A stretch of 59,905 bases of DNA, counting the filler, from Sphacelaria rigidula (Eukaryota): the NCBI GenBank assembly GCA_964200075.2. It is 8 parts of 8 records of this genome, joined end to end, with 100 filler letters (N's around TTAATTAATTAA, not from the genome) between each part and the next. Parts side by side here need not be neighbours in the genome. Positions count along the whole stretch, not along the records: positions 15,003 to 22,403 come from CAXNAA020015089.1; 7 more parts are not named here. The stretch is one strand, 5' to 3'. The translations under genes and the position numbers were made by a program. Below, piece by piece: positions 1 through 59,905 of this stretch. Numbering within the stretch: the stretch's first letter is position 1; each line of letters begins with the position of its first letter. A model generated the notes under the pieces. The model saw only the letters and a program-made list of their open reading frames with translations, searched no databases and was not told the DNA's origin.

Positions 1-236
1 AATAGGCCTATACTTTATGCAGGACACTTCTCGTCTATTGCATCTATTGACCATATATTGTCCAGGGTGTGAAATATTCACACGTCGGACAACTGATGAG
101 TGAACTCGGTTGTGACGTCAAACCTTTCTGCAGTGAAAAAGCCGTTGTTTCCTGTAGCATGGCCACGCTCCGTTGTGCCCGCAATGTATGCGTACCGGAA
201 GCGCGGTGGTGTCTCACGAGAGCATGATGTCGGTCT

Positions 237-300
237 GGGGGGGGGGGGGGGGGGGTTGTACCTCTGATCATGCATGCCATATTCATAAAACCATTGTTAA
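237..300 (-). repeat. Diverged copy of short dispersed repeat ending in (C)n on the minus strand
   Basis: (G)n-TTGTACCTCTGATCATGCATGCCATA; homologous to (G)n-TGTACTCATGATCATGCATGCCATA at about 41007-41050, 43629-43667 and 44842-44905. Confidence 0.7.
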
Positions 301-399
301 GGTGATAACGTTCGGCCTCATTCGGCGTGCACAACTCATGCTGACCTCAGTCGTTGTCAAGGCCTTCACGCCCCAGGCAATAGATTCTATTGTAAAAAT

Positions 400-510
400 A
401 TGTACTGCGTACAGTATGGAATCTGTTGTCTATTGCAATGGGCGCAATAGTCGATACTGTACGCAGGACACTGTTGACTGTGTATTCCATTGTCCAGGGT
501 GCGAAGGCTT
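400..510 (+). repeat. Locally repeated ~100-bp unit (other copies at ~1-75 and ~2478-2550)
   Basis: TACTGCGTA(C/T)AGTATGGAAT...TAGTCGATACTGTACGCAG shared with 2480-2545; GCAGGACACT...ATTGTCCAGGGTG shared with 1-75. Confidence 0.7.
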
Positions 511-3500
511 TACTTCGTGGCGGAGAGACATGGTGCAATCGTATGCGTAGACGCCTGAGGGCGTTGGACGTGCAGTGTTTTTATCGTGATCTTGTAATCA
601 GCATAAAATGTGTAATTGCAACAGCGGCAAAATGTAAACGAAAACGTTCCGGCGCAATATCGTAGTGTTTTGATTGTTGGTGGATGGTCCTTGCTAACGA
701 CGGCGGGTCACATTTCGATGTTTCTGTTATCATGTAGTCATCTCCATTTTCACGAGAAAACCTACTGCTCCTGCCTTTGTTATATACGTTGGGATATATA
801 TATATATATATAGATACTCACGACGGGCCAAACCCAAATGCACGTATCGGTGACATGCGAGTGCGTGGAAGAACATATGCTTATATGTCAAGCCTGCACT
901 TCTGTTACATATCGAGTGAGTGAAGGTAACCCTTTTGGCGCTGGAGATGGAAAAGTGCAGATTGCAAGGTGCTCTTGTTTGAACCACGTATGGTTGACGT
1001 TTTACGGCTTGCACGCAAATCTATTAGCATGAGGCGTGTTTTCCGTACCCGTATAAAAGACGTGCTGCAGTGAAACACGGGACCCGGTATATAGAAAATA
1101 GACAGGTGGTTCCGATTTTTGTTCGTATAGACTTCAGTCACACGCACGTGCTATTTTTGGCTGTGTACACAAATTTGAACAAAGTTGACCCGTTACTTCT
1201 CTTTGCTGGACAAAACTAATCCGGGTGACATTTTTGCAGAAGAATGGTTGCGGTAGTTTCCTCCTGTTCCCGTCTTTCTTTTGTCAGGGCGTGAACGAAT
1301 GAGGCACCTGGCCTGGGGACGGAAGGGGAGAGTTCCCCGAGGGTTTAAGGGTTCGTCCCGTACCCCTTTGTACTGGTGTCAACTGCCAGTAGACATTGTT
1401 TTTTGATTTTGATCAACTGGTATATCGCGTCTCGGCGCTCTTTTGAAGTCAGCATGTATTTCTACTGTCGGTTGGCATAAATATAATAGAGTCTGGGAAG
1501 AAGGTCATGTTACTATTATAGGCCATGTTGATAAAAAGTGCAGGTTTGGCAAATCATGAATTGGTTTGGCGAACAGTCCGGTGGAAAGATTTGAACAACT
1601 AGCTGGGGTGAGGGATAGTACTCAGTCGTTGGCTTGAAATGTTGGACAACCCATGGTTGGACAGTCTCGTCTGTGCTTTTTTTTATCCCAGTGGTGTACG
1701 TGTTGCGCTTTTCCATCCCCATGTGTACTCTTTCGTGCAAAGTGTAATGATCTCACACACGGCTACATCGTGTACTTTGTTGTGGAAGTGAGGCACGTGT
1801 TGTTCGCCAAGAGCAAGCGCATGATGACTGAGTTCGTTCGTTGTGTAATTACTCCGATGGGTGGCAGCCTGTAGGATATCGGATACAGTATAAATTGCCC
1901 AGATTTTGTGCACGTGTACTTGTGCGGATGCATATTACTCCTTGCAGTATCTTGATGCGATAACCGGTGAGGTCTTCCGTGGATTATGTTCCGAATGTAT
2001 TTACCTCTGCGAGGTATGTTGATATGGTGATCGGTGACGTCTTCCGGAGAATGACGAATTGCTGTCACATGAGAGCGAGGCTACGTTGCCCCCGCGTTCC
2101 TCCCTCACCTTATTCTGCGTCGGTTTTATCCCCTGTTGAGTCAGCACTGGGAGATCTTATCCAGCACAGGATGTTGCAGTTACGTTTCCTGGTCTGCTGC
2201 ATGTAAACCCGCGAAATGCCGTTAGCGTTCGCGCGACTGCATGCATCCCGATTCATGATCATTACCATGTCTACCGGCTCGTCTCATGAATCGGCTGTTA
2301 CTCGATGACACACAGGAATATATCTCAGTTGTTTCCAGGTCTAGTCTCTACCCCACTTTTGGCTCGCTATATGTCATCAGTGATGAGCACTAGACGATCT
2401 CGTGTGAGGCCAGATTGCATCAACCGCAGCATTGGCTTGCATCATACCCTAGGCACAGTTCTACAATGCCAAAACGTGTACTGCGTATAGTATGGAATAT
2501 TTTGTCCACAGCACTAGACGCAGTAGTCGATACTGTACGCAGTACGAGTTTTTGGCAGTGTAACATGTAGTTAAGGGTGTGGTACGGATCATCACGACTA
2601 ATGGGAGAGTACAGAAGCAATTCGTGGAGGACAAGTTTTCTCAGGACGATAGTCGTAGTCCAAGTATTTCACTTGACGGCCGTACACTCAGTCAATCAGG
2701 AAGCTATCCGTAGATTTATGGAAAGTATTGAAGATGGAATCGTTGCGAAGATACAGCCATCAGTACAGACATGCTTCCGCGATACTACTGATGCTGTAGT
2801 GAAGTCAGAAAGGACGACACGCTGGGTGTCGGCAGGTACAAGGGGCGCTAGAATTGACCCCGAGTTCGGTCACGTGACCACTGGATTGGCGAACTTTGGT
2901 GCAGGTGGAAAAAACGCTCGGTGAGTTTCCAGATCCCGGATCTGCGCAACCAGGCGGGGTCGGGAGCTATGCGCCAGAGCGCGTCAAGTTTGCACCCCCC
3001 TTGTGCTGTAGACGATAGAGGAGGACACAGGGTGCCGCTCGACAGCTGACATGTACAATGATTGAATGTCGGTTGTACCTGCTGGTGGAGATTCGTTAGA
3101 TAGGGTACACCCGTAAGATATCCATACGATTGATAATATACATGTTAGTGTTGCTCTCGAGTAAAACTCATGGATGGTATGACTTGAACGGAGAAGTGTC
3201 ACTCGCATGCTAGAGTCCTAGATTTGTATCGGACTTTTTGTAGGCATTATATCATCGTACTTGAGGCGCACCGTGAGACGAAGGTGTGTTTCGTGCTGCG
3301 AGGGTAGGATTGTACATGTTGACTCAAGTTGACGCTGCGTGCCAAACTCCAGTGGATTCCATATCGGACCAGACGGCCACAAGTAGGGAACCAGCAGAGC
3401 AACATCGATCTTTGTCTGTCGCGTAGGGTAAATCGACTGGGCACTATTATGCGGGCATAATGAGTGCTAGGTTCGACATATTGCAGGAAGTTCACACTGC

Positions 3501-6399
3501 GGAGTGCGATCGAGGGTCTGGCCCGAACGAGCTCGACATGGATAGTTGACGCTCCCAGTCGCGTGCTGGAGCACTCGGAGCCAAAATCGCCGACGACGAG
3601 TTGGTCCACGAGTTTTTCTCTTGCCTGACTCCCGTCGTTTTATCAGTGTGGAAGGGGTGCTTCGCATGCAGCAATATCTCATGGCAGATCGCGCTCGTCA
3701 GATAGTGAGGGATAGCATATGTGGCTCGCGCAGTTCCGGGGTGGAAAAGAGGGTGGGATGCAACCTCGCCGATGTGGGTGATGACAATAAGAGCTTGTCC
3801 TTGCACGAGGTGCGCGAGAGCCAATCCGTGAAACACGGCAGATTCGGGTAGTTCGCGTGGGGGCACGCCAAACCTCATGTTTTTCAACCGGAAGGGAGAC
3901 GGAGATGAGGAGAGGGTCTGGAGAAGGATAATGTATCAGACGTGACGAACTCAGTCATATTTCTGCTGAGTGCCCTCAATGCGTGTGCGAAGAGTGTGGT
4001 GTGGAAGAGTGAAGACGATTTCCAGCTCGAAGCCAAAGTAATACCGACGAGGACAGAATCATGTCGGGTGTTGATGTCCCACGTGGTTGGTACAGACGGG
4101 GCCAGCAGGGGGAAGCGGCCGGAGTCGTTCCATACGCACCTAGAGGACTGACGCGGTACCGGTTGCAGGGAGTGTGGAGAGTAGTTGGATTGTAGAGAGT
4201 GGAGCAACAGTGAACATGACAACATTCGTACCGTACATGATTCATGACTAGAAGTGCGGTACAGACGTAGTTCAACTGGCATATGGACGGCCGGGGTGCC
4301 TGCTGCCGACGCAGGCGGGGGGTTGGCTGCGAGAGCGCGCGAAGACGTGGATGTCCGTTTTCCGCAAGAGAGAGATAGCAAAGATGCTTCCGTCGAGCTG
4401 TATTCAATAGGGATCCCCTTTCGCGGACATCATGCGCGACCCACCTTGTGAGCGTTCGATTGTCGTTGGGAAAGCTGAGGTATGGGTCATCGTTGTTGCT
4501 TGCAAACGATGTGAGACTAGTTTGGCGATTTTAGTTCCGACGGTGAGATTTCATGTAAGGTTAGGGAGCAAGCAGGAGTTATTTGGTGACATTGTTTGTA
4601 CAGTCGACCCCGCTCTAAGGACGCTCCTGGAAAGGAAACTCCCCGTTTTAACCGTTTTGGGACCGGGCCTCCAGAACGACCAATGAGGCTGGTCAGGAAT
4701 GACGTGTCTGGCGTCTGCACGAAACAGTGACGTGTTGCTGAAACTCCGCGTATGTAACCGCAGGGTCATGACGAACACCGAAAGTTTCATCCGATCTATT
4801 TTCAGGTGCAGGGTGCGCATTTGGTGGTGTACATCTGATGTAGCAAGCAGTATGGGTCGTGGTAGAGAGCTTCCAACAAGATGCGGCGACCGGCGAGCCG
4901 CCCGCCACCCGTGGCTTTGGATGATACTTTTGTCCCCACCACCTTGCCACACAGCCCTTTGTGTTTGGGGTGGGCCGCCATTTCCGCCCTTGTTGCATGC
5001 GGAAAATTCTCGTCGAAAGGTATCAGCGTTGCGGCGCGCATGCGTACAACAGTATACAATAGTACAGTACAGTGTACTCCGCCTCTCCGACTGAGGCAGC
5101 AGCTGCCGCTGCATACTCCCTTGCACGTTCTGGGCAATTGTCAGCTACCGAGATCAACTGCTTGTATACAGCTTTGTCATCCCTGTCCACTACATACATG
5201 TGGACTGCACACTGCAAGTCATCGGCAGAGGGACACGCAGAATTCATTACGGTAGCTCTTTTTGTCTTTCCACAGCCCACCTGGATTTTGTGCCTCGTGA
5301 AAATGACCACATTGTAGCATGTACACTCGTTCCCGGCTTGTTCGGTCGACCCTGTGTTAGTGTAATGACTGCGTTTAAGTATAGAATTTGACCCCAAGAA
5401 ACCACCGGAAAACTTGGGAACGGTACACTGAGTGCAAGTCATATCATATAACCAAGTTCCGACCGCCCTGCACTTGGAAACCTGCGAAGGCTTATCTGGG
5501 CCAGGGATAGGGTCCCCACACGATCTTTACAGTGGCATCGTACTCGCCAACAATTCCAGCACTGGCCGTTCGGGTCTGGTCGATAAATTTCGCCTCGCCG
5601 TGATTGGGCAGGTCGCTCGAAGACTTGTTTTTCATTATTTCACCAACACAGGATCAACCCTGTGTTAGTGGGAGGTCGGTCCCAAAAGGGTTAAGGATGA
5701 TTTTTTTTCTCAAACCAGGGGACCCGACAGAAAGTAGAACTATTGTAGTAGGGTATGTACCATTTTCTACTCTGCGGGCCCCCATTTTTCACTCCTGGTA
5801 GGATGGTGAGCTATCGTCCCCTGAAATTTAAGGACGGAACCCTGCTTTAAGGACGCTTTTTTTCGCGAAAAACCATGTGCGTCCTTAAAGCGAGGTCGAC
5901 TGTATTTGAAGAGTATGTCAGTTGCTTGGAATGCGGTGATTTACGGATGGATAACGTTGGTGGTGATATTAGGTTGAGAACAAGCGTACCGCACGCGTAT
6001 TGGGTTCATTTCCCGAGCTTTTCGGGGGTGCATGTGGCTTGCGAGTTGGGGGAGAGGCAACTGGGGGTCGGGTTGTGCAGCTGCAGCACCCAACATTGTC
6101 CACACAGACCGTGCCTACATAGACCCGTTCAGCGTGTGCAGTCATCAGGAATTTTATGTTTGATAGAGGCGCAATTCTCTCTTCCTTTCCCTATCTCTCT
6201 CTCTATGTATGTGTTGTTTCCTCCCGGTGTGTGCGAATAGCAGTTTGTTGTCTCGTTCCGCGGATCCACAAGAGCAGCTTCATACCCCAGATAATGACGT
6301 CGAAATAGATGAGGCGTGGTTTCTTGTTTTTATCGATTGGGTATGAGTGTGCTTTTTTCACAAGACGTTTCCCACCGAAGCTATGTGGCGGAGGCCGGC

Positions 6400-6635
6400 C
6401 ATCGCTATTTTTGTTTTTTTTCCTCCTGTTTTTTTTCCTCCTGTTTTTTTCCTTCTTTTCCTTTTCTTCTTTTGACTTTATCAGTCTTTGTCTGCTCCAA
6501 ATTTCTGTTTTCTTCACTTTTTTCTGCAAGTGTTTCAGATATGTCGGGTGCGTCTATCATGTGGATGATGACCGCGGCTAGATTATGACTCCTGGGGGAT
6601 AAGATCAAGTGCGACACTTATCGATCAATCCATCA
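6400..6635 (+). mobile_element. Non-LTR retroelement 3' end, (CAAT)n-tail family
   Basis: T-rich tract then GGGTGCGTCTATCATG...GGGGGA..AAGTGCGACA...ATCAATC; same terminus at 24325-24405 (+), 25680-25770 (-), 54556-54605 (-), 55045-55090 (-), 58590-58655 (+). Confidence 0.65.
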
Positions 6636-6683
6636 GAGGCAAGCATTTGGGGTTACTGAGCTAATAATTTGAGATTACAGACT

Positions 6684-6789
6684 GTGACCACGGGTTCGCG
6701 AGATCGGACTCATGTGCGGGAATAATAATAATAACAATAATAATAACAATAACAATAATAACAATAATAACAATAATAACAATAATAAC
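6684..6789 (+). mobile_element. Retroposon 3' end with (AAT/AAC)n microsatellite tail
   Basis: GTGACCACGGGTTCGCGAGATCGGACTCATGTGCGGG followed by ~70 bp of AAT/AAC repeats; near-identical terminus with AAT-type tail on the minus strand at 32322-32378. Confidence 0.7.
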
Positions 6790-7401
6790 CGAGTGTTTCA
6801 ACTTGCGTTCGTTTGTTTTGTTTGTAGCTGATACCCCACTTCCTATGCGTACAGTCATGAATAATTATTGGACTCTACAGGGGATAATCTCGACAGGTGC
6901 ATATGTACAATGAATCGATCTGTCCGGGGTACGTAAGTTGCAATGACTGTCTCTCGGGTTTGCACCTGCGCTATTTTAGGGCATGTGAGACATGCTCGGG
7001 TGATGGAATATCGATCGCTTGTCTGGTCAAGACATCAGGGCTATGGTTTGAAGATGTTCAGATGATCGCAACAAGCAGTACTCAATGTTTCTCCGATAGG
7101 TTGCATGGGCACGCCGCATTAAACCGATATTTCACCGATACGAACAATGGGGTACAGTTTTTACTTGGTTGTGTTCGTCACGTAGATGGACAGGTTCACA
7201 GTTCTCTCCGTCGATCGCCACTGCGATGTATTACTTTGCGGAGCGTCTCGGGGCATTACTTTTGAAAATGAATACATATGCTGTTTCGCGGCATTACGTT
7301 TTGGGGGGAGGGGGGGGGGGGGGGGGGAAGATTTATTGTTTGCCGTAGTCGTTTGGCCATTGCCCATACACCCCTTTCAAGATGGAGCGCCAATCTTACT
7401 C

Positions 7402-7501
7402 NNNNNNNNNNNNNNNNNNNNNNNNNNNNNNNNNNNNNNNNNNNNTTAATTAATTAANNNNNNNNNNNNNNNNNNNNNNNNNNNNNNNNNNNNNNNNNNN
7501 N
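7402..7501. other. Artificial contig spacer (N44-TTAATTAATTAA-N44)
   Basis: 100-nt N block with a central 12-mer giving stops in all six frames; recurs about every 7.5 kb. Confidence 0.97.
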
Positions 7502-7950
7502 TACGGCGTTTGGTTTGACGTCCCCCTTCGTGTATCTGCAGCAGAATGGAAATGTTTTTCATCGGTTTCCCGCCAGCGCCCAATGACACTCAGGTGCACC
7601 CGGAAACATCAGCACCTGGCAACCGGCGGGGGAATGGAACAGCGTCACGGCATGAGCCACCAGATCCTTCGCTACCGCCCATGCCTGCAGTCTGTCCTCG
7701 AGGCGGGTGGAATAACACGATTTTTTGCCACCCGCTTCATGCGCCTTGCAGCCCCCACCATGAGTTCCTCTAGGAAACCGCGTAAGAGCGCCACTACTTC
7801 GGCCATACGTGGCAACGAGGTACGCAACCGGGTCATTGCGTGCACGAATTGCATTAATTCTGCGGCTGTTTCTGGACGCCGCATGTCAGACAAACCTTGC
7901 TAGCGGACCGGGTCATGTGAGACGCGGCCGTGTGAGTAAACGTTTCTACA

Positions 7951-9084
7951 TCACGCTAGTTCACTAGCAAAAAAGGTACACTTGTGGGCAGCTGCAAACA
8001 GACCAACACTCTCTACGCGAGCAAAGACTGCATCAAGCGTATCCAACAGTTCGCCTTCCGTATCCGCGAAGAAAAAGACATCATCCACCCATATCTCGCA
8101 TTTCAAGCCATCTAAAAGCTCTGCCATGACAACTTGAAAATAGGAAGTAGCAGTCAACACGCCTTGCGGTACTCTCTGCGGGGTAAACATGCCAAACGGA
8201 GTCGTGATTGTGAATATCTCTTGCGCCTCTTCGGCCAACGGCATCTGCCAGTACCCCTGTAGGAGGTCCAACTTACCGAAACATCGTGCACTCAACAGGT
8301 CTATCATGTCAGATTCCTGATTGGGCATGACACCCGGCGACTTCTCCACCTGATCATTGACGGCTCCGTAATCGCTGACAAGACGGAAAGAGTCCTTCTT
8401 CGGCACCGCCATCGCTGGACTGGACCACACCGCCTGTAAATTCCTGAACACCAACCCAAACGCCACATGAGCTCCCATGCAAGAAGCTATCCAACTGGAC
8501 TTTACCGGATCATACCTCCTCGGTTTTGCCTTCACTGCGGCCACCCCTGGCTTCAGCGTAACCATCATGGGTTCCACGCGCGCAGGAGGATCACCCCGCA
8601 GCGCACGACGAAACACGTGAACGTCGCGATACAGTATACCACGCAAGCGCTCCGCTTTTGAGACGGTGAGGCCATTTGCTGCAGCATCCGTCACGCTTTC
8701 CTCAAGCGCAACCTTTCGCGCGGACTCTTCTTCCGCCGGATCCATAAACGTATCGGGGCCACGCTCCACCAAGCGTTCCACCGCCTCATCACGCTCCTCG
8801 AAAACTTGCCCCCCCGCCTCCTGGGGAGCATCAACCGACAAGCTCACTCTGCAACTGGCCATAAAAGCAGGCGTCTCGACACTCGAACCGCGCGACAGCA
8901 TTTGCATTTTCAGGGACTCCAACAGCCGATCATATGGATCGACTCCGATTCCCCGAAGCGTCGGTAGGCCCAACAGAACGACACCATCCGTCCCCGGCAT
9001 GATCGCAAACGATATTGGGGGTAATTTTGCTGGACCCCAGGTAGTCAGGAACGCCAATTCTAGGAGAATCGTACGCTCCGTCAT
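7951..9084 (-). pseudogene. Gypsy pol fragment (end of protease region plus reverse transcriptase)
   Basis: 377-aa ORF with WSSPAMAVPKK, FRLVSDY, LDLLQGYWQ, PFGMFTPQRVPQG, IWVDD, KCTF motifs. Confidence 0.92.
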
Positions 9085-9807
9085 ATTTGTACGTTGCCCC
9101 GATGCGGTGATGGCCTGCCGCGCCCCGAGCGAGAACGGAATTCAGATTTTCTCACCGGGGAGTAGACGCTCCAGCATCTCCACAATCAGCACCCACACGC
9201 TCGTGAAGTGGGCGCCTGAATCCAACACCGCGTTGATCGATATAGCTCCCCGCGCCTGTTGATCGGGGAGATATACCTCGGCAGGGACATAATTGTCTTG
9301 GTCCTCGACCGGCACCTGCTCCGCCGACTGATGGGTCGTAATCCCCACTTGGCGCCACGGCTGCGCGCGCGGCGCAGGCATGGACGCCCCCGCTGGGGTC
9401 ACCGGCACCGCCGGCGGGTACGAAGCCCCGCCCGCGGAACCAAATTGCAGCGGTACCCCGGCCGGCTCCGCAGCCGATCCAAATTGCAGCTGAAAACCGG
9501 CCGGCTCCGCAGCCGGCGGCTCGCCTTGCTCCGCTGCCGGCGGCGCCGGCACCGAGCCCGACACTAGAGAGATCGGTCCCATCTGTACCGCCCGTTGTGG
9601 AGCAGCAGCTCCTGCGGCTGAGCCGGACCCAGAACCGGACCCCTGCTGACACCGCTGCCCCTGCTGCTGCTGCTGTTGGAAACTCGGCTGTACACCTCCA
9701 CCGCTGGAGGATACGTCTCCGCCAGCACCCCGATTACCTTTCCCTCCTTTGTGATTGCGAGGGCGCGCGGCACTTGTCTGCCCAGACTCCCCCTCAGAAG
9801 GCGTTGG

Positions 9808-10623
9808 GCACTTCCGTGCGATGTGACCTACGTGGTCACACTGATAGCAAGTAGTATTGGAGGCGGCACTGCCTGCGGATTTTGGCGATTACGCGAGCTC
9901 GAAGACTGCGGCGACGAAGTGGATGATTTTCCGAATACTTCGACCCGCCGTCATGCCTGAGCTTCAGCCACCGCGGTATCCATGACTTAATACGGGCCCG
10001 ACGTCCAATTTGTTTCATGCTGTAACTGTACAAGCACGGCCTGCTTAAATTCTGCCGGTGCCAGGCCCTCTACCATCGCTTTAGTAGCCACCGCAGCGGG
10101 CCCTGGGCGAAATTTCCCATCGGACGAACAATAAATCGTCTCTACCTTGGGATTTTCCGAAAAATACATCTCCAATTTACCCATTATGGGCTCCACCCTC
10201 TCGCGCATGATCCGCTCCTCGTGGTTCATTGCGACAGCCTTCACCACTGCCGCGGACGCCTGAGTAAGCTTTACCTCCGCTCCTGCCGCATGCCCTGCGT
10301 GCTTCTTTACCGCTGCGGCCAACTGCAGCGGCGTTATAGTATGCTTTTCGTTGAACCTTCTCGCGAAGACGCGTTGCAGGGGGGTAGGCACTAGTTGCGC
10401 CATAGAAACCACCGGATGCCTTACCGCACCCCCCTGCATTCGCATGCTCCATCCTCCTTTTGTATTCCACGTATTTCGTGTAAAACGAACGAGAAGTACC
10501 CTCATAATACAAATTCCCGTGACTGGGCGGCCGTAACTCTTCCCTTAGAACGACTGGGGTTACAGCCGTTTCCGCTGGCTCTATTGCCGGTACCTCAGTA
10601 GTCGACATTCTCGAGCGGAACAT
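9808..10623 (-). pseudogene. Gypsy gag (frameshifted) with CCHC zinc knuckle
   Basis: Overlapping ORFs 10177-10623 and 9987-10505 upstream of a C-x2-C-x4-H-x4-C knuckle and pol. Confidence 0.75.
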
Positions 10624-10921
10624 CGAAGATTTCTGAAACCTTCTCGAACTTCAGTTCACACTTGCTTTCTCCGCCGCTCCACACAGCCCTGGGGTCCTAT
10701 AAACACCCGCTGTACGCAGCTCCAGCAAGTCTCCAGTCTGGATCAGTCACGGGCCAGCCGCCTTTGCAGCTACCTCAGGATGAAACCTCCTCACGCGTCC
10801 GTGAAGCTCTATGCCCGATGCTAGCCACAAGTTGTCCAGACCTCTTTCTGCTGAAATTTTTTCAGCAGTCTCAAACGACAGCACCAACTAGCACGCCTAA
10901 CACTAGCACTAATATCGATAT

Positions 10922-11183
10922 TGTGACGCCGGCAGATTGCTAGTACTGGAGCGTCTAAATGCTGTTGAGGGAATCCCCAGTTCCACTGGCCTCGAGGTCT
11001 CAGTTGTCAGCCTTCATAACACCTTATCATTACCGGAGTGCCTTCCGGGCAAATACGCTCCATAAATCACATCAGGGTAACACCCCTGTGTCCATGTCAT
11101 CATCCATCTCATCCCTACAGATCCCAAGTCATCATCCAATCATCACCACCATCTACTCAACGGGAAGGCGTGATTTCGTCACA
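10922..11183 (-). repeat. Putative 5' LTR (262 bp)
   Basis: Bounded by a 7-bp inverted repeat TGTGACG (10922-10928) / CGTCACA (11177-11183), giving TG..CA ends, ~300 bp upstream of gag. Confidence 0.7.
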
Positions 11184-11462
11184 GTCCCTACTTCTCGCAC
11201 ACTCTGCTGCCCCAAGAAAATATCATCGAAGTCGATCTGAATGCACGAAGAAAAATGCGCCAACTCTTAACTCATCGACTCATTTACCACACGCGGAAGT
11301 CAGGCACCCGCTAGACCCGGCCAAAACAAAAACGACAGCAGTAACTTCTGTGCGTGCGGCAAAACGCAAATCGCCCTACGCGTGAAAATACTGGACCTGT
11401 ACTCTGTTCTTCACGTGGTTGTGTGTGATTTGTGCGTGTGTGCGTCTTGGTTTGACCGCATA

Positions 11463-11650
11463 CAGGGCGGGGGTGACGTCAGATCCGCACTATATAGGGT
11501 CGTGTGGTGGGCCAAACCCGCACTATAGAGGTTTGCTCCAATAGTGCGGCACGCGCACTATCGAGGAGTCTAAGTTGTACGAAGCGATTTCACCCGCGTT
11601 ATATCGGGTACGCGCACTATATAACCCGCACTATATCGGGGCCCCCACTG
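11463..11650. mobile_element. Small Tc1/mariner-type MITE with internal GCACTAT repeats
   Basis: TA|CAGGGCGGGG ... CCCCCACTG|TA ends; about six copies of GCACTAT in both orientations. Confidence 0.5.
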
Positions 11651-13355
11651 TACTGTTTACAGTATCGGCTTCAAAGTAGTCGAGTCGTGAGATTAGAGTA
11701 TAGAAGATACGATTGAGTCAGTATTCATTCGTCTGTGCAAAATCGTGCCCCCATTCGTTGTGTGGATGTGGAACTCGTTTCCGCTCAGAGAGTCGGGAAA
11801 AAGGCGGCTCGTTATTGACGAGACTGCATCATCCAACTCCCCGCCTTTGTCGGAAAACACGGTTCAGATATTCCAAACTCAATATTCTGATTGAAACTTT
11901 CGCCACAGTTTGTGTTGTTGTATTCCGAAACAGCAAATCATTGAGCAATATTCACGAAGCCTAAAAGTTGGCTCCGGTTCCAATATTTTGCAAAATATGC
12001 CGCCAGCAAATACCCCCAAAACTAGTTGACGAGCCCGGGACAAGAGTATCAAGGCTAATGCAACTCAGCTGATCATTGGCGTATGATATTCTGCCTCTTC
12101 ATGCCGAGAAGAGGCACAAAATGTCGTGGAAGCCAGCCTCTGTTCCATGATTTTCTCACATACGATTGTAGCAGATGATTCCAAATTACCTTGCACGAAG
12201 CCATTGAAACATGTCCCTTTCTAGGCTGCAGCAAATCGACTTTGCCAAGGGCTTTCGCCGACCGCATTGTGTATCCGAAAATGCACCCAAAGATGTGCGA
12301 ATGGACCCGTCGTGGACAGCTCATAATCCACCAACGCGGGAAACCATCACTACCCCATCAGCGAAATAGCTGCAAAACACCGGGACTACTTGCTAGTGAA
12401 AGCACAACAATTAGAACCGGTCAGCAACAAAAAACATCCTGCTGTGCGGTACAGCAACCATTAACGAACACCGGACGCTGGATCTCGGTAGACTTTGTGA
12501 CCACCGCTCCTGCTCCACCTCTTCTGTACTTGGGAGCATGGAACGTCGGGATCCAGTTTTCCCGGCATGTAGCGGTGCAACTCCACCTCTACCTCATCCA
12601 TGCTCCCCTCCTCGAACAACAGTATGTAGCCGACACAAATCGCTGGCTCTGCGCATCTTGATGTCATGCTGAACGTCGATCTTTCAAAGAGATGCGCCTT
12701 GCACGTCGTCTTCTGCGTGATACAGCGGGAATAAATGATCGGCGGCAGCGTTGAAGGGCACGGGTAATCGCAGGAGTTAACAGGGCTGGTTGCAGTTGAT
12801 GAATCGGACGCTTCAATACAGTTGAGCCAGTTTTAACAAATAAAAATTCAAACTCGCGCAACAGGACACGTGCATCTGTCCCGGGTGGGGATAGTCGGAT
12901 CGTGGAGTGGGTGGGCAGGTGCTGCTCATTCCGCGGTCAAATGTATCTATCCGCCTGGCACCGAGGATGATATCGACATGTTCAACACTACGCAGGTACT
13001 CGCGATCGAAAAGACGTGGACTACTCCTATTGAGGGGCTAAGCAGCTTCGACTCCGGCGACATCAAGCACAACATCCTCTGGGGCCTTGTCGAGCTTGAT
13101 AGCGTCTTCGTCGGTGACGTTCATCTGCTTGGTTAAGGAAGGATTAGCGACAGCGGAGGAAAAGAGGCGGTGTGCATGAGGTACGGGTACGACTGCTCAG
13201 AGCTCAGTTTCACGAAGTGCGCACTGGTATGATCGTCAGGGGTTGCGACGTATCGATGAAATAGTACATGCACTGGTGGGATGATTCTAAACGGGGGCCG
13301 AAGAACACACTTTGATGTTGACGCTTTTCAGAACTATCGCTACCCCTAACCTTAG

Positions 13356-13799
13356 AACATGGAATCTTACAAATTGGGGATGGATCATTTATTAGGGATG
13401 AGAAACCCGGAGGATTAAAATCTTCGTATCCGCACCAAATATTCGAAATATGGTTCCATTTCTTCACCTATTGATAGCTATTGACAACTGCTACACGCCA
13501 TAGAAACTTGGAATTCGATCACCGACATGTTGGGGTCCTAGGTGAAAAACAAGTTTTGTGGAATTCCGGGTGTCCCAGCGGACACCAAAATGGTTCCGAA
13601 TTTGTTTTTTCACCGAGGACCCCAAAATTTCGGTGATCGAAATCCAAATTCCTATGGCGTGTAGCAGTTGTCAAGAGCTATCAGCAGGTGAAGAAATGGA
13701 ATCATATTTCGAATATTTGGTGCGGATGCGAAGATTTTAATCCTCCGGGTTTCTCATCCCCAATAAATGATCCATCCCCAATTTTTAAGATCCCGTGTT
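13356..13799. mobile_element. Fold-back MITE (444 bp), copy 1
   Basis: ~195-bp imperfect inverted arms, ends AACATGGAATC / GATCCCGTGTT, flanked by a TTAG direct repeat (13352-13355, 13800-13803). Confidence 0.92.
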
Positions 13800-14902
13800 T
13801 TAGCACAATCCAAGGCACACCGAGAATCCTCGGGAGAGGGAAGTACATGGCTTTCTCTAGCATACGTGCGGCCTTGGAAGACCCAAAATCGGCGCCCGTG
13901 CCGCTGTTTCGAACGAATACGCGTTTCGGCACGCGAGGAGCACACGGGACTGTCGGCTCCACTGAAGATCCGATTATCGATGTTCACACTCAAATCGAGC
14001 GATATTAACCATGGACATAGTACCCCGGTCAACTTCGCTTTCATGGCATCAAGGTGACGGAGTACGCACATACCGAAGTTGGAGTTGTCACAGACCAGCA
14101 CGCGGGTAAGCCATTACGGGTGGACCGCCATAGCGTGATTTTTCCAACATTATGTCAACAGTCTTTAATTCCCACCTACCCGCGTATCTGTACAGAACGG
14201 ATCAGCGGCAGACTCGTCACAACAACAGTACAGCACTTGAGGCAATCCTCAACGCAGATCAAACCACCTTCACATACTACAGTACAGCACAACACACGAG
14301 TGTGCAGTGACACACGCATCATATCAAGAAGGCGTCAAGACGACCAGCAAGAAATTACTCCGTCTCCACGATCAAAAATGCAGTACACTAAAGGAAGAAT
14401 CGCCTCATACCTATGTATTGCGTGATGTCCTCGTGAAGCGCCATCCGCGGACACAATCGCGGAGGCCGTCTCTTGGCCGTGTAGAATGATTTGCATCTCG
14501 TGCTTGCGTCACAGGCCGGAAAACAACAAATTATATCATGGCAGGTGCGACGGTACCATGTATGTTGCTTGTTGATTCTTAGCAATGCAGGCGCCGATTT
14601 CGACAAGAACACTGCTGCTGTGACCTGCCCTGAACCATAAATTTCGTCAGAGCTTTCCCTGATCTAAACAAATGTGAGAGATCGGAGCGTGAGGGGATCT
14701 AACAACAAATTGTGCGAATTGAGGTTTAACTCCGAGATGAAGTCCAAGCCTAAAACAGTACTTTCCGCACACTTTCAGCGATGATGCGCAATGACGTTTT
14801 TGTCGACCTAATGCCCCTCGATCGCGTAGATACGTTTTCAGCGCAATTCATCGACTCTGTGAGCTTACAGCGCTGACCGGAACTGTCATTTTCCCTGATA
14901 TT

Positions 14903-15002
14903 NNNNNNNNNNNNNNNNNNNNNNNNNNNNNNNNNNNNNNNNNNNNTTAATTAATTAANNNNNNNNNNNNNNNNNNNNNNNNNNNNNNNNNNNNNNNNNN
15001 NN
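14903..15002. other. Artificial contig spacer
   Basis: Identical N44-TTAATTAATTAA-N44 linker. Confidence 0.97.
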
Positions 15003-15610
15003 TTTTGAGTTGAACCTCATATTTTTTTTCAACCCCATTTTCAAAAATCGGCTGTTATATGCTTGTGAGAGTAACGACTTGCTTGGGACGTCTGGTTGAG
15101 GATCCAACCGTACGGCATTTACTCTTTTTCTCACACGACGATACGAAATAGCCGACCGGTTTGTGAGGTCAGGTGTCCGTACACGTTGAAAGAAACGTGG
15201 TGGAGAATACACAACCTTCGGGCCTACTACGTAGTTCCGAGGCGGATCGCCCACCACATTTCTGGACCACGACAAATACACAGGACAGAGAGGACCAGCG
15301 CAGCCCACTCCTCATAGTATTTGCTCGTTCGGACTGAAACGAGACTGGCCCGAACCCAAGCTGGAGTAAAACCCACAGCCGGTCGTACCGTCACGTTACT
15401 CTGTCCAATAATCCCTGATAAAAACAAAACACCACCGACCGATTTCAGGGGCAGGTAATTGTACACAAAAAACTGGTGATAGTGACAGAAAAAAATAGCG
15501 AGTGGCGGACTCTGAGCCTGTAGGCTGTACCAACGGTCGAATATCGACATGGCGGAACGGACAGTTCCGGAAGAGCAATCTACCTTATCATGACACGTAA
15601 TAGTCCTGTA

Positions 15611-16632
15611 CTTCCTCTGTCCCATAAGTAAAGTCCGTTATGGGGGGAAAATCATATATCGCCAATGGAGTTGCCCACAATACTATGGTTAGGGTTTTTG
15701 AAAAGCTGTTGACATGGTGATGCTTGTTGAACAAAAAACAAAATCTGAATCAAAATTACTGAGAATTAGTGGATCAAAAAGTGGGCATTTTGGCGGGAAT
15801 TTGATAATTGTTTTAGATTTGTTTTTGAAAATTACATTGAGAATTTCTGCTTTTCTGGGCAATTTAACGCCCATTACCCCCACAACCACGATGGAGATCC
15901 CCCCCAAACGTAAACGGGGCGCAGATGTGTCGTTGGGCCGCCGGCATGCAATGGCGGTGGAGATAGCGATGGCCATTCCCCAAGGAAATTCGAGGATGCC
16001 CAAGGGCGTTCTAGGCCCCATGGCGGAGCTAGTCACGCAACCTGCACAGTCGCCTGACTTGAACGTCAACGATTTGAACTTCTTCGCATCTCTTGAGTCG
16101 AGGGTATGGGGGATGAATGCAAGATCGATAGACGAGTTGGTGGAGACTATCTTCAGGCTGTACGACGAGTACGACGGTGACACGTTGGAGCGGGTTTGGC
16201 AGAGCCTCTTCAAGGTTTACAACCAAACACTACGTGAGAGATGGGTGTCAACGACTTTAGTGTGGAAGATTCCGGGGTGGGGGTGCGGCAGAGAGCAGGA
16301 ACGTTAGAAAGGATGGTAAAATACGATAAGGATGCCTTCACGAAGGCCTGGGACTCCCTAGCGGCAAACCCTAGCGACGACGAGGGCGGGTAACATTTTT
16401 TTCTTCTGACACTTTTTTGCCGCTGCAAAAGGGCCTAAATATGGCCTTTTTTGGGCTGACTACTTTTTTTTCGGACGGTCGCGTGAGCCGGGGAGTGCGT
16501 AGAAAAACAAAGCAAAACGGGGTTCAACCCAAAAAGCATCAAAGATTTCAAAAACATTATCGCCTGCGATACCGGACACGGCTAAGGGTTCGTGTGAGAT
16601 CATAACGGACTTTACTTATGGGACAGAGGAAG
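15611..16632 (+). mobile_element. Non-autonomous DD39D-type (plant-mariner/Stowaway-related) element, 1,022 bp
   Basis: Perfect 32-bp TIR CTTCCTCTGTCCCATAAGTAAAGTCCGTTATG, TA on both sides, internal transposase remnant. Confidence 0.95.
15891..16393 (+). pseudogene. Internally deleted mariner transposase
   Basis: N-terminus MEIPPKRKRG.. fused in frame to QPAQSPDLNVNDLNFF...SIDELV...LERVWQSL (C-terminal catalytic region); tail GVNDFSVEDSG..LERMV continues after a frameshift to TAA at 16391-16393. Confidence 0.9.
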
Positions 16633-17573
16633 TATTAGGAGACGTTTGCAACCGATTACACTGCGACTTCGATGACATGTCTCAACACCGCTATGTACGA
16701 CGCGGCCAGTGGTGACCTGGTTGTAACTTACCACTCACCAAGTATAAATCATCGCGTCGCATCACCCTTGACCTTCATATGCACGAGGTCGGTCACACGC
16801 GGCAGGACTTGCAAAAAACAGGAGGCCAAATGTTCTAGACTTGAGGGTCAGGAACGTTGGAACACTCATGCCAAATTCCCGAGACAGACGCAAAAACCGA
16901 GACCAGAATAAATACAAATCAGGGGCACGCTGGGCAACAGCGAAAACGAAATACCCGCTACATAAAGCAGAATAACAACACGTGGCAACCGTCCTTGTAA
17001 ACGGGAGCGGTTATCGTGTGAATGAAGCAAGCAGGGTCATGAGTTTCAATCAAGAGGGTCAAAACATTTCAGGCATTCGGCTTCGGCTACTATCGCCCAT
17101 GTTAGTATAAAACTCAAGGTGGTACGCACACAAAAAGGGGGCACGTCGTTACCGGTCCTGAAGGGGGAGGCGGTATGTGTGTACGGAGCGGTTGGGCAAG
17201 AGCGCAATTATTCCAGACGGGGAGGTCAGGTATATCTAGCGCTCGCTACTAAACCTCTTGACTAAAAAGACAAAAAAAACACACACACACACACCACAAA
17301 ATAAGACAAAAGGTGCGTACAAAAAAAAATGAAGAAATAAATACCTTGTGGCAACTGTTCCAGTGGACGGAATGGTTGTGAATGTACGGCGCGGAGGACG
17401 GAGGTTCAAGGTTCCAGACTCGGGATCAGGAATGAAACGGTCGTCACTTATACTTCGTCAGGTGAACCCAGAATTAACCAAGAAAAGTACCCATTGAACA
17501 CAAAAATCGACTACAAAGCAGGAGGCGGAAAGAGAAGAGAAGAAGGGAAGAAGAAAAAAACGAAGACAAAAAC

Positions 17574-17943
17574 AAATCAAAACAAAGGACGCAAAGGCAA
17601 AGAAAACCGAAACACAAAATCAGGGTCCAAAGCAACAAAAAGCACAACACAAGAAAAAAAAATACAAAAACAAAAGACGAAATACCAAATACAAGACACA
17701 ACATCAACCACAACAAGTACGGGGCTAATTTACGAAACCAAATGAAGGGGAGTGTGTGTGGTACTCCCCTTCATTTGGTTTCGTAAATTAGCCCCGTACT
17801 TGTTGTGGTTGATGTTGTGTCTTGTATTTGGTATTTCGTCTTTTGTTTTTTGTATTTTTTTTTCTTGTGTTGTGCTTTTTGTTGCTTTGGACCCTGATTT
17901 TGTGTTTCGGTTTTCTTTGCCTTTGCGTCCTTTGTTTTGATTT
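17574..17943. repeat. Near-perfect long inverted repeat (~180-bp arms, 9-nt loop)
   Basis: 17574-17753 is the reverse complement of 17763-17943 apart from homopolymer-length differences. Confidence 0.95.
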
Positions 17944-18557
17944 TTTTTTGTCACCGAATGAAGGGGGGGGAGAACACATGGTTTTCCAACGACGCTACGG
18001 TGCAAGACAAGCGACTCGAACACGGTACACTACGCAAGGTGAATGGGGAAGCAGACTCGGATGCGGCATTATGAGTCATCTGCATCCCAAGCGGTGTCCG
18101 TGTTCCGTAGAACGGCTGTTTCGAGTTCGCCTTGGTCGTGTCATTGAAGGCACCAGGATCCCCTCCGAGCGGTCGGCTCCTCGGTGTAGTAATCATCAGC
18201 CAAGCGAATCTTAAGGGGGCTCGGGTCATCGAGGAAACGGATAAAGTAGGAGTGGTCGGACGCAGGATCGACCAAATGGATTTTACCCAACCACCACAGT
18301 GAATCCAACGCCTTATACCAAAAATGCGCCCCATTCGGCAATCGTTTTCCGTGAAAACACTGCATGTATTGTGAACGCGAAAGAAGGCTATAGGCTGTCA
18401 TAACAAACCGCGCTGAGTGTTCACGTGCCAGTTCCCGAGCGGCAGCTCCCTTGCGCATCGACCGACATCTCTTATTCAACAGGCGGTGTTGAACGGTATC
18501 TCCTACCCAGTACAGCAACTTTCCCCGACGAAAATGACGCAAATCAACTTCACGCTC

Positions 18558-19763
18558 CTATATAACACGCATGGTACCCTTCCAATGTGTTCGATACATT
18601 ACCGCTATCCTACCTCCACGACCGCGAACCAGTTGATGGCCCAGAATCCTATTCACCTCGACGCGTTCCAGGGGTGCGTCCGCATTCTCGACCGTCATAT
18701 GATACGGCGGAGTTTTGATCGCATACTTGGTCAACACATACTGGCTAAGCCCTAGCGGCAGTTGTTTGGGCATGTCGGAGGAGTCATGAGGGTGGATACA
18801 CAGTTTGCATCGTAGCATCGAGACACGATATTTCGGTTTCAAACCAGGTTCATCCGTGGGAAAATCTAAATACAAACGTTTCGCTCCCACCGGACTCTTG
18901 TCGGGTGCGGTAGCGCTTGGACCAACAGCTAAAATTTCCCAAGGACGAGTCCAATTAAGGGATAGTTTCGCCTTCAACACTTTTTCCAAAGACGATGATT
19001 TCGAGCTAGCCCCTTGACTGATGGTCTTCACATCGTTATACACCCATGCACATTGGCCTACCTTCCACACCGGGCGGTTATATACCACATCATCCAACAT
19101 CGAGTTCGCCCTGGCCACCTTGGCCAAATTGACTTGTTTCTGTTCTCGTACCACGTCATATGCAAGACGAAGGCGATTGATAACCGACAAATGATACTCT
19201 ACAACATCACGATCTGGACTCTGATGTCCGCCTGTATTTTTGCGTTCGAACACCGTTAAAGGTAACCTAGGCATGTGTTCAATATGAATTTCATTCGGCG
19301 ACAATCCGGTAGCGGCATTGACTGAATTGTTGTAGTCCATTTGGACAAGGGGCGGGTGCACGTCCCAGTCCATCGATCTCTCAATTGCTACAGCAGCAAG
19401 CATCTGTGCCATCGTATGGTTCACTCGTTCCGTTCCACCATTGGTGGAAGCGTGATATGAACTAGTAAAAATGCGATGGGCAACCAAAAGGTCACTGACG
19501 GCGGCTGAAAGTTTGCCTGAAAAATGTGGGCCGTTGTCAGCCAGTAAGCGTTTGGGCACACCCCACAGTCGGATGTACATGTAGACAAGAATGTTGGCGG
19601 TACCTTCCGCGGTATAACTGCTGGGGGGAATGGCGTGCATCACCGCATGTCGACTAAATCTACCCGTAAACAACAAAATATACTTATTTCCACTATCCGT
19701 CAGGGGCAAAGAGCCACAATAGTCCCACGCAACTACTTCACCAGACCCGTTTGGTAGTGGCAT
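18558..19763 (-). pseudogene. Gypsy integrase core plus chromodomain N-half
   Basis: 401-aa ORF with D-D-E motifs; ends at a TAG that occupies the conserved Trp of the chromodomain xWE motif, and the frame continues into the 18141-18542 ORF. Confidence 0.9.
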
Positions 19764-20493
19764 GGAAACAATCGGCCAACGAACTGTTTGACGAGACGTT
19801 TTGCGCCTGACACAAAAGACAACGCCTCACCCACCACCAACACTGATCCATACGTATCCACCAATAAAAACGTTCAACATCTGGGAGGTCCTAATGGCGC
19901 GTAAATGAGTCGATGCCTGTGAATGGCATCCGTGTAGAAACCATGGGCGCAGGAGCATCGGGACGTTAATGCGGATGGGTTCATCACCTAGCAAGCGGGC
20001 ATGTCGACTTGTAGGCTTCCCCCTGGGGAGAGCTGCTGTGGACCGGCGAACTAACAGAACTATACCATCATCATCCGTATGTAGCATACCTTTCCTTGAA
20101 AGTTCAGTAACTTCATTCTGTGTGGGCGCTTTGAGATTCCCGACCGGCAAAAGGAATTCGGTTTCTGAGATTGGACATGGGCAACCTTTAGATAGATAAT
20201 GGTTAGCTGATTTACAAGCAGGTTCTGCCTATTGTTCCCGGGCCCAATCGGCGTGGGAGAAGGGAGTCAAACATTCCTTGAATGCACCATCTATCTGTTG
20301 AAGCGTCTACTTCGTGTTGGATCGGTTCGGGGCGGGGTTGGCACGAAGCGGTGATTTCGGGATCAAGGGTGAGCCTACCAGTTGGTGTACTCTCAGACGG
20401 AACCTTCAAGTCTACTCCTGCGTCAACTAGCGTGGAGGGTGTTGTGGTGGTGTTTGCAATATCATCACCAAGGGAGGGGGGCACAGCCGTGGA

Positions 20494-21715
20494 TTAGGCT
20501 ATGGTTGGCAGGGGCGGCACGGTCGGGGTCGATTTTCGGGGGGCCTTGCGTCGAGGAGGCTGCGGGGGCGCAAGGAAACTATCGGAGACCAGGGTGGGGG
20601 CAGGGAGGGGAAGTTCAGGACCAGATACGGCTAATTTGGTGGCCGTTTCGGTGGTTTCCCGTCCACGAGTCCTACTCGAAATCAAATCTCGAACTTGAAC
20701 TGGTAAGACGGGGTCAGCAAAGGACGGTTTTACACCTGCTGCGAAAACCATGCGCTGGCCAGTTGCACGAAAATGATCATAGCCAACAGTATTCGTAGAC
20801 AGTTCATTCCAAACTGAGTACAACGATTGAGTTTGCAAGCTGCCTAGGACTGATGCGTGGGCTGTGGTCATCAGCCCACCCATGCCAAAAGCCGGCGTTT
20901 CTCTCAGCGAAAGTGGTGTGTAGAGGCCTCTATGTCCATTCCGGCTTATGAAATATACAATGTCTTCGGTGGGATCGGTGATACGTCCCATGGTGGATTT
21001 GTCAATAGGTTGAGCTGGTGTGGGCAAACGTGATAGAAAGTCGGCGTTTGCATTCTGGGGACCTGTGCGGTACTTCAGTTGAAAGTTGTCAGACGACAGG
21101 ATTTCGAACCAGCGTTGGACCCTAGCGTTGTGTTCCGCCATTTTGGCAAGGCTTTCCAAAGCCTTTTGATCGGTATACATCACAAACGGGATGTCATACA
21201 AATACTGGCGCAGACGTCGCACGCCCCAAACAACTGCGCCGGCCTCTTGTTCCATGACAAACCAATTCTGTTCATTCGGAAAAGTGGTGCGACTCAGATA
21301 GACAATGGGACGAACAGTAGCATCGACTTGCTCCTGTTCTAATGTGCAGCCAAACCCAATTTTGGAAGAATCTGTGTGGACCCGGAAAGGGCGGGAACCC
21401 TGCTCCGTGGCCGACCAGTCGAGGAAGACGAGAATCGGCGGGCGCGAAAGGGTATCAAGAAGGCGGCGGACGGTTTTTTCCATTTTCAATGTGAACACAA
21501 ATTTCACCCCCTTTTTGAGGAGGGTGACGAGGGGTTTTAGCGTTTGGGCAAGGTCTGGCAAGTATTGTCTGTAGTAACTTAGACCTCCCAACAAGAAATC
21601 CAGTTGAGAAATGTCTCGTAGCATAGGCATATCGGAGAGTGCGGCAACCTTGTCGAGGTTTGGGCTACGACCTTCGGGCATGATACAATGACTCAAGAAC
21701 TTACCTTGCTCTTGT
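20494..21715 (-). pseudogene. Gypsy RT C-terminus plus RNase H
   Basis: KFLSH..G..P..DKVAAL..MP, FLLGGLSYYRQY, RNase H motifs as above. Confidence 0.9.
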
Positions 21716-22403
21716 ATCCATACAGGTTTTCGAAACCCCGCAGTCCGTGGTCTACGAATCGAACATAAACAGCAAAACATGTTTTTCATTCATGTACTTT
21801 GATATGACAATAACGAGAATAATCACGCGCGGCTTGGTGCTGTATATACTGGACTGCGTACAACACCGTACAGGACAACAGTACGATATATTGTGCTTAC
21901 CCATGTACGGTGCAGTATACTGCAGAGTTATAGCGTGGCATATGGGCTACGTATGGCTATACCAGAGTGGATGCCCGTAACTTTGCGTACATGGGGGTGT
22001 TACATACCGTCGGCTACTGCAGTTTAGACCACCGCGCGTGTTCTTGCAGCGTGCGCACAACTGCCGTCAGTAGGAAAGAAATCACACCCTGCTCAATCGG
22101 AGCCAGCGCATCCAACGCGGAATACAGTCGGTAGTACAGCAGTATAATGATGTCGCACTCTCTCATATCTCTCGCTACTCGTCGCGTGGTCGAGTCTGCG
22201 TGACTTCCCACTGCCAGCTCGAGCATGAAAGACAATGCTCTGTGTTGCTAATTTCAAAGCTCAAAAATAGTATAGTCCCTCACCCCCCATTTATGTATTT
22301 ATGGTGTACACCAAGCATGTATAACGGGAAAAGAGCTGCCGCCCCCTGTACCAAGAGAGGCACGGAAAACCCGAGGTACAGGGAGTGGCGTGTATCATAA
22401 CAG

Positions 22404-22503
22404 NNNNNNNNNNNNNNNNNNNNNNNNNNNNNNNNNNNNNNNNNNNNTTAATTAATTAANNNNNNNNNNNNNNNNNNNNNNNNNNNNNNNNNNNNNNNNN
22501 NNN
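22404..22503. other. Artificial contig spacer
   Basis: Identical linker. Confidence 0.97.
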
Positions 22504-22596
22504 CCGCCGCACCCCAGTGCTCCGGCTCGAAAGGGATGCGTGGTCAAAGGTCACACGACTAAGGCAAGCAACAAATGAGTACGCCCCCCCCCCCCG
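22504..22596 (+). mobile_element. LINE 3' terminus, poly(C)-tail family
   Basis: ...CGACTAAGGCAAGCAACAAATGAGTACG(C)n; other copies at 23595-23760 (-), 30113-30250 (-), 52506-52575 (+). Confidence 0.8.
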
Positions 22597-23200
22597 CCGC
22601 ACTCCATCTGCGCAACAAAACCTAGACTGCAACACCCAACAACGTACACACTGACATGGAACAGCTTTGGTTATATCCCCTTGCACGGTGTCCTGTACCC
22701 TGCCTTCGTCACCGCCCAGCAAAGGATGCATTCTCCCCATTCAACGACATGAATCATCACAACGAGAAACCACCCTCCGCTCCAATATTCACGGAAAGAC
22801 TGCTGCTCTCGTTCCAGACAACAAACGTGCATAGCTTTTTTTTTTTTTACAAGACCTACTACACAAAAACGCACGGAGACGACACATCAAAGGTACAGAG
22901 TATTTTCAGTTAATATACCCCCCCAGCAGTACCAACAACAACGCGTTCCGTAACGAAAGCGGTGCCGTAAATAACGGGTATCGAGAAAAAAGAAAAAGAA
23001 AAAAAAAGTCTGCCCTGCGCCACCTACCGAGAGAATTTGGCTCTAGATCAAGCCTCCCAGGGCTGATCGTTCCAGACACGGACGAACGAAATCTTTACGA
23101 TACGACCACAAAAAAAAAAGAGAAAACCAAGTCTACATAAAACTCGATCCACCGGGGAGCAAGTGCTTTGCTCTCGCCACCTACGGCGTATACTGTAGTT

Positions 23201-23493
23201 CTACCGCAACCAGTCGGTGATAACGCTACGGCTCTCCTCGCTGCGCCCTGGTGACCCCCGATACCCATTCCCATCCTCTCCTTCGGGTACCAGAGGGCCG
23301 AGGGTCAAGCTCGATCTCGCCGAAGAGAGGGGTGATGTAGGCGAGCAGCCAGCTTCCCGCCCAACTCGCGCTTTGTTTTCGTGTGCGTGTTCGATCATCT
23401 CGGCCTCCTCATCTAGCTGGTCGCAGAACTCGTCACCGAACATCTCCCGGAGTTCCCGTTGGACCTGCCTCTCCATCCGAGCACGCGCGTCCC
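23201..23493 (-). CDS. Probable exon of an unknown protein (possibly terminal)
   Basis: GC-rich open frame DARARMERQVQRELREMFGDEFCDQLDEEAEMIEH...ITDWLR preceded by a CGCGCAG acceptor; no recognised domain. Confidence 0.45.
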
Positions 23494-23594
23494 CTGCGCG
23501 ATCCCCGGCAGGGCGTGAGGCGGAGGGATGCAACGCGTGTCATAATTCATGATGCGAAGGTGTGCATAGTGCGAAGCGCGGTGATGGCGAAGAG

Positions 23595-23760
23595 GGGGCG
23601 GGCGGGCGGGCGGGCGGATGGTGGGGGTGGGGATGCTCATTTGTTGCTTGCCTTAGTCGTTTGACCACTGACCACGTATTCCTTTCGAGACGGAGCGTCG
23701 TTCCTACTTCTATTATAACAGATACACCCCCAACATTTGGTCGCTCACTACGTTTCAAGG
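23595..23760 (-). mobile_element. LINE 3' fragment, poly(C)-tail family
   Basis: Encodes KRSERPNVGGVS.., matching the ORF end at 30137-30250; ends AAGGCAAGCAACAAATGAGCAT plus C-rich tail. Confidence 0.8.
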
Positions 23761-24019
23761 GTCGGACGAATGAATGATTCGTCTAGAAATTACTTGATTT
23801 CAGTGTAGTTGATTCGTACCGTACGAATCAATCCTTCGGCTTTGTCTTCAGCGTTGCGGCCCAGGTACGCGCCGCCCAGGCACGTGGAATGGCGCAAAAA
23901 TTGCGTGGAGACCTTTTGGACCAGCGGTCAACTTTTTTCCCTCTGTTGAGCAACCAGGTCCGAAAAATCGTAGATTTGGTTATTCGAACCGGCGATGATT
24001 CGTCCGAACCGTGCTACGT

Positions 24020-24405
24020 TTCTTTCATACATTGCGGCCCTTTTTTTTCTTTCTCGTTCTTTTTTTGTTTTCCCCATTGTTCCATTGTTTTTATTTTCCT
24101 TTATTTTATTTGCTTTGTACTTTCCTCTTGTTTTCCTTTTTCTTGCTTTAGGTCGGCCATTTCTTTCTGTGCTTTGCTTGTGTTGACTTTTTATTACTTT
24201 TTTTTGTCACGATTTAGTCTGATGTGTCGTTCTGTTCGACCACTCTCTTTTTCTCTTTTTCTGTTCCTATTTTTTTCTTTTCTTTTCTTTTTTTTTCTTG
24301 AAGCGTGTTTGAGTTTCGTTTTTCTCGGGTACGTCTATCATGAGACCTCGGCTGGACCCCGGGGGGGTCAGTTAAAGTGCGACAATCAATCAATCAAATC
24401 AATCA
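24020..24405 (+). mobile_element. Non-LTR retroelement T-rich 3' region with (CAAT)n tail
   Basis: ~300-bp T-rich tract, then GTCTATCATGAGACCTCGGCTGGACCCCGGGGGGGTCAGTTAAAGTGCGACAATCAATCAATC. Confidence 0.7.
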
Positions 24406-25270
24406 TTGCACGAGATCCTTCCTACATATATTATCCCCTTCCTGATTCACCGTCTGTGACCACCATATGTGTCCTAGTACAACCATCGTTTTCTCGATAC
24501 TATCTGACGTACGTATCAAACCGTTTCATGGCACCTTCGTTTTACTCTCCACATTTCTCTCTCGAACACATCCCAGTCCTCCTACGTAGTATGGTTCACC
24601 TTTTGCCACTGTCTGTATGACATTTATCTCTGTTGCTTTGCCACAGGGGCAATTGCGTGCATCTGCTTCCTCCTTCGCACGACTACTGGTACTACTGGTA
24701 CACCTGTTTCTTCTTTCAGGCAGGTTCGGGGCCTGCACCCGAAATCGCAATTTCACTTTTTTCGCGGGAGTGGGCCCTGCAGGTATGTTTTCACCCCTAT
24801 CCCTTCTCTCAACCCCCCCCCGTGAATCTTCAGGGACTCTTCCTCGTCCACTTTCCGTCCTGGCGCTTGTTTTCCTAATGTTTCCATCGTGTCTCTCAAT
24901 TTTGTTTTGAACCTGCCGCATTGCATTCATCTATGGACAGTACCTCGTCTTGAACTCCTTCTGCACCCTTCCATACTTCCTCGACTACGCTATCCCACCT
25001 TATTCCAGCCTGTCCTCTCGTTACTTTCTGCCATACAGCTCCATCAAGTACGGCTTGCTATCTCCTTCTCGGCATGTTCCTTGCGTCATAATTGTCATTT
25101 CAATGGTCGCAACTTTTTTTGTTCTGAAGTGCGTACATTCCCAACCCTGCTCTCAAAACTGTATTTCTCGTTGTATTTGAGCACACCCGAGTATATTCTT
25201 AGCTGCCGTGATCTGTGCTGTTTCCAGCTGCTTCACCAACCTCGCCTACATTTTGTGACAAAACTACATT
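24405..25270 (-). mobile_element. Degenerate LINE ORF2 C-terminal fragment
   Basis: CSNTTRNTVLRAGLGMY.., KLRFRV..NLPERR, NCPCGKATE (C-terminal Zn knuckle); homologous to 30137-30700. Confidence 0.75.
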
Positions 25271-25679
25271 AAAACATCTGCTTCGAGACTTTTTGGGGGG
25301 GTTTCCGGAGGAAGCACGGGGTTTCATTGAGAATAAAGGCGTGTTTTTCATGTGCTGTGTCAGAACAATTGAAAATTCTGCACCCTCGCCGGGGACGTCT
25401 TCTATTCATAATCGGCCATGCAATACTTCAGCAGCTACTCGCCCCCCGTCCACGCAGCTGAGAACAGGTCGATACCTACTAGATGCGTGTTTTGAAGTAA
25501 GGCCAGCGAGCGTATCGGTCTCCGCGCTACTTTCCGCCCTGTCCGCGTACAATTTGTCTCGTTAACAAATCGAAACATGTATGTTGGAGTCGGTACAACT
25601 TGACCACAGAGGGTAACATATATATATATATATATATATATATTCAGACCCGCAGTCGAAAGGGTTGATAAGTCATTCA

Positions 25680-25900
25680 GTGATTGATTGATGGATGATT
25701 GATCGTCGTACTTTAACTGACCCTCCAGGGGTCCAGCCGTGATCTCATAATAGACGCACCAAAGAAAAACGAATTGAAACACGCTTCAAGGAAAACACAA
25801 AGAAAAATAGAAAAAGGAACAGAAAAAAAAACTCAGTACACACACTAAATGCCAGTGATACTACATCTTGGCTACAATATTCACTTTGTTTTGACCAAAA
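25680..25900 (-). mobile_element. (CAAT)n-tail retroelement 3' end
   Basis: Reverse complement of the 24325-24405 terminus with its T-rich upstream region. Confidence 0.7.
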
Positions 25901-26499
25901 AGCCAAGAGAAAAAAAAATACCACGCGATCGAGAAGACGGGTGTACCGTTGTGTACATTTGACAGTTGAGGAGCACGAAAGAACCATTCAGATTTTCGGG
26001 TAGGTACCAGAGGGCGCTCGAAATCGCGGGTCGAAACGCGACCATGTTGTGCGGATTTGCTCTGCTTTATATTGAAAAATGAGGCCGGAGAAAAGGGGCT
26101 GCCTGCATAGCACTCATGAAGCATCTGACAACTACTCAGCCTCTCGGGCCACAGCTACTCTAGCTGGCACGCCCTTAATTAGTGAAACGGTACATGGCCG
26201 CTTGTGTGTACCGTACAGACAGTCTGACGTGGCGGTCTGTAAGATAAGAGTCTAGTGTTCCTTCGAGTTTGTCGACCGCATGCTTTCGATCGAAATTTTC
26301 GATCGAAAAAGCTTAGTTTCGTTATTATTTACTTTGTCTCCGCACGCCACTAATTATAAAATATAGTTGAAGCCAACTAGAAACAGAGATACGGTGGACC
26401 TATCAGATCGATTTTTTTCGTCTTCACCGCACTTTTTCGTTCGAAAAAAATGTGCTGAGACACGCCCTGAGACACGCCCCAAGACACGGCCTTAAGCCG

Positions 26500-28930
26500 C
26501 TTCTTATAGGTTGAAAAAAGTCACTGAAAAAAGATCGGGTGGACGACTTTCCTCATTGACTTTTTTCAGAGAAGTCAGTTTTCAAAGCCCCCACCTTTTA
26601 GTCTACGAAAAATCCCGGGGATTTGTACACCCGAGATCATCATCGAGCCTGCGTGCAGACGATGATAGTGACCATCATTTGCATTTTATGCTTGTGCCTC
26701 CTGCGGGAAACTAAGACATAATCCCGTCAAGGTACAGCATAGATTGCATGTCAACACACACAGTAGCTACTGGTACAATAGGGATCGAAGTGACAGGCGT
26801 ATCAACCCTTCCTTCAGCCGACCGCCGGTCGGTACGGTAGTAGTGTCGCAAGCCGTGCAATGTGCAGCAGTACGGTTTGTGCTATACCGCACACAACTAA
26901 CTCACATGACAGTCAGTAGTGCGGTAGCAACCGTGTCATTTTATTATTTTTTTGTTATTTTCATTATTCGTTGCACTTTGCACTTTGGACTCCTCTCCTT
27001 CCTCGGGACGACTCCGTGGTCTCAATGGATCAACCCATCTCTCCCCGGTGTCAGTACACAGAATACTACAGAGTTCGCAGTCGGTGGCGGGCACGACGAG
27101 TATGAAACGATACGAGCAGTCAATACAGCCGGCAGGGGCGACACCGTGCTACTTTTTAGTAGTAACGCTGCCGGTCAAAAAGCACCGTACTGTACGTCAT
27201 ACTGTCTGTCCCAGGTCCTACGGCCATGAAGAGGATACACGGAGTGCTGCAGCAGCTATGCTGTTGCTACGGTACTGTACATACAACATGCATAGCTACT
27301 TTTGCACTGACTGTATTATTGCGGGTGCGGTGTGTGAGGAGTGTGTGATGGAACGTCACTTTCCAGACAGTTTGATCTCACTGAGAACTGAGGCCGCTTC
27401 CCGTAGACCGAAAAAAGTCACTGAGAAAAGTCGTTTTGGTCACTTGCCAGATACTTTTTTCAGAACGCGACCCTGTGCGAGCAGGGCAATTGATCATGAA
27501 AGACTCTGGAAACTGACAGCCGTTTCCAGACAACGAGATTTTTCTAAATCTCTTCACAGAGACTATTCTCTGTTTGGAAAGTGACGTTCCGTCGCACACT
27601 CCTCCCCACCGCACCCGCGATGGTCCAGTCAATGATGGAGCACACACTCCTCGCATAGAAGTGTAGTACAGTCAGTGCAAAAGTAGCTATGCATGGTGTA
27701 TGTACAGTACCGTAGCAGCAGCATGATCGTGGGACCGGGGACAGTACAGTGCAGTACTTTTTCGCCGGCAGTGTTGCTACTATGAAATAGCACAGTGTCA
27801 CCCGGACTGGCTGTATTGACTGCTCGTATCGTTTCATACTCGTCGTGTCCGCCATCGATTGCGCACTCTGTTGTAGTCTGTGTACCAAGGCTGTTGCTAT
27901 GTCACTTGACTTTGTATGCGGTATGGCACAAACCGTACTGTTGCACACCACTCGCGACACTACTACTATGTACCAAGCAGCGGCCAGCTGAAGTAAGGGT
28001 TGATACGCCTGTTGTTTCGATCCCTATAACACCAGTAGCTACTGTTTGCGTGTGCGTGCGTTCGTGCGTGCGTGTGTGTTGTGTGTTTCGTTGCCATCCC
28101 ATACATCCTGTGCATGGAGGAGATAACGTGTAGTTTACCGCAGGTGGCACAAGCACAAAATGCAAATGATGACCAATACCGAGGCGACCTGAAATTTTGG
28201 TCGTACTTCTATTTTGATTTTCTTCAACATATTAACAGTTGTAACGCTACACACGTTGGACAGCTCATGAGCTAGCTTATCTGCGGGCCGTAGCTCACTT
28301 GTAGTCAAACATGTACATGTGAGCTACGTCCGACATCTCACCCAAGACAAATATGAGCTGATGAGCTACGAGTTGGTGACTCACCCAGGACAAATATGCG
28401 TAGCTCATGCAGCTCTCATAGCTTACCCAGGGAGAATCCGAGCTGATGAGCTACGTGTTGGTAGCTCATCCAGGGCAAACATGCGTAGCTCATGCAGCTC
28501 TCACAGCGCACCCAGGACGAATATCAGCCACGGGTTGGTAGCTCACGCAGGGCAAGCATGTGTAGCTCATACAGCTCTCATAGCTCACTCGGGAGCTAAG
28601 CTAAAAAAGAGCTAGCTCGAGCTACAGGGAGCTGATCTGTCCGACGTGTGAAAGCTTCAGGTCTACTGCCACCAACACCATCTGCACGCAGGCTAGATGA
28701 TGGCCTTAAGTGTACAAACCCCCTGGATTTTTTTCACGACAAGATCGAACTTTGAAAACTGGATTTTCTGAAAAGAGTAACTGAGAAAAGTTCGCCGCCC
28801 GAACTTTTTCCAGTGACTTTTCTTAGTCTACAAGAAACGGTCTGACGGTTTTTCTTAGCGAGATTTGGAAAAATCTCGCTGTCTGGAAACGGCTCGCAGT
28901 TTCCAGCGAATTTTCGTATGAAAAATGGCC
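26500..28930. repeat. Large diverged inverted duplication of a non-coding element
   Basis: 26500-27370 mirrors 27569-28177 plus 28676-28840 (e.g. GCACGACGAGTATGAAACGATACGAGCAGTCAATACAGCC vs its reverse complement); spacer motif 27509-27552 mirrors 28860-28906. Confidence 0.85.
28186..28663. mobile_element. AGCT-rich insertion with ~85-bp internal tandem units, nested in one arm of the inverted duplication
   Basis: Short inverted ends GACCTGAA / TTCAGGTC; units GAGCTGATGAGCTACG..GTAGCTCATGCAGCTCTCA at ~28355, 28440, 28530; absent from the other arm. Confidence 0.65.
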
Positions 28931-29904
28931 CTACAAGACCATATTTTATCCAACTCGAGCTTTTTTAGACCCCAATTTCTTCAAATTCACGAACGTGAAA
29001 CCGGGGGTACTGTTTTGTGGTACAGATAGTATCACAGATTTGTGAAACAGTTCTTCACACAGACGGTCATTTTCTGCATAAGTGTGGTACTTACTGCGTA
29101 CTCATGCATAAAGCCGAAGAGCAGGCAGCCGGCGAATGATCCTTCGAGTACAGTGTCGTACCTTGGTACGATAGGGTCATGCAGTGCAGCACACTCCATC
29201 AGTACAGTACATGATAATGCCGTGTGGTAGTACATGCTGACGGCAGCGACAAATCCTACATTAACACTTAGACAGCGACCCCCCCGCTGGTAGACTGAGG
29301 TAGACACTACACTCTTTAGGTTCAGAATAATTCCTTTGTCACAACTCAAAACGCCTACTCTACGGCGGAAGGGACCGGGAGTGCATAAGAGGCACGTTGT
29401 TGCGTCATTACACAGACGTGGTGTGGTTGTCGACCATCTGATTATTATGCCTCATATTTTTGCTGTGCAGTCTGTAGTGTATCGTGCCGCGGCTGCACGT
29501 GCAGTCTGCAGCGTACTGAATCTCACAGTGTTGAACGTGCCGAGTGTACGCAAAATGCGTTTGGCTATCGCACCATGACTACCGCCGCGAACGCCCCTGA
29601 TTACCGTAGAGCAATTGCTCGGCGATCACGGTCCCCGTACCGTCGACGTACTTGTCTACATCTAAATGCGTCGGGTACTCGTTGCCGCCGCTCGCGTGTT
29701 GCGCCATGACCTTTGATACCAGATGGAGGTGTGGAGCTAGTACGACGCTAAGGCAGTTCTGAACAGACAGACACAGTGTACCGAAGATGCTCAAACACAT
29801 ACTTTTCGGTTATAAAATCTATGGTTGATTTGGCATGCTCAAAATGAGTTATGAGGGTAGACAGCGAATGTGTCTACCAGGTGTCTACCTCTACCGTAAC
29901 AAAA

Positions 29905-30004
29905 NNNNNNNNNNNNNNNNNNNNNNNNNNNNNNNNNNNNNNNNNNNNTTAATTAATTAANNNNNNNNNNNNNNNNNNNNNNNNNNNNNNNNNNNNNNNN
30001 NNNN
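29905..30004. other. Artificial contig spacer
   Basis: Identical linker. Confidence 0.97.
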
Positions 30005-30112
30005 GTGAGTGGCGTGTTCTACAGCGTCATCGCCAACCGACGCCAACCCCATCGGGGGTCCGCCTCTACAAAGCCGGGACGGAGCACGCCGGGTTCTCGC
30101 CGGACCAGACTT

Positions 30113-30826
30113 GGGAGGGGGGGGGGATCGTACTCACTAGTTGCTTGCCTTGGTCGTTTGACTATTGACGACGCATCCCGTTCGAGACGGGGCACCATTC
30201 CTCCTCCTAATAGAGACACCTCCAACATTCCGGCGTTCATGACGTTCCTTCGATACATTGCACAAAAACCTTCTACATGTCTTCTCTCCGTCCTGTTTCG
30301 CCGTCTCTGGCCACCATCCATCTCCTAGTATCACCATCGTTTTCTCGCTACTGTCTAATGCCTCAAACGCTTCCATGACACCTTCGTTCACGTCCCGTTC
30401 CTCCCTGTATACTTCACATTTTGCAACTATATGACTTCCGCTTCCCATTGCTTTGTCACAGAGGCAGTTCTGTGCGTCCACTTCTTCCTCCACACGACTA
30501 CTGGTATATCTCTTCGTTTTGGCAGACCCAGGTCCCCCACCCAAAATCGCAGTTTCAAATTTTTCGCCGCGTTCATAGGGCCATTCAAATATGTTTTCAT
30601 CTCGATCCCCTCGTCCAATCCCCCGTACATCCTCACGTGTTCTATCTCGTCTATCTTGCGCCTAAGCGCTCCTTCTTCTTTTTCCCATCATGACGCGTAG
30701 TTTTCCTCCCGTACTCAGGGGCGTTATCCCTCTTTAGTTCCCTGGGTCAGCCTTGTCTCCTTTTTTGAAAAGATTGACCACTACTCCTTTTCGATTGACC
30801 ATTTTGGACGGGCTGTCTCCAAAATG
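30113..30826 (-). mobile_element. Internally deleted LINE: RT N-terminal motif joined to ORF2 C-terminus and poly(C) tail
   Basis: GVVVNLFKKGDKADPGN*RGITPLSTGGK (30790-30700); NCLCDKAMGSGSHIVAKC Zn knuckle; ORF end NGAPSRTGCVVNSQTTKASN*, then GAGTACGAT(C)n. Confidence 0.85.
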
Positions 30827-31369
30827 TTACCGCAGCACCGGAAGCGCCTGCGATCGTTTCCACCCGGTGTTGCCGCCCTGCGCAACACCTGCTGGCTGTC
30901 CGTGCTGGCCATGATGGGTCGCCGTCAAGGGATACTGTGGAGAAACGACGGGGGGGTTGGTCGTGGAAGCTAGAGAACCCCCCTGCGGTATTGCACGGGC
31001 CAGCCGCTGCCCCTGAAGGAGGAGGGGTGCTCCCAGCAGCCGCCGCTCCCGCGCCAACCGGCCGCTGCTCCAGGGACGGGGGCGTCGCTTGACATGTAGC
31101 CGTGGTTATTCTCTACAACACCGCAGTGTGTGTGAATCTCAGCGCTCAGCGCGACTACTGATCTCGCTGCAGGGTTGCCGTGGTAGCTGTGAACAAATTT
31201 GTTGGGGTCCGCGTGCATGTGTGCTCGACTGGACAATTGCGCCGTTGTCCGAACCCAACCCCATAAGCTACGTTTCGTGCCTTTCAACCGCGTGTTTTCG
31301 AAGACGATTGTGTTTTACCTCGTTGCATTCTTCTCCGCGCGCCGCTGGTTGTAATTTCGAGTTTGGAGC

Positions 31370-31475
31370 CTTCAAAGAACACAGATGCGGTGGATCTATC
31401 AGATCGGCAAGAATAAATTCGACCCCACTTTTTCGATCGAAAAAGGTGCTGAGACACGCATTAAGACACGGCTGG
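31370..31475 (+). repeat. Dispersed repeat shared with 26380-26500
   Basis: GGTGGA..TATCAGATCG...TTTTCG(A/T)TCGAAAA..GTGCTGAGACACGC..AAGACACGGC present in both contigs. Confidence 0.65.
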
Positions 31476-32321
31476 AGAGCTATATTCCGGCCTGAATAAT
31501 GTGCACGTCCTGACTTGATGTTCCTAGTCGCATCATATTTTTTCTTCCTCACACTTTTAATGAAGCCTCCACCTTCTTCCGGATGATCTCGTGGTCTCAA
31601 AAAAAGTCCATCCCTCCATCTCTCGACTGGCACAAGTTCGCTGTGTTTTATAACTCTCGAGCGTTTCAAGGTTTGCCTGATCCCTCCGAGAGTTGGATAA
31701 TAAAAAGCCGACGTTCAGAGTCCGCGAGAAAATCGCGAGTAACAAAAATGGACCCAGCATTCGACTTTCCGCCAGGATTTCATTCTCTTGGCAGCTGTAA
31801 GACACGACTTCAGTGTGAGAGTGCGCCGTGTGTTGTTATCCCACCTATTCTGTACGCCAGTCTGAGCCTTTTGGTATGTGCGGGCGCATCAGCCGGGGTT
31901 ACACAGGAGAAAGGTCAACACGAGTTATTTATTTTGCGTTAGCACCCCACCTTCCTTACTGCGGAGTGGTTCGAACTATTCAAGACATGGGATGTGGGGA
32001 GGAGAAAAGCGGAGAAGACCGCGAAATTCCGGTACGCATGTCAAATATCTCACAGTCAGTCAATACACAGGCCGGCAGTCTCCCGAACCTTCGAGATAGA
32101 GAGATAGCAAGAGAGAGAGGAAGCAGAAACACTCTCCCGATTCATGTATACAAAGATCGTCCCGCCCGCCTGACCAAACACGAGACGGTCGAAGGTACAA
32201 AGGTGTCCTTCGACCACGGACGTGAATGTGATAGACATGCCAGCAGGGGTTGAGTCGCCGCCGTACAACCTCTGCGTGTCATCGAACGGCCACATGAAAA
32301 ATGCGTGACAAACATGTATAT

Positions 32322-32520
32322 CATTATTATTTTCATTATACCCGCACATTAGTCCGACCTCGCGAACCCGTGGTCACCGACGTAGGCTCGCCTTTCCAAT
32401 ACCGTCCCTGCTTTTCCTTACAAGACAAAATCCAAAAATAGAAATAAAAAGAGAGACGCCACAAAAACAGATGAGAAGTAGCTCCCCGAGTTCAACGGGG
32501 AGAGAAAAGAAAGAAAAACA
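32322..32520 (-). mobile_element. Retroposon 3' end with AAT-type tail, in the selenoprotein intron
   Basis: GTGACCACGGGTTCGCGAGGTCGGACTAATGTGCGGG plus AAT tail, matching 6684-6789; T-rich upstream. Confidence 0.7.
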
Positions 32521-32616
32521 AACATATCAAAGGCATGGGAAAATTGTTACAGTGCGATAAGTTGGTGTCAAATCAATAATCGCTTCAGTAGCTTCACCAG
32601 AGAGAATGACTCGTAC

Positions 32617-32895
32617 CTCAATAATTGTCATCTTCTCAACGCTAATCTTCTCCTCCACCTCGTCAGAGTCGGCGTCGTAGATGAACAACACCGGCGGCTT
32701 TCCCCTCACAAAGTCCACCGTCACGTTCTCGTAGCTCAAGGCGTGCTCGGGATCCTTCAGGAATTTCTTGACTTGGGGGAGTTTGTTTAGTTTTCAGCCG
32801 CTGCAGGACTCGAAACGACCGCGCCGACCGGCGGCTACAGCCACGGCGTGCACCGCGAGGACTGCTCCAGCGACGAGAGCTACAAACAGGCGCAT
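32617..32895 (-). CDS. SELENOM: Selenoprotein M-like (SelM/Sep15 family), first coding exon with Sec UGA
   Basis: MRLFVALVAGAVLAVHAVAVAAGRRGRFESCSG-U-KLNKLPQVKKFLKDPEHALSYENVTVDFVRGKPPVLFIYDADSDEVEEKISVEKMTIIE then GAG|GTACGA donor; hydrophobic signal peptide, CxxU motif (TGA at 32796-32794), V.FVRG.PP.L motif of the Sep15/SelM domain. Confidence 0.92.
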
Positions 32896-33201
32896 CTGTC
32901 TTGTACAGTCGAGGGGGAAAATAGGAGAGTTTGCAATGATTTCGTGAACGTAAACGATGGCAGCAACGGATCTCGGAGGCAGGGCTCCGGAAAAATATCA
33001 CAAGGTGCCCTACGGTGGTTGTGCATACGATGGCCTGCATCGGCCAAAATGGCAGCGACGCATTGAAACAAAAGAGTAATAGTGAAAACACTGAGGCTCT
33101 GTTTTGGCCTGAAACAGGGCTGCTTCTCTTGTATGAAACGGTCATCACATAAGAAAGAGTTGCTGTTTCAGAGACTAGCAGATTGCCTCCCAATAAAGGT
33201 A

Positions 33202-34046
33202 CGAGCTGGGCCGGCTGTAAACCCAGCATTCTCTGCCGTCACCACAACTCTTCAAGTTTCCCAAATCAGCACGACCTGGGCATATCGCTGTGAACTGCAG
33301 ATTAACCCAGTAACATGAGGCACCGCCGCTGCTCGATTGGTGCACTATTGATGATGATGCTATTGTACTGCATTGAGTACCGAGTACGTCCCAGTTCTTT
33401 GTGCGACAGCGTGTCTGGAGACGTTTCGTTTTACAAAATGCGGTGGAATTACGATAGACCGTTGCGCCGCATAGGCACACGCACAACTGACATGCCCAGG
33501 CAAGAGCACTCTGGTCGTGCTCCAAGATGGTATCAAGCTCGTCATGAGCTCCATAATGGGAGATAACTTCCGAGCCAACTGTCGTATATCACCGCACGAG
33601 GGAGAAGTACTACTTGAAGCTGCGCTATACCCCCCCCCGAAAAGCGAGACCATCACCAAAACATCGAGAGACCCTTTGCAACCCAGAGGTACGAGAGGGT
33701 ATGCACGATTAGTGTGCACACAAAAACGCTGTTGTCGTCTCGGGATTCGAACTCGTGACCTGTCATTCACGGCTGTTGTAACAGTTTGACCACCGGAGTC
33801 ACACAAAAAGTGCCACGCGAAGCCCAATTTCACGTATTTTTGGTTGAAAATTCACAAGGACGTGGTTGACGCGAGTGCCGGTATATACCGCAGCGTTGTC
33901 ATCGTTTTCATCAATTTTTTAGGAGGTTACGGCATTTTCCTGTTTTTGCTGAAACTTCAACACGCTCCAACTTCCGGGTTTTTTTCTCCCCTCTGCACCC
34001 CTCACAGGGTTTTCGTTTAAAAATCACTGATGGCCGGCCCAGCTCG
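33202..34046. mobile_element. Non-autonomous Tc1/mariner-type element (845 bp)
   Basis: Perfect 14-bp TIR CGAGCTGGGCCGGC with TA on both sides; same TA-plus-TIR at 39543-39558. Confidence 0.8.
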
Positions 34047-34109
34047 TACTCGTACGGTGTCGCGAACGTTACTTCAAAAAGCGGACTTCGGCGGTGTGAT
34101 CATTCGTCA

Positions 34110-34825
34110 GGCCGCTTCAAATGGCCAACAAAATATGCTGTAAAGCCACCTTTTTAGTCCTTTGGCATATGTTTTGCTCTCGAAGAGGGTCAGGCGGATG
34201 TTGACACCTTGGAATGCTTATTCATGCTTTGCTATACTCGTTGAGGCCGTTCCAAGCCACCTTCGCGTTGTCCGGTGGCCGCAGTTTCTTTGGCCAATCT
34301 TGCATTTTCTTGGATGAACGATCAAGCCCATCTCCGCGACAATAGTTGCAATGGGCCTTTACTTCACGCAGTACTTTATTTTTGTCTGTTGCAACCCTTG
34401 ACTATCATGTACCCCGGAGTATATATATATATATATAGTCTAGGTTGTGAAAGCTCTGCAGTTCTTTCTGCTGCGCGGTTTTTTCTGGACTTGACCACTT
34501 GTCAATGAAAATGGAAGTTTGGCCGAAAAAACCTGCGGCCACCAGAAAACGCAAAGGTGTCCTGGAAACGTCTCAACAAGTTCAACTAGCAGTTTTTTTG
34601 GACTTGATACTGTACGTTGTCTTACCAAACGCACGTTTGGCCAAGAAGAAACTGCGACCACCGAAAAATGCCAAGGTGTCCTGGAAACGTCTCAACGGGT
34701 GTAGCAAGATTTTCCAAGGTGTCAACATCCGCACAGCCCTCTCTCACGGCGTAAAACGACCCAGAAGGACAAAAATCAAACAGTTTATCAGGATATTTCT
34801 TGTTTGGTTGCCAAAAGAAGCAGCC
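34110..34825. mobile_element. Fold-back MITE, probably PIF/Harbinger (Tourist-like), with ~120-bp internal tandem duplication
   Basis: Ends TCA|GGCCGCTTC ... GAAGCAGCC|TAA; arms share TGTTGACACCTTGGAA / TTCCAAGGTGTCAACA; related to 45561-46029. Confidence 0.7.
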
Positions 34826-36249
34826 TAAGGAGGAGAGCACCCGCGAAGCTTTCGGATTCTCTTCCCGAGCTATGGTGCATCCATCAACGACAGAGAGACT
34901 ACGAAAGGGACAGGAGAGAGACAGCACAAACCTGTTGTTTGGAATGAGGGTGAAACGTATGGACGTACGCTTTCTGCTAATGATCGAACCGTTCAGTCAA
35001 TAAATGCGGATCAATCTCGAACGTCACTTGTGCATGCATGGTTCAGCGGTTGCCTGTCCTGAAACTTGACGCAACCTCAAGCCATATGGCGGCGCTACTC
35101 TCATCCCAACGCCCTCAATTACACGCACCATGCGGCCTCATCTGAGCATCAGCGGAGGTGAGGCGCCGCACAAAACTTTCATGAGTGGGTCCCTGTGCAG
35201 TTCACTGGACCGGAACATATGACCAACACCTGCGGAGTAACTGCGTGTCAGCTGTGAGCACAGCACGAGATCGACAGCTGGTAAAAAAGGCATTTCACTA
35301 CCGCGACAAGACCCTGAGAGAAATACATGGCGCCTCCTCCCCTTGACAAGGTCTGAGGAGTCTCGGCAGCCTTCTTGGTGTTAGATGGAAGAGGTCGATG
35401 GTCTGTGAGACTAGGCAAATAGATCGCTAGGGGCCCGAATACAATAGTGCAGAGGGTGAACAAATGCTTGTTCTCTTCCGAGTTTACTCTGGACTTGTAG
35501 TACAATACCAGTCCACACTTCAGCTCTCTACCTATTGCGCCTACATTAAGACGACGACATGAGACACAGATGCCAAGACTACTTTATCTCAGAACCACTC
35601 ACGATACGGGGACCGCTCGTCCACAGGTTGATAGTTGCTGACTGACTGATCGAGGAGCGACGAATGTAGAATGTGGGGCATTCAACAGACGACAGTACAA
35701 GTGTGAGGAAATCTCTGTGCATGTGAACTATTTGGTCATTTTTCACACACGGGTAATATCACCCCCTGATAAGCTTCTTCAGCCTTGGTTTTCTCGTGAA
35801 CTGAGTTCATCGTGTCATCGAACGTGAATGGTTGTTATTATTAATGGGTGTAAATTATCAGAAATAATCAATTAATGACAGTCTAGTAGCTTAGCTATAT
35901 TTTGTAGAAAAAATTGACGTCGAGAATATTGCCATCTCGGGGTGGGGGGGTGTTATATTTCGCAATCTACTATTACGGGTGCATGTACAAGTAGTCCAGA
36001 CTTGCCGGGGCACGGCCTGTATGTTGTACCTGTATGGACGAGGCACTGTCACCGTGGGCTTTGCCAAGTAGGTGTATTAGGAGTAGTGCTGTTGTCAGTG
36101 ACACGTGCCTGCAATTACGTCACCGCCGATGCGCGCAGCAGCCTCAGCTCCAGCACGGTCGTTGCAAGACGTGCTGCCTCCCTCTCTCCGTACTTCAGTA
36201 CCCTCCCTGCATGCCGCAGACGACACAACAGTAGGAGTAACCGCGGGCA

Positions 36250-36962
36250 ATGTCACCGCAAACTTTCACCAGATCAGTGGATGGTTCTTCTGCAGCAGTT
36301 GCGTCTTCCGCTGGTAGTGCAAAGGGGTTGCCTTTCTTGGTGAGCGGAGAGCTATTCTTACGGTCAACACCTGAACTCTTCCACGAAAAAAAACAAACAT
36401 CTAGCAGTTTCTCTTCAACGGCCAAAACAACACCCTCGGGCGATCTTGGTCATCGGCAGCGGCACGCCAAGCGAGATAGCACCGTACGATCTAAAGCCAC
36501 CGGCAACAGGGAGCCGGTAGCAGCAGCCCTCAGCCATGGGGGAAACAATCGATACCCGTCGGCAGGACTGCTAGCGAGAGTGTCGGCAGACCTTCGAGAT
36601 CTGTTGCTGTGCCACCCCGATCCTTACAGCAGTGGCCCCAGCAGCACCGATTGCGGTTCCTGTGCTGACCCCAAACCACCACCACCACAAGGGCAACATC
36701 ACCAGCAACACGCGAGCCTGACGGTGCAAGGCAGTGAAGCTGGGGAACGGAAAACAACTGTGGAGCTGGTGATACAAGCGTGTGAGCAGAGAAAGCTGGC
36801 CAGGGTGGAAAGGATCAAGCAGCTCGAGGCATCCAAGATCCTCGCGGCTTGCTCGGCGGCGGCCCAAGTTAGCGAAGTCCATCAGGCCGCGGACGCATTT
36901 CGGAGGGGATGTGAAGAGGCGAAGCGAGCGCTGGATGCACGACTAGGCCGTCTCGTTCTCGG
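36250..36962 (+). CDS. Probable large exon of an unknown protein (low complexity plus coiled coil)
   Basis: Long open frame ending in helical EQRKLARVERIKQLE...EAKRALDARLGRLVLG at a GG|GTATGA donor; 5' boundary uncertain. Confidence 0.5.
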
Positions 36963-37405
36963 GTATGAATACAGTGCTATGCAAGATGGTGCCTGCAAAA
37001 TATCAGCCGTATCAGTGCTTTGTGGGAAAAGGGAGAAGGGGAAGAGAACTGTACTGTTGGCCAACGTTGGTACCACCTTCGTTCATGAGAGACGAGAAGC
37101 TTGCATTCTGCGTCCATGTCGGGGCTCGCCCATCAGTATGTTCAGCACCACATAAATCAAGCCTCGCGACAACGACGACTCAGCCCACCTTGCAGATCCC
37201 GTCATGTCCTTCATGGATCAGGAACATGGCACCACAGGGCAATTACTTTTGATATACTTCGTATGGTAACGGTCCTTGTTATCGAAGGGGATTTTCGAAT
37301 TTTCCCCATTTTCAAAATCCCCTTTTTGTGAAAAGATCGCTGATTGGTCGCTGCGATACCATCACCCCCCCCCCTCCCCCCCCCCCAAAAAAAAAAACCC
37401 AAAAC

Positions 37406-37505
37406 NNNNNNNNNNNNNNNNNNNNNNNNNNNNNNNNNNNNNNNNNNNNTTAATTAATTAANNNNNNNNNNNNNNNNNNNNNNNNNNNNNNNNNNNNNNN
37501 NNNNN
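37406..37505. other. Artificial contig spacer
   Basis: Identical linker. Confidence 0.97.
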
Positions 37506-37673
37506 GGGGGGGGAGGGGGGAGGGGGGGGGGGGGTTATCGCGGCGGCGAGAAAAACGCTTTGCTGTTTCGGAGGTCAATTTTTGGCTCGTCAAGACTCGT
37601 TGCCTGTACTTCGTCCATCAACGGCGACATAAGACTACTGCGCGCCGATTGACTACAACTGTTTTTCTCGCAG

Positions 37674-40423
37674 GACTATCACCAAGCATTTATGCTCGTT
37701 CAGCCTCCGTCCACTCATACAACAATCATGGTCCCAAGCCTTGCTGGACTGGAAGCGGACAAAACCATGGAACGGGACGCATGGGTGTTCCAAGGCGTTG
37801 ATGTCGAGACGTCAGTGTACACACCACAACCGAGCACATTTCAAGGACTACAAAAGTTTTGCAACGGATTTGGGTAAACTCTGGATGTTGTAACCATACG
37901 TTGAAATCACTCGTCCTTACTCCATCGTGATCGGCCTATGTTTTCCCTGCTTCACCTCTTGCGGTTGGTCTGGCAGGGCGTGCATGGCCATGGCCTACGT
38001 GCACATCTACTCGAGCGAGTCGGTGAGACATCGTTGGTGTGAGTTAACTGTTGCCACTTGAATGTTTCCCATAAACGGAAAATTATCCTCGACTGTCGTT
38101 GCCCTAAGAGAAATGTGGCGGCCTTGTTGTCATGTCGGGATAATTGCAGAGCTCGTTGTTGACGTGTTACCATCGCGATCAGTTGAGCACAGTATAGTCT
38201 TTCAGGGTGGTGGTTGTTTCAAGGCAGACATGGATAGACTGCGTGTCATATTCGATCTTACCGGTAGCCGCATGAGAATCGAATGCTCGTGTGCCCTTTG
38301 GTGGCGTTTTTTACGACCAGGAAATATCCGAGCAGCATATTCAACGTGCCGATAAGATCGTGCGAACGCTGCGTGACGAGGAGGGAGTGGAGGAGGGTAT
38401 TGCGCAACTGTTGGTGAGCTGTTGCTTACCGCTGGCTACCGCTGGCGGTGCCCTCGTATTTCCCAGAATATAGTGGGACGTGAAAGGTTACGAGGTAATC
38501 CCCATAGCTATCACGACCCTGTGCCCCTGGCACTATATGAGTGTATCTGCTTGTGCACGTCGACAAAGATGTCTGCGCAAACGAGAAAGCAATAGCTGTG
38601 GTAATGCCGTCTTTTCTAGCTCGCATGGCATGGTCACCTAGTTGTTGTTAGCCGGAGCTTACGTTCAGTTTTTATCATGCCGCGCAGGATTTTGGAAATT
38701 TCGTTCGCCACAAGGACACAGCCAGAGATTCGGAGACCCTTGCCGAGGGGCGAGATACCGCGACAGAGGTCAACTCTTTCCTCGGCCCCCGATGCGAGCC
38801 TTTGCAGGTAAACAAGTGGGCGTCCCACATACCAGTGTAAATTGTCGTAGGAAGGCCCCTCTTGTGTATTGCAAATGCGCTGGAATAATACCAGAGCATA
38901 GAGCGACCCGCAAAGATCTCTGGCTCTTCCAGTATTACAAGGCAACTTCTGAGTATCATTCTGTGAGCTGTTTATTTACGTTTTCAACGCAGGTGCAGCA
39001 TCTTCTGCTGACTCTACCAATCCGGCCGCATCCATGATATTTCAAAATCATTCCGATGGAGCCGTGTCATGCAAAGCCGTGGAAGACATTTTCTGATGAT
39101 GAGTGACCAACCCCCACGCGTGTACGTGTGGTATTTCAATATAATCCTTATCGCGTCTTCAGAAACTCCTCGTACTGTGGTCCACATACCATACAATACC
39201 ATGGTGAGCCCACTGTGCAGGAGACATGGGCTCCACCCCAGAACGTCGACCCCAGCCAGAGACGTGCGGCGTCAGCTTTGTTGGAATGACCCATGTATAT
39301 GCTGCTGTGCGACAGCCCAGTTCGCAGCAAAGCAGCTACAGTTATTACCACCATACTACTACTTCTGCGCTACTACGGCGGCGGCGGCGGCAGCAGCAGC
39401 AGTAGCAGTAGCAGTAGCAGCAGCAGTAGCGCAGTCGCCCGGGTATGACTGCTACACTTATGTTTTTATGTTTCTGTACCACACGTACTCTGGCCCCTTC
39501 TGAAACACAGTGTTTTTGGAGGGTGCCGTGAAGCGTCCTGACTACGAGCTGGGCCGGCTTAAAGCATGTTTTGGGCGCTAGCCGGTTCTGCACGGCCCGA
39601 TTTCAAAAGTTGAAAGTTTGCATTTCGGCACAAGGTATATATCAAAACGCGAAAATGGACCGGGCTAGCTAAAAAGGTCGCGATTCCGTCAAAAATACTC
39701 TTCTTCTTGTCTAAAAAAGTCTTGACTTGAGGGCAAAACATCCTAATAAGGGTTCGACTCATACCTCCTAAAATCGGGCGGGGCATCCCATGTTTGTGGG
39801 ACACCATCGCGCTCCGGTGAGTGAAGTGGTATTGGAAGGTATACGCCGTGAGCATGAAAAGTGGTACCCAAGTACCCAACTTTTTGGGTAGAACTCGGTG
39901 TCCTGCATATTGTTATATCGTTGGGGTTTGGTTCATACATGCCGTCGCCCTGACAGTGAAATATCAAATTTACCGTCACGTGTTCTGACGTTACGTCTCG
40001 TCGATATTGTGCGGATATGAGCCGTGGAACCCCCCGCACGCGTGCTCGCTTTTCCGGCGCCTCGCTGTCGACCATCGCCGCCCTTTGCTTCCCGTACCTC
40101 GCTCTTATTTCCTTGTGCTGACCATCCGTTACCTTTCCACGGGCTGGTGGGACTTGGTGACAGATGGGCATGATAGCGTCTGTGGACAACTGCGCCCGCT
40201 TCGTCATCCAAGTAAGTCACGGGTACCGGGGAGCAATCAACGCGGCCCTCGAGTCTCACGCATCTGTAATCCCACATCAGCAACATATCAGCGAAGGAAA
40301 TGAAGACACCGCGGAGACGTGTGAGCATGACTTGCTAGATTCTCCCAAGACTCAGGACATCATTCGACACCATTTCGAGGAGGTCGCACAAACGTACGAG
40401 GTGTTGGACATGCACTGGGAGAG
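37674..40423 (+). pseudogene. Spliced gene remnant, unknown product
   Basis: AG/GT-bounded, phase-compatible exons 37674-37873, 38206-38413, 38688-38807, 38993-39203 and a probable exon ending 40423; in-frame TGA at 38273, 39035, 39104. Confidence 0.55.
39371..39430. repeat. GCG/GCA/GTAGCA microsatellite
   Basis: Seen directly. Confidence 0.85.
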
Positions 40424-41006
40424 GTGAGACATTGATGCACGGGATCTTCCGTGATCTGAGCCTGCAGGATGTACAGGGCTCGTTGTTGCACCTGTCTATA
40501 CCGTAAGTCCTGCAGTACGGGAGGGTATCATGACCACTGGAGGCGCACAACCGTACGTTTGGGGTGTTGCGGCGTTCATCAAGTACCTCAGGAACATATT
40601 TCTCGCGAGACATGTTGTCGCCCTTCACGTTCAAGATTCGTGTCCGTCCTCTCTTGTGATGCCACGCTGATCATGACAAATGAAAAGGCTCGGGGATGGA
40701 GCTGGATTTGGCGCTCTCCTACTGGCAGGGTAAGTGCATTGGAACGTTGATTTCCTTACCGTGCCCCCTCACGTCGACATACTAGTCGATTCACTCGACA
40801 GCGCAATGAGATGGAGGAGTACAGTTTGTACTCAGGAGTACACCCGGAGTATATCAGTACCTTCAGCTCCAGCTTGGGCCCCAGTACGATATTGCTGTTA
40901 CCTTGGTAAGTAGTCGTTTGTTCATGCTCGCCTGTTCTGCCACGATTGCGAAAACTTTGACCTAGAGAATGACTATGTAGACCACCAACCACACGTGAGG
41001 GAGGGA

Positions 41007-41050
41007 GGGGGGTGTACTCATGATCATGCATGCCATAGTCATGAGACCAC
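41007..41050 (-). repeat. Short dispersed repeat ending ATGAGTACA(C)n
   Basis: Also at 43629-43667, 44842-44905 and 237-300. Confidence 0.75.
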
Positions 41051-41751
41051 ACGCGAGGGACGGAGGGGGGGGCATCATACAACCCCACGCAGGGGCAAGA
41101 TTCAACTTGCAGCCCATTCGACAGCACTATCAAGTAGCTGTGAACATCTAAAGTGATTTGATGCGACCTCGCTGTTCCCTGTTCGCCTCCCGTTAGGCAA
41201 TTGGCCATTTTGAAGACATTAACGGGCGACATCAAAGGAGCGTTGCAAAATGCAAGGCGTTGCCTGGACATCTTCACCCGCTATCCGGGGCTTCATCTCG
41301 GTGCAACAGGGTGGGTGGTCCGTGTGCAGCTAGTTATTTCGTTGATGAGGGTTTCGAAGTTGATGGCGGTGCTTCAAAGTGGCTTGCGGTGAACTTGGCG
41401 AAATTATTCAGAGGAAAACATGATGAAGTGCTGGACGTGGCGTGCTCAACTCCTTTTGGGCCTGGTGCTCTATACACTGGTTGACACCTTGTCAATAGTG
41501 AATTCGAGCACCAGAGATATAATCTGAACCGTGATTATCTTCCCGTCAGGGGCTGCTAGGCTCACGCTGGCGGGCTTTCATGGAGGCGATTTCCAACTAG
41601 GCACAACGATATTCCAGTGGATTTGTGCTTGACCATGTGATCTGGCCGTGTAGGCCATACTACATTTCCAACATCATCACCAATATTGTTCAGATGCTAC
41701 CGTTGCATTCTGGTCAAACTTGTCCCAATGTTCCATTTACTGATCGCCTCC

Positions 41752-41870
41752 AGCAAGGTGTGGTGGTATTTGCCGTGACCATGAGTCCCACCATGCACCA
41801 CCATCATAGCCGAAACCTTTCATGATACCACCACACTTTCCCGATGCAGGAAGGTACCACGTTTCCGTCA
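41752..41870 (+). repeat. ~120-bp diverged direct repeat (second copy 43386-43503)
   Basis: GCAAGGTGTGG..TATTTGCCGTGAC...TAGCCGAAA...CCCGATGCAGGAAGGTACCACGTT in both. Confidence 0.85.
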
Positions 41871-44800
41871 AGACGCAATCGTCGTATTCTGATCAAAATT
41901 GTTCCGTTGTTGCATTTACGGATCGCCTTTCAGTGTTATCTCTTTTCCATAATATGGAGGCGGTGTGTGTCGGAGAATATGTACCTTTTAGTAGCTACTG
42001 TCATATTCCGCAGTTTCAATTGTCGGAGACAAAGAATGGAGATCATCACGGGAAGAGGGATGGGCACTTCCAGCATCAAAAGCTCGCTTCACGAGGGGTG
42101 TGCTGAGGTAGAAAAAGCACCATCACGCACTAGACCTGTCACAGCACACATGGCAAGCGATTGCTTCTGAAACGAGGCCCCGTCCCGGTAGTACACGACG
42201 AAGTTGTGTCGGGAGGGTTCTCTACATGCCGGCCCACCCCGCGCGCACGGATTATAAATCACATTTGTATACGGTATATTTGTATGATACTGCTTGCTGT
42301 CTGTGTGTACCGAGGGGTGGTAGGTGGTGTGCCACCCCTCGCTCCGCCACATATTGTACAGCGGTCGATGTTGCAGCTGGGTGCATTTGCCCTTGCTGGC
42401 GCACGCAGGAGTAAAAGGCCGCCTCTGCCGCTATAATGCCTGCCTGTATCTTTGGCGGAGCTGCATGGTAACACAGGCGGTATGGCGCGCAAGCCAGTTG
42501 TAACATTTTCATACCGTGGAGATTTCCACTCTTTCTTGAAATGATAATCCGCGCAGTTCGCACTTTGAGTATTCCCCACGTTGCAATATGCAATATCTTC
42601 TATATTGTGCACAGTACATTCTTTTAAACTGTATACTGACTGTAGAAAGCTCTTACCCAGGATGTATTGTAATGCATTTCCACGTATATTAGGCGGTGAG
42701 ATCGTGAAATACTCCACAGCACATGGCCGAAGTGGAAGTGAAGCAATCACCGAAATATCCACGTGCAAAGCGTGTGCGGAGAAAATCTAAGTTGATGAGG
42801 CTAGAGGAATACCAGCACAACGCCCACTCCGGCTGCCAGCCTGTTTGCACGGCCGTCCCGGTAGTGGTGGGACTGTCTGCATCGGGATGTCGCCCCCAGT
42901 ACCAGGCACGCCGGCAAGGGCCCGTCGCGCAACCCACCGGTCGCGACAGGAGCTTAACCTTCGACTGTCGACCGTTTTGGAGCGGAAACGTTCACCTCCT
43001 AACCCGCATATACATAGCGGACCATAAACGATGCTTATTTGCTGGGTTTCTTCGAGCGCTCATCCATGACTGGACAAAGATTGATGATGACGCCAGCAGG
43101 ATCCGTTGCAGTCAGCGTGCTCAACTGTCAACTGTATCCACTATGATCGTCATCAGACAATAGGGTGATGAAAAAAAAAGTCCGACGCACCGTGGATATC
43201 CAAAGTTTCACTACAGACCGGGCCATCAGCGACTTCTGCTGCAGCTGTGACTGTGACATCTTCCTCTGATACTCATCTACATATTCTCCACGTTTCGGCG
43301 TCATCTGACGCAAAGTGCTGATTCTCCACGACCGAGGTGCCAAAACACCGCCTCCATAGTATGGAAAAGAAATAACACTGCTCTAGCAAGGTGTGGCATT
43401 ATTTGCCGTGACTATGGGTCCTATCATGCACTGTCATGGTAGCCGAAATATTTAATGATGCCGCCACAATGTCCCGATGCAGGAAGGTACCACGTTCCTG
43501 TCATTGCAGTGCCATGCATCTATTATCGTCTCGTTCCATTTCGTTAAGCTTGGAGCATCCTCGATAGCACCATGGTTGTACCGTGATACATCCATGACAC
43601 CGACATGTAGCTACAAGCCCGCCATGAAGGGGGGGGGGCGGTGTACTCATGATCATGCATGCCATAAAGGGGGGCATGTCGCGTCCGTGGCACCATGATG
43701 TTGTTGGCACATGGCTTCTATGAGCACACCCACCGACGTGCATAGCCTAGACGTACAACGGGCCAACTCATGCTAAGGATTTTCGATGAGGATTAGCTCT
43801 GAGGATTTAGTTATCAACAGAGCTCGCGGGTGTTTGGGAGCTGCCCGTGAGCACGAAGCCATATACGTACTCTGACCCATACACGTACACATACCCAAAC
43901 ACACACGGCGGTTACGCGGTTTCATGGCGGTTGCGTTTTCGCATTGCATCAGGACAAAGTCGATGCTGATTCTGCTCCTCACTGTGTACTTATCCACGAG
44001 GCGTTTTGGAAACGGCGTCCAACGATGGGCCTCGTGTGGATGTTCAATGATGTCAGGTGCCACGGTACCGTAACGTACGTTCCACGACCAGTACCATGGC
44101 ACTGTTGGAGTACCGTCATGAGCTGCCATGTTAGTGCTATGGTGATGTCGTGGGAGAAAGCATCAGCTCGACGAAAACTTTCAGGCTCCCATCTTGGGCT
44201 TGGACATTATATTATCAATTTGAACGGTTTTCCAGTCTTTTTCTTCACACAAAACCGTCCTGGTACACTGACCCAAGGAGTTGAGACTCAAAAGACGTTC
44301 GTACATTTTACAAGCTCCGAATAAAGCAGCACTTCTGCAACCAATATTGAACGGCTTGGGGGCAAATCGGTCGTCGGGGGCCCTTTGAGTGTACAGCCCC
44401 AGGTTCTGGATCTTTGACATTTTTACTCGACCGAAGCAATCCCGATCGTTCCGACAGGCATTCGAATGGTCTAAATGTTTTAGTGTCAAGATATTTGTTG
44501 CGCCACAGCCGGAAAGCCGTGTTATCGAACCAAGTACAATTTCCCATAGGGCAGAGTTTCACTCCGAATTACCCCGATAACACCAAATTTAGCAAAGGCT
44601 TCGTGTCAACACACTGATTCCGTTCACGTTTGCTGGTTTCCGAACTGTCGGGTGAAAATGGCAAATCGTCTGTGACGGAGATCCCGACTAAGGCCCATTA
44701 TTATCGACGCTATTTTTTCGGAGATCTCCGATATTGTCGGAACTAGCAAGGTACCTGATTTTTCTTGAATGCTTGCGGACGCCACGGCGTATTCACACGG

Positions 44801-44905
44801 CAGCTTTCCGAAGTGCTGCATTGCAGAGTCATCCTACGATAGGGGGGGAGGGGGGGTGTACTCATGATCATGCGTGCGATAGTCATCAGACCATTGTCGT
44901 CGCAT

Positions 44906-45005
44906 NNNNNNNNNNNNNNNNNNNNNNNNNNNNNNNNNNNNNNNNNNNNTTAATTAATTAANNNNNNNNNNNNNNNNNNNNNNNNNNNNNNNNNNNNNNN
45001 NNNNN
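44906..45005. other. Artificial contig spacer
   Basis: Identical linker. Confidence 0.97.
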
Positions 45006-45560
45006 CGGATTGTCACGGTGCGGATATCCGCCCCCTACAATTGTCATGGAGCGGTGCAGATTGACAAACCGCACCATGATAATCCGCACCGCGGAGCGGA
45101 TTGTTCTCCGTACACAACCCTAAAAGTTTCTGGAAAACAAATATGGTTTGGGGCAGGCGAGTAGTGGACCGAGCTCGTGCAGAACGTGGTTTTGCCGAAA
45201 TTAGCGCCTTCGGAGTCGGCTTGAGGTTTGCCAACGCACACTTCGCCTAGGGGAACTTATGCCTGACCCCTTTCCCGCTGGTCTCGCACGCCTTGGGTCG
45301 GGATCAGGGTCAGGGTTTTGAGGTTATTTGTTAGTTTTTTCGTAAAAGTAGTCATAGATTTACGCCGAAAGCCACAGGTCGCCTCGATTTCCGGCCTACA
45401 TTCCTGATCTCGGAAAACTTGAAAAGCAAAATGGGTCCAGAAGACGAGGTCCCAGACAAATCATCTTCCACCCTCCCCGTATCCTTTTCCCAGGTAGTTT
45501 TTTTCAAGACTATGAGCAGCGGTCTTACATTTTAGGAGCTTCCGCTAGAATTGGCACTCA

Positions 45561-46029
45561 GGCTACTTCTCATGTGACAAAAAGTAAAACTTGTTGAAAA
45601 GTGCATTTTTAACGCTTCCTCGTTTTTCCCCCGAAAAGAGGGCTAGGCGGCTGTTGACACCTTGGAATGACTTGCTCTACTCGCTGAGACACTTCCAGAG
45701 CGCACCGTTACGTGTCCTGTAGGTCACGGTTTCGTTTTTGGCCAAACTTGCATTTTCAATAACAAACGGTCAAATTACCTAAAAACAGGGGGGAAACTGA
45801 CATATTTTTGGTAACTTGGCCGTTTGTTATTGACAGTGCAAGTTTGGCCAAAAACGAAACCGTGACCTACGGGAAACGTAAAGGTGCTCTGGAACCGTCA
45901 CAACGAGTAGAGCAAGTCATCCCAAGGTGTCAACAGCCGCCTAGCCCTCGTTTCGGGAGAAAAACGACAGAGGAAGGACAAAAATGCACTTTTCAACAAG
46001 TTTTACTTTTAGATACATAAGCAGTAGCT
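45561..46029. mobile_element. Fold-back MITE, probably PIF/Harbinger (Tourist-like)
   Basis: ~225-bp inverted arms, ends TCA|GGCTACT ... AGTAGCT|TTA; homologous to 34110-34825. Confidence 0.85.
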
Positions 46030-46751
46030 TTATTTAGGCCAATTATCCTCGACGGCATTTTTTTACGTATCTCTGAAATTTTCGGGACTGGTATGGTGTC
46101 TGATGACGCTCGAACGCCTGCGAGCACCGCGGTGTATAAACAGAGCAGCTAGCCGAAGCGCTGCGTTGTAGTCCGAACATTGTGAACTTATCCGAAAAAG
46201 AAGCTTCGGAGGAAAAATCAAGTCGTTTCGTGTTCAGAGAAGTCTGACGAAGAATCCTACAAGAGTGAAAAATTCTGACATCTCCGGGAAAAACAGTGTC
46301 GATAGCCTCTTTGTCCGTATCGAATACAACTCCAAGGCGTGACTGCAGGGCCGATTGGACGATATTGGAAGTTAACCTGCAATACTGCACGAGCAAGGCG
46401 TTCACATTTTGCGGTATATTTTCAAATTACGACTATGGCATGTCGCTGCCTCCGTAACTTATGTGCGGTACGTTGCCATCCCCGCGCTACCGCAATATCT
46501 CGTGTGGTAGCATAGATACCAATAGAGGATACCATCCATTGCACAGGCCGCTCTTCACATTTTGTTTAACCATCGCGAATTGTTTGATGAACCGAAGATC
46601 AAGTAAGAGACTGTAGTGTGTGATATTACGACACCCCAGCTGATAAAATATCATTCATCAGCTCTGCATTAACTGTAGCTGCAGGATACTCCAACAACAG
46701 CCTTGACCATTGCGGGCACTGCTCCTAAGCAGAGATGAATTTACAGTCTGT

Positions 46752-47197
46752 AACACGGAATCTTTCATATTGGGGATGGATCATTTATTGGTGATGAGAA
46801 ACCCGGAGGATTAAAATCTTCGTATCCGCACCAAATCTTCGAAATATGGTTCCCTTTCTTCACCTACTGATAGCTTTTGACAAGTGCTACACACCATAGA
46901 AATTTGGATTTCGATCACCAAAATATCGGGGCCCTAGACGAAAAAATCAATTTCGGAGCCATTTTGGCGTCCGCTCGGACACCCGGGAATCCACAAAACT
47001 GTTTTTTCACCTAGGACCCCAACATTTTCGGTGATCAAAATCCAAATTCCCATGGCGTGTAGCAGTTGTCAATAGTTATTAGTAGGTGAAGAAAGCGAAC
47101 CATATTTCGAAGATTTGGTGCGGACAAGAAGATTTTAATCCTCCGGGTTTCTCATCCCCAATAAATTATCCATCCTCAATTTGGAAGATCCCGTGTT
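46752..47197. mobile_element. Fold-back MITE (446 bp), copy 2 of the 13356-13799 family
   Basis: Ends AACACGGAATC / GATCCCGTGTT, flanked by a CTGT direct repeat (46748-46751, 47198-47201). Confidence 0.92.
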
Positions 47198-47476
47198 CTG
47201 TGCCTGCTGTACTTCCTGTTATGACGCCATGAGCCGCGTCGGCGGGAGGCAAAGTTCGTGATAGCTGAGTCTCGTATTTTACCTTCATTTCATCCCAATT
47301 TAGTACAGTGAGCCGTGGCGTAGACTGTCACTAAAATAATTTTCAAACCACGTTTCGGCGGTGCATTCTTGGGCCAGCGCTGCTACGCCCGTTAATGCCA
47401 GACACATATCACAGTACACAACCGTACAGCCCGCCAAGGAGAATATGTGCGGGGAATTATGTGCCGGTTTGGTTAG

Positions 47477-47851
47477 AATTCCACCGCATTTGGAAGCAAT
47501 AGACACATCACTGCTGTCCTGCGTTGCGAGGGCTTGCCACGCAGCTTAGTGACATCAGGTATGGGTAAAGCTACAGCAGATGGAGGCGTTTGGGTCACGG
47601 GTGGGAAAAGAGGCAGTAAAACAGGAGGTAGCCGGGGAGGTAGCCGTTCATTGGCGATGCGCCCGTCCGTCCACGCGCAAGGCTGCATCGCAGCGGTCTC
47701 TGGATCGGACGAGAGCACCAGCATAAGTCGACAGTTCTCTAGTCGATTGTCGATGGTGCCCAAGGCGTCTACGCCACTAGAGCAGCCGGGAGAAGGGATC
47801 GTCCCCAAAAAAAGCCTAAGCATCGTCAAGGGTTTGTTCAGGCCGTACAAG
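47477..47851 (+). CDS. Possible internal exon, unknown protein
   Basis: TTAG acceptor, 125 open codons (NSTAFG...KGLFRPYK), strong AAG|GTGAGT donor. Confidence 0.45.
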
Positions 47852-49377
47852 GTGAGTTATTTTCTTCAAGTTTACTGCAGAGAAATACGTACCCTATGTA
47901 CCTCATGTTGCACGAAACGGAACGAAACGGATTTCCATCGTGTCCAATAATGAACGTATCCTTGTGATTCCCAGATCAACATACGCTATGGTCCGATGTT
48001 TCGACTCGGGAGCTCATAACGCGATATTACAGAAACACAGGACGTGAAACTCTTTTTGCTCAAAAACAGCCGTAGGGGGTTGAGGGGGGGGAGGTACTAC
48101 ATGTTAGCCGTGCTGTTACCAAGCTGGACGGGTGCTAAGCTGGACGGGTGCTACAGTGTTATTATCCACCACAGCCGCATTTTCACTACAAGTCCTCTGC
48201 ACCTATCGAGTATTATCATTACTTTTTGTGTGTGCAGATGTACATATGTGATTTTCTCTGGGTGACTCTATGGTTGCTTGCTGGTATAACGTTACTCAGG
48301 TGTCCCCCGTCCGAGTACACATATTTGCGGTATATTTCTTCTAGTGTGGGTATAGTACCGTAGGCAGCTCGCTCCTGTAGCGATATACCCCGAATCGAAG
48401 AAGAAACGGTATTTGTATGCGTGGTTGCCCAGGACCCCTTTATCTTTCGACTGTGGCTCCAAATAAAAGGGCTGGTGCGATGGGGGGGGGAAGATATGGC
48501 GGCGCCTCCATGTTGTGATACCACGTGCACTAGTATATCACAGACCGCAGGTCATTCGCAAAATGATACTGCCGGCTCGGCGCACAGAGAAGCATGACTT
48601 CGATGACAAGTCCGGTTGTAAGAAACTCAGAGGGATAGACTCGGGGAGTAAGCATACGTAAGCAGTTACTCTGAACCACTGTAAATAACCAGAAACAGTG
48701 ACTACTTTGAACAAACCGTACCAGTTGAATCCATTTATGCAATCACGAACACCCTCCCACATAGAATCAACTCGCGAAAATACGCTACCACGACCACGAA
48801 GAAAGCGATGAAGACACACCATCGACTTCATTGAGGCCGATCTTCCTGTGACCAGTAGTAGAGGCTCCTCAGAAATCGGGTTCAGTATTTGAATTAAGTT
48901 TAACCCTTTTGGAACCTGTAATTGAAAAGTGACGATTTAAGAGCAAAAACTTCCACATGCGAGCTTACGTCACCGGGAAAAGGTCACTCCGAGTCCCGTG
49001 CACAAATCTGTCATATTAGTATACTTGAACTTAGAGTGGTGCACCGTTTTGGTGGGCTGCACCATCAACAGTTGTAGAAACACAACCATATCTTGCCCGA
49101 GAAAACGTCAACTGTGAATCGTCACTTTTTCCATCAACGACTCCTAAAGGTGAAGGGGTCAAGTATTGCTTCGTAGAGACCGCACGGAGAAGTGTCAACC
49201 GAAATCATTGCTTCTGCTGGTTTTAACCAACGAATATTTGGCCGACAGGTGGGTCTCCTGGAAATTACGAAGTAGACAGAGGCTACTTTTGAAGCAACCG
49301 TCTTGCTTCCGCGAAAGGAAACAGCACAGATTGCTTTGACACACATAACGGAATAGTTTGGTGGGCGCAGCATAACT

Positions 49378-49490
49378 AGCGTACGGTACGGTGCTGTACA
49401 GTACAGTGCAGTACAGTACAACACGGTACAGTACAACACAGTACAACGTAGTACAGTACAATACTGCAAGGTACGGCATAGTACAGTGTA
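49378..49490. repeat. Degenerate (CAGTA)n pentanucleotide repeat
   Basis: Seen directly. Confidence 0.85.
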
Positions 49491-52405
49491 GTCGCCAGGA
49501 TAGTGTCTTCTGTCTCAGTACACGTCGCGTGCTGTGCTCATGTGTCCCTGCAAATGAAAGCTGTTGCATGCGTGTTTTTTCAAAAATCGAAACCGAGGAT
49601 GCCGCACAGATAGTTGCATTGAACACAAGGTGTTAAGGTAAGACACAGCTCAACTAAGTTGGCGTGTGCAGTGAAGTGTGATGTAGACGCAATGGTGAGA
49701 TTGTCTTTATATCAGCGCACGCCGCGTGCTCTACTCCTGCTGTGTCAGAGACATCCGCAAGTGTCAGCCCTCATCATCACCTTGCTGTGAAGCATCACCT
49801 TCCGGCTACCTGCTCCAAGTTTACGAAGCGAGAAGCATTCCAGGCTGTACAGAAAATACCACTGTCGCTACGCACGATGATATACTTTGGATACCCAGAG
49901 CATTTTACATGACGATATCATCTGTCTGAGAGCAAGCGGTTTCCGCAAGCATCCATCTACATAATCACCTCGCTGTAATACGCCACCCGTGTCCTCTTGT
50001 CAGTTCCATGGTTTTCTCCCTTTGACCTCCAGGGTGGATTATGCTGGTCTCGTGGTCACTTCCCAAGTAATGATCCACAGACGTGATCCGCCCCGGCAGT
50101 CAAAGGGTTGAAATGAATTATTCGTGTTTTTTCAAAAACCAAAGTCGAGCTCGATCACAAAGTGCTTGCGCATGCACAACTCCATCTGTTTTTACCGCCC
50201 TGAAGGTTGGGCGATGGGAGACGTTTCGCAAGCTGCTTTCAAATATCTGCAAAATGCCCAAACAGTAATCAAATGCCAAAGACAGAACTATCTATCATAA
50301 CTATGTAACGGGTGATACTTTGCCCAACTGTTGGGTGTTGCAACCAGTATTCCAGGAGCTTTTCGCTCTCCAGGTGTCTTGGAACCCTTCAACGGTGCGG
50401 TATTACACTTCTCACCTGGTGGTCAAACGAACTGTGGAAACCGTGAAAAACAGGTTTCACTTGACACTCCTCCATGCGGTCTCTACGAATCATACTGCGC
50501 CACTAGAACGTCACTTCTCTACTTAACCTCATTTCTGAGCGACCTCTGCTCAATGATTAAGCCTTACAATCGCCTTATGTTCTCTCTATCGATGAAACAT
50601 CGCAATCAAAAAATACAATGCGGTCATGCAACCCTACCCACAGACCACATAAAACTTCCACCTGCAACCGTCTTGCGCAGCTCACAGGTGCACATGGTGT
50701 ACATACAATGTCTAATAACTCTCCACACCGTACATTTGAAATCCAACAGCTCTCAATCAACCGAAGAAACTTGCTCCACAATCTTCAGATTGATACACAC
50801 AATAACCAGAGTATGCCGTTGTTTGTAGGCCTAAATAGGTTTCCACCTGACGTGCAAAAACCCACACCAGCCGCACTTGTCGAAGGCCTGCTTTCGGCTG
50901 CTCCCTTCCTGCTCAAGGTTCCTGATTTAAGTTTTAGTATTTCACGCTTAGTTTGAGTGTACAAGCGTTGCAGCTGCCCCCCCCCAGCTCTCACGTTTGT
51001 ATCAAGCTCCTAGACATCGATAGAGTATTCGCTACTCGGGAACGATCAAAGCAAATGGCGGTACATATTCCCTCCCTGCTTCAGGAGGACATTTTTTCAT
51101 CCGGACATCCCAATACCTGAACACAGCGTCAGTCTCCCACGAAACATTACTACTCCAAGGGGGGGAATGCAAACATGCAATATGAAACATAATTGTCTTC
51201 CCAGCGCTGTACCGGCACAGGAAAGTGCCGTCATAACATGCACACAGTCATCCTGTCCAGGCATAACCTATCTACCACATGTCACCGGTCAACTCCGAAT
51301 ATAAGACTCATTTAAGATCGATTTCATTTCAAACGCATCCGCTCGACAAATGTCCGGTTAACCGAAACAAACGATTTCTTCTCGCAGTTGCATCAGACAC
51401 GCCTACTATGAGTGTGCATCATAATACAGCATCACTACACCTGATCTATGATGACACAAATTGACCGCAGATTTCACGCTCTCAGTAGAGTTTACCACTT
51501 GGGAGGGTGAAGATAGTTCTCGGAAAATTCATGGTATGGGAACAGGTGAAGATGATTTATAATGGTTATTTTGGCAAAACCCAGCCAGACAGGCGATCGC
51601 TGATTGTGCACCCGAGCATATCTGGAACCACACACGTGACAGCTGCCCGTCACCTCTGCTCGTGATTGACAGTCCCGCATGAACTGCACCGCTTTTCAGT
51701 GCAAGCTCATACACAGCTTTACGCACAACCTCGTTCTCTTGGCCCTCTCTTCTGTCTCTTTCTATCTCACACACATATACACACACATACATAGTCTGCG
51801 GTGAATTTTCCGAGTTGCTGCGCGTTGAACAGCAGTTTGAACGCTGTCTGTATAGCTGTATTTTGTGGAGTCGGGTATGGTGACGCTCACGATGCTTGTC
51901 AAACGACAACTTTTTCATCTCATGTCCATTGATATACCCCAATGGTAAACCTATGACTGTGAGTTGCATACAATAATGCTCGTCAGATTCTCCATGGACA
52001 TTCGATCGGCGGAGCTTTCGCGATGATGCCTTTGCGCGGCGGTACTCTTACGTGCAGGGCGTTTGAAACCGACAGTATAATCCCTTTTGTAAAATACTAG
52101 TGCAAGCCACATACTTCTGTACCCACGATCGAAAATCATATTTCGTGGGAAAAGACACGAAATGGTTTGCACAGCTCACGTACCCGAATCAACAGACAAA
52201 GGTTCAGTAGGACTTCATAGAATACAGTAACTAATCGTTGAGTTGATGTTCGAAATATGTCAGCTGTTGTTGCGGTTTGGGTAGTCAGATATTTGAACAA
52301 TGTCTATTCATGTCCTCCTATGGGGAGAGGGCGCGCCGGGGGGGGGGGGGGGGGTTGGCGGGGACGTGCGGGGCGGTGTCAGTAGGGTGTTTGCCGCGGG
52401 ACCCA

Positions 52406-52505
52406 NNNNNNNNNNNNNNNNNNNNNNNNNNNNNNNNNNNNNNNNNNNNTTAATTAATTAANNNNNNNNNNNNNNNNNNNNNNNNNNNNNNNNNNNNNNN
52501 NNNNN
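52406..52505. other. Artificial contig spacer
   Basis: Identical linker. Confidence 0.97.
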
Positions 52506-52575
52506 AAAGGGATACGGGGTCTATGATCCCACGCGCAAAGCAAGCAAAAAAAGAGTACGCCCCCCCCCCCCCCCC
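52506..52575 (+). mobile_element. LINE 3' terminus, poly(C)-tail family
   Basis: AAAGGGAT.CG.GGTC..AAGCAAGCAA.AAA.GAGTACG(C)n. Confidence 0.75.
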
Positions 52576-53377
52576 GGAACCAGTGCCAAACATTTCACGG
52601 AGAAAATGGTCATAAAGCGCATGATAGTTTGTTTTAGACTTCATGAAGCCCCTCATATAAGCGAAACTGGCGAAAACGATCCCAAACATAGAAATCCGTA
52701 GCTGCTTGGTTGGTGTGCTCAGCTTTCGGTTACACGCAGATTTTTCCTGCTCAAACTGGCCACGTTTCTGGGGAGGGGGCTACCGCGGCATCACTCCTAT
52801 CACTATGTTGATGCGTAGATCCTGTTTAGTAGTGAAATATCCCTTGATTGCAGGCCATTACTTACTGAATACTTGCGTTCAAGTGTTGAAGCTGCTACTT
52901 GTGATGAACCGCTCAAACCTATCATGGGTCAAACCGCTTCTCGTGGTCGTCGGTAATGTGGAGTTGGAAACTCGACCCGTACCTTCGTCTCGTGTTTTGA
53001 TGTTTTGGAAAGCAATTGGGGACGTTCCCTTGCGGAAAAACGAAGAAGGAGAGATCTTGCTACTTCACACAGTAGGTGTACCTTTACGCTCTTTCCGTCC
53101 CCTTCTTATTTGTCGTTCTCCGTGCGGAGACACCCTCACCATCTTGTCCCCATCTCTAGCCCTAACCCTACCTCGCACACACACGCCCGGATTCCACTCC
53201 TAACCCCAGCTGAATCGAACACTAACTCTGACTAAAATGCGTCCACAGTCGAGAGTTCCACGACGAGGACCAGTACTGCCTGGTACTAACTGAGCGTAAC
53301 CTAACGGTGAACCTCGTACGACTGATCCAGAATGTTGAGGAATCTAATCGTAGCCCCGACCATGACCTCAACTTTAC

Positions 53378-53594
53378 CTCAGCCAACCAATAAGCCTCCA
53401 CAGCCGAGATGATCAATACGTGGACGATCAGTATCCCCATCAGTGCGCTCACGATCAAAATCGTGTTGCCGATGAAAACCCCTCCTCCAACGCTGCCGTC
53501 CATGCTGTTTTCATCTTCCTCATCGTCGCTCACACCGCAAGATGCGGGCAGAACCTCGTCCACCGTTGGTAAGGAAATCCATAGGTTGGCCCAT
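53378..53594 (-). CDS. Exon D of a multi-pass membrane protein gene
   Basis: CACCAG acceptor (phase 2), WANLWISLP...VFIGNTILIVSALMGILIVHVLIISAVEAYWLAE, GAG|GTAAAG donor; a further acceptor at 53029 may start the next exon. Confidence 0.8.
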
Positions 53595-55617
53595 CTGGTG
53601 TGGCGGAGAAAATGTCGGACATCGAAGTTTTCCGCCAGGAAAGAGGACGGTTCGTTTCCTCAAGATCTAAAACGCCCTTCAAAACCGACGTCGTGTAAAT
53701 GTCTTCGGTCGCACTTCATTGTTTACCCCTTGACTGCTGAGCGGTCCGGTTTAAGTTCACGTACTCCGATGCACCACGTTTTGGAAAAAATGATGAGACC
53801 TCCACGGACACTTGACGGGAGTTCTCTTTCCGATGCGGTGATATATTCACATCATAAATGCTTCTGTATGTTTTTAGTGTTGCTGTGATGTGATGCTCAG
53901 ATGTTCACACATGTATCGCTACTGCAACCATGGGGGCTCCACCATATTGCGATCCCGCAGGGTGTGATACCCCACGGTCTTGTACCGACAGAGTGGGTTC
54001 CTCGACACATTTAGCCCCCCCACCGTACCTGTATTTCACCTTTCCCCTGCTACGTAGGTCCCAATCTCTTATATAGATATTGTGTGTGGGTTCATGCTTA
54101 GTCATAGTTGATGGACTACGCATTTGATTGATTGATTGATCGCCGCGCTTTTACTGATATGAGCGATATAGCAGCCAACCACCCGTGGTTCATATGCTGA
54201 TTCTTGTGTGCTCAGAGGAGAACGCTCTGTGCAGTGCAGGAAAGAAGTGCAACTCTGTCTGCATCGCGACGTACAACAAAGCAAACATTCATCCGTGAAT
54301 CGAATATCTTTCTCGTTGCCGTGTACGCAATATGCAACACTCTTCCCAGCACAGATAGCATGTCATCTACTTTGTGAACCCCGCATGCGTACATCACAGA
54401 GCAATAATAGATCACTTCTGGAACGATTCCCACGGTAGGGGGGGAGGAGGGGGGGGGGGGTGGCGAATCTTGGTCGAGCTTTTGCACAAGCGAAGGGGCA
54501 ACTCTGAAACGTCGCTTCAGGCACCAACGAGCCCGTAGTATACCACTGCTATCGAACTGATTGTCGCACATCCGCTGATCTCCCATAGATCCAGCTGCGA
54601 TCGATCTAGAAGATGATGTAGCGGAAGCAGTTTCAACGAACGATTTCACGGTAGGGGTGGATGCTTGCTTTCACGAAACTGTTACACGCCCGGGAAAACC
54701 TTTCTAGCCAACATTCTCTCGCTCGATTGCACCGGATGGTTCCTGGATCGAGTTTTTTTATCATTTTATTTTACGCTGAGTAGAAGGCGCTGTCCAGTAC
54801 AGGTCAAACATACCGCTGGATAAACCGCACGCACGACACAAAAACAGCAGTCCATTGCGTGCAACGCATGAAACATCGACATCGTAACTATCTATCCGGT
54901 GCAGATCAGATTTACTTCTTTCGGCGTCATTGTATCAATCAGGGTGTCATTCTGTGCCTACATCAGTACATACGAAAGACGCTGTGTGTTTGGCGGCTGC
55001 TGTCGTTGCCTCTCCGTCAAAGAGGCGTGCGTGGTTGAACGATTCGATTGATTGTCGCACATCCACCGATCCCCAACGAATCCCGCTGTCACAAGGTGGG
55101 CATATCCGGGATGAAAGAACGGAAACTTTTGTCAGGACAAGATTGAGAAGAGATAAAAAAGAGAGAGAGAGAGAGAAGGAAGAGAAAAAATGGAATAAAG
55201 CGAAGAATGAGCAAAACGTATGTTAAAGCGGCATACGTGGATGATGAACAGTATTCGTGTACATTACTGTTTTTTACAAATGCGTGATACGTTGTCATAT
55301 TACACACGCTACCTTAGCGTGGGTATCACATTATCCTGGCCATTTCCTTCCTGAATGTGCGAAATACCAATGCAAGTTCATTCCTCAAATACTACCATGC
55401 AGATGCTTCTGATCGATAAGCCCCGTTTTAGACACAAGATTCTCTGTGGACACCTCATACCCTACAGACCACAAGCACCATGTTTGTTTTGCTTAAAATG
55501 AACACCTACTGTTCACTTGTTGATCATTCAGACACCGTTTCGACTAAGCGGGGCCTCTCCTGCCGACATCTGGTACTGATGGAACATTTCGTTTTGAGAA
55601 GATGGAGAAGTGGATAC

Positions 55618-55811
55618 CTGAGATTTTCTACAAAGGTCGCCAGCATCGAAGAAGCGTCCCTCACACTGGCTACCAGAGATAGGGTCGCGAGAAACTGCAG
55701 TTGAGACATCAGCAAAAATCCCAGAGAGGCAGACGGGCTTCGAAGGCTAGCATTCCCGGGGGGTGGGACCGCACCGCCCACACCTCCAGCGACGGCGATG
55801 CCTTTTCCGGC
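55618..55811 (-). CDS. Exon C of the membrane protein gene
   Basis: CAATAG acceptor (phase 0), ...LGFLLMSQLQFLATLSLV...LATFVENL, AG|GTATCC donor (phase 2) joining exon D to give LRWANLW. Confidence 0.8.
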
Positions 55812-57533
55812 CTATTGTCGGAGGGGCAGTTGTACAAATGATGCAGGTACCGTATTCAAATCGAGCAGATGTGAGCGTCATAAGCGTGTTTCATTACTTT
55901 GGTTTCTGATGTGATGAACAAGGGAGTTGTATTTTCAAGCCATACAACGACCAGACGAGGCCGGGGGCGATTGTGAGGAAATATAATGTCGCATTCGCTT
56001 CAATGGGCCGCACGCCCCTTCCGAGGGCCGTAAGCTTATGTAGATGCAATGGTTGATAGCAGCGCTGTGTGGGGAGTCGTCGTCACTGGAAATCTTATCG
56101 TCAGATTGGGCAGCGGGGTCAGCTCAACCATATCCCCAGGACAGGTCTGAGAGATTCGCGACTCAAACTCATCCCCCTTCCCCCCTTCCCCTCCCTCTCT
56201 CCCCCACCACAACCATCTGTCAGCACTGTCTTGTTTTGTTATGTTGTTGTGGAAGGGTTAGGCGTATATTTTTTGCTTCCGAACATCCGTCAATATGGTG
56301 TTTGCTCATTTGTGGACAAAGATGTGGTCGACAGCAAGAGCAGGCCTGGTTCAGGACGCTGCTTGCTCATTGTTCCGCCACCTGGTTGATGTGACAACAG
56401 TCCTTGTTATAGTGTGCTCCGACGTCGGTCGCCTTCTCACTTCTTTGAACAGAAACTGTACCTATTTGTAGAGGTGGTGAGTACCTGATTCTGGTGCTTT
56501 CAGAAACGGGATCATTTCATCGCCCTCATGTATGCGACCCGGACCAACCTTATCTACAGGCGAAAATGTTCAAATTTACTCCCGCGTGAGCCTACCAATG
56601 ACCAGACCCTGCTGTACGACGGTAGAGCACACGCCCAGCCCATCGACATTGGCTCAAGACCTTACCGACCCGTGGTAGGTGGCAAATATTTCGAATGTTT
56701 GCGTCGGCAGTGCCTACAATTAAACGTTCGAACCGGCCACGCTGCCACAGCGCGGTGCTCCGTATTGGGTCTCCAGCACTCCTGAACGCACCCGTTTTCG
56801 GCTTAGCCTATCCAGATACATCCTACCCATGCTCTTGAGTTTTATCTCGCCAAACGCCATGCTGGAAAAGTCCGGGTATTTACAGCACCGCGGTAGACAT
56901 ATTCATCTTTACGTTAGGGGTGACTGAGCGCCCAGTACTTTGTAGTCTAGAAACAATCAAGCATATAAACGAAGCCAGGAGAAAGGTAGGTGTCGAGGAG
57001 AAGAACAGGAGAAGGGGTGATGCGGCAACCTGAATGCCTACTACTATGTCGTATGCTGTGGCCATGCCCGCCATGATGATCACTTCTTGGGGGTTAAGAG
57101 AGGTCCAGAACGTGCAGTGGGAATGGCGCGTACTCGTATGTTGCCTCCGTACATGAACCGTTGTCCACATGTTGTATCCTCAATAGCACCGCGAACGGGG
57201 TAGAGTATGTAGGGAACAGCTGTAGGAGGCGCCTCAGAGACTTGTATATTTGCATCTATTTGTTGCTTTTTTTGTGGGATACTCACGTGTGTTGTGGGTA
57301 CCACTTATGCTATACCAGAGTTAATACGCTGCAACGTCTGAAACAGAGCCTTCAATGCGCATATTGAGAGGGCTTTGAGTCGTATCCGCTGTTGACCTAC
57401 CTCGGATATGATCAACCTGACCTCCCAACGTTTGTAGTACCACGTAATGAAAGAAAATGAATATTTGTATCGCGGGATATGAAAGTGGTTAGCCGCTGCT
57501 GATGTATAGATGGGCGCGGTGCGCGTCTCTCAC

Positions 57534-57707
57534 CGATAATATCCTATTTATCCCACCACCCCCTCCACCTCCACCTCCACCTCCACCTCCAGCCGTGGCA
57601 ATAGCGGACACCGCGCCGCTCGACACGGCAGCACTGCTAGCCGCTGCGCCAGCGATGGCCATGGCGGCGAACGCAGAAACAGCTCCTGCTGCTACTCTCC
57701 CGGTATA
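57534..57707 (-). CDS. Exon B of the membrane protein gene (Ala-rich TM plus poly-Gly)
   Basis: Pyrimidine tract plus GGCCAG acceptor, YTGRVAAGAVSAFAAMAIAGAAA...GGGG..ILS, TCG|GTGAGA donor, phase 0/0. Confidence 0.75.
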
Positions 57708-58256
57708 CTGGCCGTTGGGGATGCAAAGGAAAAGAACGAACGTGAAGCAAATGAACGGGAAAACAGAAGCAAAACAGAGGAGGGGCAAGAGCAAAGGCGG
57801 AAAAGAGAGAAAACAAAACTGGCAAAATACGACGGAATAAAAAATGTGAGTGGACGCCCCTTATGGGACATCGGGAAATCCGGTTAAAGTTGACGAGTAA
57901 TGATCACAGCGCATGAACGATTTGGCGGACAGACAAAGGAAACCCTTTCTGCCCCAGCTCGCCTTCCACGATACACACGAGCAGGATAGTGCAAACTCAT
58001 TTTGCAACTGGTCGGGGCGGCGATAGAAATACTTCGTCGAACGAACAGAAACGAAGCATCATCACACCAGAAAGAAACCATCGTTTAAGAAAACGAAGAG
58101 ACGCCAGGAAGAAATATCCATCTTATCTTACAGACGAAAAAAGACAAATTTTAACACTTTCGACGATACCCCCCCCCCCCCCCCCCCCCCCCAACCCCAA
58201 CCCCCTGCGCCAGGAAAACAGACCAAGAAAACAAAAATAAAAAAAAACAACAAACA

Positions 58257-58266
58257 NNNNNNNNNN
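58257..58266. other. 10-N scaffold gap inside the last contig
   Basis: Short N run between C-rich/A-rich low-complexity tracts, without the linker 12-mer. Confidence 0.9.
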
Positions 58267-58589
58267 CTTCGCACGGTCCCCCCCCCCCCCCCCCGAAAAC
58301 AAAAACGTGCCTGTTTTGGGGAGGCAAAATCTTACGGTAAATCAAATTGGAAAAAGCCGAGCACACGAGCAGCTGGGGATTCCCACGCTTGGGTTCGTTC
58401 TCTGCAATGTGGCCCATATGAGGCGCTTCATGCTGCATAAACCCAAACAATAGGCGCTGTACTGCATCACCATTTGTTTCGTGACACCTTTGGGCTGTTT
58501 TGTTCTGGGGGAGGGGGGGGGGGCTATCGTGGAAATTGTTCTCTTTTGGTCACATGCCCTTTGATACCGTAGAAACGAGCTTTTTAGGT

Positions 58590-58655
58590 AAGTAACTCCC
58601 GAGGCTGAATCCCTGGGGGATCAGTTAGAGTGCGACAATCAACCAATCAAATCGA
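58590..58655 (+). mobile_element. (CAAT)n-tail retroelement terminus (intronic)
   Basis: GGCTGAATCCCTGGGGGATCAGTTAGAGTGCGACAATCAACCAATC. Confidence 0.65.
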
Positions 58656-59363
58656 TCAAGGTAGTATCTTTTCGACCTCTCGAGATCCTGTCCCACTCGG
58701 TATACATATATTCGGTCGTGCTCGAGCGCTGTTCACAATGCTGATTCCGTCTTCACTTGCAATGCGGGTGAAGTGTATGGTAAAGGCAGGACGAACCATG
58801 TACATAATGATAGATGCTCTGAAGGGGATCCGACGAATGCATCGTTAACAGCAAAACATAGGACACACATGACAGCATATGAACTGCAGTATCTGTCGCA
58901 TGTATAGTGTGGGAACAAAAGCGTTGCCGCCAGGTGTTCAACAGGTTCTGGAATCTAGTTTTTCTTCTCACAGCAGTGGTGTTCGCCGGCCTGACTCTTT
59001 TTTTTTGCAATACGAACATTTAACTAAACCATTTCCGAACACGGCCTTGTTGCTTTCCCAGAGTGTTACCGGCGGGTTTAGGCGTGACGCGTAAAGAAAC
59101 AGAGGCGAGTGTCCAGGACTGTCCCGCTAATTATATGTGCACACTGGAGAAGGTTATGGTGATCGAAGCAAAGCACAAGTCGAGAATATTGTCAGAGCTG
59201 ACTCCCGGTTCATGTTTAAAGTGGTTGGTTTGTCTGATGCCTCCATCACATGTATCGGTAGATCATGTGACGTGTACAGTATGTCGGACTCCTTTGTACT
59301 GCCACCGCCGGTACTACTACCCCTACCACCGTGACTACTCAAAAATATAGGTAATCAGCCTAC

Positions 59364-59464
59364 CGCATTGTCGTCGTCGACTTCGATATTGTCGAAGGAT
59401 TCCTCGAAATTCGCGCAGAGCTTGGTCATGTTCAGGGCTATCAGGAACGCGTCGATTCCTCCCG
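59364..59464 (-). CDS. Exon A of the membrane protein gene
   Basis: ACACAG acceptor, GGIDAFLIALNMTKLCANFEESFDNIEVDDDNA, GCG|GTAGGC phase-0 donor compatible with exon B. Confidence 0.6.
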
Positions 59465-59905
59465 CTGTGTTGTGCATACCGGACGCACGCACGCACACCA
59501 GTAACAGCAGCAGCAGTAGTATAGTGTAAAAGTGGGATGTTGGCCTCTGGGATACCAACCGAGTACAGGACGAGCGTTTGCTTATTCATGCAAAGCAGTT
59601 GCTCGACGTCCTCTGCATGTTTCGCTGTATTTCAAGCTGGCCACTCTCCTGATTTTTACCGAAATATTTGTCGATGAAGGCAAGAGAAAACGGTAGGTTT
59701 CGACGGCCTTGCTACGTACATGCGTGTATATACGCATCATCTGACGATTTCCGCCCAAATGAGTTGTGTGTCGCCAACATCAATGTTACGGAGAACTCGT
59801 AATTAATCCGCGTAGTGGCGTTGAATGATTATCAGGAAGCATGGGATCTCCAGGACTCGCTGCTTCGAGCCACTGTGGGCCTCAAACTAGCCAGCGGAAC
59901 GTCTG

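Follow-up and report, generated by a model that had tools for sequence, protein, structure and literature searches.

A predicted chromodomain and Tudor-like barrel in tandem at the integrase C-terminus of a brown-algal Gypsy retrotransposon family

Introduction

Integrases that end in a chromodomain are known from chromoviruses, elements with plant group II chromodomains, MAGGY, oomycete Chronos and ECR-1. In the accessible parts of the reports on these elements, the chromodomain is single and a barrel trailing it is not described. For Ectocarpus, the available portion of Dinatale et al. 2025 (PMC12477816) describes three Gypsy lineages with a chromodomain, which are placed outside the chromoviruses, and one with a Tudor domain; none has both. 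One of the chromodomain lineages also bears NADAR: this is lineage IV (e.g. Gypsy-12_Ec32), in which the chromodomain is fused to the integrase. The Tudor-bearing lineage, represented by Gypsy-10_Ec32, is separate and, as described, its integrase ends in a Tudor domain only. The lineage considered here, chromodomain-tailed integrases and Tudor-tailed integrases are all, in this sense, already known.

Methylated H3K27 and H3K9 are the usual ligands of chromodomains. According to the accessible text of PMC13076208, H3K27 methylation is absent from brown algae, five of which were examined, and H3K9 methylation is patchy, while H3K79me2 is reported on repeats in brown-algal chromatin in the portion seen of PMC12477816. 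This chromatin context, on which the original prediction drew, therefore stands. Loss or patchiness of the usual ligands raises the question of what chromodomain-bearing elements that are abundant in these algae bind.

Here we examine a window of 59,905 nucleotides, comprising eight parts of the Sphacelaria rigidula genome (GCA_964200075.2), contigs of ~7.4 kb linked by N spacers, one of which (CAXNAA020015089.1) carries a Gypsy integrase with an unusual C-terminus. The models that we describe below identify the Pol of an abundant brown-algal Gypsy family as ending in a fixed cassette of ~200 residues, in which a predicted chromodomain is followed by an arginine-rich helix and a Tudor-like barrel. 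This tandem of chromodomain and Tudor-like barrel appears to be an architecture that was not reported before.

Results

The locus is a decayed Gypsy pol on the minus strand of the contig at 15003-22403, and the feature of interest is the C-terminus of its integrase. Pfam finds the order RT-RNase H-integrase in the window and in sister copies, which is the order that defines Ty3/Gypsy elements. The Pol fragment of the window copy is bounded by the upstream end of the contig at 22403, and its RT end and RNase H lie at 20494..21786 (Pfam RT_RNaseH E 2.6e-29, frame map). Downstream on the same strand are the integrase N-terminal zinc-binding region at 19827..20228, interrupted by a stop in this copy (frame map; Integrase_H2C2 occupies the same position in sisters), and the catalytic core with its D-D-35-E motif at 19440..19745 (Pfam rve E 1.3e-4, motif positions). 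These are followed by a putative integrase C-terminal domain at 18789..19076, recognised by alignment conservation, which we take to be a GPY/F-like module.

The frame map recovers, as written, the peptides from which the original prediction was made, in the minus-strand frame 19826->18141 that also encodes the integrase. Behind the integrase core come EVNRILGHQ..., a stop at 18558-18560 and an in-frame extension to GSWCLQ, so that a chromodomain followed by an in-frame extension is borne out. GSWCLQ is not the end of the extension, however. A second in-frame stop (18141-18143) follows it directly in the window copy. The stop usual for the family is reached 24 codons later, at 18069-18071.

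Projected onto the minus strand of the window, the cassette begins with the chromodomain of three strands and a helix (18501..18671), assigned from the sister-copy model, VIA-align and cage counts; Pfam Chromo matches it at E 0.0055, below the cut-off, and the stop at 18558-18560 interrupts it in the window copy. The arginine-rich linker helix, cassette residues 70-86 by DSSP, corresponds to 18423..18473 and has basic columns at 70, 73, 76, 82 and 86. The Tudor-like barrel of five strands, which has a short strand and a helix on its N-terminal side, spans 18138..18392 and is cut near its end by the stop at 18141-18143. From sister copies, a C-terminal tail and the usual stop occupy 18069..18137. 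The cassette as a whole is mildly basic (33 K+R vs 27 D+E), and the excess sits in the linker (10 vs 3).

BLASTN against sister copies and a repeat scan identify 15057..18068 as the 3' non-coding part of the element on the minus strand, common to sister copies but interrupted here by a foreign insert of ~1 kb (about 15610-16631) and an inverted duplication (17565-17952). The 3' LTR of this copy falls past the contig end. The insert holds a 201-codon plus-strand frame (15702-16307) and is possibly a DNA transposon fragment. The duplication, near-perfect at 97% and situated just 3' of pol, is absent as such from sister copies and is either a local rearrangement or an assembly artefact. Elsewhere in the window, two MITE-like hairpin elements of ~450 bp (13353-13802 and 46752-47199), with inverted arms of ~200 bp, are about 90% alike.

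The family numbers at least 150 copies in the S. rigidula genome, since all 150 of the scored candidates, out of 979, match it. Among 49 other copies (L002-L050), the stop at 18558-18560 occurs in none and that at 18141-18143 in one (L050); both stops are thus damage to the window copy. The whole cassette is open in 32 of the 49, which were picked by their match to the extension, so that the share of copies without it cannot be derived from them.

With the window copy included, the 50 copies split into groups of 31, 16, 2 and 1, and selection was estimated between subfamilies A (31) and B (16), excluding C (2 copies) and D (1). Net dN/dS was 0.09 for the barrel (bootstrap 0.04-0.17), 0.08 for the linker (0.03-0.21), 0.04 for the tail of the integrase core and 0.12 for the putative integrase C-terminal domain. 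These ratios are rough because synonymous sites are near saturation, and that of the chromodomain is undefined. The barrel is under purifying selection, and the low ratios indicate an extension about as constrained as the integrase.

Comparison across copies gives an estimate of element size. In element orientation, ~690 nt of sequence 5' of one copy correspond (78%) to a stretch that another copy has ~2.5-3.2 kb 3' of pol, and a second 5' end matches at 86% over 183 nt. Among the family copies examined, none was seen with both LTRs and a TSD. Inferred across copies, the LTRs would be ~680 bp and the element ~13 kb.

A C-terminal profile built from six sequences matched 736 clusters (50% identity) at E<=0.001 among 1.84 billion representatives. 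Together with the 150/150 candidate matches and the purifying selection, this indicates that the extension is not a chance reading frame. Among the matches listed (150 plus two earlier ones), coverage extends to both domains in 31; another 60 are chiefly chromodomain and 55 chiefly barrel, and 6 include neither. The partial ones are mostly short fragments or frameshifted. Named relatives come only from brown algae, namely S. rigidula (94%), Ectocarpus sp. CCAP 1310/34 and Nemacystus decipiens, and cluster members also from Pylaiella littoralis and Laminaria digitata.

The barrel lies in the same frame in every one of the eight long Pol or integrase relatives retrieved, a set biased by a query that included the barrel; one of the eight is without the chromodomain front and one has an internal duplication. 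Relatives thus run on through the barrel, and the alternative of intact copies stopping after the chromodomain is not what we find. Furthermore, a divergent clade at 23-28% identity, some members of which have integrase domains, retains the cassette, with both domains covered in 18 of 26 rows. This persistence and the low dN/dS uphold the conservation that was proposed as a check.

Four long proteins without integrase (P0086, P0174, P0094 and P0028) show apparent coiled-coil and low-complexity sequence and carry the barrel at their end, and P0028 has the chromodomain as well. P0086 and P0094 have a weakly similar N-terminal region in common. The N-terminal parts of these proteins matched neither the family's upstream ORFs nor any fetched locus; they may be Gag-like fusions belonging to non-autonomous elements, or may have captured the module.

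Single-sequence Pfam and PDB searches with the window C-terminus matched no domains, and the barrel alone, from the window or sister copies, had no Pfam match. For structure prediction, a natural open-frame sister copy, not the window copy, was modelled with a 125-row alignment. The two-domain AlphaFold model has a pLDDT of 92.9 (all five models, 91.9-92.9) and a pTM of 0.85. By DSSP it is laid out as three strands and a helix (9-59), a helix (70-86) and the barrel (119-181), after which come only short helices of low confidence.

Residues 4-60 match chromodomains, Chp1 best (VIA Z 8.3, rmsd 1.7 over 53), and each of the first 24 VIA rows is a chromo or chromoshadow domain or a protein bearing a chromodomain. 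Pfam Chromo is found at E<=1 in 16 of 125 cassette members (best 1.7e-4). The modelled three-stranded sheet with its C-terminal helix is that of a chromodomain, and the fold originally proposed for this part is accordingly the one predicted.

Modelled alone, the second part reaches a pLDDT of 90.8. The Foldseek rows listed through rank 20, 15 in number, are without exception Tudor domains of PHF1 and PHF19 (best E 3.1e-3, none <=0.001), with rmsd 1.9-2.5 over 47-52 residues and 29-33% identity. PHF19 also comes first (E 0.017) in a profile search of PDB sequences, an agreement that is not fully independent because Foldseek also uses sequence. VIA-align, at Z 5-6.3, ties Tudor, extended Tudor, Spindlin, one PWWP and a TraI barrel; since Z values of 5-6 fail to separate Tudor from other SH3-like barrels, we label the domain a Tudor-like barrel of SH3 type.

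The Foldseek result bears out a Royal-family barrel in its Tudor-like form. The PWWP identity, also put forward, ranks below it and is not favoured: among 125 members Pfam finds PWWP in one (E 0.12), VIA in one row at Z 5.2 and Foldseek at rank 41 and below. ESM Atlas leads, all below 0.9, point to Chromo for the whole piece (0.80) and to SH3/Tudor-like clusters for the barrel (0.81-0.88). Beside the Polycomb-like Tudor domains of PHF1, PHF19 and MTF2, its best fold and profile match, the barrel differs in a long insertion before the last strand, an N-terminal helix and the absence of two of four cage residues; fold and profile comparison with these proteins gave no evidence of orthology.

Cage positions were placed by profile alignment (to Swi6 and MPP8 for the chromodomain and PHF19 for the barrel) rather than structural superposition. 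Those of the chromodomain (Y24/W45/Y48) are aromatic in 3/55, 84/94 and 6/95 rows, and in 0/17, 23/23 and 0/23 rows of the divergent clade. On this alignment the domain keeps one of three cage aromatics, the central Trp, and would not qualify as a classical group I methyl-lysine reader. The pattern is that of group II in the accessible text of PMC3350952, and differs from that of ECR-1, which retains all three residues according to the part seen of PMC11541908.

The PHF1 Tudor cage consists of W41, Y47, F65 and F71, and W41A abolishes binding, as reported in the available portion of PMC7492083. The first three corresponding barrel positions are aromatic in 0/107, 80/96 and 75/88 rows, Ala being the commonest residue at the first (51/107), and the fourth in 0-2 of 82-85 over three candidate columns. 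In the divergent clade the counts are 0/23, 0/21 and 1/21, with 0, 7 or 0 of 21 at the fourth. The barrel thus appears to keep two of four PHF1-type cage residues in the near clade and none or one in the divergent clade, fewer than a Polycomb-like reader would have. Common to both clades are core residues, surface polar residues and arginines of the chromodomain hairpin and linker helix. Aromatics are conserved at 18 columns of the cassette, and those at some of these columns (121, 122, 129, 145 and 176) could possibly form a non-canonical pocket.

An N-terminal NADAR occurs in six relatives, one labelled Ectocarpus sp. CCAP 1310/34, that also carry the barrel; the NADAR-bearing relatives are 56-59% identical to the integrase of the cassette family. 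An integrase tree with 23 rows places four of them in one clade with the cassette family (100/99), which is sister to a branch of NADAR-bearing proteins; two other Gypsy lineages of the genome lie apart from that clade, with a long-branch warning on the outgroups. This grouping lends no support to the chromovirus setting originally invoked.

The cassette family itself has no NADAR; the genome holds two NADAR matches, neither beside pol within the fetched flanks. Being without NADAR, the family is filed as sister to lineage IV and not as a member. We infer this link from NADAR on the relatives, with the published families compared by description. The elements are of similar size (~13 kb inferred, vs 14.3 kb for Gypsy-12) but differ in LTR length (about 680 vs 268 bp), and a trailing Tudor-like barrel goes unmentioned for lineage IV families in the text and annotation table seen of PMC12477816. 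The sole strong NADAR match in the genome (L108, G000:C4:35363-35809) belongs to a frame of 720 codons that has no pol in its vicinity.

Another lineage in the genome, with 76 matches to PF21743 (PTM/DIR17 Tudor), is probably the counterpart of Gypsy-10_Ec32. Its integrase, on a separate tree branch, is 22-23% identical to that of the cassette family and its Tudor is of a different type; PF21743 is not among the families listed (25 of 30) for the 125 cassette members. We rejected the identity of the cassette family with Gypsy-10_Ec32 on integrase divergence and Tudor type, as judged from this probable counterpart. Some 35 residues before the Tudor of the Gypsy-10-like elements (L052-L061, e.g. 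L057:1186-1644:+ and L059:1186-1635:+), there is a conserved segment that by eye resembles a degenerate chromodomain. Pfam, a PDB profile search (0 hits) and hhalign found no match for it, the hhalign test being powerless because it likewise failed on a control pair of accepted chromodomain alignments.

Discussion

We favour a role for the cassette as a chromatin tether on the integrase that would act independently of methyl marks, a reading to which we assign a probability of about 0.5. After Pol processing the cassette would remain on the integrase and tether the integration complex to chromatin, by contacts with nucleosomal DNA or the nucleosome surface, or with a host chromatin protein, that involve no reading of methyl-lysine. 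The chromodomain and barrel would probably work as one unit, with added avidity and perhaps an insertion bias to a chromatin type. Binding independent of methyl-lysine seems most likely because neither domain has a complete cage and the clades share core residues, arginines and surface polar residues instead. Indeed, plant group II chromodomains without Y24 and Y48 still localise to heterochromatin, their ligand being unknown (PMC3350952, accessible text). The tandem Tudor of PHF20L1 binds nucleosomal DNA irrespective of methylation, according to the part seen of PMC13285377, and by analogy may serve as a precedent for DNA-dominated nucleosome binding. The methylation state of H3K27 and H3K9 in brown algae fits the loss of classical cages without proving it.

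In a dual histone reader, as put forward in the original prediction, each domain would bind a methylated histone residue (e.g. H3K79me2 or H4K20me3) by way of an aromatic pocket that is reduced or has moved, and insertion would be directed to silent chromatin rich in repeats. This reading can point to the proven readers PHF19 and PHF1, which the barrel matches best in structure and profile (29-33% identity), to two barrel cage aromatics and the following Asp retained in the near clade, to the 18 conserved aromatic columns and to MTF2, which binds weakly with three cage residues (PMC7492083, available portion). The canonical cages are nevertheless incomplete in both domains across the lineage: no row has an aromatic at the first barrel position, the divergent clade has lost the two remaining barrel aromatics as well, and the chromodomain retains one of three. 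We consider this reading quite unlikely. A bolder version, in which a rigid bivalent chromo-Tudor cassette reads H3K79me2 silencing chromatin via a pocket of non-canonical type and tandem chromo-plus-Tudor tails have two origins, one in the cassette lineage and one in the Gypsy-10-like lineage, is more doubtful still.

Tether function might instead reside in the group II-like chromodomain alone. Helix and barrel would then play a structural part, either by lending stability to the chromodomain or the integrase multimer or as one more SH3-type barrel that holds donor or target DNA. The high pTM (0.85) of the model suggests domains packed together, and VIA-align ties Tudor with SH3-like barrels outside chromatin, a TraI domain being top (Z 6.3, rmsd 3.6 over 76). 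Two other Gypsy lineages in the genome do without such a barrel, however, and in P0086 and P0094 it ends coiled-coil proteins that have neither chromodomain nor integrase; hence the barrel can stand apart, and we hold a purely structural role to be possible but on the unlikely side. Alignment of helix and barrel with the extended Tudor of piRNA-pathway proteins (Z 5.0-5.4 over 76-88 residues) would suit a cassette acting outside integration targeting, on element RNA, Gag or an arginine-rich host protein in particle assembly or evasion of small-RNA silencing. Such Z values are typical of common arrangements, at 8-16% identity, and the position at the integrase C-terminus beside a chromodomain fits known targeting modules, making this about the least probable of the functional readings. 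That the extension is non-coding read-through or a functionless captured relic might be argued from a window copy that is broken and a barrel that, in window or sister copies, escapes Pfam. Low dN/dS, the confident fold and both domains in 18 of 26 divergent rows have effectively refuted it already.

Our literature search, outside which most subscription journals lay, found no report of a chromodomain and Tudor in tandem on one integrase. The works compared, in their accessible parts, included PMC12477816, PMC11541908, 10.64898/2025.12.07.692804, PMC5348765 and 10.1101/2021.11.30.470311, the last of which tabulates 823 TE fusions in a table that may include multi-reader cases. The presence of the cassette also means that domain-library annotations of these families are incomplete.

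The cassette offers a small, testable unit that is predicted to be well folded, and its ligand would reveal how retrotransposons choose sites under rewired chromatin. Should binding prove methyl-specific, it would be a possible reader for H3K79me2. In a third Gypsy lineage of the genome (L066-L082), the first cage position of the chromodomain is aromatic and the protein stops directly behind the helix of that domain; this lineage provides a natural comparison group for insertion-site studies.
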